A stretch of 64,000 nucleotides of DNA. It comes from Microthyrium microscopicum. Lineage: Eukaryota. Position 1 is the stretch's first letter, and each line of letters begins with the position of its first letter. The notes under the pieces are model-generated. The model did not search any database. It was not told the origin of the DNA and was given only the letters and a program-made list of their open reading frames with translations. Of the stretch, positions 1 through 64,000 are shown piece after piece. The position numbers and the translations under genes are program-made. The stretch is taken from the NCBI GenBank assembly GCA_010405405.1, contig MU004241.1:372001-436000 (forward strand), written 5' to 3'.

Positions 1-102
1 ATCACACTATCACCTCTCATGCAGTCCCTTTTGACCCGAAGCTTACCTCTGGTTCTTAACTCGCGAATTGCGCCCATAAAATTTGGTAGAACAGTTCGAA
101 AA

Positions 103-1740
103 ATGACTACTTCAAATAGTCCCCTGGATGTTATCATCATAGGCGCTGGAATATCAGGTCTCTCCACCGCTATCGCACTGCGACGAATCGGACACAATGT
201 CAAGGTACCTAGCAATGCGGCGCAGATATACTACGACAGACTAAATATTGTCAGATTTACGAAAGATCGAATCTGAAAAATGAGCTCGGTGCGGCAATCC
301 ATATCTCTCCGAATGCCTCGAGAATTCTTCTCAGCTGGGATTTCGATGTCAAGCGAGCTCGATTTGTTAAAGCAATGAAAACATATATTGCTAGCGGCAA
401 TACGCTCCAAAAATTCTACGAGGGGAGCTATGATCACGTAGAACCCACGTACGGGGCTGCATGGTATCTGTCTCATCGAGTCGATTTGCACGAAGAGCTG
501 AAGAGGTTGGCGACAACCAGTGAAGGCCCTGGCAAGCCCGCAGTGATTATCCCAAATTCTAAAGTGGATGACTATGTTTGTAATCTCAAAGTTTCACAAG
601 GCCCGAATCGCTGATGAAGAGTTAGGATGTAGAAGCTGGCACCATCACCTTGTCAAACTCTGAAGTGCACAAAGCAGACCTCATTGTCGCCGCTGATGGC
701 GTTCACTCTCAGGCAACAAAACATATCCTGGGATCACTTCAGTATCCTGAGCACACGGGGCAATCCGCATTCAGGTTCTTGATACCGACTGCTGACATAA
801 TTGCGGACCCAGAAACCGCTGATTTTGTCAAAGACGATGATGGCCGCTTCAAAGTCTTTACCGGTGTTCGAGGAAACCGAATCGTCTGGTATCCTTGTCG
901 AAAGTATGTGTAAAATAAAACCTGCGAACTGTGAACTAACGCATTATGGCAGTAATGAGGAGCAAAACTTCGCTGCCATTTTTCATGAGGATACAAGCGA
1001 GACAAAAGAAGGTACATATTACCCCAAATATGCGAAATATAGCTCACACTTTTTGAAGACTGGGACGCGTCCGTAAGTGGCGAGAAGCTGCTTGAAGAGT
1101 ATCAAGATTTTCACCCTGCCATCCTAGCAGTTTTCCGGTAAATCAACTGATGCTATGAGACATTTCTCGACTAACTCTGTTTAGGAAAGCCAAGAGTGTC
1201 AAAAAATGGCCCTTGTTGTTTCGTGAACCATTGCCAGCTTGGTATAAATCGAAACTAGTTTTGGTTGGAGATGCCGCACATCCAATGTTACCGCGTAAGT
1301 CTAGCAGTATTCTCATATCAGGTGCAATTCATGCTAAAAGCTCTCATAGACCAAGGTCAAGCCGGAGCACAAGCGATAGAAGATAGCGTTGCTCTCGGTG
1401 TGGTCCTTAATGGGGTAACGAAGACCGAGCTACAAAATGACCCCAATGCTCTAGCAAAGAGGTTAGAACTGTACCAGACCATCCGGCGAAGACGAGCTGC
1501 GGCCATGCAGATATTCTCCAATTTCGGTCAAGATCAAGGTGATAAGTGCGCCGAGGCTGTCAAGCCCTATCACGATGGTCCAATACCCAGTAAGTCGATC
1601 AGTGATTGTCGTCGGGAAGTCACATATGGACGCTGACGCTATTATAATTCACAGTGAATCCGGCAGAGTTTATTGTTTATAACTTTTCCTATAATGTCAA
1701 AGACCATAGTGAACAAGCCTTGAAGGATGCAAAGCTCTAG
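103..1740 (+). CDS. FAD-dependent monooxygenase (salicylate hydroxylase-like, group A flavin monooxygenase), 8 exons
   Basis: Spliced by eye with introns 205-254, 576-625, 904-952, 1012-1058, 1138-1184, 1295-1349 and 1590-1654. Motifs GAGISG (Rossmann), [11 protein letters not shown] (DG) and [23 protein letters not shown] (GD). Stop TAG at 1738-1740. An in-frame upstream ATG exists at 19. Confidence 0.92.
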
Positions 1741-4362
1741 ATAACCGAAGATCTTGAATATCTGAACATGTCATATAAAGTGTATATACGGCCTTTGAAT
1801 TGATTATAAACTGCAACATTATCTCCACGCCCGAGGATCTTCATGTTTTTTGATTATCTTCATATACTACTTTTCAGCTGTCATTCGAGTTAAGATGGGC
1901 TAAAGGGTCCGAGACGTAGAAATGGACTGAACTGTTGGTAGTTATTATACCTTAGCAATATATGATAAGCGTATTGCGCTCCTAAATAAACTTGGTCGCG
2001 TACCTTAGTCCACTCACGTAGGCTAAGGCTATAAAACCCTCTTAGGTCGACTAAGTTATAAATTGGTGTGCAACAGGTCTCAATTCTTCCATTGAATTCC
2101 GAGACGTTTTCCATGGAAACGGTACGGTTTGGCGGCAGGAATGAAGCGACCATTGCAAATGTGAATCTTGTACTTCCTTACACGGGGATATGCGGCTCTC
2201 CATTCCTGGCAAGCTCAGCCATATTGAGAACATACTGTGAAATTCAAACCACTAAAAAGAGTCAATGGATCTGAGATTCACCTACCGCACGGCATGTTTA
2301 CTAATTTCAAGGATACAATATGAAAGCTACTCAACGAGTTCACCCCATTGTCAATGCTCTCGAATTATCTGGGGGGCAGCCGCTACAACCCCCAACCTAG
2401 CAAAACACTCCGAAATGATCGACCAAGAGCCAGGTTTGTGTGTTCCTAGAAAGGAGCATCATTTTTGACATGTTTGACGTGTCCGACGTTATGCACAATC
2501 CCTGATATAACTAAAGATCCTAGTCTGTGCATCTCAATACCAACTGCTCTGGAGGACGAAATGATAGCCACTCATTTATTTTTCTCACATATCTACCTGG
2601 TACTTACCTACTGTTCGGACCTTGATCATACTCTTGCGGATCTCGAGACGGAAGCTCAATTGAATTACGTTTCTTGACATTGTGGTTCATATTGACACAA
2701 AACAACATCTCCAATCTCATAATGGACGTTATCAGCCATCTTGTCAGGTTTCAAGTTCTATAACTTACTACTTCTTCTCCGATGCCATCCGAAGAGCCAA
2801 ATCTCTTTGATTGCATAGCAGTTGTGGGGAAAGGCTATTCTTCAACAACCACCTCTAAGAGACTGTTCCCCTCCAGACAATTCCGAAAGTGGAAGTAGAA
2901 TCAGGGATCTGAATAGCGAGATTTGCAGAGCTCTGCCCTCGGTCTTTGTTATTACCAGCCGAATACGAGCGTAAACGTACCTCCCACTTTGTTTGATAAC
3001 AATTATATCAAAGCATCACAATCAAGATAAAATATCGGAGGAAGCAAAGCAATTGTCTATATCTTTCATTACTCTATCCCCATATCTTGTCGTATTTTCT
3101 TCGATGCATCTGGTGCAAAAGGAGAATACGTCGGTATAAGGCACCTGCTTTGATCTCCGTAGGTACCAAATAGTCAGGTACCGTTGCAGAATACGAGATA
3201 GAACCCAGCTAACTTCATCATTTTCTGAGGATGCGCATTGATAGACTACGCAGATCTTTCCAAAGCAGCTCAGCAAAACTTCCATGTGTTGATTGTACCG
3301 TGTTCGAAGTGAAACTGGCTGGGCTTACCGTTGATGGTGTAATCTAGAAACTCCAATACCATGGGGTTTAGGATGCGTTAACCGGAGAAGACATTGAGCG
3401 AGGTCGGCAATGTTACATGAAGATGCAGAAATTCGAGGCAGATTTCCAATCAAAATCTTGAAATCTTCAGAATTGCTGTTATAGTTACACAAGCTCGATT
3501 GCTCGAGGGGTTTCCGAATACCCGTGGCCTGGAAATGCGATTGTCAAAATGTATGCTTAATAGCTCCCGGGGGAAAAGATTGATATTGAATCGGTATGAG
3601 ATTGCCGAGTACGGATACGGCATACAACATGGAAGGCTACCGAAAGAATATGCGGAATTGTGTTGCCATGTCTTCATCCGAGTCGAACAGATGCTTCTTA
3701 GGGAATTTTATTGCTCCGTCAATAGAGCTTGAGAGCTTCCTGACAGCGAGTCACAATAAGTACCACATGCTATTATTTGACCAGACAGCTCGCTCAGTCA
3801 TTGCTTGATTAAAGTGCCGCAACTTGCGGATGTAACAAGCCGTCCTGTTATTTGACCACTTGGTATAACATCTTCATCACACTTTTCATATTAGTGACAG
3901 CGGAATATGAGCCTCGTGCGGTTGATTTTCCTAGGTAGATATGAATACGAATTCTATATCTGCACAACTCGTATGGTTATCTTCTTCAATCAGTATTTGG
4001 ATATAGAAAATATAGTAGGCATGAACGGTGACCTCGATTTGCCGCGTAATATCTTGAAAATATGATGAAATTGCAGGTTTTTGAAAGTGCCATTTATGAT
4101 CAACCATTCTATGGCACATATGAAACTTTGAAAAGCTCTAGATTAATCCGTATGGAAGGACGAAATTTCCTAGTTCCTGGACGTCGGAATACATACGAAG
4201 TCTATTTTAACATTCTTGCCAGATGGTAGTTGCTTGTCACATAAGAGTATATGAGAGTTGTTTGTGCTACTTTTAGTTATATGTTTGCGATAATTGAACT
4301 CGATACGCAGGCTTATTCTATTGGTCTTGAAATATCAAAGGGCTGCGATTTGAACCGCGAAT

Positions 4363-7300
4363 ATGGACAAGATGTCGCATTCGAACCTATTACTTTTGTT
4401 TGGTGATCAAAACTTTGACATTGCGACAAGTCTATTGGATCTTCTCTCGTCTCACAGCAAATCGAGATCTCTGAAACTCTTCATCAATGGACTCCATGAT
4501 ATCTTGCGCCAAGAGGTTCCTAAACTTTCTTCCAAAGAGCAGTCATGGCTTCTGGATTATACTTGTCTAAAAACTTTAGCCAGCCAGTTCAGCAAAGACG
4601 TTGAACGATATGCTGCATTACAAATGTTTCTGACTTGTGTCACTCAGCTCGGTCATTACATCATGTAAGAAACGACTCCAATTTTATGGCTTTCACTAAT
4701 GAGAGGCAGCTTAGTTGAAGATGACCCCGAGCTGCTAGACTCGAAATCGAGCTTCGAAATTGTAGCGATATGTACTGGAGCTCTGTCCGCTGCAGCAGCA
4801 TCGTTGGCAAAGTCTGTTCAAGAGCTGCTTGATGTGTCTATTGCAATATCAGCCATAGCGCTTCGTCTTGGTGTGGCTATGCAACGAAGAGCAGAAAATT
4901 TGGAAGCGACTCCGGGCTCCTGGGCATTTACAGCTTCCAATATCAATGAAGACGAGCTGATGAATTTACTGGCAATTTACAACAACGTAACTACATCTTC
5001 AACTTCTAGATACATTGGACTGACCAAATCAACAGGACTTGCCTCCCCATAGAACCCTTTTTCTAAGTTCGCGAGCTCGACAAACGTTTACGATCAGTGG
5101 ACCACCATCATCAGTACAGCCATTCCGCCAGAAGCTTACCCACCAAGGTATAAAGACACTTGAGCTGCCGATTTCAGCCCCTTATCATGCCTCTCACCTC
5201 ACAGGGCCCAATGTGGAGAACATATTGGAGCCTCTAGCAACTTTCGAAAACTGTAGTTCTCATAGTGACTTGATCTCGGCTGGATCTGAATCTTGGTACG
5301 CACGGGAGACTGCTCATAATCTCATGACAGGTATCATAGACGAGATATTATACAAAGAACTCAATTGGTCGAATCTGCTGACAAGTTTGGTCAGCAAAGT
5401 GTCCGGCGCCAGTGTCACTTTGAAAGTAATTGGGGCGACGAACTGTTCGAGCTACGTGCTCAAAGAGCTGACTGCAAACGGTATTGATGTCGCTTCGCTT
5501 CCAGCTTCACAGATCAAGTCGTCATTGTCAAATAACGAACCCAATGCCGGGGATATTGCGATTGTTGGAATGGCAGGAAGGTTCCCGGGGGCAGAAACTC
5601 TCCAGAGCTTCTGGAAGGTGCTAGTAGATGGGAAAGATCTTCATCGACAAGTGAGTATCCTGAAACAAAAATTTAGTCTATTACTAAAGAATATAGATTC
5701 CGAAAGACAGATTCGACGTCAAAACGCATTTTGATCCTGCGGGAAACTTGCAGAACTGTTCGTAATTGTTCACTCCTATGATAGTTATACAATTCTCTGA
5801 CTACAATACGCAGCAACGCTCACTCCATATGGTGTCTTTATTGATGAACCCGGTCTCTTTGATGTTCGTATGTTCAATATGTCGCCAAGGGAGGCAGCGC
5901 AGACAGACCCCATGCAACGCATGCTTCTGCTGACAACATATGAGGCACTTGAGATGTCCGGGTATAGCTTGGGCAGAACTCCTTCAACATCTAGTGCAAG
6001 AATTGGCTCATTCTTTGGGCAAACCAGTGATGACTGGCGAGAAGTCAATTCGTCTCAAAACGTGGACACTTTTTTCATAACTGGAGGGATTCGCGCCTTC
6101 GGTCCAGGAAGACTGAATTATCACTTCAATTGGGACGGGCCCTCATACAGTATTGACACGGCGTGCTCCTCCAGTGCCGCTTCAATACAACTGGCGTGCA
6201 GTGCACTGCTAGCTCGCGAAATTGATACAGCTGTCGCGGGTGGTGCCAACATCCTCACGGCTTCAGATTTATTTGCCGGGCTAAGTCGAGGCGGATTCTT
6301 ATCCAAAACTGGAGGATGCAAAACATTTGATGATGCCGCCGATGGATACTGTCGCGGTGATGCAGTTGGAACCATTGTCTTGAAACGCCTAGACGATGCA
6401 ATCGCCGATAACGACAACGTTCTTGCCGTAATCAAGGCGATTGCCACTAATCACTCCTCACAGGCAGTTTCAATTACACATCCCGATAGCAAGACACAGC
6501 AAAAACTATTTCACACTGTTTTGCAGAAAAGTGATCTTACGCCTGGAGATATTGACGTGGTAGAGCTTCATGGCACTGGCACTCAAGCCGGTGACTATAC
6601 CGAATTTTCATCAGTTATGGGAGTTTTTGGAAGTCGTCCTTCCAATCAACCGATCTACGTCGGCAGCGTGAAGCCAAATCTTGGACATGGAGAGGCAGTG
6701 AGTTCAAGGATATGCCCGAAGACTCACTGGATACTAACATTTACGAGGCCTCTGGAGTCACCTCCCTAATGAAATCCATATTGATGCTCCGTCACAATAT
6801 AATCCCTCCCCATGTCGGAATCAAAGGCCGAATGAACCGCCGTTTGCCACCACTAGAGACTACACCTGTGAGGCTGGCCATGGAACCGACTGCATGGCCA
6901 CGGAACGCAATCAACAAAAGACGCATATTGATCAATAACTTTGATGCCGCTGTAAGATTTTCATTCCTCACTATTTCATTGTCCCTCCGGAATCTAAAAT
7001 CGATTTAGGGTGGAAATACTAGCATTGTTATTGAGGATCCACCTACAAGGACTATTGAGGTCTCTGATCCAAGAAGCCATCATGTTGTTGCAATATCGGG
7101 CCGTACCCTCGTGTCTTTTGAGCAGAATCGCGCTCGCTTGCTTCAATTTATGAGGACCAGCAATGTCAGTCTGGCAAGTCTTGCATACACTACCACTGCA
7201 CGTCGCCAACATCACGTCTTTAAACGTGCCTATTCTTGTAGCTCTATACAAAACTTGATTTCACTCCTAGAGGCAGACGAAGTAGCCAAAAATCCCCCAA

Positions 7301-10300
7301 GTCGTATCAGCAAGCCACCCAAGGCCAGCTTCGTTTTCACTGGCCAAGGAAGTCATTATACTGGAATGGGTAAACAACTCTACAACACAAACTGTCTGTG
7401 TAAGCAATGGTTCTTGGAGTACAATTCAATGTGTGTTCAACAAGGCTTTTTACCATTTCTGGAACTCATCACTGGAGATTTACATGCCGAAAATGCGACA
7501 CCATCGCAAACCCAGCTAGCCATAGTTTCATTCGAGCTGGTTATGCTTAAACTGTGGGATAGCTGGGGAGTGAAGCCGGATGTAGTGATTGGTCACAGCC
7601 TTGGAGAATATGCAGCACTTGTAGCAAGTGGTGTGCTGTCTGTTTGTGATATGCTCTACCTTGTGGGTAAGCGAGCTCAGTTGATGGAAAATAACTGTAC
7701 TCCGGGCACGCATACCATGCTAGCTGTCAAGATGGCAGCTAGTGATATCACCAGCACGTTGCATGAATCTGGACTCGATTCGTGCGAGGTGACTTGCATC
7801 AATGGACCTCAGTCTACCGTTGTCAGCGGCCAGAAACAAGAAATTATAACGCTGCAGAATAACTTCTCAAGTCGAGGCGTGAAGACAATGCCGTTGAATG
7901 TGCCTTACGCGTTTCATTCTGAGCAGATGGATACGGTCCTGGATGAATACCGAGAGGTCGCAGGCTCAGTGCACTATTCGACTCCCATTGTTCCCATCGC
8001 TTCGCCTCTTATGGGTACAATCGTCAAAGATGATGGGACTGTCAATGCTAAGTAAGTCATCAGGTCGCTTTGATTGTATCTTGTTTGATCTATCTTCTAA
8101 CCACGTCACAGTTATCTGGTGAGTCAGTGTCGTAAGCCGGTCGATTACGTTAGAGCACTTAAAAAGCTACAATCTGATCCAATTACATCTGGCCCAAATG
8201 TGTGGATCGAATTGGGACCCAAATCAATCTGTCTTGGCATGATTAAGTCGACATTAAATTGTCCGACTTGCGACCTCATTGCTACTGTCGACCAAAGCGA
8301 CTCAGAGTGGGCAACAATTTCAAGCGCTCTGGCTCGACTTTACAGTGCTGGATTCAATATCAATTGGAATGCGGTTCACAAAGAATACGAAGCCGGCTTG
8401 AGACTACTAGAGCTACCTTCATACTCATTCGACTTGAAAAACTACTGGATACAGTATGAAGGAGACTGGAGCATTAGCAAAGGACGAACCAAGACAATCG
8501 TCCAATCAGAGCCTGAGACAAATTTTACAACAAGCATGCATCGAGTGGAATCAGAGATCATTGAAAGCACTGCAATGACGGTCATATTCTTAACCAATTT
8601 TGCGGAACCTAATCTCAGGCTTGCCGTCGAAGGCCACCAAGTCAATAAGGTTGGCCTCTGTCCAAGTTCGTTATATGCCGATATGGCCATGACAGCAGCA
8701 TCCCACGTTCATGCAAAGATATTCCCTAGAAAAGAAGTCCCTGGACTGGATGTAGCGGACATGGAGGTCACGAAACCTTTTGTGGCGGATTTAGATGCTC
8801 CAGAACAAATTATGAAGGTCACTGCTCATAAAGAGTCTAACTCAGATGTTGTACACGTATCTTACACATCGTTGCACGACGGAGAGTCTATCGACCACGC
8901 TCACTGTATAGTCAGGTATGGTGATAGCAAAGAATGGATGTCACAGTGGTCAAGGCAAAAATACCTTATCCAGGATAGGATCATGAGGCTGAAGGATGGA
9001 GACGAAGACTTGATCCACCAGCTTCATCGACGAATGGTGTACAAGCTGTTCTCGGCTCTCGTCACATACAGTGACAGATACCGCGGAATTTCCAAGGCTT
9101 ACCTGAACAGTGCGATGTTTGAGGCAGCCGCTTCAGTCAGATTTCAAACATCAGGGTCCGAAGACAAGTATTTTTGTAGTCCCTACTGGATTGACAGCTT
9201 GCTTCATCTATCAGGGTTTGTTCTCAACGGCAGTGATAGTACCGCTGACGATGCCGTATATATTTCTCATGGTTGGCAAAGCTTACGGTTACCAACAAAG
9301 CTCGACGAGGACAAGACATATACAACTTACGTGCGGATGCAGCCAGTCGGAAGTGATACTGTCATGGCTGGTGATGTCTACATCTTCGATGGTGATACCA
9401 TCATTGGTTTATGTTGTGGTCTGAAATTCCACAAGATCAAGAAATCCATCATGGCCCATCTTTTACCAGGAAACAGCCCTGCAACCACTACCAGGAATAT
9501 AAAATCTACCAAGCCAACGGAATCAACAGTTGTGACAGCCCAAAAGCCAATCGTTGTGGAGACTGGTTCCTTCGATTTGGTTTTGGCAATGATTGCAGCA
9601 GAGGCTGAAATCTCTACCACCGATCTTGACGACAACGTGGAATTTGTCGAAGTTGGTATAGACTCATTGCTCAGCTTAACGATTACGGCGAAATTGCGAG
9701 AAATGACTGACAAAGAGATTCCCGGCTCTCTCTTTGTTACACATCCCACCGTTGGAGATCTACGAGGCTTTTTGGGAGACAGTCTTCAATCCTCGTCATC
9801 CGATGATTCTGGGGGCTCCGAGTCTTCCTTCGATCAAGGGCCAATGAGCACCGGACAAACGTCTACCTCAGATCTGGTGTTTGTTGAAGGCAACTCCCAG
9901 CTATCACCTACACTTTTCAGGACAGTTATAGCCAACGAATTAGGAGTATCAGAGTCCAGCATTCAGCCTGATACTGAATTTGTTGAACTGGGACTTGACT
10001 CACTCATGAGCCTAGTAATTCTAAGCAAGCTGAAGAACATCACTGGAAGTGCAATTGATCCAGAATTGTTCGTACACAACTCAACTTTTGGAGATCTCTC
10101 CAACCTTTATAGCAAAAGTGAACCTGCCATCGGTCTAGGCATCAAAACTCCCGAGCTCTTCACGCCAAGTAGCGCCGTGCTTGTATCACCAATGACCGAA
10201 TCTCTGAGCTGCAGCTCTGTCTTCCTTCAAGGACACTCGACAGCTAGGAACGTGATGTTCTTACTTCCCGATGGGTCTGGCTCAGCAGCCTCATATTGTG

Positions 10301-11069
10301 GAATCCCACCGGTTTCAGGCAACCTGGTCATTTACGGTCTCAACAGTCCATACTTGAAGCACTCGAATGGATTCAATCAGTCTATTGAGAGCATAGCGTC
10401 ATGCTATGTATCCGAGATCCGTGCCCAAAGACCGCAAGGACCATATATACTAGGAGGATGGTCCGTCGGAGGGGTCTATGCATATGAAGTTGCCCGACAG
10501 CTTGTGCTGGGAGGCGAAACTATTGCTGGTTTACTGCTGCTCGACGCGCCTTGCTCGAAGCGGCTGCCCCCAATGTCGCTAGAAACCATTGACCTACTAA
10601 CACAGCATGGCATATTCAGCAATGAAAAGACCATATCACCTATGGTAAGCCAGTTCACTTACAGATAGGCAAGATCTAACATGTAAGCAGGTCCGACAGC
10701 ATTTTCTGAGCACTATTCGTGCACTGCATGATTACGTCCCGAAAAGTATGCCGAAGACTGGATTGAATATCCCGTGCGTGGCACTATGGGCTCGAGAAGG
10801 TGTATTTGAGCATAGTCCTGACATGCAGGAGAAAGTTTCCTCGGACGGTATCAACGACTGGCTTCTCTTTTCTCGTCATGGCCCCGACTCGACTGGCTGG
10901 GATGAGCTATTGCCGAACTACAAAGCTATTGTTGTGGACGGCAATCATTTTACCATGATGCGAGAGCCAAAAGTAGGCTTATTCGTCCGTCTGCTGTTCT
11001 GCGTTAACGCTGATATAGGTTCGAAATCTTGGTGCTTTGGTACAAGATGCCATGCGCTCTTTTGTATGA
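4363..11069 (+). CDS. Non-reducing iterative type I polyketide synthase, SAT-KS-AT-PT-ACP-ACP-TE, 10 exons
   Basis: Introns 4665-4709, 4987-5035, 5651-5696, 5758-5813, 6698-6747, 6952-7008, 8052-8111, 10645-10690 and 10973-11018 join into one frame. [67 protein letters not shown] and DSLLHLSGF; two ACPs GIDSLL and GLDSLM; TE PDGSGS, GGWSVGG, GNHF. No KR/DH/ER/MT motif seen. Confidence 0.95.
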
Positions 11070-12634
11070 ATGTTTGAATGATGTCTCATTTTATGGATCA
11101 TGTGTTGAAACTAAGCCCATTTTCGGGTTCTTTGGATTAGACTGTATTTATTAGCAATTCTTGCATCAACTGTACTGTAGTTTGGATTGTCAAGTGTACA
11201 AATGGTTTAGATTGTCGTTGGTATAGATGTATTTTGTCTCTTGTTTCGAATGTCCTTAGTAAGAATACTATTATTCTGAGCATTTGATGAAGCACTACAA
11301 TGAGTTAGGAAACATAAGTATATTCAAAGCACAATCCGTGTTTCAAATCAAGTGGATAACAAGATGAAGCTGATCGTTTGCAATACGACAATCCCAGGGC
11401 CCAGGTACGACTTTCTGATCTTCGCAGTACAATCCGACCATCCTGACTGTGTATCAAATATCCTTGAGGTTCCATGCCACTTGACTTTTACCCGACTCGG
11501 CCAGCAGCCTGGAGAACTTTATTGTTATTCGTGAAGCGTAATGGCTGAATGGCGAAATGGTTCCAAAGACTATTGTTTACCCTTTTTGAGCTATTTTCTA
11601 TAACGCATAAAAGAAGAAACCGGCAACAGGCTCAAGGCAGCCTTGCACTAATGATCAAACGTTCGTATTCGGTTTTAACAAGAGGAAAAATTGGTCCATT
11701 TGAGGCATCCTTCGCCTAAACAGTAACTTGACCTGGTCAATCCTGACTTCGCTAAAGATCCTCGCTCCCGCTAGCCTAGGAAGGTTATAACCACGTTGGC
11801 CGCTTAGGAAGCGTTGTACGATCCATTGATTCCATCGTTAAAATTCTCGCTTCGAGCAACAACGCGAGAGTGAGGATGGGGCACGTTTTGACCAGGAACA
11901 CCCTGTCAACAATGGCAATATGATAGGATCGTTTGCAACTAGAGTTAGGCAGTCTAGCATCTAAAGGTTGAGTCAGATTGCCAAAATCGCTTAGTGCATT
12001 TGATAGTGAGACTAGGAATCTGAAGAGTTAAAATGCATTTTCCGCTGGAAGCGCAACTACAATTAGTAGTACGTGCTCACATATACTACAATGTAATGCC
12101 GCAATAATGCCGTCGGCGCACAAAGACTGCAGGCTTGCAGGCCCAGGAAGCGGTCAAGCTGTACCACGACCGAACGAGCCAACCGCAGTCTGATGCAGAT
12201 GCAAACTGACGTCCCGAATCTTAGCTTTGCTCTATTTAGCAGCGTGTGGGCCAAGGTCATTAGAGGTTTGGCTGGTTACTGATTCAATGTTAGGGTAGGT
12301 GAGTTATATCTCCAAACTTTGCCTTAGGAAAAGGCGGGTAAACATGAATCCTGCCGAGCTCAATACGATGCCCTCAACAACAACACAGCTCATAGAGGAT
12401 GTATGACAGGTGGGAGCAGCCGGCAAGAGGCAACGGATAAGCAGTATTTTGCGCAGAAAGGCGAAAAGGGATGAAAAGGCATGCCAGGGGAGCCAATGGG
12501 CGTAAGATGAGGCAATGGCAAGGCGAGGCCCACAGGAAACAATCTTCTGGAAATTTTCAATTGAGTGAGACTTTGGTGACAGGATGAAGGATTGATAGAT
12601 CTGATTCGGTCAACCGACGAGGCCGCGAGGTGAG

Positions 12635-12786
12635 TGTTGTAATGAAGAACATGCTAAGGGATTAGATAATCGTAGGACCTAATCAGGGATAACATAATCT
12701 CCTAATTAGCGTGTCTTAAAAACTATATTAGGTTCTTAGACTCTCATAGTAATTAACTACGCTTTATTTTTAATATTCTTATAATA
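12635..12786 (+). repeat. 5' LTR of copy 1 (152 bp)
   Basis: Aligns to 22024-22175, 23146-23297 and 32598-32749 with almost only C/T and G/A differences. Confidence 0.93.
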
Positions 12787-12788
12787 TT

Positions 12789-12833
12789 TAGTAGTAATAA
12801 TTTAATTTAATTAGGACCTCTAGATAATAAACC
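12789..12833 (+). promoter_or_regulatory. Primer-binding site, probably tRNA-iMet type (RIP-altered)
   Basis: Starts 2 nt after the LTR: TAGTAGTA (copy 2 TAGTAGCA at 23300), compatible with a pre-RIP TGGTAGCA like the Ty1/Ty3 iMet PBS. The downstream GACCTCTAGATAATAAACC resembles the complement of the iMet anticodon arm. Confidence 0.55.
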
Positions 12834-15330
12834 TCTTATAGGAATTCTTAAATTTACTTTATCATTAATAATTACTTAGGATTAATATCTAGCAAGATAT
12901 GCTTTAAGAATATCGTTTTCTAATTAGCTAGCCTTATTATAGCTTAATACTTAGTAACTATATATTAGGAAATAATTCTTAGGATTTACGTATAATAATA
13001 TTCTTTATTATAATATATTCTAAAAATATCTTAAATTATTTTTAATTTAAACTATTATTTTAAGAATTATTAAATATATTATAAGAATTATCTCTTTTAT
13101 AACGATACTCTTTTTATTCTTATTAATCTTTATTACGTTAATTACGTAATTATTAGACAAAATATAAGAACTTCTCTTTAGAAAATTCTTTAAAATAACA
13201 TTATAAGAACTTTACTATATAGATTAAAGCTAATAAGTAATAACGTAAACTTTTAATTTTAGGTTATCTTAGAAAATTAGATTAAGATTTTATCTATATT
13301 AAGGAAGTATAAAAATCTATCTTAGAATAATTTCTTAACTCTAGATTCTATTTAACTAACTTTAGTATAGGAATTTCTAAATTTTAAGATTCTTTTTCTA
13401 CTTTATTAAGATTATACTCTTTATTAAAACTATTACCTCTCTTTACTAAAATAAATAACTAGTATAATAATATTATAGCTTAAGTTATAAAATAAGATAT
13501 TTAGTAAATATAATACTAAGCCTAAGTTACTAATTTAGGTTTTTAGAATAAGTAACTTACTTCTATATTACTAAATAATTTTTCTAACGTACTAAATCTT
13601 AGTTCTAACTTTATAACTTAGGTTGCTAACGTTTAGTAATTAAGGCCCTAAGCTCTAAACTATTCTATTAACATATATTAAGTTAATCTCTAAACTATTA
13701 ATTATTTTTTTACTAAATTATAAACTTCCTTTTAGGCTTAGAACTATACTTCTAAAGAACCTAACTACGTTCTCTAAGCTTATAACTAAACTTTCTAATA
13801 TAATAATAATAAAAATTAGTAGTTCGTAAATAAACTTATTTCTTCTTAAGAAGTATTATTTTATTTTATTATTAATAAGTAAAGTAAATAAGATTATAGC
13901 TTTAAACTTATAGAGAATGTTTAATATACTTAGTAGTAGAAGATAGTAAATTATATTACTAAATTAACTTCTTACCTTAATATAAGTAAGTTTACTTTAC
14001 GTACCTAAAATTACTAGATAAATAAAATTAAGGCTTATACTTAGACTTAGGCTTTAACTTAAGAAACTTTATAAATAGGTATTACTTACCTAGACCTTAT
14101 AGAAAAGCTAAATAAGGAGTTAAATAAAACTATTAAATTACTTTTCTAAACTTTTAGTCTCTAAAAACTTATTAAGATAATAAAGGACGTTTTTTAGGAA
14201 TAGAGATAATATTTAACTAAGTTTAAGATACTTTTTAATAGTTCGTTCTTTAAGAAACTAAGTAAGTATAATATTTAAGCTAAGAGTTTTTTTCGCATTT
14301 TTAAGGTTAATAAGGATATTTTTTTATTAGATTCTATTTTACTTAAATAGTAGAAAATTACTAAGGTTAAAGAATATCTTTCTATTAAGTAACGTTTTTT
14401 ATAGGCTAACTTAGCTTAGTAATAGGCTATAAAGAAGTTTAAGATACTTAAAAGTTTATTTTACTTCTTTGTCTATTTTTAACTTATATTTAGTATTAAA
14501 AAAGATATGCTTAAAATTAGTATCTAGTAAGATTATATATTATAGGTTTTATTTACTAAGAAATTTATTTATTATTTTTATATTTTATAAACTTAAATAA
14601 ATTCTATATCTACTAATTACGAAATAGGTATCTAAATCTAAGAAGGCCTTAAAGAATAGGTTACTTTTAAAGCTAAGTATAAGTATAATACTATTTTTAA
14701 TCTTATAGTTAATATTTTAGCCTTTAAATAAGAGATTATTAAATATAATATAGACTCTTATAGAAATATATATAATATTTATAACGCTTATAAGCTAAAG
14801 TAGCTTAATAAAATCTTTTTTAGTTTTAAAGAAGATAAAGAGCTTACTTTAAATACTAGTTTTAAGGAATATCTTAAAAAAGTTAATAATAAAAGCTATA
14901 TTAATAATAAGCTTAAGTTAAATAATAAAAATTTAGAGTAGTTTAACGTTATAAATAGCTATAGTTATTATTTTAAAAGATAACGTAATACTTAACGTTT
15001 TAGAAAATTTAACTCTAATAAGAAGTTATAGCCTTCTTATAAAAAGGACTTTAAAGGTAGGAAAGTTTTTATAAATAACTTTAAACTTAAGTACTAAAAT
15101 TATAATAAATTTAATTACTACGTTATAGATTATAAAAAGCCTAATTAGTAATAATAAGGTTTAAAAAATTATTATTATTAGAAAATAAATAGGAATTTTC
15201 TAACTTAGAATTAGAATACTTTACTTATCTATATAACGATTAATAAGCTTTTCTTAACTATATAAGTAGATATAGTAATACTTTCTTACGTTTACTTATT
15301 TACTTATATTATAAAAATTATTCTATTAAG

Positions 15331-18300
15331 ACTATAGCTTTCTTAGATTTAGGAGCTAACTTTATTTACGTTAGTTAAAAAATTATTAGGAAATTTAAAG
15401 CTTTTATAATATTTATTTTAGAGAAAGAAGTTACTCTTATAGATAGTTATATAGTTATAACTTTTTTTAGAATTTACTTATTTTATTATATTAAGACTTT
15501 TTATAGCTACTTTAAGGCTTATATTTTAGATATTTCTAATCTTAACGTTATTTTTAGACTTTTATAGTTCTAGTTATGTAATTTATAAATTAATTAGATA
15601 ATAGAGCAAATTAAGCTTATAAAGTAACATTTAAGAAGCTTATATATTTATAAGCTTATTATAAAATACTAAGTAGAGCCTTTCTAGAATAAGAAGAGCT
15701 ATCTAGAATAAATAGAGTAGTTTATAGCTAGCTCTCTTTATATAATCTTTTAAGTACTTTAAAATAAGGTAAAAAGAGTAGAAAATAAAGTTAAGAACGT
15801 TTTTTAGCTAATTTACAAAATATAGGAATAGCTTAATATTCTCTTAATAACTAATGACCTTAATATCTATAAACTTGCTTTAGAAGATAAAAATATATAG
15901 AAACTTTTAAATAATTATTATAAGTTTTTTCATTATACTTTTTTTAAACTCTTCTTATACTCTAAGTTTAATTATAAAATCTTTATAAAGAACGCTCTTT
16001 TTTATAACTAAGCTTATTATTAGATATCTAGCCTATAACTAAAAAAGTAGAAAAAGTAGATTTAAGAACTATTTATTAAAAGATTTATTAGAGTTTTAAA
16101 AAGTCTTTAGAATTTTTTTATTTTATTTATACTAAAGCTAGAAAAAAAATAGAGAATATATATTAACTATTATTTACTTAATATAGTTACGCGTAAGGAT
16201 ACTTATTTTTTACTATAAATTAATAAGTATCTTAATATTATTAGTAGAGTAAAATTCTTTTCTAAGCTTAACTTCTTATTAGGTTATTAGTAAATCTATA
16301 TAATAGAAAAAGATGTTAAGAAAATAGCTTTTAATACTAAGTTTAAGAAGTATAAGTTTTTTATTATACTTTTTAGATTAATAAATACGTTATTATTTTT
16401 TTAACGTATAATAAATATACTTCTTTAGCTTTTTTTATTAATCTACGTAGTTATTTACTTAAATAATATTATTATTTACTTAGATACTATAAAGGAATAT
16501 TATAAGTATATTATTTAGGTTCTAAAAATTTTTTAGAATAATAAGCTCTATACTTATCTTAATAAATATATTTTTAGGATTAAAAAAATTAAATTTTATA
16601 GCTATAAAGTAAAAAGTTAGTAAATTTAATTCTTATATAAAAAGACTACTTTAATTAAGTTCTAGCTTATACTTAAGAACGTATATAAAGTATATTAATT
16701 TCTTAGTTTTATCTTATATTACTAGTAGTATATTAAGAACTTCGTTAAGATTATTACTCTTATCTTTAACCTCTTAAAGGAGGTTAACTTAGATATTAAA
16801 AAAAAGAAGTATTACTCTATTACTTAGACTTATTAATATATTATAGCTTTTAATAGAATTAAGATTTTATTAATCTCATTACCTATTTTAGTAATATATA
16901 ACTTATAAAAGTTTATAAAGTTCTAAATAGATACTTTAGATTATATAATTAGTTATAAGCTAGTATAAGAAGATAATTAAAATAAATAGTACTTAGTTAC
17001 TTTTAATAGCTATAAGCTAAGTAGAGCTAAACTTAACTATTTAGTATATAAGAAAAAGCTTCTTATAATTAAGGATATAATTAAAAGATATTAATACTAC
17101 TTTTTAGAAAAAACTACTAAAATAATTACGAATTATAATAACTTATAATATATAAATACAATTAAGAATAATACTTAACGTATTACTTAATAAATTAAAA
17201 AGTTTTAAGAATTTAATCTTATCTTTACATATCGTAAAGATTTTTAAGTAATAATTTTTAATACTTTTAGTTATTACTTAAACTTTTAAGAAAGATAGAT
17301 TAATATTATTTAAGAAATAGAGTCTAAAAATAGTAATAATAACTTATTTTCTAAGGCGTAAGTTATCTTATTAGAATCTTTATAAGAGTAGAAAAAATAG
17401 AAAGTCTTTTATATATAAGATTTATAAAAAGCGTTAAAAAAAAAAAATTATATTATTTCTATTAGCGTATAGAAAAGGTTTTAAAAAAGCGTTCTTAATT
17501 ATTTTTAGATTAACCTTAATAAAGATATTAAAAGGAAACATAAATATTTATTTTTAGAAAAAGATTTTACTAAAGCTAAGATACTTACTAGTTTACTTTA
17601 TATTTACTTTTTTTATTACTAAGACCTTATTAAGAAAGTATATAATTAGTATAGGTACCTATTATATATAAGCTTTACTAGTATTCTTAAACTAGAAGAT
17701 TAATAGCTAAAGATAGAGAATAACTTTTAGAAATTTACCTAGTTCTATTTTATATATTAAGTTTAATAAATAGATTAAAGTAGGTTTAAATATAGATTCT
17801 ACTATTAAGTATAAAACTTATAGCTATTTAAGGCTTAGGGAATTAACTTAATTAGTAAACTTTTATAGAGTTTTCTTAGAAATTAGTATATTATCTATAT
17901 AATTAACTATACTATAGAATAGCTTATTATAAAAGTAGTACTAAATATTACTACTCTTATAGTTATAGAATTTATTTATAAGAAAATTATTTTAGAATAT
18001 AGTCTTTCTTAATTATTAATCTTAGATAATAAATTTTAATTTATCTTAGACGTAATTTTGTCCTTATTATAATAGATAAAAACTAAGTACTACTTAATAG
18101 CTCTATATAACTTCTAGTTTAATAGGAAGGTTAAGAGATTTAATAGCCTACTAGGTATATTTCTAACTAAGTTCTTAGAAAAAAAATTTATAGCTAGCTA
18201 AGATCTATACTTAAATTAAATAGTTTATATTACTAAGATATAAGCTTATACTACGTTAGAAATATCTCTCTTCTTCTTTATTTATAAAAGAGATTTTAAG

Positions 18301-18600
18301 AACTTTAAAATAAGTTAAGTAAAGAAAGATAAATAAGCTAAATTAACTAGTATTATACTTTCTATCTATATAATTATTAAAAATCGCTTAAAGAAGGTTA
18401 GAACTACTAAATAAGTCTATTATAACGCTTTATTAAAATAAGTTATAGTTTTAAATTTTATTAATAGTAATATAATTTTAAAAGAGAACTTTATTATTAA
18501 GTTCTTTATAAGTTCTTATATATTTCTTAAAAACTTAAATAAAACTAAGTTCTAAGTAACGTAGTTTAGCTTTTATAAAGTCTTAAAAGCTTATTTTTTA
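15331..18600 (+). pseudogene. RIP-degraded pol (protease, RT, RNase H, integrase) of copy 1; gag relic upstream, apparently in the same frame
   Basis: All motifs lie in one frame once C>T/G>A changes are reversed: ALLDSGA (~15337), KTAF..FG.YEFLVMPFGLTNAP (16321), VVYLDDII (TAC TTA AAT AAT at 16456), TDASD (~16927), NYPVHEKELL (~17035), WGIDLIG (~17836), NGKVERFN (18121), WFGPYKV (~18562). Confidence 0.88.
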
Positions 18601-19899
18601 GGAATATATACTTTTAAGATACTTAATAGAAAAGTATTTAGAAACCTTATTTATAAGAATTACTTTATATAAGCATATACGTAAAAAGAAAATAAATATT
18701 ATTATTAGAACTAGCTATATTTTAAGTATAAATAACTAAGTAAGAACAACTTTAAAGGCGTTTTAAATAAAGAACGTAAAAGTAAAATAGATATATCTAC
18801 TATAATTAAGAAAGACTAGCTTAATAGATTAAGAAACTTTTTAGTAAAATTAATTAATATTAAGAAGTCTAGTACTAGAAGATATTATTTAAGTTTACTT
18901 ATTATTCTTCTTAACTTTATAAGAAAAGTTTAAAAAGCTAAAATAGGTATTTATAGATAAGAAAAGAAACACTTTATAGTAATTATTTATAATCTAAGTA
19001 GTAACTTAGAGATTTCTATAGCGTTAAAATATATTTCTTTTAGCTTAATTCTAGCTTTAGCATAAGATAATTTAAATTAAATAGAATAAATTATATAAAA
19101 AGTAAAATATTCTATAGTATTATAAGATTTAGTAAGGAAAGAGAATAATAATATTTCTATTCTTCTAAATTAAAGCTTAGTAAAAAAGGAAATCCTCTTA
19201 GCTATAGTAGAATAAGAATTAATCTTTATATTACTAAAATAATAAAAGTAAGAAAATAAATTATTAAGGCTAAGAAGCTATAATAGAATTACTACTTTAA
19301 TTACTTACATGCTTATATTAGAGGTAATAGATTTATATAAATAGGTATTTAATCTTAGAGAGGACTATTAGAGTATTAACCTTTTATTATTAAATATTAT
19401 AAAAGTAGAGGTTCTTTTTATAAATTACTCTAAACTTAGTCTATTATAAGAGATAAATATAACTAAAGAATTTTTATAAGATATTAATATATTTAGGCTA
19501 ACTATAACGCTTAGTAGTTCTATATATCTTAGTATTAGCCTATAATATTTAAGATTAGAATAGAGATAGTAGAAGGCTACTTCTAGATAAGAAATTATCT
19601 TACGTATAGATATAAGCAAAGTATTTATAAGAAAGAAAAGAAAAATTAACTTTTTATTATCTTTTTTATAACCTTTCCTAATTATATTTATTTAAGAAAT
19701 AGTTTATAAGAAATTACTTTTATTTTATTATTAATTTAAGTAAACTATTATAAGCTATAATAAATAAGCTAAACCTTTAGATCTTCTTAGTAATTCTTAG
19801 GACTATTACTAAAGTCTACTCTTTAATAAACTAATAAGATAAGATTAGGAAATATAGGAATATTAAAGAACTACTACTATATATTCTACTATAATTCTA

Positions 19900-21450
19900 T
19901 AGAGTTTTATCTTTTTAAGGTTTATGCTTATTCCTTCTTCTTATTCTTTAAAAGCTTTATCTAGGTTGCTAATTCTATAGTAATTTTAGCTATTCTAAAG
20001 TACTTTTTATTAATTAATAACTTAAGAATACTAAGAGAAGTAGATAATTAAATAATAGTAGAATTTAGACCTTTCTTCTAACTTTATAGTAGAACATAGT
20101 CTTTATAGAATAAATAAGTTTAAGGTTTATTATTAAACGTATAATTAATATAAACGTCATTTAGAAAAGAAGCTTTATTTTTTTTATATATACTAATAAC
20201 GTACTTATTATAAGTATAGACTTATAATAAGTCTTAGTAATATATATAAGCTTTTTCTTACTTTATTCTTATAGTTATATATATTATAAAAGTCTTTAAA
20301 TAAGAAGACGATAATAGAATATTTCTAGTTAAGAATAAAGTACTTAAATATTAATAGATTCTTTGCTAAGGTATAAATATTAGGATATTAGTAACTTTTA
20401 TTAGAATACTATTATCTTTTTAGTAATATTTTAAAAACTAGAAGAGCAATTTCTAAGTTATTTTCTTCTTTAAGAGTTTAACATTCTTAAAAGCAAGATA
20501 TTAGTTAGAGTTTAGGAACTTAACCTACTTTTTTTAATAATTTATACTCTTTTTAGTAGTTAGTTTTATTATATTTATATAACTATATATAGTAAATAGC
20601 TTTTTTAGAATTACTATTAAGCTTACTTTATATTTATATTTTTAGAATTTTATTTATTTTAACTTCTATTTACGTTTATTATACGTAGCTTTAATAGTTT
20701 TAATATATTTATAAGTATCTTTTAGGCTTTTATTAGTAAAGGCTAGTTAATTTTTATAATTTTTTACTTCTTATTTTATAAATTCTTAATACTTTATTAA
20801 GTTTATTAACTCTTTTTTAATAGCTTTATATTTATAAATTAAAACTATTATAAAAGTTTTAGTATAGAAATTACGTACTTATAATAAATTAAAGAATATA
20901 GAAGTTTTATATTTAGCCTTATAATTACTTTTTAATAAGTCTAGATTTTTTATTATATACGTTAATTTTTAAGTAAAAGTATTATTAATAGAAATTATTT
21001 AATAAGATATTTTTAGTATTATAGAAAATATTAAAAACTCGTAGCAAAGATAAAAGACGTTATTAAAAATATTATTAAAGAGATCTTCTTTTTTTTTATT
21101 AGTTTTTAGGATTTAGTTAATTAATTAGAAACTTATAGAATAAGAATAACGCTTAATTAAGTTATAAACTAATTCCTTAAGAGTTTCTTTATAATTTAGT
21201 AAAGGAGATAAAATCTTAGTCTTAATTTTTTTACATAAATAAGTTATATAAGGCAAAGGCTATTTTTATTTATCTTCTTTTAGAGTATTAATAATTTTTT
21301 AATAGGCGTCTAAATAAGAAAAGTTTTCCTTATTAGACTTTTAAGAGCTACTCTTTTTTAGAGTATTTAGAAAAGTTATTTTAAGAGTTTTAAGAAGTAT
21401 AAATAGTAAGTTTTAAGTAAGGAGAATATATAAAGTTATTTATATTTAAT
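19900..21450 (-). pseudogene. Putative extra antisense ORF relic (coiled-coil-like) inside the retrotransposon 3' region; boundaries approximate
   Basis: Strand composition flips to T-rich on +. A two-copy consensus of about 20640-20845 reads on - as an E/K/Q/A/L-rich helical peptide whose only stops are TAA/TAG, derivable from CAA/CAG. Confidence 0.45.
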
Positions 21451-22023
21451 AATATTAGAAGTATAAAAGGAAATCTACTTTTATTAGCTTAAAAATATTA
21501 TAAAAGTATAATAAAGAAAAAGAAAAGAAGACGATAAATCGTAAAGCTTTATAGATATAAGATTAGGTTTCTATCTCTATATTTACTTAGATTAGTAATT
21601 ACTACTTAGTTCTTTATTATTACTTATATATTACTTTTTATAAACTTTACTTTTTAAAGCTTTAATATATAGGTTATATATATTTCTTATTAGATTAAGT
21701 AGCTTTAATATACTTATATAAACCTTTTATAATTCCTTAATATACTATTATTAATAGCTTTTATATAAATAAACCTTTTTAAAAGGATTAAGGGATTATA
21801 AATACTTAAGTATTATTTATAATAATTTAACTAAGATTTTAGAAAGAGTTTTTAAAGAATAATATCTTAAAGATTACTATTTAGTATAACTAAGGTAATA
21901 AATCTAGTTTCTAAGTAGAGATTCTTTATTAGTTATTATAATATTCTTTTTATTTTACTTATTTATTAAAGTTATAGCTATAGAATTTATAATCTTAAGA
22001 GAGTTTATACTAGTAAGGAAGGA

Positions 22024-22175
22024 TATTATAATAAAGAATATATTAAGGGATTAAATAATCGTAGGACCTAATTAGGAATAACATAATTTCTTAATTAGCG
22101 TATTCTAAAAACTATATTAGGTCCTTAGACTCCCATAGTAATTAACTACACTTTATTTCTAATATTCTTGCAACA
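22024..22175 (+). repeat. 3' LTR of copy 1 (152 bp)
   Basis: Direct repeat of 12635-12786; ends CTTGCAACA; preceded by the purine tract AAGGAAGGA. Confidence 0.93.
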
Positions 22176-23145
22176 GTGAGGAGACCTAGCAATCAGGTTA
22201 GTAGCGCGACTCCAGCGCCAGAAAGAAAAGCACGCCCATGCCAGCCATCCTAGCAAGCACTAGCCAAGTATGTGGAAGGCCAAGAGAAGCATTTGTTGCC
22301 GTACGCGAGAGTTGAGAAACGCGAGGTGGCAATTATTGGTTTCCTAAAGCGGCATATCAGATCAGGCTGTAGTGTTCTTCAGCATTGCTAGTGGTCCGTC
22401 TCTGGTCACTGCTTGCTTTCAACGTGGAACCAGTACCAGTACCACCATTTTCTTCCATAAACGGGCTCACAGGCTTGTCAGGGTACTGATGAGGAGATTG
22501 AACGATGATTCCCTAGCGCGACTAGAATCCTTGATAGCTAAATATTTCAGCGAAGGAAGCCAAGATAAGGAAGATCTTTCATCTTCTTTCCAAAGTTCAG
22601 GTTGATTCGACTTTCCAACAGCAGTATGAACTGCTCATAGAGAGCAGCTTACGAAACCACCTGAAAGGCAATGTCTACCAAAGATTGATTATATTGACTG
22701 CAGTACCTCTATAAGGTTTTGCTTTCAAGCGGAGGCGTTGCTTCTGTGCTGTCAGTAGTGGCAAACGAAGTACTCCAAGTACAGAGGGAATGGTACCGCT
22801 GGCCTGGACAAGGAAACTCCCTAATTATTCCATTTTGCCCATAAAAGCTAATGGTACTTGAATGATGGATGCTTCACTTTCGCATCTTGAACTAAATGCA
22901 GGCAGCATCAGCCTTTACTCTTAATGTTTCCACTTGCGAATCCATCCTTAAAACTATACTCTAGAGTACTAGGCAGATCTTCGAGAATTGTTACGGGAAA
23001 CACGCTAGTAACTGTGCTTTCAAGAAGAATATTGAATAGAAACGATATAAGGCATTTGACTGAGAGCAAAGAAGGAGCTCCGAGAATCATGAACTTAAGG
23101 AAATTTTAGGCTAGCGATTCCGTTGGTAGGTTAGCCCATATGTAG

Positions 23146-23297
23146 TATTATGATAAAGAACATACTAAGGGATTAGATAATTATAGGACCTAATTAGGGA
23201 TAACATAATCCCCTAATTAGCGTATCCTAAAAACTATATTAGGCCCTTAGACTCTCATAATAATTAACTACGCTTTATTTCTTATATTCTTATAATA
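23146..23297 (+). repeat. 5' LTR of copy 2 (152 bp)
   Basis: Aligns with the other three LTRs. Confidence 0.93.
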
Positions 23298-25842
23298 TTT
23301 AGTAGCAATAATTTAATTTAATTAGGACCTCTAGATAATAAATCTCTTATAGAAATTCTTAGATTTATCTTATTATTAATAATTACTTAGAATTAATATC
23401 TAGCAAGATATACTCTAAGAATACTATTCCTTAATTAGCTAGCCTTATTATAGCTTAATACCTAGTAACTATATATTAGAAAACAATTCTTAGAATATTA
23501 TATATAATAATATTCTTTACTATAATATATTTAGAAAATATCTTAAATTATCTTTAATTTAAACTACTACTTTAAGAATTATTAAATATATTATAAAAAT
23601 TATTTCTTCTATAATAATACTCTTCTTATCTTTACTAATCTTTATTACGTTAATTATACAATTATTAAATAAAACTTAAAAACTCTTTTCTAAAAAATCC
23701 TTTAAGATAACGTTATAGAAACTTTACTATATAAATTAAAGCTAATAAGTAACAACGTAGATTCTTAGCCTTAGGTTATCTTAAGAAATTAGATTAAGAT
23801 CTTATCTATACTAAGAAAGTATAAAAATCTACTTTAAAATAATTTTCTAACTCTAGATTTTATTTAACTAACTTTAGTATAGGAACTTCTAGACTTTAAA
23901 ACTCTTCTTCTATCTTACTAAAATTATACTCTTTATTAAAACTATTACTTTTCTTTACTAAAATAAATAACTAGTATAATAATATTATAGCCTAAGTTAT
24001 AGAATAAAATACTTAGTAAGTATAATACTAAGCCTAGATTACTAACTTAGGTCCTTAAAATAAGTAACTTACTTCTATATTACTAAATAACTTTTCTAGC
24101 GTACTAAATCCTAGTCTTAATTTTATAACTTAGATTATTAATATTTAGTAATTAGAGCCCTAAGCTCTAAACTATTCTACTAGCGCGTAATAAGTTAATC
24201 TTTAGATTATTAACTATCCTCCTACTAAACTATAAACTTCCTTTTAAGTTTAGAACTATACTCTTAAAAGACTTAATTACGTTCTTTAGGCTTATAACTA
24301 AACTTTTTAATAAGATAATAATAGAAATTAGTAGTTTATAAATAGGCTTACTTTTTTTTAGAGAGTACTATTTTATTTTACTACTAATAAGTAAATTAAA
24401 TAAGATTAGAGCTTTAAATCTATAAAGGACGTCTAATATACCTAGTAGTAGAAGATAGTAAATTATATTACTAAATTAACCTCTTACTTTAACGTAAATA
24501 AGTTTACTCTACGTACTTAAGATTATTAAGTAGATAAAATTAAGGCTTATACTTAAATATAAGTATTAACTTAGAATACTCTATAAATAAGTATTACTTA
24601 TCTAAACCTTATAGGAAAGCTAAGTAAAGAGTTAAATAAGATTATTAAATTACTCTTCTAAACTTTTAGCCTTTAAAAACTCGTTAAGATAATAAGAGAC
24701 GTTCCTTAAGAATAAAAATAATATTTAACTAAGTTTAAAATACTTTCTAATAGTTCATTCTTTAAGAAACTAAGTAAGTACGATATCTAGGCTAAGAGCC
24801 TCCTTTATACCTTTAAGGCTAGTAAGGATATTATCTTATTAGATTCTATTCTACTTAAGTAGTAGAAAATTATTAAAATTAGAGAATGTTTTTCTATTAA
24901 GTAATGTTTTCTATAAGCTAATTTAGCTTAATAATAGGCTATAGAGGAGTTTAAGATACTTAAAAGTTTATCTTACTTTTTTACCTATTTTTAACCTATA
25001 TTTAGTATTAAAAAAGATATACTTAAAATTAGTATTTAGTAAAACTATATATTATAGGTTTTATTTACTAAGGAATTTATTTATTATCTTTATATTCTAT
25101 AAACTTAAATAAATCCTATACCTATTAATTATAAATTAGGTATCTAAATTTAAGAAGGCCTTAAAGAATAGGTTACCTTTAAAGCTAAGTATAAGTATAA
25201 TACTATTTCTAATTCTATAGTTAATATTTTAGCCTTTAAATAAGAGATTATTAAATATAATATAGACTTTTATAAGAACGTATATAATACTTATAATACT
25301 TATAAGCTAAAATAGCTTAATAAAATCTTCTTTAATTTTAAGGAAAATAAAGAGCCTATTTTAAATACTAGTTCTAAGAAATATCTTAAGGAAGTTAATA
25401 GTAATAGCTATACTAATAATAAGCTTAAGTTAGATAATAAAAATTTAGGATAGTTTAACGCTATAAATAGCTATAGTTACTACCTTAAAGAATAATATAA
25501 TACTTAACGTTCTAAGAAATTTAACTTTAATAAAAAGTTATAGCCCTTTTATAAAAAGGACTCTAAAGATAGAAAAGCTTTTATAAATAACTCTAAACTT
25601 AAGTACTAAAATTATAGTAAACTTAGCTACTACGTTATAGATTATAAAAAGCTTAACTAGTAATAATAAAGTTTAAAAAACTATTATTACTAAGAAATAA
25701 ATAGAAATCTTCTAGCTTAGAACTAGAATATTTTACTTATCTATATAATAACTAATAAGCTTTTCTTAATTATATAAGTAAATATAATAACACTCTCTTA
25801 TATCTACTTATTTACTTATATTATAAAAATTATTCTATTAAG

Positions 25843-28800
25843 ACTATAGCTCTTCTAAACTTAGAAGCTAACTCTATTTATATTAGTTAAAAAATTATTA
25901 AGAAACTTAAAGCTTCTATAATACTTATCCTAGAGAAAGAAGTTACTCTTATAAATAGCTATATAGTTATAACTTCCTTTAGAATTTACTTACTTTATTA
26001 TATTAAAACTTTTTATAGCTACTTTAAGACTTATATTCTAAATATCTTTAATTTTAATATTATTTTTAGATTCTTATAGTTCTAGTTATATAATTTATAA
26101 ATTAATTAGATAATAGGACGAATTAAGCTTATAAAGTAATACTTAAGAGGCTTATATACTTATAAGCTTACTATAGGACGCTAAATAGAGCCTCTCTAAA
26201 ATAAAGAAAGCTACTTAGAATAAATAAAATAGTTTATAATTAGCTCTCTTCGCGTAATCTTTTAAATACTTTAGAATAAGATAAAAAAAGTAGAAGATAA
26301 AGTTAAGGACGTTTTTTAGCTAATTTAAGAAATATAGAAATAGTTTAATATCCTCTTAATAACTAACGACTTTAATATTAATAAACTTATTCTAAAAGAT
26401 AAAAGTATATAAAAACTTTTAAATAATTACTATAAGTTTTTTTATTATACTTTTCTTAAACTCTTATTATACTTTAAGTTTAATTATAAAATCTTTATTA
26501 GAGACGTCTCTTCTTATAATTAGGCTTATTATTAGATATCTAGCCTATAATTAGAAAAGTAGAAAAAGTAGATTTAAGAACTACTTACTAAGAGACTTAT
26601 TAAAGTCTTAGAAAGTCCTTAAAGTTTTCTTATCTTATTCGTACTAAAACTAGGAAGAAAATAGAGAATATATATTAATTACTATCTACTTAATATAGTT
26701 ATATATAAAGATATTTATTTTTTACTACAAATTAATAAGTATTTTAATACTATTAATAAAGTAAGATTCTTTTCTAAGCTTAACCTCTTATTAAGCTATT
26801 AATAAGTCTATATAGTAAAAAAAGATATTAAGAAAATAGCCTTTAATATTAAGTCTAGAAAGTATAAGTTCTTTATTATGCTTTTTAGATTAATAAATAC
26901 GCTATTATTCTTTTAGCGTATAATAAATATATTTTTTTAGCTTTTTTTATTAATCTACATAGTTATTTATTTAAATAATATTATTATTTACTTAAATACT
27001 ATAAAAAAATATTATAAGTATATTACTTAGGTTCTAAAGATTTTTTAAAATAATAAATTCTACGCTTATCTTAATAAATACGTTTTTAAAGTTAAGAAGA
27101 TTAAATTTTATAGCTATAAAGTAAAAAGTTAGTAAATCTAACTCTTATATAAAAAAACTACCTTAATTAAGTTTTAGCTTATATTTAAGAACGTATATAA
27201 AGTATATTAATTTCTTAATCTTACCTTATATTATTAGTAATATATTAAGAATTTTGCTAAGATTACTATCCCTATCTTTAACCTCTTAAAAGAAGCTAAT
27301 CTAGATATTAGGAAAAAGAAGCACTACTCTATTATTTAAACCTATTAATATATTATAGTCTTTAATAGAATTAAGACTCTATTAACCTTATTACTTATTT
27401 TAGTAATATATAACTTATAAAAGCTTATAAAGTTTTAAATAGATACTTTAAATTATATAATTAATTATAAGCTAGTATAAGAAAACGACTAAAATAAATA
27501 GTACTTAGTTACTTTTAATAGCTATAAGCTAAGTAAAGCTAAACTTAATTATCTAGTATATAAAAAAGAGCTTCTTATAGTTAAGAATATAATTAGAAAA
27601 TACTAATACTACTTTTTAAGAAAGACTACTAAAATAATTACGAATTATAATAGCTTATAGTATATAAATATAATTAAGAATAATACTTAACGTATTACTT
27701 AATAAATTAAAGAGTTCTAAGAATTTAATCTCATTTTTACGTATTATAAGGGTTTCTAAATAGTAATTCTTAATACTTTTAGTCGCTACTTAAACTTTTA
27801 AGAAGAATAGATTAATACTATTTAAAAAATAGAGCTTAAAAATAGTAATAATAACTTATCTTTTAAGACATAAGCTATTTTATTAGAATTCTTATAAAAG
27901 TAAGAAGAATAAGAAGTCCTTTATATATAAGGCTTATAAAAAGTATTAGAAAAGAAAAATTATACTATTTCTACTAACGTATAAAAGAGGCTTTAAAAAA
28001 GCATTCTTAATTATTTTTAGATTAACTTTAATAAAAATATTAAAAGAAAACGTAGATATCTATTCTTAAAAAAAGATTTCACTAAAGCTAAGATACTTAC
28101 TAGTTTACTCTATATTTACTTCCTTTATTACTAAGACTTTATTAAAAAAGTATATAATTAATATAAGTACCTATTATATATAGGCCTTATTAGTATCTTT
28201 AAACTAGAAGGTTAATAACTAGAAATAAAAGATAACTTTTAAGAATTTACCTAATTCTATTCTATATATTAAGTTTAATAGATAGATTAAAGTAAGTCTA
28301 AGTATAAGTTTTACTATTAAGTATAAAACCTATAGCTATTTAAGGCTTAGAGAATTAATTTAATTAGTAAACTTTTATAGAGTCTTCTTAAGAACTAGTA
28401 TATTATCTATATAATTAACTATACTATAAGATAGTTTATTATAGAAGTAGTACTAAATACTACTACTCTTATAGTTATAAAATTTATTTATAAGAAAATT
28501 ATCTTAGAATATAGTTCTTCTTAATTATTAACCTTAAATAATAAACCTTAATTTATCTTAGATATAATTCTATCCTTATTATAATAGATAAAGACTAAGT
28601 ACTACTTAATAGCTTTATATAACTTCTAGTCTAATAAAAAGGTTAAGAAATTTAATAGCTTACTAAGTATATTCTTAACTAAGTTCTTAAAAGAGAAACT
28701 TATAGCTAACTAAGATCTATACTTAAATTAAGTAGTTTATACTATTAAAGTATAAACTTATATTACGTTAAGAATATCTTTTTTCTTTTTTATTTATAAA

Positions 28801-29110
28801 AAAGATCTTAAAAACTTTAAAATAAGCTAAGTAAAGAAAGATAAATAGGCTAAATTAATTAGTATTATACTTCTTATTTACGTAATTATAAAAGATTATT
28901 TAGAAAAGATTAAAACTACTAAGTAAGTCTATTATAACGCTTTATTAAAACAAGTTATAATTTTAAACCTTATTAATAATAATATAATTTTAAAAAAGGA
29001 TTTTATTATTAAGTTCTTTATAAGTTCTTATATACTTCTTAAAAACTTAAATAAAACTAAGTTTTAGATAGCGTAGTTTAACTTTTATAAAGTCTTAAAA
29101 GCTTATTTTT
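25843..29110 (+). pseudogene. RIP-degraded pol of copy 2
   Basis: Same PR/RT/RH/INT motif relics as copy 1 at an offset of about +10512. Confidence 0.85.
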
Positions 29111-32100
29111 TAGAAATATATACTTTTAAAATATTTAATAAAAGAGTATTTAGAAATCTCGTTTATAAGAATTACCTTATATAAGTATATATATAGAAAG
29201 AAAATAAATATTATTACTAGAACTAGCTATATCTTAAGTATAAGTAACTAAGTAAGAACAACTTTAAAGGCGTCTTAGACAAAAAACGTAAAAGTAAAAT
29301 AAATATATTTATTATAACTAAGAAAGACTAGCTTAATAGATTAAGAAACTTTTTAGTAGAGTTAATTAATATTAAGAAGTTTAGTACTAAGAAATATTAC
29401 TTAAGTCTACTTATTATCTTTCTTAACTTTATAAGAAAAGTTTAGAAAGTTAAAGTAAGTATTTATAAATAAGAAAAGAAACGTTCTATAGTAACTATCT
29501 ATAATCTAAATAGTAACTTAGAGACTTTTATAGCATTAGAATATATTTCTTCTAACTTAATTCTAACTTTAGTATAAAGTAATTTAGAGTAAATAAAATA
29601 AATTATATAGAAAATAAAATATTCTATAGTACTATAAAATCTAGTAAGGAAGAAGAATAATAATATTCTTATTTCTTTAAATTAAAGCTTAATAAAAGAG
29701 GAAATCTTTCTAGTTATAATAAATTAAGAATTAATCTTTATATTATTAAAATAATAAGATTAAGGAGATAAATTATTAAGGCTAAGAAGCTATAATAAAA
29801 TTATTACTTTAATTACTTATATACTTATACTAGAAGTAATAGATCTATATAAATAGGTATCTAATTCTAAAGAGGACTATTAAAGTATTAATTCTTTATT
29901 ATTAAATACTATAAAAGTAAAGATTCTTTTTATAAATTATTTTAAACTTAGTCTACTATAAGAGATAAATACGACTAAAAGATTCTTATAGAATACTAAT
30001 ATATTTAGGCTAATTATAACGCCTAGTAGTTCTATATATCTTAGTACTAGCTTATAATATTTAGGATTAGGATAGAGATAATAAAAAGCTACTCCTAGAT
30101 AAGAGATTATTTTATATATAAATATAAGTAAAGTACTTATAAGAAAGAAAAAAAAAATTAACCTTTTATTATTTCTTTTATAATTTTTCCTAATTATATT
30201 TATTTAAGAAACTATTTATAAGAAATTACTTTTATTTTATTATTAATTTAAGTAAACTATCGCAAACTATAATAAATAAGTTAAACCCTTAGATCTTCTT
30301 AGTAATTTCTAGAACTATTACTAAGGATATTTAAATATAATAAGTTATCTTTAGATCTCCTTAGTAATCCTTAGGACTATTACTAAAGTCTATCCTTTAA
30401 TAAATTAATAAGATAAGACTAGGAAATATAGAAATATTAAAGAATTATCGCTATATATTCTACTATAATTCTATAAAGTCTTATTTCTTTAAGGTTCGTA
30501 CTTACTTCTTCTTTTTATTCTTTAAAAGCTTTACTTAGGCTACTAATTTTATAGTAATTTTAGCTATTTTAAAGTACTTATTATTAATTAGTAACTTAGA
30601 AATACTAGAAGAAGTAGATAACTAAATAATAATAAGATTTAGACTTTTTTTTTAACTTTATAATAAGACGTAGTTTTTATAGAATAAATAAGTTTAAGGT
30701 TTATTATTAAATATATAATTAGTATAGACGTTATTTAAGAAAAGAGCCTTATTTTCTTTATATATATTAATAATATATTTATTATAAGTATAAATTTATA
30801 ATAAGTCTTAATAATACATATAAGTTTTTTTTTACTTTACTTTTATAATTATATATATTATAAAAATCTTTAAATAAGAAGATAATAATAAAATATTTCT
30901 AATTAAGAGTAAAGTACTTAAATACTAATAAATTTCTTATTAAGGTATAAGTATTAAAATATTAGTAACCTTTATTAGAATATTATTATTTTTTTAGTAA
31001 TATTTTAAAAACTAGAAAAGCAATTCTTAAGTTACTTTTTTTTTTAAGAGTTTAACGTTTTTAAAAGCAAGATATTAATTAGAGTTTAGAAACTTAACTT
31101 ATTTCTTTTAATAATTTATACTTTTTTTAGTAATTAGTTTTATTATATTTATATAACTATATATAATAAATAACTTTTTTAGAATTATTATTAAACTTAT
31201 TTTATATTTATACTTTTAAAGTTTTATTTATTTTAACTTTTATTTACGTTTATTATACGTAGCTTTAGTAGTTTTAATATACTTATAAGTATTTTTTAGG
31301 TTTTTATTAATAAAAGCTAATTAATTTTTATAACTTTTTACTTCTTACTTTATAAATTCTTAATACTTTATTAAGTTTATTAATTTCTTTTTAGTAGCCT
31401 TATACTTATAAGTTAAAACTATTATAAAAGTTTTAGTATAGAAATTATATACTTATAATAAGTTAAAAAGTATAGGAGTTTTATACTTAGCCTTATAATT
31501 ACTTTTTAATAAGTTTAGACTTTTTATTATATACGCTAATTTTTAAGTAGAAGTATTATTAATAGAAATTATTTAATAAAATATTTTTAACGTTATAGAA
31601 AGTATTAGAAACTTATAGTAAGAATAAAAGACGTTATTAGAGGTATTACTAAAAAAATCTTTTTTCTTTTTATTAGTTTTTAAAATTTAGTTAATTAGTT
31701 AAAAACTTATAGAATAGGAATAACGCTTAATTAAATTATAAACTAATTTCTTAAAAGTTCTTTTATAACTTAGTAAAGAAGATAGAATCTTAGTCTTAAC
31801 TTTTTTACGTAAATAAGTCGTATAAGATAAAGGCTACTTCTACTTATTCTTTTTTAAAGTATTAATAATTTTTTAATAAGCGCTTAAATAAGAAGAGTTC
31901 CTTTTATTAAACTTTTAAGAACTATTTTTCTTTAAAGTATTTAAAAGAGTTATTTTAAGAATCTTAGAAAGTATAAATAGTAAGTTTTAAGTAGAGAGAA
32001 TATATAAAGTTACTTATATTTAATAATATTAAAAGTATAAGAGGGAATCTACTTCTACTAATTTAAAAGTATTATAGAAGTATAATAAAGAAGAAGAAGA

Positions 32101-32597
32101 AAAGATAATAAATTATAAAACTTTATAAATATAGAATTAAGTTTTTATCTTTATATTTACTTAGATTAGTAATTACTACTTAGTTCTTTATTATTACTTA
32201 TACGTTACTTTTTATAAATTTTATTTTTTAAAGCTTTAATACGTAGATTATATATATTCTTTATTAGATTAAGTAGCTTTAGTATACTTATATAAATCTC
32301 TTATAATTCTTTAATATATTACTACTAATAGCTTCTATATAGATAAACCTTTTTAAAAAGATTAAGAAGTTATAAACGCTTAAGTATTATTTATAATAGT
32401 TTAACTAAGATTTTAAGGAGAGTTCTTAAAGAATAATATCTTAGAGGTAGCTATCTAGTATAGCTAGAGTAATAAACCTAGTTTCTAAGTAAAGATTCTT
32501 TATTAGTTATTATAATATTCTTTTTATTTTACTCATTTATTAAAGCTATAGCTATAAGATTTATAATCTTAAGAGAGTTTACGCTAGTAAGAGAGGA

Positions 32598-32749
32598 TAT
32601 TATAATAAAGAACATGCTAAGGAATTAGATAATTATAGGACTTAATTAGGGATAACATAATCTCCTAATTAGCGTGTCCTAAAAACTATATTAGGCCCTT
32701 AGACTCCCGTAGTAATCAACCACGCTTTATTTCTCATATTCTTGCAACA
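32598..32749 (+). repeat. 3' LTR of copy 2 (152 bp)
   Basis: Ends CTTGCAACA; preceded by the purine tract AAGAGAGGA. Confidence 0.93.
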
Positions 32750-33042
32750 TGTAGCGACCCACTTGTTGGCTTTGCAGGTTGTCGCACATCACCAAGCTTG
32801 CATTTCGATCCCGACCCGTGAACAGCTTTCTGCTGCTGCATTATTATTGCCTTTTACCTGTGCAAGATGAGAAAATTGTCCTCCAACTTTCATACCGTAA
32901 CCCCTTGACATATTTTGCCGACCCATAAGATCCTGTACCATTCCCTCGGTGCCTGTTGCTTGCAACTCCACACAATCATCACTAACCGTAGTCCCTAACC
33001 ACTGACCAGCAGCTGCCAACAGCTCCTCTTTGCTCATCCGGC

Positions 33043-34529
33043 ATGTCGGTGGCAACTGCTAGTAGGTTCCGAGTACGGGATTATCCCTTGAGAGACACCG
33101 ATTCCATTCACAGCGGTCCGCGCGGCACAGGTACCACAGCCAGTATTGTATCTAGTATTAGCAATCGTACCAGTGGTATCGAAGTCGATCCATCCAACGC
33201 CAGCATTTTCACGTATTTCTCCCTCTTTCCTTTCCTTTTCTCTGTCTGTGAATGAATGCCCCTTCTAATACATGTCCGTTCGCAATAGTTTCGGCGATGA
33301 TGGTGAGCCCTTCTTTGAGTACGTCGAAGAACTAGGTCGCCTATATCTGAAGACCAGCAACCAAGATGATGGTACTGCTCTGCTCCCCCAACTTCCAAGC
33401 CCTCTTTACCACTCCGTCGGGTTTACTGACTGTCTCATAGCTTACTTCCTCCCTCACGATGATGTGTGTGCGCCCCGGCCTGTCGTACCACTTTTCGAGT
33501 CATACTAAGAACCGTTTCAGCGGGAAAGAGATCGTCTCAATTTCCAAGATATTATCCTCAAAGCCTTGACGAATACTACACATCATGCCCCTTTGAAGGC
33601 CCCGCAGCGCATATTGGATCTTGGTACGGGGACTGGAGCTTGGGCTGAAGATATAGGTACGTCCTTTGCTTATCCACTTCATAGTATGGAAATCTAACAG
33701 CCTTTATAGCTAAAGAATTTCCCGACTCAGAGGTATGTTTTAGTAGCATCTTGCCCCCCTTCATTTCTCACACTGTCCAGGTTATCGGGACCGATATCTG
33801 CCCCCTACCTTCCGAGTATGGGTAAGAACTCCGAACTGTACGATCGCGACAAAATATTGATAAGCCTATAGCATCCCAGATAATCTTAGATTCTACGCTG
33901 AAGATGCTACCGACTCGAATTGGGGTAGCAAGCCGTTCTCATTCATACATACTCGCATGTTGAACGGGTGCTTCAGCGATTTCAAGAAAATAATACAACG
34001 GTCGTTTGACTACCTGGAGCCAGGCGGTTATATGGAGTCTATGGAACTGTACCCGAAGCTTTTCTGCGAAGATGGACCCGTTTCCCAAGACAATGCCTTT
34101 GCAGACTGGATAACACGACAAGACGAGGCCGCCATGCAACTTGGGAAGCCAATCCGAACGGGCAATAAACTCAAAGCCTGGTACAAAGACTGCGGCTTCA
34201 CAGACATTCGTGAAGAAGTATACAAAATACCCATCAACCAATGGCCTCGAGACGCGCGTCTGAATTGCTTGGGCAAATGCTGGGCACAACAGCTGTCTAT
34301 CGGGCTCTCGCCACAATCACTCCGCCTCTTCAATCAAGCTTACGGCTGGGACCATGGCACCACAGAAATATCGCTTGTGAATGTAAAGAAATCTATACAG
34401 GATAGATCCGTACATGGCTTTCAAAAGATATACGTTGTTTGGGGACAAAAGCCTCTGACGGCTCCAATGAAATTGTTACCGCTAGATGATGAATCGGATA
34501 CAGATACCATCAGCATATCAGGCCAATGA
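33043..34529 (+). CDS. Class I SAM-dependent methyltransferase, LaeA-like/TAM-type (Methyltransf_23), about 7 exons
   Basis: Introns at about 33213-33288, 33372-33440, 33464-33520, 33657-33709, 33733-33780 and 33822-33871. Gives YVEELGRLY...[59 protein letters not shown] and YVVWGQKP, typical of this family. Confidence 0.88.
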
Positions 34530-35102
34530 TCAATCTTAGGACGAGAGCATCTTCACTCACCACAAACCGTTACATACAACGGATCTCCTTCAATACGACA
34601 CGGGGCTTGCTTCTTTCCCCATGCTTTTGTTTTGGGGCAATTTTTCTTCACGACTTCGGTTCTAAAAGGAGTTCAGGTTTAGATCATGTGCAGCATTTGA
34701 CATCATTGGGCGGCTGCAATCATTTCGATTCCTTCATTTCCTGCTTTACATGAGCAACACTGGCTTCTGGTTAGCTACTAGCGGTCTAGCTAGCAAACCA
34801 TCGTAGCTGTAGACTACATTACAATGTATAATCGAATACTGACACTTGCCTCGATGAGAAATTCAAAGACAATTCAGTCCTGCGTGTGTGGAGGAACTTA
34901 TTGGCCACACGGAGAAAACTGCTCAAGTGCTTCAACTACAAAGGAACAAGAACAGAATGAATATTTGAATGATCCCAGATACTTTTGCTGGGCTTCTTAC
35001 GGGTACAATTCGAAGGGTATCTAAATCGAGCTAGTAAATCATCCGTCCGTGCATCATACCAATACATACAAGTCATCTCTCATCAATTCATCACAACCCC
35101 TT

Positions 35103-36059
35103 TCACATCATCTTCACAACACACTTATCACCAACCCCTAACTTGAGAACCGTCATATCATCCTGGTCCTTCCCACGCTCCCCTTCACCAACCATACTCC
35201 GTACCTCATCTATAGTCACAATTTTCGTATCAATCCCTTTCGTCGCCACGCCCTTAAGCTCCTTTTGCTCGTCGTGCGCACCAATCCACAAAGCAGCAGA
35301 TACACTACGCGCCGCCTTGATACCCTTCCGTGCACCTCTTATAAACGCGCTGTTGCCCGTATACCATGGGCCCGTGACTTGGTTGAAAGGATGGAAAATG
35401 AGGCTCAGCCGCTCAGCTTTTTGCGTACTGAACCAGTTGACGAGCGTGCTACAATTGATACCGTGAGGCGCAAATACAACTGTCATTGGCGGCTGTGTGG
35501 ATGAGGCGGTACCAGGGGTATAGACTAGCGAGTATGCGTTATGGAGGCCCATGTAGTCACCGGCCTCGACGAGTAGGCTGATAGTCAGTGTACCAGCAGC
35601 CTGTGGATCAGCGCCGACGAATGGGGCAGGTATGAATTTACGGAAGCGGAAGTTGAAGACGTCGTCGTTGGGTTTCCATGGACCCATTGTCTTGAGCGTG
35701 TTTGGGTTGGTGAAATGCTGCCAGCTGGCGATTCGGTGGGCGGCGTTGAGGGGAGCGAGTATCTTTGCTGAGGTCGTGGCGGGTAAGGTAGTCAGACTTT
35801 CTTGGTGGCAGTGATCTGGGTTATCTTGCGAGACGAGAACGATGTCAGGCTCGGGGAGGTCGCGTAGTGATGTGATATTAGCCGGCGTAGGCCGGATCTG
35901 CCATGAGAAACTGGGGGAGAGTACTTGGGCGGCGCCAACGATCCAAGGGTCTAGAAGGACTGTGATGGCTTCGAGGGGAGGTGTTTCGGTCCATTCTTGC
36001 GGTGTGAATGTGAGGAGAAAGGTCGTGTCGTTGTTCAAGGCTTCAACGGTGAGGGGCAT
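35103..36059 (-). CDS. Metallo-beta-lactamase-fold protein (degenerate metal motif), conserved fungal hypothetical
   Basis: Single exon from ATG 36059 (MPLTVEALNNDTTFLL). Motifs VLLDPWI, PDIVLVSQDNPDHCH, HNA, FAPHGI and WIGAHDE. Confidence 0.75.
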   Translation of the reverse strand: MPLTVEALNNDTTFLLTFTPQEWTETPPLEAITVLLDPWIVGAAQVLSPSFSWQIRPTPANITSLRDLPEPDIVLVSQDNPDHCHQESLTTLPATTSAKILAPLNAAHRIASWQHFTNPNTLKTMGPWKPNDDVFNFRFRKFIPAPFVGADPQAAGTLTISLLVEAGDYMGLHNAYSLVYTPGTASSTQPPMTVVFAPHGINCSTLVNWFSTQKAERLSLIFHPFNQVTGPWYTGNSAFIRGARKGIKAARSVSAALWIGAHDEQKELKGVATKGIDTKIVTIDEVRSMVGEGERGKDQDDMTVLKLGVGDKCVVKMM

Positions 36060-38413
36060 TGTGATAGAATGTGGAATGCGCCACAAAAGTGTATCTCCTG
36101 GTTGGCGGCGAAGAAATTATGTTCGTGAGATGTAGTCTACATGACCTTTACGCTGCGTTCATACAGAGCTACAGACACAAAGATGCTAGTTAAACTAATA
36201 GCCATGGTAGTTACGGCGGAGGAAAGGAGAAATTCAAGAGTCACTGAGACTTGGAGAAGGTTTAAAACGGTCATGTTCTTGTGTGAAGGAGGCAACTTTG
36301 GCCGATATTCTCGAGTGAAGTTGCCAGCCTTTTCCATTGACCGCTGGAAGATGCATGACTTGCAGAGAATTCAGCCACTAAGATCTCCTCATTCGAGTAG
36401 AGCTCGATAGACTAATACTGCCTAAGGTTCCTTATGTGTGCTTAAGCCGGGGAGACGTGGTTGTTAGCCAATGTACTGGGCTCAAAAGCCGAAAAGAGAT
36501 TCTCTCGTTTACTTCAAGTACAGAGTGGGTATTGGCGACGGCAAGAGTAAGCGAATGCACCCTGCATGTGCATCAAAACCCACGAGCTTGGTCTGCATTA
36601 ACACGCAAAGAATTTGCCATATGTGAGCAGTCGCAATTGAGGGCGGGCAGTTCTAGCTTTGCCTCGTTTCTCGTTGTCATTATTTGTGAGTACGCAGTTA
36701 TTGAAAGTAGTATTGCTGTGGTAATTCGCATTACCGTATTAGCATCAACATCTAAACAGGTCTTTTCTTGCTTATTCCTGAACTGGGTGAGGATAATTGA
36801 GTGATTGGTTGGTATTGATCAAATTCGGGACAGGGTTCTGTAAGGCATAATGATTGGTTTGTTGCTTACATCAGATTCCTGTGCCGTCTAAGCGATTGCA
36901 AGCTTGGAGTATTTTATGGCAGAAAGGCTGTTGTAGAGGACATAGTAGATAAAGGCGAGATAGTCAGAAGAAATCTTGACATGGAGTACGGAGTAGTACA
37001 GTATAAGTTGATTTGTTATGGGCTTGATTGATAGAGTACTTCTAGAAGATTGGTTAGATCAGAGGGCGGGTAAAATCATTCTACCAGTCCAGTCTAATCA
37101 AACTGATATAGCGATCCGGAATATTCTACCGTACTCTATAACTTCAACTTGGTAGGGGGAACAGCCCACAGCACCTGCAGGTGGCGGAAAGACAAAATGA
37201 TGAGTGCCATCAGGCTGAAAATAACTGGACAAAATTAAATGCCACGTTCTCAATGCTCAGCAACCATAACATTCACCATGGGCAAATGATAGATACCTAT
37301 GTATCATCATGGTAGGACCCTTGTTTGATCTGAAGCTACAGTTCACGTTTCTTGACCGACTAGTTGACATCTGCTTCAATTTGAAAGATAATACTCCGTG
37401 TCACGCAGCAAGTGAATCTTTCCTGGGGGCATAGCCATACAATCGCAATTTTAGGACACTTTGGAGTACTTGAAGAATTGATCAAATATATATTAGCCAG
37501 AACCAAACTTGTAGAAGGGATTTGTTCTAATTTCTCAGACCTGTCTTGGTTATAAGATGAGCAATTTGGGCGTTGTGAAAATAGTTCTTGTCGGGGTAGC
37601 TCGGCATATTCCGGAGTGATACTGAGACCTGACAATTGACACAGAACACGAAGCCGCAGCTACATGATGTTGATGGAAAGACCAAGTTGACGAAATTGGC
37701 CCCGCTCACTTTCTTCATAGAGCTGAAATTCGTCATGAAGCTGGCTGGTGTGGCTTCACAAAGTGGACATTGAAGTGGGATTGCAAGTCCATGCGTCGAG
37801 CCACAATCGTTTCATCCAGCTTGGAGTTTTGGAGTGTTGAAATCCTACACTCTTGAAAGTTGGAGCAGCCAAAACTCAGAACATGTACATTGCACTGTAC
37901 TGCCAGGTCCTACAAGAATGAAGTAATTTGGTATTTCAAGAACTAACAACTCTCAAGCGCGAATATCAAAGCAATCCAAATCTTGCAGATAAATCCACGT
38001 TTAGAGTGTGCGCCTACTGTTGAGAGCAACCAAGACAGCTAAGATGTGTTTGATTATGCTCCTTTTAGATGCTTGGATCAATCTTGAAATTAGCCAAAAT
38101 TCTTGGTTTGAGACCCTGCAAAGAAGCCATCATATCACATTCGCGCCCAAAAAGTGCAAATTGTTGGGATTACCCACTTCCCAAGGAGGAAGAGTACTAT
38201 CAAAGTGCCACTACGCCCCCCAATGAACATATCACCAACTCGTCCCGACTGTTGGTTCGGTTTCCTTAAGAATGGATTCTTTCCACTGCGTTCTAGAGTC
38301 CAATCTCGTTGTTCCTTTCACATCTCTTGTTTTCTAACATTTACGGTTTTTGCCGTCTCACATTCTTTTATTTACTACCACATTCGTTTCATTCCCTTCG
38401 ACAGGCATCGAAG

Positions 38414-39943
38414 ATGAAGTTCCAGGCAGTCATAGTTATACTGGCTTCAGCACTTGCTGTTAAAGCTCATAAGCATTCTTCTCGAGGTAGAGAAAACAAC
38501 TGGAATATCACTTCCTCACAAAGCAGTGTTACCAAACCCAGCACTTCCAGTGGTCATGATGTTATACCAACCTCACATACTCTTGAAGCCAGCCCCAGTC
38601 AGGTTTATAACAGCACATCATCACTTCCAGAGAATGTTATTTCGACTAGTTCTGCGTCAGAGACGCAACTTTCGTCGATCTTGAGCTCACCCATACAATC
38701 GGGTGTGGTCACATCGTCTCAGACCTTTGCCTCTTCAGCCAATTCATCTGAAACTTCGTCCCAGATAACTTCCAGCAAAACTTCGTCCACTTTGAGCAGT
38801 TCGCAGGCGACTTTAACCAGCTCCGAAGTTTCATCCAGCTCCCTGATGCAGTCGACAACTATCAGCCTTACCTTAACAACATCGAGCCCAGTACCCTCTA
38901 TCTCAGCAAGTTCTTCCCTATCCTCCGCGACATCTTCCTCTACAAGGAGTTCTTCGAGCTATTACTCCACGGTTTCGGCCTCAGTTTCGATCAGCACTAG
39001 CTCGTTGGCTGTTCTTCCAGCGTTTACGACATCTTCAAATGTGTCATCCACGATTTCATACTCATCATACAGCAAACCTGCCACATCATCCTCTTATGAC
39101 GCATCCACGATCTCATTGACATCGTCTCAAACATCGACCTCATCCGTTCAGTTGCTTTCGTCCAGCTCATCAGCCAACTTATCGTCTACTGTTTCCTCCT
39201 CCAGCAAGTCTACCTCAATAGCTTCTTACAACGCAACTACCTCTTTGGTCTCGTTCCCTTCGGCATCAAGCTCAGTCACTGTGTTACCCAATGCTTCTAC
39301 TTCCAATTCATCGTCCTCGACTCCATCATCCACCGAACCGAGCTCGACAGTTTTCTACAAAGCAATCACCTCGTCTGTGCCAGCAATGCAAACCTCAAGC
39401 AGCTTGACTGTTTTACCCACCTCCACCCCCTCCTCAAATTTTTCCATCTCGGCCTTGAGTTCATCTTCTACTACTGCGTCTTATAACGTCACGTCTACTC
39501 AAACAAGCACTAGTAGCGCGTCGTTCAGCCCTGCTTCCACTACTACCTACAGCCAGACAGGGTCTACTGTTCTCTCCTACAACAGCTCAACTGCCTCAAC
39601 AAACAGCTCTTCCATGGCTGTGAGCAGTTCTTCGATAGCCCCTACGACGATCATCTCAACTTTGACGTTGTCCAGCTCCACTACCTCCGCTTCGCCTTCT
39701 TCCAGCAAGTCGGGCAAACCTTCCCACACAGTAAATGGACACCATACAAAGAAGCCTCATCACCATCATATTGCCTCCACTCTGGCGACTCGGACGAAAA
39801 CATGGGCAGCTGAGCCCACCAAGTCTGGCCAAGGCAGCCAGGGCAATAGCATGAAGGGCGATGAAGAATCCGCCACGAAGTTGTTGGAGACACTGTTTAG
39901 CCCAGGTATATGGGACAAGCTGAAGAAAGCTCTTGGACTGTAG
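38414..39943 (+). CDS. Secreted Ser/Thr-rich (mucin-like) protein, 509 aa
   Basis: ATG 38414 starts the signal-peptide-like MKFQAVIVILASALAVKA; long S/T low-complexity body with many NxS/T sites; His-rich patch near the C-terminus; no hydrophobic GPI tail. Confidence 0.85.
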   Translation: MKFQAVIVILASALAVKAHKHSSRGRENNWNITSSQSSVTKPSTSSGHDVIPTSHTLEASPSQVYNSTSSLPENVISTSSASETQLSSILSSPIQSGVVTSSQTFASSANSSETSSQITSSKTSSTLSSSQATLTSSEVSSSSLMQSTTISLTLTTSSPVPSISASSSLSSATSSSTRSSSSYYSTVSASVSISTSSLAVLPAFTTSSNVSSTISYSSYSKPATSSSYDASTISLTSSQTSTSSVQLLSSSSSANLSSTVSSSSKSTSIASYNATTSLVSFPSASSSVTVLPNASTSNSSSSTPSSTEPSSTVFYKAITSSVPAMQTSSSLTVLPTSTPSSNFSISALSSSSTTASYNVTSTQTSTSSASFSPASTTTYSQTGSTVLSYNSSTASTNSSSMAVSSSSIAPTTIISTLTLSSSTTSASPSSSKSGKPSHTVNGHHTKKPHHHHIASTLATRTKTWAAEPTKSGQGSQGNSMKGDEESATKLLETLFSPGIWDKLKKALGL

Positions 39944-40746
39944 AGATATTCCATACCTATTTAGGATCCAGTCACCCTTGATGATATTTCTGGTTTATCA
40001 ATTACCATGTAGAGGTCTTTCAATTTTTACCATGTGCGCGCAAGGAGTCACGACTATGGTCTTCTTATCTTTCTTCCTACTCTGTATCTTATTATCAAGC
40101 TGCCGTAGAGTATCTTGCGAATCCAAGCTCTTGTGGGATACTAAGATTCACCTTCGAAAGAATGTTCCGGGGAACGTTTTTGAAGTTTCGTAAGTAGTAT
40201 CAAGGTCTACCGATCGCAAAAAACTACTATAATATAGTCTTGAGAAAAGATTCGACAGAACTCTGTGTCTGACCAGAACAGCTATCGTGTTGACTACTTG
40301 ATGGTGGCATTTAGAACCAGGAACTGACCTTTGTACTATCAATTTGCCAATTTAAAGCTAGCTCGGTCGAATAGGTTATTAATTGCGAACCGAGAGATCG
40401 TAAAATCTGGGGCAAACCCCAGCAAAGTTGTATATGTGCCAGATGTGATGGATAATTCGCAGATAGATAGTTCTAAGACAGCCTGATTGGTAGGAACTAA
40501 GTTTCTTTTTATATTAAAAGTGAAGCTTAGAGATAGTCTGGCCAATGTGTTGCAGCAGTTCGCGATGAAATGGATATTATCTTGAGCCCTGATATCAATA
40601 TAGCATTACTCAAAAGTGGACTGTAACTACATACTTTGTTTTAACTTCCGTGGATCGATGAATTGCATTCTGAACTTATATAACCTGAGCGGTTGCTATC
40701 TTGGATAGGAGAATCTGCATCAAATTATCTTGTTCTCGCTTTGACC

Positions 40747-42262
40747 ATGAAGACCTCCGTAATTGCCTTTTGGCTCCCTCTGTTGATCGATGGCTCCGTC
40801 ATTCGTCTTGGTAAGTTCAATTTTCCCCCGCGAACTATTCCAACTTTTGCACAAAATGAGTAGTGTTGCTCTCAGATGCTGTGGATACCTGTGTCTGGAC
40901 AGATTCTTTGGTCTATCCAGAGTCGTTTGCGCAATTTGATTCTGCATCGCGATGGAAAAATATGTACACTGATCCCAATACTAACTGCAAATAAGAGCCA
41001 CGCCAGTCAGTGGGGATTCTCGGACAGGGAGGTCCCATGAAGAAAGCTCTAAAGATTGAGCAATTGCCTTCCAAACTGAATGTTACCGACGCCAAGCGCG
41101 TGAGAATTACATATGGACCATATATCATCAAGGGTACCAAGGTGAGTAAACAGATCAGGACAATACGACAGTGACTGCAGAAGTAGGGAAATCTAAGAAT
41201 GCAGACACTGCGATTTGCGTATCAGCCGGGGATTCAGTGCTAACATTGGCTAGACTGCCAAAGGATTAGGAAATGCACGTTCGATGGACTCGGGTGGCAC
41301 GTCCTTTGCCAATGGCGTAGATACCGACTTTCCACGCGACATCACTATCCTAAAAGCATACACGGATGTCCAGAACAAAGCCGGCAAGCGCATGGAGCTC
41401 AAAGATGGGATATACAATCATCATACAGTATTTTTCGACCTCAATAACCGTCATGCATCGCCTTACACTTGTGCCGCTGGAAAGGTAGGATCTAAAATGG
41501 CGACCGTTCCAGTTTTCGCAGCAGGCGCAACAGAAACCACCGTTCAAGTCTACATGGCGTCTTCCGGCGATGTCAAGAGTGGGTATTACTTGAACAAAAC
41601 AGGCTCCATCACCAACATGATTGATCTGGTTAATTACAATACCGAGGATCAGGAAGTTTACACAATGACCGAACTTGAATACGTTCCAGGCAAACCAGCA
41701 GGATATCATGATGCCTACATGACACTCATCGATCCAGGTATTTGTGGCGGCCCAAGTGGTGCTGCAATTCATGCTCCGAAAGGAGTAAACAAGTTCTCCA
41801 TAAACAGCTCGGATATTCTCATGAACGAACCAGGACACTTTGTGTACACTTCAGGACATATGCACGATGGAGGTGTCAATGTAATTCTCAAGGTCAACGA
41901 TGAGATCAAGTGTGACTCCAAGGCATTGTATGGCGGCGAAGGTCATACTACTGTCGTTGATGGAAAGACCTGGCAGACTATTCGTGAGACGACGTCTTGT
42001 AATCAAGCCATCAAGGTCAAGAAGGGAGACCGCATCTATATGCAAGCGAACTACGACGTGGAGCTTCACCCTTCGTAAGTTTACTGACACTGATGAAAGA
42101 CAATGAATGCTAACAGGCAGCAGGCGTGAAATGGGAGGTGGTCATGGTGGTCATGGTGGAATGAAATGGTTGTCAAGTGCTCAGGCTGGTTCGAGCATGA
42201 TGGATGGAGGGGATGCAGAGCAAATGGCTCTATTTGCCGCGTATTTTTCTCCTGATAACTAG
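40747..42262 (+). CDS. Secreted protein with HH / HxH / Met motifs (possible copper type II monooxygenase-like fold), 4 exons
   Basis: Introns 40811-40995, 41142-41253 and 42075-42123 give MKTSVIAFWLPLLIDGSVIRLEPRQ...AKRVRITYGPY...YNHHTVF...GHMHDGG...ANYDVELHP...EQMALF. Confidence 0.75.
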
Positions 42263-42745
42263 TCCTTATTATCATCGAAATGAAAACTTATCGATATGCA
42301 TCCTTGGCAAGATGAAATTGCAGTGACTACTACCATCTTACGAATATGTCGAGACAACACCCCTGTTGCGATATTGAAGTCACTGCCTACTACCAACTAC
42401 AGCGTATATCGCCTTTGTAAGGGCGGAAGTAACCTCAATCCGAGAAATACCAACGCATTGTTCTTTTTTTCTCACAATGAATAGAGCAATCACTAAATTT
42501 TAGCCAACAAGACCAGGCTGAATTGTATAAGGCTGTATGCTTATTAAGCAAGGCTGCATCTCAATCAACATCCCTGCTCATCTCCATGATGCGACAACTT
42601 TTTCTCAACGACCCACCTATTGTTGATCATACATCTCAACAATTCCCAATTTATTTACAGTTCTTTTGACTTGACGTGCTTTTCGACTTGTACACCAGAT
42701 TTCCTCGTGCGATGCAATAACCCTCTTCCAATCAAAACAGCCACA

Positions 42746-43540
42746 ATGACGAGTGGTTCCTCAGGTTCTAACTCGCTTGAACCTCCACCTCTTCCTCCAC
42801 CCGACTTCACACCCATCAGCAACGAAGAATGGGCAAAATCACGCATGCCGCCACTCAAAGGCATAATAGTCGACCCCGAATACCCACCAACTGTAGCCGA
42901 GGCGCGCTCTGCCCTCGCGCATCACGAACGCAGCTTTGACGCGACCACTGACCAGGCGCGCGCCGCAGGCCAGCAACCCTCAGACGCATCCATCGACCCT
43001 TATCGCAAAAGCGGCACCAGTGACATTCTCGGTCGAGCAGCAGCAACGTCCGAGAACGAAAATGCGCTACCTGGAGGAACGCGGCATACCGCTGGCGGAG
43101 ATAAGCTCGCACCCGAAGCTTCAGTTGTAGGGATGCTGAAAAGCATTGGATGGGATGATTTCAAAGGCGTGGTGAACGAGCCATGTTTTCGGCAGGCTTG
43201 GTTGTATGGCCTGCCAGCCGGTGGACTGGTGGGAGGCGCATTGTGGATCTTGGGCAAATCGCGGCGCAAAATATATCAATGGGGGTTTTGGAGTGGCTAT
43301 GGTGTGAGCAATGCGGTTTTCCTGGTGTGTATGAACAGTACACGTACTAGGAAGCGGAATATGGCAGTGGTAAAGGAAACGTGGGAAGAGACGAGACGGG
43401 ACAAGAAGGTGCAATGGGAGAAATACAAAGAGAAGCAACGTACTGATAAGGAGAAGAAAGTGTTAGAAGAGCAAACTAAGACTACTTCGTGGCTATCTTG
43501 GGCGAGCAAAGATGGTAAGCCTAGAGGCAGAGAGGGTTGA
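42746..43540 (+). CDS. cox20: Cytochrome c oxidase assembly factor Cox20-like protein
   Basis: PCFRQAWLYGLPAGGLVGGALWILG, a second hydrophobic segment ending in Cys, and a basic/charged C-terminal helix match the Cox20 pattern. First ATG at 42746. Confidence 0.6.
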   Translation: MTSGSSGSNSLEPPPLPPPDFTPISNEEWAKSRMPPLKGIIVDPEYPPTVAEARSALAHHERSFDATTDQARAAGQQPSDASIDPYRKSGTSDILGRAAATSENENALPGGTRHTAGGDKLAPEASVVGMLKSIGWDDFKGVVNEPCFRQAWLYGLPAGGLVGGALWILGKSRRKIYQWGFWSGYGVSNAVFLVCMNSTRTRKRNMAVVKETWEETRRDKKVQWEKYKEKQRTDKEKKVLEEQTKTTSWLSWASKDGKPRGREG

Positions 43541-44219
43541 TTGTAAGTCTCACATTCAGGATATACCAGCTACTCACGAGTTTGACAAGCCAAGGTGGAT
43601 TGATTACCATCAGGGCTTTTTGATGCTTTGTACTATAGAAGAAAGATGTTACATACAGTTTGCATATCTCCACTGTCACATATAACGAGATTACTTCCCA
43701 TCATTCTCCAACGACTTATTTGAGACCCTTTTCATAGCCAAAGACAAAATGCAGATCAATTGCATTCTCGATGCTCAGCTTTTGGTCGAAAGGATTCTAA
43801 AGCCAGATGCGTCCTTCAATGAGGTGCACCTCAATTATTGGGACAACATCCTCCACTTGCTATCATATAACTTGGTACGGCTCGAAAGAAATGCGACCAG
43901 TGACTTTCATCATGTGTCTACTACCATGGCCTTTCACAGGTCAATTTGAGCTGAAACAGGTCGACCTCGTTCGTAGAGCGGATATGGACACCTTCGAGAG
44001 CGAACTCGCTTTGTTCTGCTACCTATATATTACCAATGTCTTTGTTTACAGAGCTCCCAATCTTTCACTACGAGGCCCTAGGCTCGTCCCGAGAGCCATA
44101 AAACGGTTCCTCCACTTGGTCTTCGTTCATTACTTGCTCCCACAAAACACCCTACATTCCCCACGATCCTAAGCAGTTCACGTTCCAAAAATCAAAGCGT
44201 CAAATCCGGAATTACGACC

Positions 44220-45503
44220 ATGCCACCACTACAGCGCCTTCTCCGTGGTAACCAGTCTGGAGAATTAGAAGTCATGACTGCTCGCCCGCATCTACAGGAG
44301 AGAGCATTGCTTCTCCGCCTTCCAAATGAGATTCTTATCTCAATCCTCGAGTACGCGACTTGTGGTGAGAAAGGACCGCCATTTCCGTGCGAATGTTGCA
44401 ACAAGTGGGACTACTATCCCGGAGCAGCAGATACAGCTTTGGTTTGTCATAAGTTCTGCGATCTCTCCCGCAAGTTGTCTCATCGACACATGAAGATTTC
44501 TTTCCAGCCAAGTGGCTTCAGTGAACGAATCGGCAACGATGCAATATTCGTCTGGCTAGCGACAAGCCCTGATGTCTGGACCGCCTGTCATACTCTCACT
44601 CTTCTCATAATGCCATGGGAGAAAAAGTCTAAAGCAACGATAGGATACCAGGACTACTTTTCTGAAGGCTTAGAGCCATTGAATCGGATGTTTTCTTCGA
44701 TCACATGTTTGAATGTTATATTCGATGGCAAAGGCTCTGCGTCGGACATGGGCTTTCAATTCATCAAGGAGGTCATCAAATGCATGCCCGATCTCCTTCA
44801 TCTGCAGATGTACGACTTGCCTCATAGTGCGTATCGTGGATTAGCCTCTGTCAGTTCCCTTTTGAAGCACGCGAAGGAACTTGAATACTTTGGACTTCAC
44901 AATCAGCAAGCGATCTTTGATTTCACCCTGCTCGAACGCGCGACTCGAACTCAGCAAAGATCGCTCAGGCGCATTGCTGTACGACCCTTTATTGATGAGG
45001 CGCTGGTAGCGCAGGATTTGGAGGTTGTTGCCCATAGACAGCAAGTGTATATTGGCCTGGAGGTTGCTCATCTATACTTGAATCCCGATCCTGTACGGCA
45101 CCCAGATCCAGCGAGAACAGCGGTGCTCTTCGTAGGCCCCAAAACGCACACCGTGATCTTGGATCTGAGGAAATTCACCTTGTTTGATTTCGGGCGGGAA
45201 ATTCTAGATTGGCTATACACATTCGGAGAAACAGTTGAGAAGTATAGATCACAGCTCAAGAAGATCGTGATAGAGTACTCTCCGCCATGCGAGGATACCC
45301 ATCGTGCCGGACTGCATCTGCCTACGTTTGAACACTGGAGCCGGCAGGGTTACAACTATCCATGGAACACTCTGCTTGGCCTCGCCGAGGAATTTGCTGA
45401 GCATGGCATAGTTCTAGAGTACACAGAATCGTCGATTGATGAAGCCGGATACAACTTCATACTGGGTAGGGCATTCCAACATTTGGTCGAGGAAATACAG
45501 TAG
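44220..45503 (+). CDS. F-box domain protein (paralog A)
   Basis: N-terminal LLRLPNEILISILEY...ALVCHKF F-box motif; intronless 427-aa ORF; colinear similarity to 46457-47947. Confidence 0.8.
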   Translation: MPPLQRLLRGNQSGELEVMTARPHLQERALLLRLPNEILISILEYATCGEKGPPFPCECCNKWDYYPGAADTALVCHKFCDLSRKLSHRHMKISFQPSGFSERIGNDAIFVWLATSPDVWTACHTLTLLIMPWEKKSKATIGYQDYFSEGLEPLNRMFSSITCLNVIFDGKGSASDMGFQFIKEVIKCMPDLLHLQMYDLPHSAYRGLASVSSLLKHAKELEYFGLHNQQAIFDFTLLERATRTQQRSLRRIAVRPFIDEALVAQDLEVVAHRQQVYIGLEVAHLYLNPDPVRHPDPARTAVLFVGPKTHTVILDLRKFTLFDFGREILDWLYTFGETVEKYRSQLKKIVIEYSPPCEDTHRAGLHLPTFEHWSRQGYNYPWNTLLGLAEEFAEHGIVLEYTESSIDEAGYNFILGRAFQHLVEEIQ

Positions 45504-46456
45504 ATGAGAACGTTCAGCAAGAACTCATATGAATCCCTTTCGACAGTGTTGGACCATGGATTAGAATCATCCTATCCGCACTGTTACTGAATTTATGTAT
45601 TAGGTACCTAGCTCGAAAGACGGTCAGGTAATAATACACTGACAATATCATCAAATTGTACTTTTTTTGGCATTTCGCGATATCTTTAGTGTAAGGCTAC
45701 CGAAAGCGTAAGTGATTCGTGTCTAAATAGATGACGTATACCATAGGGTGGGAAGGGAAGTAATAGAAATCGTTGTGTGAAGCTTTTATGCAGGAGTTGA
45801 CCCTTGGGCTCCTTCTCAAGATTTAATCTATGAGGCCATCATACCACGATAATGAAACCATAATGAGAAGGAAGAAAATGGTGCCAATATGTCGTAGCGT
45901 TTCGTTCCTTTCTGATGACCATTTCTATTACTCCCCTTACGCGCTATGGGAGCCTAGAATGAAGACCTTGTACCAGTTTATCAGAGCCGAAAAGGTTGCT
46001 CAAGTCGATGAAATTGAAGCAGTGGTTTGACAGCCACTAGGTCCCAGACTTTCGAGGTACCTCGTGGCCTAAAATTGCCGATATGTCTCCCATCAGCACT
46101 ATAGAGTCTTCGAGCGACGTAATACCACCAGGCGATATGAGGTCTCTTGTCTATAGTATTGTTCAAATGTTTGTTTGCAGTGTCTCGACACTGAAATTCG
46201 ACTAGCGGTATACAGGTTTCCGTTAATTTGACCTCTGCATATCGTACCATATATCTCTCCCTAGGCTTGCCAAACCATGGTACAAATCTAAAAGGAATCC
46301 AAACAGTCACATGGAGAGATAAAAAGGCCCACTCGTCCTTCAAAAATCTTAATCGATTCCGTCACCTTTGCATAGTCCACTCCCTCGCCCGACCTAATTT
46401 ACAGCAACACTGGATGTCGAGAAATCCTGTATGATCAACCTTCAACTATTATCACA

Positions 46457-47947
46457 ATGTCTTTCATAATTAGGTCTCTACTATTACAACCACGTCTCGA
46501 AGAGGAGCCAGAGTCCCCAGATCTTGATATATCCGGTCCACTTCCACTACTTCTAGTACGGCAGAAGAGACCTCCCATCCTGGCCCTACCAAACGAACTC
46601 CTCAGCATGATCATAGAATATGCAACCCAGCAAAAGCAAAAGAACATCATCAACTGTTCAGACTGTCCATCAGACCGTTACTATCCCGGCGCAAAAGTAA
46701 CAGCTTTAGTATGCCGACGCTTTCGACCCATATCGCAACGACTATCCCATCGCCATATGAGGATCGATTACTACCCACTTCACAACGACCAGCGCTTGGG
46801 CAACGAACACCTGGTCAAGAAAATGCTATCGACCGCGGACATCTGGGCCTACTGCCACAATCTACACATCGCTATCCACCCGCGGGTCTACGAGTGGGAA
46901 ACCAATGTCATAGCGCACCCGTCAAATATCTCTACCGGACTTGAGGATTTGGACCAACTTTTGGCAAAAGTAAAGTGCCTGATGGTAGAATGGAAGCCAG
47001 ACTCAGCTGGATATCTGGGCTATGCATTTCTCAAAGAGATAATGGATCGGACGCCAAATGTCCTGCATCTAACCACTCAGCGCTTTCCCGTTGACGGACT
47101 GTATGGAGGCCACGACCACTGCAGCACACTACTCTCCGGTCTCCAGCAACTGAAACACGTGGACATGCGAGGGAGTCGATTTGTACATGGAATGTGCTGG
47201 CTAGAACGCATGTTCGTCAACCAGCAAGATTCGATTACACACTTTGCCAGCTCCGTAGTCCGACCTGCCGAATATCAACGCACAACAACCATAGAACAGC
47301 TAGCTCTCCAACCACACGGATTCAACAACCTGCAGAAAATCGTCATAGAGCTCCTCGGGAACAATTTAGTTGAGAATGACGCCGCAAAACTGGCACTGCT
47401 ACTCATTGGACCCAAAACACACACAGTAGTGATAGACCTCAAATTCTTCAGCCTCTTTGCCTTTACGCCAGGCCTAGTAGATTGGATCCAGCAATTTGGT
47501 GCCACAGCCCATCAATATAGACCACAGCTGAGAAGTATTTTCATTCATTATGAGCCCATAGCTCCAGTGGCCATGAGACCTCCTGGCTGGCAAGGCATGC
47601 TGCACCGTATGAATCTAGCATCTAGAGACTTCCCACCTGGATTCCAACTACGCCACTACCGATATCCATGGGACGTGTTGGATGAGATGCGCACGACTTT
47701 CAAGGACGATCTAGATATAGAGCTGGTTTATTCTGAGCGCCCACTGTCAACGCGGGAATTTGAGCTCCTTAGGGGAAGACGAGCTCCACGGACACGGCGA
47801 TTGGATTCGATGTTAGCGTGGGAGCAAGGACAAGATGATCAGGTGTATGACTTTGGGACAGGCTCGTTGTGGTGTTATCTATTTCACGTCGTGGCACTGT
47901 GTTACCTTGTATCAATTGTTTGGAAACTAGTTGCGGGATATTGGTAG
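46457..47947 (+). CDS. F-box domain protein (paralog B) with hydrophobic C-terminal tail
   Basis: ILALPNELLSMIIEY...ALVCRRF F-box motif; shares YYPGA, LSHRHM, GPKTHTV..DL and YPW with paralog A. Confidence 0.8.
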   Translation: MSFIIRSLLLQPRLEEEPESPDLDISGPLPLLLVRQKRPPILALPNELLSMIIEYATQQKQKNIINCSDCPSDRYYPGAKVTALVCRRFRPISQRLSHRHMRIDYYPLHNDQRLGNEHLVKKMLSTADIWAYCHNLHIAIHPRVYEWETNVIAHPSNISTGLEDLDQLLAKVKCLMVEWKPDSAGYLGYAFLKEIMDRTPNVLHLTTQRFPVDGLYGGHDHCSTLLSGLQQLKHVDMRGSRFVHGMCWLERMFVNQQDSITHFASSVVRPAEYQRTTTIEQLALQPHGFNNLQKIVIELLGNNLVENDAAKLALLLIGPKTHTVVIDLKFFSLFAFTPGLVDWIQQFGATAHQYRPQLRSIFIHYEPIAPVAMRPPGWQGMLHRMNLASRDFPPGFQLRHYRYPWDVLDEMRTTFKDDLDIELVYSERPLSTREFELLRGRRAPRTRRLDSMLAWEQGQDDQVYDFGTGSLWCYLFHVVALCYLVSIVWKLVAGYW

Positions 47948-48062
47948 TGGGCTTGGAAAGGAATCTCCCAAGAAAGCAGTAGCCTTCGATTATATCATTC
48001 CATCATCTCATCATGATCAGTATCCAAAAGAAAAGGCTGGAACACAATAATGTTACCGCACG

Positions 48063-49040
48063 CTAAGTAGCAAACCTAACAATCTTCTTTCCCATCTCAT
48101 CCATCCCACCTAAATTCAAGCTTGGGACAGGTCCTAGCTCATCACTATCATATCCTCTGCCCTGCCTTCTCTTTTCTGCCCTCCGTTCCCGTTCTTCTCT
48201 CGCTTCCCTCGTTCGCCAAGCTGTTACTTGCTCCTTCCTCCTCCTGGACCGCGCCAAGGCCATCGCGGGCGTTGGTCGGAAACCTATACCGTTGATGCCG
48301 TATCCGTCGTCTTCTGGGTCGAGCATGAGATGGCCGGTGATCTCAGAGTCTTGCCATGTAAGCGCAGAAATGTCGAACCAATTATCCGCTGTCACTTGAG
48401 ATTCGGGCGTTGGTGGATTTGAGGGAGATTTAGAAGGCGAGCGCCTGGATTTCGGGGGTGGGGACTTTATGCCTCGGGGTGGAGGAAGGCGCTTCTTGGG
48501 CGGTTGGGAGGATGTATGCTGTTGTTGAGTCTGTATTCCGAGACCCTGTTCAGGTGGCTGACTGGATCTTTGCTTTCCATTCTCTCTGGATGCTTCGGGC
48601 GTGTTACGGGATGATGTATGCGCTTTGGGTGTTTTGGCCATTATATTGAGCGGTTCTAGTTCCGAGTCGCTGCTCTCCCCCTTTTCGATTCTGAGTTGTG
48701 AGAGACGCTTGGCTACTGCGGACCTGGGTGATGATGAGCCAGCGATTGTGCCTTCGAAGTGTAACACCTTCTCCAGCATGGGCGAGGTATCCCTTGTTGC
48801 TGGAGGCTCTGTGTCCGCAACGGAGGCTATGGAGGAAGCTGAGTTGTCTCGATATAACGTAGGTGTTACAGGCCGAGGCTGCATGGGCCGGGGAGCCAAA
48901 AGATGTTCTCTTGAACTCGTTTGCTCATTGCCTTGCTCCGTGGAGGCTGGGGGATTGATGGAAGATGTGGATAAGTTGCGCTTGCGCTTGCGGGTTGCTG
49001 GAACCGGTGTAATCGTCGGCTCTGCGGTAGACGAAGCCAT
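48063..49040 (-). CDS. Conserved fungal hypothetical protein (disordered N-terminus, conserved C-terminal motif)
   Basis: 325-aa ORF with NLS-like RKRKR and the motif LTWQDSEITGHL..DP.DDGYGINGIGFRPTPA followed by an R/E-rich helix; divergent from ubp2. Confidence 0.75.
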   Translation of the reverse strand: MASSTAEPTITPVPATRKRKRNLSTSSINPPASTEQGNEQTSSREHLLAPRPMQPRPVTPTLYRDNSASSIASVADTEPPATRDTSPMLEKVLHFEGTIAGSSSPRSAVAKRLSQLRIEKGESSDSELEPLNIMAKTPKAHTSSRNTPEASRENGKQRSSQPPEQGLGIQTQQQHTSSQPPKKRLPPPRGIKSPPPKSRRSPSKSPSNPPTPESQVTADNWFDISALTWQDSEITGHLMLDPEDDGYGINGIGFRPTPAMALARSRRRKEQVTAWRTREAREERERRAEKRRQGRGYDSDELGPVPSLNLGGMDEMGKKIVRFAT

Positions 49041-50339
49041 TTGAAAGCTGAAGCTGGAACGCCGGTTTATATGTTTGCTGAATAGTGGTTGACGAATGTT
49101 TGAAGAACTGTAAAGCTATCCGCTGGATGATAATGGTATCCGGGGGTTATGGTGCCTAGCGGGGCGAAGCCGTTGGTAAGCGCAAGGAGAGTGAGAGTAC
49201 TATTGAGAGTCAAAGTGGCTGATAAGAGTGTCTAGGAGCTTTGGCTGTGTGACTTGATACTGCTCACTTGTTGAACTGAGCAGGCAAGGCATGTGAGGAT
49301 TAATGAGGATTTGGCAGTGAATAGTGATGGATGTGGGGATGTAAACAGAGAGCGGCTCTTGCATTGAAGTTGGGAAAAGAGGGGATCGGCGTGGGGGATG
49401 TCGAGACGAATGTGGGGGAGCTAGATGTACACATGGAAGAGAATGCGTTGCAAATCATATGAAGCTTTCATATCTAGTACACGATAGAGTAAATCAAGGT
49501 GACGAGTTGTTTTCATAGTCGCAAGGCATCAAAAGATGTCCTGACATGTAGGCTGCCCTATATTGAGTCGATAGCCTAGAATTGTCGCATGGCGACTGCC
49601 AGAAGGAAGGATCAGGATGTTACAGGCTGTAGCTTTCAATATAACTGCTCGCTACTCGGTATAGGGCAGTGTATGTATTATCAAATATCAGAGTCTGAAA
49701 CAGGTGCAAGTACACTGTGTATGAGAGCCACGTCTGAACAGAATATCAAAAAGGAAGGAACGATGGATGCAAGAGACGAAGAGGCAAGAGGCAAGAAGGA
49801 ACATGAAGACAAACGGCAAGAGCCGCGGGTGATGGTCAAAAGAAGGCAAGAGCTCCCAAGCCACTCGCGCCTGCCTGCAGCTCCTCCGCTTCTGCTTGGT
49901 TGGACAAGCAAAGCTAGGGCTACCGCAGTGCCGCTCCTGCGCTTCGCAAGCACACTAACCGCTAACCACTAACCACTAAGCAGTCTGCAGGCAGGCGCGT
50001 TTACTACCCTTGGATCATTTGCTTGCTTGCTTGCTTGCATCTTCAACTTCAACATCTCCAAATTACTCTACACCATATCCTTTTCTTCTACCACTCTGCT
50101 TGTATCCCCCCACGAGCTGCGTTAAGTCTCTTACTTCGACTCTTCAAACCATTCTGTGTTTCCATCATTACTCCGTACCACCATCCTAGTTGCCTTGCCT
50201 TGCCTTGCCCCGCAAACTACTATACTCTACTTACAACTTTGCCGCCTTCGTAGGCATACAGCCACTTCTCTCTTCAGCGTTGCTGGTCATAAACGCCTTC
50301 AGAAAATAGCCTCCAACCTCTTCTCTGATCAGCTGCAAT

Positions 50340-53300
50340 ATGGAAAATACACCAAAGACTCCTGGTATATCCGCTTCCTTACATCCTTCACATCAAAACT
50401 AACTTGACATCAAGGCAAAACGCCTCCTCGAATCATCTCCGACCTTAAGCTCTACGACCTCGCAGCACCAGATTCTCGTAATCCCTTTACCCAACCACCT
50501 TATAGCTACGATCACGACACTTTCATAGTCCCCAAAACACCGGACGTGAAACGCTGTAACCACCGGTTCTCTGTCAAACACAATCGTACACATCTTGACG
50601 ATCCTGAAAATGGCTATCCAACACGACCGATTCGAAAAACTGCTGGCATATGCCAAGAATGCAGATGCCACGTCGAAATTACTCTCCTGACGAACGGACC
50701 AATCCCAGAGAGATGTCCCACCGATATAGCTCCTTTGCATCACTTCGTTCTCGCGGGCCCCATGCGAGAACAGGGCCGTCAACGTATTTTCACCTTCGTC
50801 TGCACCACTTGCAGAGCCTCTCTTGAGCTTATTTATCGACCTCCACGGCTCGACGAGCCATACTTTGATCTTCTGACTGACCCCGAGAATCTCCGAAATA
50901 GATATGAGGAGGCTCTTCGCCAGGATCCTGAGCGCAGATCTATCGTTATGCAATCAGGCATCAAAGTGCTTGATGCTCTTTCATCTTACCTTAACGAAAG
51001 TCTCAACCCAACTCGAGAAGACCGCATTATTCCAGAAGAGAACAAGAGATTTATGACATCTTTTGGTAAAGACTGCGAGTCTTTCCTCGTTTGGCTTGGA
51101 TTTCGCAAAGTCTACATACCCAACCCCGATGGTAAGTTTCGAACAACGCACCTGGTGGCTCCCATCGCATCACATGGCTCCCATCTCATCTCGTCGAGTT
51201 TTTGAGTTGATCGAGAAATCCCTTCACTTTTCCGAATAATCTCGATTTCACGAGTTATGCCATCGCAATCGATGGCTGCCACAGTATATTATGGGTCCCA
51301 TCGAGGGCAATGGGACTTGACCACGAAATGCGTCGGGGGATGAAGAGCTTATTTTGCAACATTTTCTGACCAGATTGCAGGTTCACCTTCAGAAAATAAG
51401 GGTTGGCAACTGCCAAACACTCCTAGCAAGGACATTTTCACCGACGGACCTGGCGTTCTCTTGGAAGATGTGCAGGAAGAGATTACTGTTAGGATGCGAA
51501 AGTATTCCGAAGCCGAACGTCGGATGCTTAGAAATCCACTAGATCCACCACATTTACTCGATTTGAGAGTTCAAAATGTCCTGGATTCCGAAGTTTATAC
51601 AAAGGCGCCTACAACTCTACGCAGCTTCAAGTTTGACTCGGAACTGGACGAGTATTTTGCTGGACTAGGAGCTACACAAGACTTCTCAGACAAACTCCTC
51701 AAATTCTGCTTTAATAAGCAGATTGAGGCGGATCCGGACCACTCGTCATACTATTTTGACTGCCTGAAGGGAATTTCAGAAAAACGAGGAACTGATGATC
51801 TCAACATAATAGTTGGAACATTAGCGTCTGAAGGCTATGTATCGCAGCAAGATGTAGTTAAGGCCTATCGCTATCTGGGATTCCAACAGTCTGAGATTCC
51901 AAGTCTTGTCGATGATCAGATCCTGGGTTCCTTCAACTCTAGACTTGAGAGCTCGCCTCGGCATCAGGAATCCGAGCTGAGAGACAAGCTTCGAATGATT
52001 GGGGTATCTCGCGGAAGCCCCAGTCTCACAAGCGCTGCAGAAAATGGTAAGTCGAGTTCGGCTTCCAGCCCAAAAGCCTTTTCTTTTTCAAATTCTCCAC
52101 AAGCATTGGAACCGTTTGAACTTGACGAAAAGATTATCCCGACATTGTGGTCGGATTATGAAGGTTGTTCAAATTGTTTGCCCTGCTTTTTTATCTTCAT
52201 TTGATTGCTATCAGAGTTTAAATCGCATTCTGATAGTGTAATCTTCTCCTTCATTCCGCAATTTCTCCACTAACATGGTCAACGTAGATTTCAAAACACC
52301 ACAACAGGCTCTGAAGTGGCTAGATCCTACGTTCGATGGCTCCGTCCAGATTAGCGATGATTCCATCATTGCTCTTGCTGCAAGTAAACAATCCGACCGA
52401 CCCGAACAAACAGACCTCTGTCGCAAGGCTGTTGAGATATTAGCACAAGACAGAGACAGTGAATTTCTTCGTATCTGGGCAAGAGAGGGATCATACCCTG
52501 AAAATTCCAAGGAAGAACAGATCGCTGCCGCGTACCGATTCTTCAACATCAACGACCGAACTAGTACCGTGGATTTGGACGTCTTGCAATTCTATACCTA
52601 CGAGTCAGAGGATCCAGCAAGAAACGAGGAAGCCATGCGTCACTACGCTGTACTTTCAAACCACATTCTCAAACCAAATGCAGGGAAAGGTGAATCCTGG
52701 GATACTCCGGTTGGCTTGGAAAACATGGGCAACACTTGCTACCTCAACTGCCTACTCCAATTTCTCTACGCTATTCGCCCTCTTCGAGAGCTCATAACGG
52801 ATTTCGACGAGTACAAGTTGGACACTTCGGACCCTTCCTATGTTCCAAAGAAATTGGACACACAAGTGGTATCGAAGAACATGACCATTCTCTCGCAAAC
52901 TTTTGTGAAGGAACTCCGTTTGTTATTCCAAGAAATGGCTTCGGATCCAAGATCATCAGTGCGCCCAACTTGGGATTTGGCAAAACTCGCCTTAAAAGGT
53001 GATCCCGTATCAGGTCCTGTACGCCGATCAACAATTGGTGGAGAGCTACCACATTTGAGATCTCCGACTCATCGAAAAGCTCCGTCGTTTCCGGAAAATT
53101 ACATTGACTCGGCTTCCCGACCTGCTCCTTATTCAAGAACGGCCAATTCCAGCGAGATTACCTTGATTGATGAGGTTACGAAAACACCAGATGAAGACGA
53201 AAATACCATGCTTCTAGACAAAGCGGAACAGTCTGAGCCAATGTCTGATAGTCCCGTCGAGATACATCTCGATCCCATGGATCCCGAGGTAAGATATCCC

Positions 53301-54781
53301 GTGAAACCACAATTCTTGACAACATCCAATATCATCAAACGACGTGTTGGTAACTATCGCATTTCATGGCTCCCATAGATTTTGTTTCTGAAGAATTGCG
53401 ATGTCGCCCACTGAATGCGATGGCTTCCATATTCCTGACGTGGTTGCTTCGATTTTGATGTGATACTAACAAATTTCAGGCCATGCCTCTTCTTGAACCG
53501 CAGGAAGAAGAAGAAACTCGACCACCAATGAAAGAGCCATCACCTCCACCCAGGCCACCACCAGTTCCTCCGCGTCCAATCATTGGGCCAATGAATAAAA
53601 ACGATGCTGGAAAAACCTCCATTTGGAATAATGACGAATCGACACGTAGAGAGGCAGAACAGGCCGCCCAGCAACAAGATGTCAGCGAGGCCATGGATGA
53701 GGTTTTATTAAAGCTTCAATGCGCCATCAAAGACACTGTTCCGACCAGTGACGGAGGAATGACCGACAAAGTCAACGAACTGTTCTACGGAAAATGCGTC
53801 TGGAAGTTCCTGGATAGCAAGACTGAAGACAACACAGAAATATTCGCCAGCATCAATGTGTCCTTGATATCAAAGCCAAAAACCATCTCTGCTGGTCTTG
53901 ACCAGTCCTTTGGCATTGATGAGCTGGAAAGCGAGGGAAAAAAGGTTCGTCGATATCGAACAATCACCAAACCACCTCCAATCTTCCAAATCCATCTACA
54001 CCGCCAGGACTATGATCACAACCGTGGCGATTCAGTTGTACTAAAGCACCACATACAACTTGAAGAGGTCATCTATCTGGATCGCTTCATTACTTCCAGC
54101 AATCCAGAGCTTCACAAAGTCCGCGAAAACTCGTGGGAGCTTGACGCCCGCCTGGCCAAAATGCATGCCCGGCGCAATCAGCTCCTGGCCACCACGATCG
54201 ACATGGAAAAGCCGGAGCTCTTGGATGCCACCTGGTCCTTTGTGTCGTCCCAAGGTGACGTTCTCAACACTGATGATCCCACCCTCGTCGATGATCTCCG
54301 TGCCGAAGCCGAGCACGTGCGTCTCAAGGCGAGGGCTGTATCAGCCCGCCTAGACGGGCTCGAGACAAGGCGAGCGGCCTTGTTTACACCCTACACTCGC
54401 CATGCATATCGTCTAGCCGCCGTGTTTGTGCATCGTGGTCAGGGTGGTGCCATGGGCGGCCATTACTGGATCTACATCTACGATTTCAAAGTCGACAAAT
54501 GGCGTCGCTACGAGGACCGTGAAGTGCGCGAAGTGACAGATCCGCAAGAAGAAATCTTCAAGGAGAAGGATCCTGAATTGCAGGGCGCGCCATATTTCGT
54601 CGTATATGTTCGCGATGAGGTGAAGGACGAAGTGGTCGATGCCTTGTGTCGGATCAAGCCTGTGGAGGAAGAAGTGGATGCTGATACTCAGATGGGCGGG
54701 ATGAGCGAAGATGGTGGTAACGTTAACGGCTTATCGCTGCTCAAATCATCAGAGGCGGAAGAGGGTGCGATGAAGGCGTAG
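50340..54781 (+). CDS. ubp2: Ubiquitin carboxyl-terminal hydrolase (USP/C19), Ubp2-like, 5 exons
   Basis: Introns 50365-50414, 51132-51380, 52047-52287 and 53289-53479 keep one frame. Cys box GLENMGNTCYLNCLLQ, QQQDVSE, His box YRLAAVFVHRG...GGHYWIYIYD; RPT-like AY..LG repeats typical of Ubp2. Confidence 0.9.
51146..51333 (+). ncRNA. Candidate intronic hairpin RNA (ubp2 intron 2)
   Basis: Nested pairings ACGCA/TGCGT, GTGG/CCAC, TCCCAT/ATGGGA, ATGG-CT-CCCAT/ATGGG-TC-CCAT; inner ATCGAGA/TCTCGAT and GCCATCG-CAAT-CGATGGC. Confidence 0.4.
52101..52243 (+). ncRNA. Candidate intronic hairpin RNA(s) (ubp2 intron 3)
   Basis: Hairpin 52101-52188 (AAGCA/TGCTT, TTTGAAC/GTTCAAA, ATCC-C-GAC/GTC-GGAT) and hairpin 52203-52243 (GCTATCAGA/TCTGATAGT). 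Confidence 0.35.
53330..53465 (+). ncRNA. Candidate intronic hairpin RNA (ubp2 intron 4)
   Basis: CATCAAA/TTTGATG basal stem ending next to the TACTAAC branch site; CTATCGCATT/AATGCGATGG stem; shares 19/21 nt with intron 2. Confidence 0.4.
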
Positions 54782-55433
54782 ATGGTGTGTTGTATGATTG
54801 TAGCGTGGGAGTTGTGAGGTCTCGCGCTGAGCGTTGTTTTAACTGATAGCATGGTGTTGGGGAGAACGATGATTATTTGAATAGGGGTTGCTGAGGTTCA
54901 TAGAATGAATGACATTCTTGTATAAGCTTCTGTTATGGCCCAAATGTCTTGATTCATGGCTGAAATATTTTCTACATACCGCCTTGTTGGTCGAATGCAT
55001 GGTTATATTCCTCATAGCTGACATCCACAAGATAGAGTTAAAGCAAAGCTTAAAGTCTTGATGATTAAGAACGTATTTCTAGAAAAACATACTGCTAAGT
55101 GAACACTAACAAACTCGCCCAAAAATCCAAAACACGAGAGAGCAATGAGCCTTTACCAAGAGCGCAAAGACAAAAACACCCACTGATGAAAAGACACAGC
55201 GAGCCCCGGCCCCGAGGCACGAAAAATCTGCAAAATGTACAAAACAGCGGTATTAAAAAGCACTGCCATTGGTTGAAGGAATGCTCGTTTCTCTCTGGAC
55301 TGCTGCTCTACCGACACTGTAGACTCGATTCCCATATCTTGATATGCCAACCGGTGCTACCAACTGTCATGCCGCATGCTCTTATGCCGCATGATCTTCC
55401 CAATTTCTTCCATGATATTCTTCGGTCCCCAAC

Positions 55434-56318
55434 CTAGCATTGGCATCCTCCGGCTCCTTGTGTGCTCGATGATTCAGGTCTTAGGTTAACACCCGGCCGT
55501 GAGCCCGCCGAGCGCAGATTCCGTGGTCCAGCTTGATCGAGAGGAAGTTTCTTGGCGATGGCAGTGAACAGTTCTTTTACATTATCAGCCGTCTTTGCCG
55601 AGGTTTCGAAAAAGAGGAGACCGGCTTCGCTAGCATATTGTTGAGCATCGGCTGTGGAGATTGCTCGCTTGTCGGGGCTGTCTCTGACGAGATCGAGTTT
55701 GTTTCCTGCGAGAGCGATTATGATGTTTTCGTTGGCTTGACGTTGGAGCTCTTTGACCCAGGCTTTGGCCTTATCTAATGATGACTACAAGTGTCGCGTG
55801 TTAGATGGAGGATGGAGCTGCGGTTGAGGAAGGGGGCTTACTGATTGGGTGATATCATAGACGACTACGGCGCAGTTCGCGTTGCGATAGTACATGGGGG
55901 CCAGAGACTTGTATCGTTCTTGTCCTGCCGTGTCCCATATTTCGAACTTGACGGTTGTGTTTTCGTCGAGAGGGATGGTCTGTGTGAGGAAGGCGGCGCC
56001 AATGGTTGATTCTCGGTAGTCATCGAATTGATCCTGATGGAGGTTTAGTAGATAGTCTATGAAAGAGCTGAAGACGCTGTTTACCTTTACGAATCGCAGG
56101 ACTAACGAGCTCTAAAGAGGCGAATGTTAGCTTCTAAGCAACTAGTCTCAGCTGGAGTATTGGCGAAGTTACCTTTCCAACCGCAGATTCTCCTACACAG
56201 AAGAGTTAGCACATAAACAGATAATACGACAGTGTGGTATCGTACCTAGCAATACTAGTTTGAACTGGGCGAATCTGGAGCCTGGCCGACCGGCTTGTTG
56301 GCTGCGAGGCGCGGCCAT
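55434..56318 (-). CDS. ypt52: Rab5-family small GTPase (Ypt5/Ypt52-like), 5 exons; not captured by the ORF track
   Basis: Introns 56193-56245, 56112-56172, 56034-56084 and 55785-55841. [41 protein letters not shown] and C-terminal CQC prenylation motif. Confidence 0.93.
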
Positions 56319-56888
56319 GTTTGAGTGACGTAGAGGAAAGGTAGGAGGATGAGAGTAGGTGATAGACTCGGATACAGACAGGTGAACTGGACAATAAGTA
56401 GGGTTGAAGGAGGAGAGAGTAGATGGAGGTTGCACAGATATTGATGATGGTGATAGGGATGATATGAGCGAGGGGGTGAATGATGGCGGCGTTAAAGACT
56501 GGCAGCTGCCATGGAGTTGCGATTGCTTTGCTCTTGCCTGCCCTGCAGTTGCTAAAGAACGGAAGGCACCAAGGCATAAGATGGAAATTCAGGCATCAAG
56601 ATCCGTCGCAAAATGGAATTGGAAGCTGCGACTGACAGATGTGGCTGCTGTGGCTGGTGAAATCTGCACGGCCACAATAAGCACGCGTCACTTTGCGATC
56701 CCATTCCCATTCTACTCCCTGGAGCTCCAGCTTGTCTGGACTTTTGGAGCTGCATGGTTCATGAGCCTCCAGTCTCAAGAGACGCAATCGACAATACTGT
56801 ATCCAATTTTGCCATTGACCTACACATACTCTTCCATCCTCCTATTGCTCCGACTATCTGTTGCACGCCGCTATAGGCTTCATCCGCC

Positions 56889-59093
56889 ATGGCCGCTCTC
56901 CCATTTCGCGACATCAATGTCCACGCTTCAACCTCTCACTATGCCTTCTCATCCCCGTCAACACCCTCAGCTCAGACTCTGGTCGTCGAACGGCCATCTG
57001 GGGATCTTCGATTGACCAATGACAAGATCCTGGGAAGCAGACGAGTATCTGCTGTTGCCGGTATTTTTGGGATGATCAGCCTAAGACTTGGTATAAGAAA
57101 CTATCTTGGCACATGAGCTCTACTTACAAGTCCAGACAAATACATCATTGTCATAAACAAAGCAAACCCCGTCGGTCGCATAAAAGGCAATATGATCTAC
57201 AAAGTTGTCACCACCGAGTTCCTACCTTTGCGCGAACGCGCCCTCCATGATGCTGATGAGGATCGCTACATCTCCCTCCTGAAAGACCTCATCAAGTCGA
57301 GTCCTCTCTATTTTTCCTATGGCTTCGACATCACCAGCTGTTTCCAAAGGCAATCGCAATCAGACTTGTCTAACCCACTTTGGCAAAGAGCTGACGAACG
57401 TTTCTTTTGGAATCGATTCATTCAGTCAGATTTTATCGATTTGAGAAATGGCAAAGGTGGTCGACTGGCACAAGGACGTGAACAACCGGGCGTCGACTCC
57501 TTTATACTGCCCGTTATGTTTGGAATGTTGGAAATTAGAAACACTTCCATCAAAGGCACGCCATTGACATATATCCTCATAACTCGAAGATCCCGGTTCC
57601 GGTCCGGAACTAGATACTTTTCGAGGGGTCTAGACGATGAAGGACATGTATCCAACTTCAATGAAACAGAGCAAGCAGTAATTCTCAATGACGAGGCTTC
57701 AAAAGGACCTGTCAGTTATGCAGGCGACCAGGGCATGCAGTACGAAAAGTTGAAAGCCGCAGTGGGGCAAGAAGCCCAAATTCTCTCGTATGTCCAAACA
57801 AGAGGTAGTGTGCCTGTTTTCTGGGCCGAAGTCAACAACCTTCACTATACGCCCAAAGTCCAAATCCGTGGTGTTGATAGTGCTGTCACAGCTGCAGGAC
57901 TACATTTCCAGGAACAGATTGACCTTTATGGCGACAACTATTTAGTCAACCTCGTCAACCAAAAAGGCAGAGAGCAAAGAGTCAAGGAGTCTTACGAACA
58001 AGTTGTTGAGAAGTTGGTGTCTAGCCCAACTCAGCAAAGGAGTCCCAATGACAACACATCTGAGAAATTCAACGTCATAGAATCCAAAAGCGGCGGCAGT
58101 CAATTTGATCGATTGCACTATGTCTACTTTGACTTTCATAATGAGACGAAAGGTCTTCAATGGCATCGAGCCAAACTTCTGCTTCAAAAGCTAGAGCAGC
58201 CAATCATACATGGAGGATATTTCAGAGCTGTAGACATGCCTGGTGGAGCGAGTGGACTTGAAGTCCGAAGCAAGCAAAATGCTGTGGTACGAACAAACTG
58301 CATGGATTGTCTCGACAGGACCAATGTCGTGCAAAGCATGCTTGGTAGATTTGTCCTTTCCCGAATGTTGATCGACTTGGGTGTTCTTCAAGAAGGTGGA
58401 ATGGTTGAGGACGACCAATCTTTCGAGCATCTATTCCGGAATATATGGGCAGACAATGCGGATGTTGTTAGCAAAGCATACTCTGGTACAGGAGCGCTAA
58501 AGACAGACTTTACGAGAACTGGTGAGAGGACCAAAAAGGGTGCTTTCCAAGATTTCACAAACTCTACAACACGATACGTCAAGAACAACTTCCTCGACGG
58601 CCCTCGACAGGACGCATTTGATGTCTTCCATGGTGTTTACAAGCCAGGAAACAATCATTTGGGCAAAAGTTCCATCTTCGCCGACACCAGGCCCCTCGCA
58701 ATCCAGAGCGTGCCATACGTTCTTGCGGCATGCATCTTCCTGGTGTTCATAGGTTCATTCACGAGACGAGAAGCAACTTCTGCAGTGTGGCCTTTGAGAC
58801 TGATGATGATCATTTCTCTTGTTGCTGCGACAATATGTCTGCATTTCATGGTCAAACATGGCATGCTCTACGTAGGTTCCCGAAACAAACACCCGCTGAG
58901 ATATAGAATTAACATGATATAGGTCAACTGGCCAAAACTCAATACTCCACCATGGGCTATCGAAGGATTTCAAGATGCTTTGACACAAGCTAAAAAGAAT
59001 CCCGTGATGGCAAGTTTGGTCAAAGGCCACGAACGAGGACGAAGTGAAGCACGCGTTGGTTACATGGAAGAGGGCAAAACGAGAATCGAATAA
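56889..59093 (+). CDS. sac1: Phosphoinositide phosphatase Sac1, 3 exons
   Basis: Introns 57091-57135 and 58872-58922. RFFWN, GTRYFSRG, NFNETEQ, QTRGSVP, catalytic RTNCMDCLDRTN, two C-terminal TM segments and tail EEGKTRIE. Confidence 0.95.
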
Positions 59094-59491
59094 GACTTCT
59101 GTTCACACAGAGACTTGCTGTACAACTACATAGATGGGATGGTTACATTGCACACTATAGGCAGACATACCAGGTAATACTTCGTATAATAGATAAACAT
59201 TCTCGTATAGCATTGAAAAGACAGCTATTGACACCACCCAAAGTCCGATACAGCAACATCATTATATCAGCCTTGCATATGCTCGTTCAGCCTCGTGCAT
59301 TGGCACCCGAGACAATGCCACGAAGTCAACAGATCATACATCACTAGCGGGGCACAAACCTCCTGAATGACCTTCTGAACATTTAACGCAATTGCCCCTC
59401 CATACAATTCCCCACAGGCTGCTTTTAATCTCCTAGTTACCTCTTCAGTATTTAAACCTCCGCGCCATCCCCTGAAGCTAAGAGCATTCAA

Positions 59492-62320
59492 ATGGCAACC
59501 GCCCTCGAAGCCGCAAAGAAAGCCGCCAACGCAGCTCAAATCGGCGTCAAACATCCAGACCGCTTTCCTACCTGGCCAGACATAAAACATTTCTTCAAAT
59601 CTTCTTCGACCGACAAGATGCTTGCGAGAGTTCTTTGCCATCCGCTGTTGGGACAGCCGACGCTTAGTCCGCCTGGGGAGGTATCGGTTACGTTCCATGT
59701 GGTGTTGGAGGTTGATCAGGGGTCGGACAAGAGCTGGGAGGTACAACTTTGGCACGACCATGGAAATGATTGGGCGGGAGAGGATTTTGAGATGGCTGAG
59801 GAAAGTGATGTTGTAAGTTGTGTTGTCAATTGATTGGATGAAGCTGATGGGATGTAGTTGAGTATTGGAGATATTAGCAAGAAGCTTAGCAGCATGCCTA
59901 AGAAGTTGTGTTTCTCGCTGAAGCTTGATCGACCAACGGAAGCTGGGAAGACGGAGACGAAGTTTACGGTTCGCTTCAGGAATTCACCCAAGGCGGAGTG
60001 GAAATGGGCCAATGATCAGTTGGCTGTTTCTGATGGTAGTGTCTACTGGCAGCCAGTGACGGTACCAAAACACGACATCGGGTATTATCTTACCAAGCAG
60101 GATCCTGCTATCGAAGCTGAACAGATGGCTGCCCAAACGCCGGATACCCTCCTCTGGTCTCTTACTGCACCTGTCGACGCGGCGCAAGGCGATGTCTCGA
60201 CGATTTCTCAGTACAGATTTGGACTGGCTACCAACTTCACTCGATGGTTCGCTACGACGAGGTTGATGACTACTTGGTTTCGACCCAGACATGGAAAGCA
60301 CAAGTTCTTTACTGATAACCAGGATGCTGTCTGCATTGCCTTTCTTCGCAATGACGGGCTCAGTGTTGTTGTGCTTGGCCTCAGCGGAATCGATGATACT
60401 GGTGCTCTGTTCACATACGATGCTGATGGATACGTTGTGCTCAAAGCTCGAAATGATGGTACCCAAGCAGCTCATGCCAAGGTTCTGGTCTCAGTCGCTC
60501 CAACTTTCGAGCTTGCGAATGCAGCGGTCATGTATGAAGCTCGCAGCCTGTCACGCGCAGCTCAGACTGATGTCATGGCTTTGGAGCAACAGATTCAGGG
60601 CATGAATCTCAAGGACGTTGATGCTCAGTGGCTGGAGGAGTGGTATGACGGATTTGGGTTCTGCACTTGGAATGCTCTGGGTCAGAATTTGACAGAGCAA
60701 AAGATTCTTGATACACTGGATGAGTTCAAGAAGGACAAGATTGACATCACCACTCTGATCATTGACGACAATTGGCAGTCTTTGGACAATGAGGGTCAAG
60801 ATCAAGGTCGGAAGGGCATGACTCGATTCGAGGCAGACGCAACAGCATTTCCCAGCGGCATGAAAGGTCTAATCACCAAGATCAAAACCCAACATCCACA
60901 CATCAAGAGAGTAGCCGTATGGCACACCATGCTAGGATACTGGGGAGCCATCTCTCCAACAGGCGAATTAGCAAAAACCTACAAAACCATCAAAGCACTA
61001 AACAACAGCGGCTGGGAATGGACTTGTATCGCCCCGGAAGACATCGACCGCTTCTACAACGATTTCTACAAGTAAGCTCCTTTCCCCCATCCAGGTTCAC
61101 GACCTACTAACGAATCCCCCAGATTTCTCCAGTCCTGCAACGTAGACGGCGTAAAAACCGACTCCCAAAACTCCCTCGACGACCTCCAACACGCCCCCGA
61201 CCGCCGCACAATGCAAAAGTCCTACCAAGACGCCTGGATCCTCGCCGGCCTACGCTACCTCGGAGCCCGGCAAATCGGCTGCGGATCCCAAGTACCCGCC
61301 ATAGTATTCCACTCGATGATCAACACATCCACACCACGCATCGTCGTCCGCAACAGCGATGATTTCTTTCCCGACAACGATGGGAGTCATCCGTGGCATA
61401 TCTTTGCGAATGCGCACAATGCGTTGATGATGCAGCATTTGCATATTTTGCCGGATTGGGATATGTTTCAGACGGATCATAAGTGGGCTGCCTACCATGC
61501 TGCGGCAAGATGTGTGAGTGGGGGGCCAATTTATATTACTGATGCGCCGGGGAAACATGATAAGGATCTGATTGGTCAGATGACGGCGCAGACGACGAGG
61601 GGAACGACGGTGATTTTGAGGACGGAGAGGTTGGGGAAGGCTAGTCAGGCGTATATTGCGTACGAAGAGCCGAAGTTGTTGAAGATTGATACGTATAATG
61701 GTATGGCGCGCACAGGGACTGGCGTTTTGGGTGTGTTCAATGTGAGTCAGGCGGCGTTGAGTGAACTTGTTGGGTTGGTGGACTTTCCGGGCTCGGAGGA
61801 GGGTGAGTATGTGGTGCGGTCTCATACGCTTGAGCGGACCAGTTTGCCGATGCGGAGAGGTGAGAAGCATGCTTTTGTGCATGCTGAATTGGATGTGGGC
61901 GGGTATGATATACTCACGGCGTATCCGCTCAAAGACTTGAGTGCAAGTTGTGGAAAGATACAGGTTGCGAACTTGGGCTTGGTAGGCAAGATGAGTGGAG
62001 CCGCGGCCATCATCTCCAGTTCGCTATACTTTGAGGACGAGAGGGCGAAGGTTCCCTCCGAGTTGGCGAAGAGGGCAAGAGTATGGACGAGCTTGAAGGC
62101 ACTGGGGACTTGGGGAGTGTGGATTGATAGGTTGCCAGAGTTATCGGTGGAGGATGACTTGATGGCGATGATGTTGGGCAAGCCGATTCCGTTGCATTTG
62201 GCAAAGATCTCAGAGACGGATGAGCGTGTGTTGGAGATTGATTTGGCAAAGGCCTGGAAGGATGGCGACTATGAGAGCAGCTGGTCAAATGAGGTTGCTG
62301 TTGAGTTATTTATACGATAG
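59492..62320 (+). CDS. Glycoside hydrolase family 36 (raffinose synthase/Sip1-like alpha-galactosidase), 3 exons
   Basis: Introns 59813-59857 and 61072-61122. Motifs GFCTWNAL, LIIDDNWQ, AVWH...GYWG, VDGVKTD, RNSDDFFP, PDWDMFQT and HAAARCVSGGPIYITD. Confidence 0.92.
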
Positions 62321-62831
62321 ATCGGTTGGTTCTGGAGCTTGGAGTTTTCACTTATCTAGAATAGTGGTAGTAACAACGGTATAACTTGTCACATGGCTTA
62401 GGATCCAGTTCACCAATTTTACACAAGTTTTTATTACTAGGGGTGTATAATTCCTCAAGTTCGATGGGTTTTTGAGCATCAAACTCGTCTTTGTAGGCGA
62501 TGAACAAACTTGAGAGCTCAACTAAATGTCTTCCATAAGTCATAGTATGGTTAATGACTCCTGTTTGCTACAGGACTAATTTGCCCCGTGGCAAATCACT
62601 GAAGTCCTCTTCAACATCCCAATACCAATCATCATCAGATCAGTCTGTCACTGGACGGTAGTCTTCTTCACCTTCAGCAATGTCCAAGAATCGCGGGCTC
62701 TGAAGGAGTTCCGTGATTCTTGCATTGATCAAAAGGTATGCCATCTTAGCTTTCTGAGAGAGCTCTCCTGACTTGCTTTCGTCCATCTCTTCCCAGTGAG
62801 CTTTGTTATAGTCTGCCTGTGCGGAGCGATC

Positions 62832-63920
62832 TCAGTGGTAATGAATTCCCAAAAGCTGAAAAGCCAGGCCTGAACCACGCTTGTTTCGTGGACGCAGGAA
62901 TTTCACGCCGTACTTGTATTCATTCAAATGGTGAAATCGATGCTGGATAGGGAATATATTGCCCTCTAGCCCCTTCTCGTCGAATATTTGCCGCGCCTCG
63001 TCCTGGATGTAGGCCAAAGCGTGCCACATTGCGGTTTCCATAACTTTAGGTTTTGTTACATAGCTTTCCCGGGTTGAATGTTTGAGGATTGTGCCAATGT
63101 TATCCTTCGCCGACCATAGCAGTGCAATGGCAAAATCTTTCAGATGGTTTTTATCACCTAGAGACCATGCAGCCGCAAATAGCCATGCGAATGTATCAAA
63201 GTCATTGGTCACCCAATATGGATCTTCCATTGCTCTCAAAGGCAGTGAGAGCATCCCAGCATTCGGAGCTGAATCGGGAAGTGCAAGACCGTAAAATAAC
63301 TGCGTATGGAGGTCGTTGCTGTATAGATTCAGCCACTGGACGATATCATCGAACAACAATTGCAGCTGTCCGGAACGTTGGAGACTTGGAAGCGCTATGT
63401 AGTAGTCCGCTAGCTCGACGACTTCGAAAAGTAGCTGCCCGGTAATTCGGAAATGTTGGCACTTTAGGTCGACATAGCCATGCAGTATTTGCATGAACAG
63501 AATTAGCGCGTCGAAGGGAACATCTAGACAGCTGATAACCGGCATAGTAGTGAGTAGTGGAACGGGAAGTGCTGGGTCTACTTCTGCTGCCGAAACAACT
63601 TGGGCTGGTTTCCATCTTTTGGCCACTCCGCCGTCTAGATAGCGACGGAAGTATTCAGAGGTGCGCTTCAGAACTTTCGAATCCACTAAAAGCATTGGGG
63701 GAATCTGAATTGGCCCCTGTGTCTCTGGTTTCTCTGATGTTTGTGTTACCCCTGATGTGTCTGTTGTTTCTGATAAATGTGATATGGCCGATGTGTCTGA
63801 CGTATCTGACTCCCATATGAAGAGACCTTCCAGCAGGCAATCCATATTGAGTAGGAGGATCACATCTCCACCAGTGTCCCGGGGTATCGTGTAGGCTTGG
63901 CTAACACGAATTTCCGACAT
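62832..63920 (-). CDS. BTB/POZ-domain protein (362 aa to the first stop; frame may extend to 62352)
   Basis: ATG 63920. LLVDSKVLKRTSEYF, DVPFDALILFMQILHG and LLFEVVELADYY match the fungal BTB pattern. Confidence 0.7.
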   Translation of the reverse strand: MSEIRVSQAYTIPRDTGGDVILLLNMDCLLEGLFIWESDTSDTSAISHLSETTDTSGVTQTSEKPETQGPIQIPPMLLVDSKVLKRTSEYFRRYLDGGVAKRWKPAQVVSAAEVDPALPVPLLTTMPVISCLDVPFDALILFMQILHGYVDLKCQHFRITGQLLFEVVELADYYIALPSLQRSGQLQLLFDDIVQWLNLYSNDLHTQLFYGLALPDSAPNAGMLSLPLRAMEDPYWVTNDFDTFAWLFAAAWSLGDKNHLKDFAIALLWSAKDNIGTILKHSTRESYVTKPKVMETAMWHALAYIQDEARQIFDEKGLEGNIFPIQHRFHHLNEYKYGVKFLRPRNKRGSGLAFQLLGIHYH

Positions 63921-64000
63921 TTTGGAAGAACTAGATGCGAGGCAAGTGTGACGAGAATGAGGGGTTTGAGTAGCAAGATTTGTCAAGTTTTGCTGCCTTC

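Follow-up and report, generated by a model that had tools for sequence, protein, structure and literature searches.

The minus-strand gene BT63DRAFT_459580 (KAF2664963.1, 405 aa) of the leaf-litter fungus Microthyrium microscopicum is best read, with a probability of roughly 0.55, as a lineage-restricted, BTB-like orphan gene whose C-terminus has eroded or which has become a pseudogene; recoding, editing or readthrough need not be invoked. Under this reading, the ancestral frame would have extended well past today's stop: it would have reached the TAG at 62570 at the least, and perhaps a point near 62465 or the TAA at 62352. Its tail would now be cut by ordinary nonsense codons in the sequenced strain. 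The second TGA (62642-62640) and the TAG (62570-62568) would be genuine stops within former coding sequence, and the first TGA (62834-62832) would be either a third nonsense codon or part of a weak 63-nt intron. The present product, if any, would be a protein of about 351-405 aa without the old tail; otherwise the gene would be a young pseudogene. As it stands, the case is an annotation-quality matter for KAF2664963.1, and it illustrates the loss of a C-terminus in orphan fungal genes.

The locus lies near the end of the window, the 64,000-nt stretch of DNA that was analysed. From the ATG at 63920, the minus-strand frame runs through 362 codons to the first TGA, a further 63 codons to the second TGA, 23 codons to the TAG and 71 codons to the TAA at 62354-62352, with 0 frameshifts between the ATG and the TAA and a full read-through product of 522 aa. 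The first-pass annotation had described this frame with its segments of 63, 23 and 71 codons, their peptides and the lack of a frameshift, and re-reading confirmed all of it. Its remark that each internal stop is one A-to-G change from Trp is true, but the same holds for every TGA or TAG by definition, and the remark therefore shows only that no internal stop is TAA. The public gene model is join(63920..62876, 62812..62640) on the minus strand, and its spliced translation is identical to the public protein. In this model the first TGA is spliced out by a 63-nt in-frame intron (62875-62813) and the C-terminus lies at the second TGA. The features are as follows.

62835..63920, minus strand: 362 open codons, starting at ATG 63920 and closed by the first TGA; codon log-odds 0.111, coding-typical
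63920-62876, minus strand: exon 1 of BT63DRAFT_459580, codons 1-348, from the match of the spliced translation
62813..62875, minus strand: candidate intron of the public model, 63 nt, GTTCAG...CTGAG...CACAG/GCAG, holding the first TGA
62643..62812, minus strand: exon 2 of the public model, DYNKAHWEEM...EGEEDYRPVTD, with a clear coding signature in the read-through frame
62640..62642, minus strand: second TGA, the stop of the public model, in EGEEDYRPVTD*SDDDWYWDVEEDF, from reading of the frame
62571..62639, minus strand: 23 codons from the second TGA to the TAG, SDDDWYWDVEEDFSDLPRGKLVL, assessed by codon score and frame difference
62355..62567, minus strand: 71 open codons after the TAG, up to TAA 62354-62352, GC 37.6%, from reading of the frame and codon statistics
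62559..62598, minus strand: predicted RNA hairpin pair, from folding
62321..62377, plus strand: 3' UTR of a convergent raffinose-synthase-like gene, from an RNA contig with a loose adapter end at 62377

The convergent gene (PF05691) has its stop, a TAG, at 62318-62320, and its 57-nt UTR overlaps the final 26 bases of the read-through frame.

Coding signal in the tail

Compared with the non-coding DNA of the window, the tail has fewer stops and a stronger coding signature, markedly so for the 63- and 23-codon pieces. At most two stops per 159 codons were found in 0.36% of 1662 non-coding-like windows from the gene-rich part of the window, at most one stop per 95 codons in 1.9% of 4020 non-coding windows, and an open run of 71 codons in 0.48% of 5410. 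The window holds 23 open frames of at least 200 codons. The frame of BT63DRAFT_459580 meets two stops in its next 159 codons; four of the others meet 0-3, and all four cross short in-frame gaps and continue into further open frames of 286-855 codons. The remaining 18 meet 4-11 stops over the same distance.

Codon usage was scored with a model whose training set comprised only 17 open frames of the window, with 7135 codons, and for which coding windows average a log-odds of 0.119 and non-coding windows -0.012. In the read-through frame, the 63-, 23- and 71-codon pieces scored 0.186, 0.173 and 0.076, values matched by 0 of 5890, 1.3% and 4% of non-coding windows, respectively. These statistics were obtained with a block of 17-20% GC (12-34 kb) removed from the background and the null set; the score of the last 71 codons is sensitive to this choice and looked non-coding while the block stayed in the background. 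The 95 codons past the second TGA have a pooled score of 0.100, which 0.2% of non-coding windows match. Part of the high codon score of the 23-codon piece may stem from its acidic composition.

The advantage of frame 0 over the other frames was strong in the 63-codon piece (0.152) and in the 23-codon piece (0.316), the latter being reached by a fraction of non-coding windows displayed as 0.000. Frame 0 was the best frame in all 15-codon windows from 62705 to 62585 with no dip across the second TGA, which is surrounded by an uninterrupted acidic, Trp-rich, coding-like stretch. The 23-codon piece is most likely former coding sequence. In the last 71 codons the frame difference was 0.030, equalled by 21% of non-coding windows and hence ambiguous; the coding signal there is patchy, being seen at 62525-62480 and lost after about 62465, and this piece may never have been coding. 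Coding statistics thus lie on both sides of the second TGA, on both sides of the first TGA only if it is not spliced out, and less clearly around the TAG, downstream of which the signal is ambiguous.

Transcripts and candidate introns

The single RNA run yielded spliced contigs with five GT..AG joints in neighbouring genes, and no contig covers 62408-64000. These contigs showed 0 differences from the assembly over the neighbouring 6 kb, and two small records carry three other letters. The collections searched contain one assembly of one strain of M. microscopicum, and the stops might in principle be assembly or consensus errors, or mutations gained by the culture-collection strain, and be absent from the normal genome. 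This is highly improbable, as three independent substitution errors would have to fall within 270 bases of one gene and the assembly matches the RNA contigs nearby.

The first-pass annotation had called for a check for introns that skip the stops. The public model does splice out the first TGA, and it ends at the second. Its candidate intron has GT..AG borders, keeps the frame and carries a branch-like motif, CTGAG; the general fungal splice consensus is GTRNGT, CTRAY and YAG. The donor GTTCAG is weak, however, in that all five RNA-verified introns nearby begin with GTA, and these measure 45-51 nt as against 63 nt for the candidate. If the AG at 62817, the first one and 4 nt before the public acceptor, were used, the intron would be 59 nt long, the frame would shift and the product would have 351 aa. 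The 21 codons of the candidate intron have an uninformative codon score of 0.031. It is possible, with the odds somewhat against it, that the first TGA lies inside this intron. One clean case of an intron inferred from an open-frame gap was seen elsewhere in the window (8052-8111, GTAAGT..CTAAC..ACAG), the frame filter being crude.

The public model might also be right as it stands, with the first TGA in a real intron, a gene that always ended at the second TGA, nothing lost, and a tail that is a 3' UTR open by chance. The exact match of the model to the sequence, the RNA-verified 51-nt in-frame intron at 61072-61122, which shows that short stop-carrying introns are real in this genome, and the length of a paralogue (407 aa against 405 aa) all agree with it. 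So do the ambiguity and low GC of the last 71 codons, and a chance-open stretch of 95 codons with at most one stop is, at 1.9% of windows, not rare across many genes. However, the frame-0 preference past the second TGA is strong and the signal is undiminished across that stop, the 95-codon score is rarely reached by non-coding windows, the donor is unlike all verified local ones, and the earlier AG shifts the frame. We regard this account as unlikely, though not far-fetched. KAF2664963.1 probably hides a premature stop behind a doubtful in-frame intron and ends within formerly coding sequence.

Further unannotated introns could excise the second TGA and the TAG as well, so that normal splicing would give a protein of about 451-473 aa using the last open stretch. 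In-frame GT..AG candidates spanning both stops do exist, at 62671-62561 (111 nt, 464 aa), 62671-62558 (114 nt, 463 aa), 62651-62568 (84 nt, 473 aa), 62671-62522 (150 nt, 451 aa) and 62651-62517 (135 nt, 456 aa), and the coding-like signal returns at 62525-62480. No branch-like motif lies within range in the three shorter ones (84-114 nt). The candidates of 150 and 135 nt do have such a motif, but the latter terminates in GAG. At 84-150 nt all five are longer than the verified local introns, and each would remove the coding-like 23-codon piece. Such splicing is quite improbable.

Recoding of the stops

The first-pass annotation had suggested a triple-locked gene dependent on editing or readthrough, and had invoked the Sordariomycetes as precedent, with a check of the host class. 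M. microscopicum belongs to the Dothideomycetes (Microthyriales) and lies outside that class. In the available parts of PMC10776026 and PMC11156358, sexual-stage mRNA editing is placed in Sordariomycetes and in Pyronema of the Pezizomycetes, and 'Dothideomycetes' has 0 occurrences in the review PMC11156358. The correction of premature stops in Fusarium graminearum and Neurospora crassa is described there for UAG only (PMC10776026, PMC11156358), 'UGA' having 0 occurrences in PMC10776026. At position -1, more than 70% of the editing sites known in fungi carry U (PMC11156358). Here one of the three stops is UAG, and the other two are UGA with G at -1.

If the stops were corrected to UGG by stage-specific A-to-I editing, or passed by ribosomal readthrough, the product would have about 500-522 aa. 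The 159 codons, open, largely coding-like and without a frameshift, are compatible with such recoding, and so is the immediate context of the TAG (U at -1, G at +1, A at +3), whose A opens a 5-nt hairpin loop, in line with the Fusarium preferences given in PMC11156358. Folding predicted two adjoining hairpins: one with a 9-bp stem at 62598-62577, and one with a 6-bp stem at 62575-62559 and the 5-nt loop AGCAA, which begins with the A of the TAG (62569). The 61-nt fold at the TAG has an energy of -19.7 kcal/mol (z = -3.42, 1 of 200 shuffles as good), and the local folds at the first and second TGA have z = -0.09 and -0.10. However, a comparable loop context was found for 79 of the 965 TAG triplets in the gene-rich part of the window (8.2%), and the loop placement alone is therefore not significant. 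For neither TGA does the A fall in a hairpin loop with six or more closing pairs.

As regards readthrough, leaky stop contexts include UGA-CUA(G) and UAG-CAR-YYA, and the contexts here, UGA-GAU, UGA-UCU and UAG-CAA-ACA, match them at none of the three stops. The window contains 0 tRNA genes, and hence no suppressor tRNA gene. An altered genetic code was also considered and rejected; the code is standard, because an RNA-supported neighbouring gene uses TAG as a real stop.

The case shares with stop-correcting editing in Fusarium and Neurospora that an apparent pseudogene carries in-frame stops which A-to-G changes would turn into Trp, and that its TAG has U at -1 and a predicted hairpin loop. 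It differs in its host class, for which the available parts of the two sources report no editing, in the two UGA stops with G at -1, and in the lack of conserved orthologues among the collections searched. It also has three sites, whereas the available part of PMC10776026 gives two sites in 6 of 71 Fusarium pseudogenes and no mention there of more than two. With the host class, the two UGA stops and a public model that splices out the first TGA, the triple-locked gene finds no support. Recoding of these stops, by editing or by readthrough, is very improbable. A rescue at the RNA or translation level of a triply interrupted BTB-like gene in a Dothideomycete, two UGA stops included, is more doubtful still. 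If A-to-G changes were seen at the three stops in stage-specific RNA, stop-correcting editing would be documented for the first time outside Sordariomycetes and Pezizomycetes, and for the first time at UGA. Recoding would then reach a further class of fungi and a new sequence context, including the UGA that the known Sordariomycete editing avoids. Positive hints for a rescue come only from the frame, unbroken and coding-like, and from the placement of the U-A-G at 62570-62568 in a hairpin loop.

Relatives and decay of the C-terminus

A phmmer search of the 522-aa read-through protein against 1.84 billion representatives revealed two proteins only, the gene product itself and one paralogue, and residues 363-522 had no match. 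A profile search built from these two returned the same two proteins and no orthologue, a word-index protein search found one protein, the gene's own product, and a scan of JGI metagenomes gave 21 pattern matches with 0 relatives. The paralogue is 407 aa long and is aligned at residues 68-272 only, with 32% identity. With this alignment, and with no phmmer match to residues 363-522, the tail is therefore under no detectable constraint. A BLASTP alignment of the stretch near the first TGA with the core of the paralogue, in which the stop faces a Trp, was not significant (E = 5). The comparison with orthologues that had been proposed for the 522-aa protein found none in any collection searched.

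The name 'BTB gene' given by the first-pass annotation finds no confirmation in Pfam and is based on the UniRef name and on language-model and structural look-alikes. No Pfam family was found at E up to 1 with three pieces of the protein or at E up to 10 with the public protein and the paralogue, and a PDB sequence search gave no match at E up to 10. The UniRef name is BTB domain-containing protein, and the nearest language-model clusters in the ESM Atlas bear the same name (score 0.97, 205 of 256 features). Structural neighbours there have TM values of 0.33-0.51, those of 347-551 aa reaching 0.48-0.51, with family scores reported as 'under the bar'. In cluster name, UniRef name and structural neighbours the gene resembles the fast-evolving BTB-like proteins of Ascomycota, known here as automatically named ESM Atlas clusters; unlike them, it has no Pfam BTB match, and its sole relative detectable by HMMER is the paralogue. 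The AlphaFold2 model of the 522-aa product from a single sequence (mean pLDDT 36.3, pTM 0.30) was uninformative on folding of the tail.

The alternative of a young pseudogene, also raised by the first-pass annotation, fits the data: a coding signature is found on either side of stops, the tail has no detectable conservation, and an estimate of decay does not reject it. Along the 63-, 23- and 71-codon pieces the GC content falls (0.49, 0.45 and 0.376) together with the codon score, as a stepwise 3' truncation would leave them. Neutral decay to three stops would take about 44-52 substitutions in 480 nt, and the probability that no frameshift occurs meanwhile was roughly estimated at 0.03-0.40 across the indel rates assumed. 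Three nonsense codons without a frameshift are thus not rejected under plain neutral decay, yet would be somewhat unlikely, the probability being as low as 0.03 at a high indel rate. The origin of the stops from mutated sense codons is inferred and not observed, because no orthologue or second strain has provided a sense codon at the three sites; the order of events is inferred likewise.

A G-to-A/C-to-T origin of the stops had been proposed as well; taken as a RIP-style process, it is unsupported. The indices TpA/ApT and (CpA+TpG)/(ApC+GpT), in that order, are 0.67/1.36 for the gene and 0.79/1.25 for the tail, like the 0.72/1.28 of ordinary genes. The AT block of the window is strongly RIP-like, with TpA/ApT of 1.6 and (CpA+TpG)/(ApC+GpT) of 0.06. 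As regards RIP, the identity of the paralogue is only 32%.

An eroded or pseudogenised gene of this kind has parallels among young or unitary pseudogenes and truncated orphan genes of fungi, which likewise show in-frame stops amid a kept codon bias and frame, no frameshift yet, a lineage-restricted distribution, and a stop skipped by a weak-donor intron of ab initio appearance. It differs from them in that no intact orthologue or allele was found to show that the stops replaced sense codons, and in its intact N-terminal 362 codons, so that a shorter protein may still work. Gene predictors often mask fungal nonsense pseudogenes behind in-frame 'rescue' introns.

Gene identity and relatives

The sole close database match of the gene under study, the minus-strand BT63DRAFT_459580, was its own product, the 405-aa 'hypothetical protein BT63DRAFT_459580' of Microthyrium microscopicum. 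The first-pass annotation had called it a BTB gene. The UniRef name of this protein ('BTB domain-containing') and its ESM Atlas neighbours, which were ascomycete clusters of 347-551 aa auto-named BTB-domain proteins (feature score 0.97, 205 of 256 features in common), agree with that designation; however, Pfam returned no family, BTB included, at E up to 10. Because the Pfam search and a search of PDB sequences were both empty at E up to 10 and the ESM Atlas TM was at most 0.51, 'BTB-like' is a lead and not a tested membership.

A phmmer search of 1.84 billion representatives using the 522-aa read-through product revealed two proteins, the gene's own product and a 407-aa paralogue encoded on a different scaffold of the same species. 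The paralogue has 32% identity with the read-through product, confined to query residues 68-272, and no part of the tail (the frame beyond the first stop) aligned significantly to it, the next-best E-values being 0.68 and 5. A profile built from the two proteins recovered the same two and nothing further, and no relative was found in a metagenome scan.

Reading frame and coding signal of the tail

Re-reading the minus strand from ATG 63920 reproduced the coordinates and peptides of the triple-stop frame in the first-pass annotation. The single, unchanged frame contains the following features:

63920 (-): ATG, opening 362 codons
62834-62832 (-): first stop, TGA1, followed by 63 codons
62642-62640 (-): second stop, TGA2, followed by 23 codons
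62570-62568 (-): third stop, TAG, followed by 71 codons
62354-62352 (-): final TAA
62585-62675 (-): acidic, Trp-rich stretch around TGA2, EGEEDYRPVTD*SDDDWYWDVEEDF, which may resemble short Trp-acidic or Atg8-interaction-type linear motifs

Each internal stop is indeed one A-to-G change from Trp, but this holds for every TGA or TAG and conveys no more than the absence of TAA among the three. At most two stops per 159 codons were found in 0.36% of non-coding windows. The window has 23 long open frames; that of the gene under study has two stops in the next 159 codons, and only four others have at most three, all four of which run on into further long open frames.

Codon usage was trained on 17 open frames of at least 250 codons (7135 codons), all from the window; the background and null were taken from its gene-rich part only, since a block of 17-20% GC at 12-34 kb distorts the scores. 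The mean log-odds per codon was 0.119 for coding and -0.012 for non-coding windows.

Table. Coding signal along the frame (segment; log-odds per codon; non-coding windows scoring at least as high)
362-codon open frame; 0.111; not applicable
63 codons after TGA1; 0.186; 0 of 5890
23 codons after TGA2; 0.173; 1.3%
71 codons after TAG; 0.076; 4%
Last 95 codons together; 0.100; 0.2%

Frame 0 outscored the other two frames by 0.152, 0.316 and 0.030 for the 63, 23 and 71 codons, respectively. This measure is independent of composition, and its last value is ambiguous (matched by 21% of non-coding windows). In a sliding 15-codon profile, frame 0 was best at 62705-62585, directly across TGA2, and again at 62525-62480. 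The profile dipped at 62975-62870 (around TGA1 and the intron of the deposited gene model), 62735-62720 and 62570-62540, and the coding signal was lost past about 62465. At least up to TAG, the tail codes or once coded for protein, and the coding status of the last 71 codons is uncertain. That the deposited model is exactly right, with the openness downstream due to chance, we consider rather unlikely.

In the most likely account, with a probability of about 0.55, nonsense codons severed the former C-terminal tail of a species-restricted BTB-like gene, and this tail has been eroded or pseudogenised. TGA2 and TAG would then be genuine stops within formerly coding sequence, and TGA1 either a third nonsense stop or part of a weak intron. 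The product of today would have 351-405 aa, or the gene may be a young pseudogene. As it stands, the triple-stop gene is an ordinary finding.

Possible splicing, editing or readthrough

The database product is the exact translation of join(63920..62876, 62812..62640), which means that the deposited model skips TGA1 through an in-frame 63-nt intron (62875-62813) and stops at TGA2. Contigs from the one RNA run listed cover neighbouring genes, with none across 62408-64000, so they are silent on the gene under study. They contain five GT..AG joints of 45-51 nt, and all five donors start with GTA. Two neighbours are RNA-supported:

59858-62377 (+): convergent gene resembling raffinose synthase/Sip1 (PF05691), introns 59813-59857 and 61072-61122, TAG stop; the RNA contig of this gene runs to 62377, 26 bases within the read-through frame
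56904-59236 (+): SacI-homology (PF02383) phosphoinositide-phosphatase-like gene, introns of 45 and 51 nt, TAA stop

Intron 61072-61122 is in frame with a stop inside, so in-frame stop-bearing introns are normal here. The model intron (GTTCAG...CTGAG...CACAG, then GCAG) differs in its donor from the five RNA-verified ones, and use of its first AG, at 62817, would give a 59-nt intron, a frameshift and a 351-aa product. We regard this intron as possible, if somewhat doubtful. Additional introns could also excise TGA2 and TAG: among GT..AG candidates of about 39-160 nt with A or G as the third donor base, five in-frame ones (84-150 nt) bridge both stops. However, the three shorter ones have no branch-like motif in range and all five would remove the coding-like 23-codon piece, and such excision appears improbable.

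The first-pass annotation had invoked the editing known from Sordariomycetes, but the host belongs to the Microthyriales, an order of Dothideomycetes. According to the cited sections of PMC10776026 and PMC11156358, no A-to-I editing was detected in either Aspergillus nidulans or Botrytis cinerea, and the premature-stop correction described there concerns UAG. Editing sites have U at -1 in more than 70% of cases and favour hairpin loops (PMC11156358, cited section). Of 71 Fusarium pseudogenes, six are named as having two such sites each in the cited section of PMC10776026, which mentions no higher number. Editing of UAA to UGA still leaves a stop (PMC13123824, cited section). TAG agrees with Fusarium-type editing in having U at -1, G at +1 and A at +3, and in the predicted fold (z = -3.42 for the 61-nt stretch) a 6-bp stem carries a 5-nt loop that begins with its A, although a comparable loop context arose by chance at 79 of 965 TAG triplets (8.2%). 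In contrast, TGA1 and TGA2 are UGA with G at -1 and have unremarkable local folds (z -0.09 and -0.10). As for readthrough, the contexts of the three stops do not match known leaky ones, a TAG codon terminates an RNA-supported neighbouring gene, and no tRNA gene was found in the window. Editing or readthrough is very improbable.

Two adjacent predicted stable hairpins, a 9-bp stem (UGAUUUGCC/GGCAAAUUA) and a 6-bp stem, lie at 62559-62598 (-), just upstream of and over TAG. The pair may represent a 3'-UTR element belonging to the gene or have arisen by chance.

Origin of the stops and surroundings

RIP was rejected as the origin of the stops because the RIP-type indices, TpA/ApT and (CpA+TpG)/(ApC+GpT), are 0.67 and 1.36 for the gene and 0.79 and 1.25 for its tail, matching the 0.72 and 1.28 of ordinary genes, unlike the 1.6 and 0.06 of the AT-rich block. 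A RIP-type version (G-to-A/C-to-T mutation) of the earlier young-pseudogene suggestion was thus not supported. By rough estimate, a random substitution in the tail has a chance of about 6-7% of creating a stop, so that three stops would correspond to about 44-52 substitutions in 480 nt. The probability of no frameshift over this span is 0.03-0.40, varying with the assumed indel-to-substitution ratio. On this rough estimate plain decay is not rejected, yet it is not an easy fit. A sequence error or mutation in culture is a very improbable source of the stops.

Further features of the window are:

12000-34000: roughly 20 kb at 17-20% GC, broken near 22-24 kb at 32% GC; the indices are extreme at 14-21 kb, and the block resembles a RIP-degraded repeat island amid gene-rich flanks
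5024-10668 (+): successive open frames with ketosynthase, acyltransferase, PS-DH, two phosphopantetheine-binding stretches and thioesterase, a predicted non-reducing-type polyketide synthase gene with short introns adjoining the AT-rich block
51344-54781 (+): RPT repeats and ubiquitin C-terminal hydrolase (UCH) domains encoded by open frames that probably belong to a single multi-exon deubiquitinase gene
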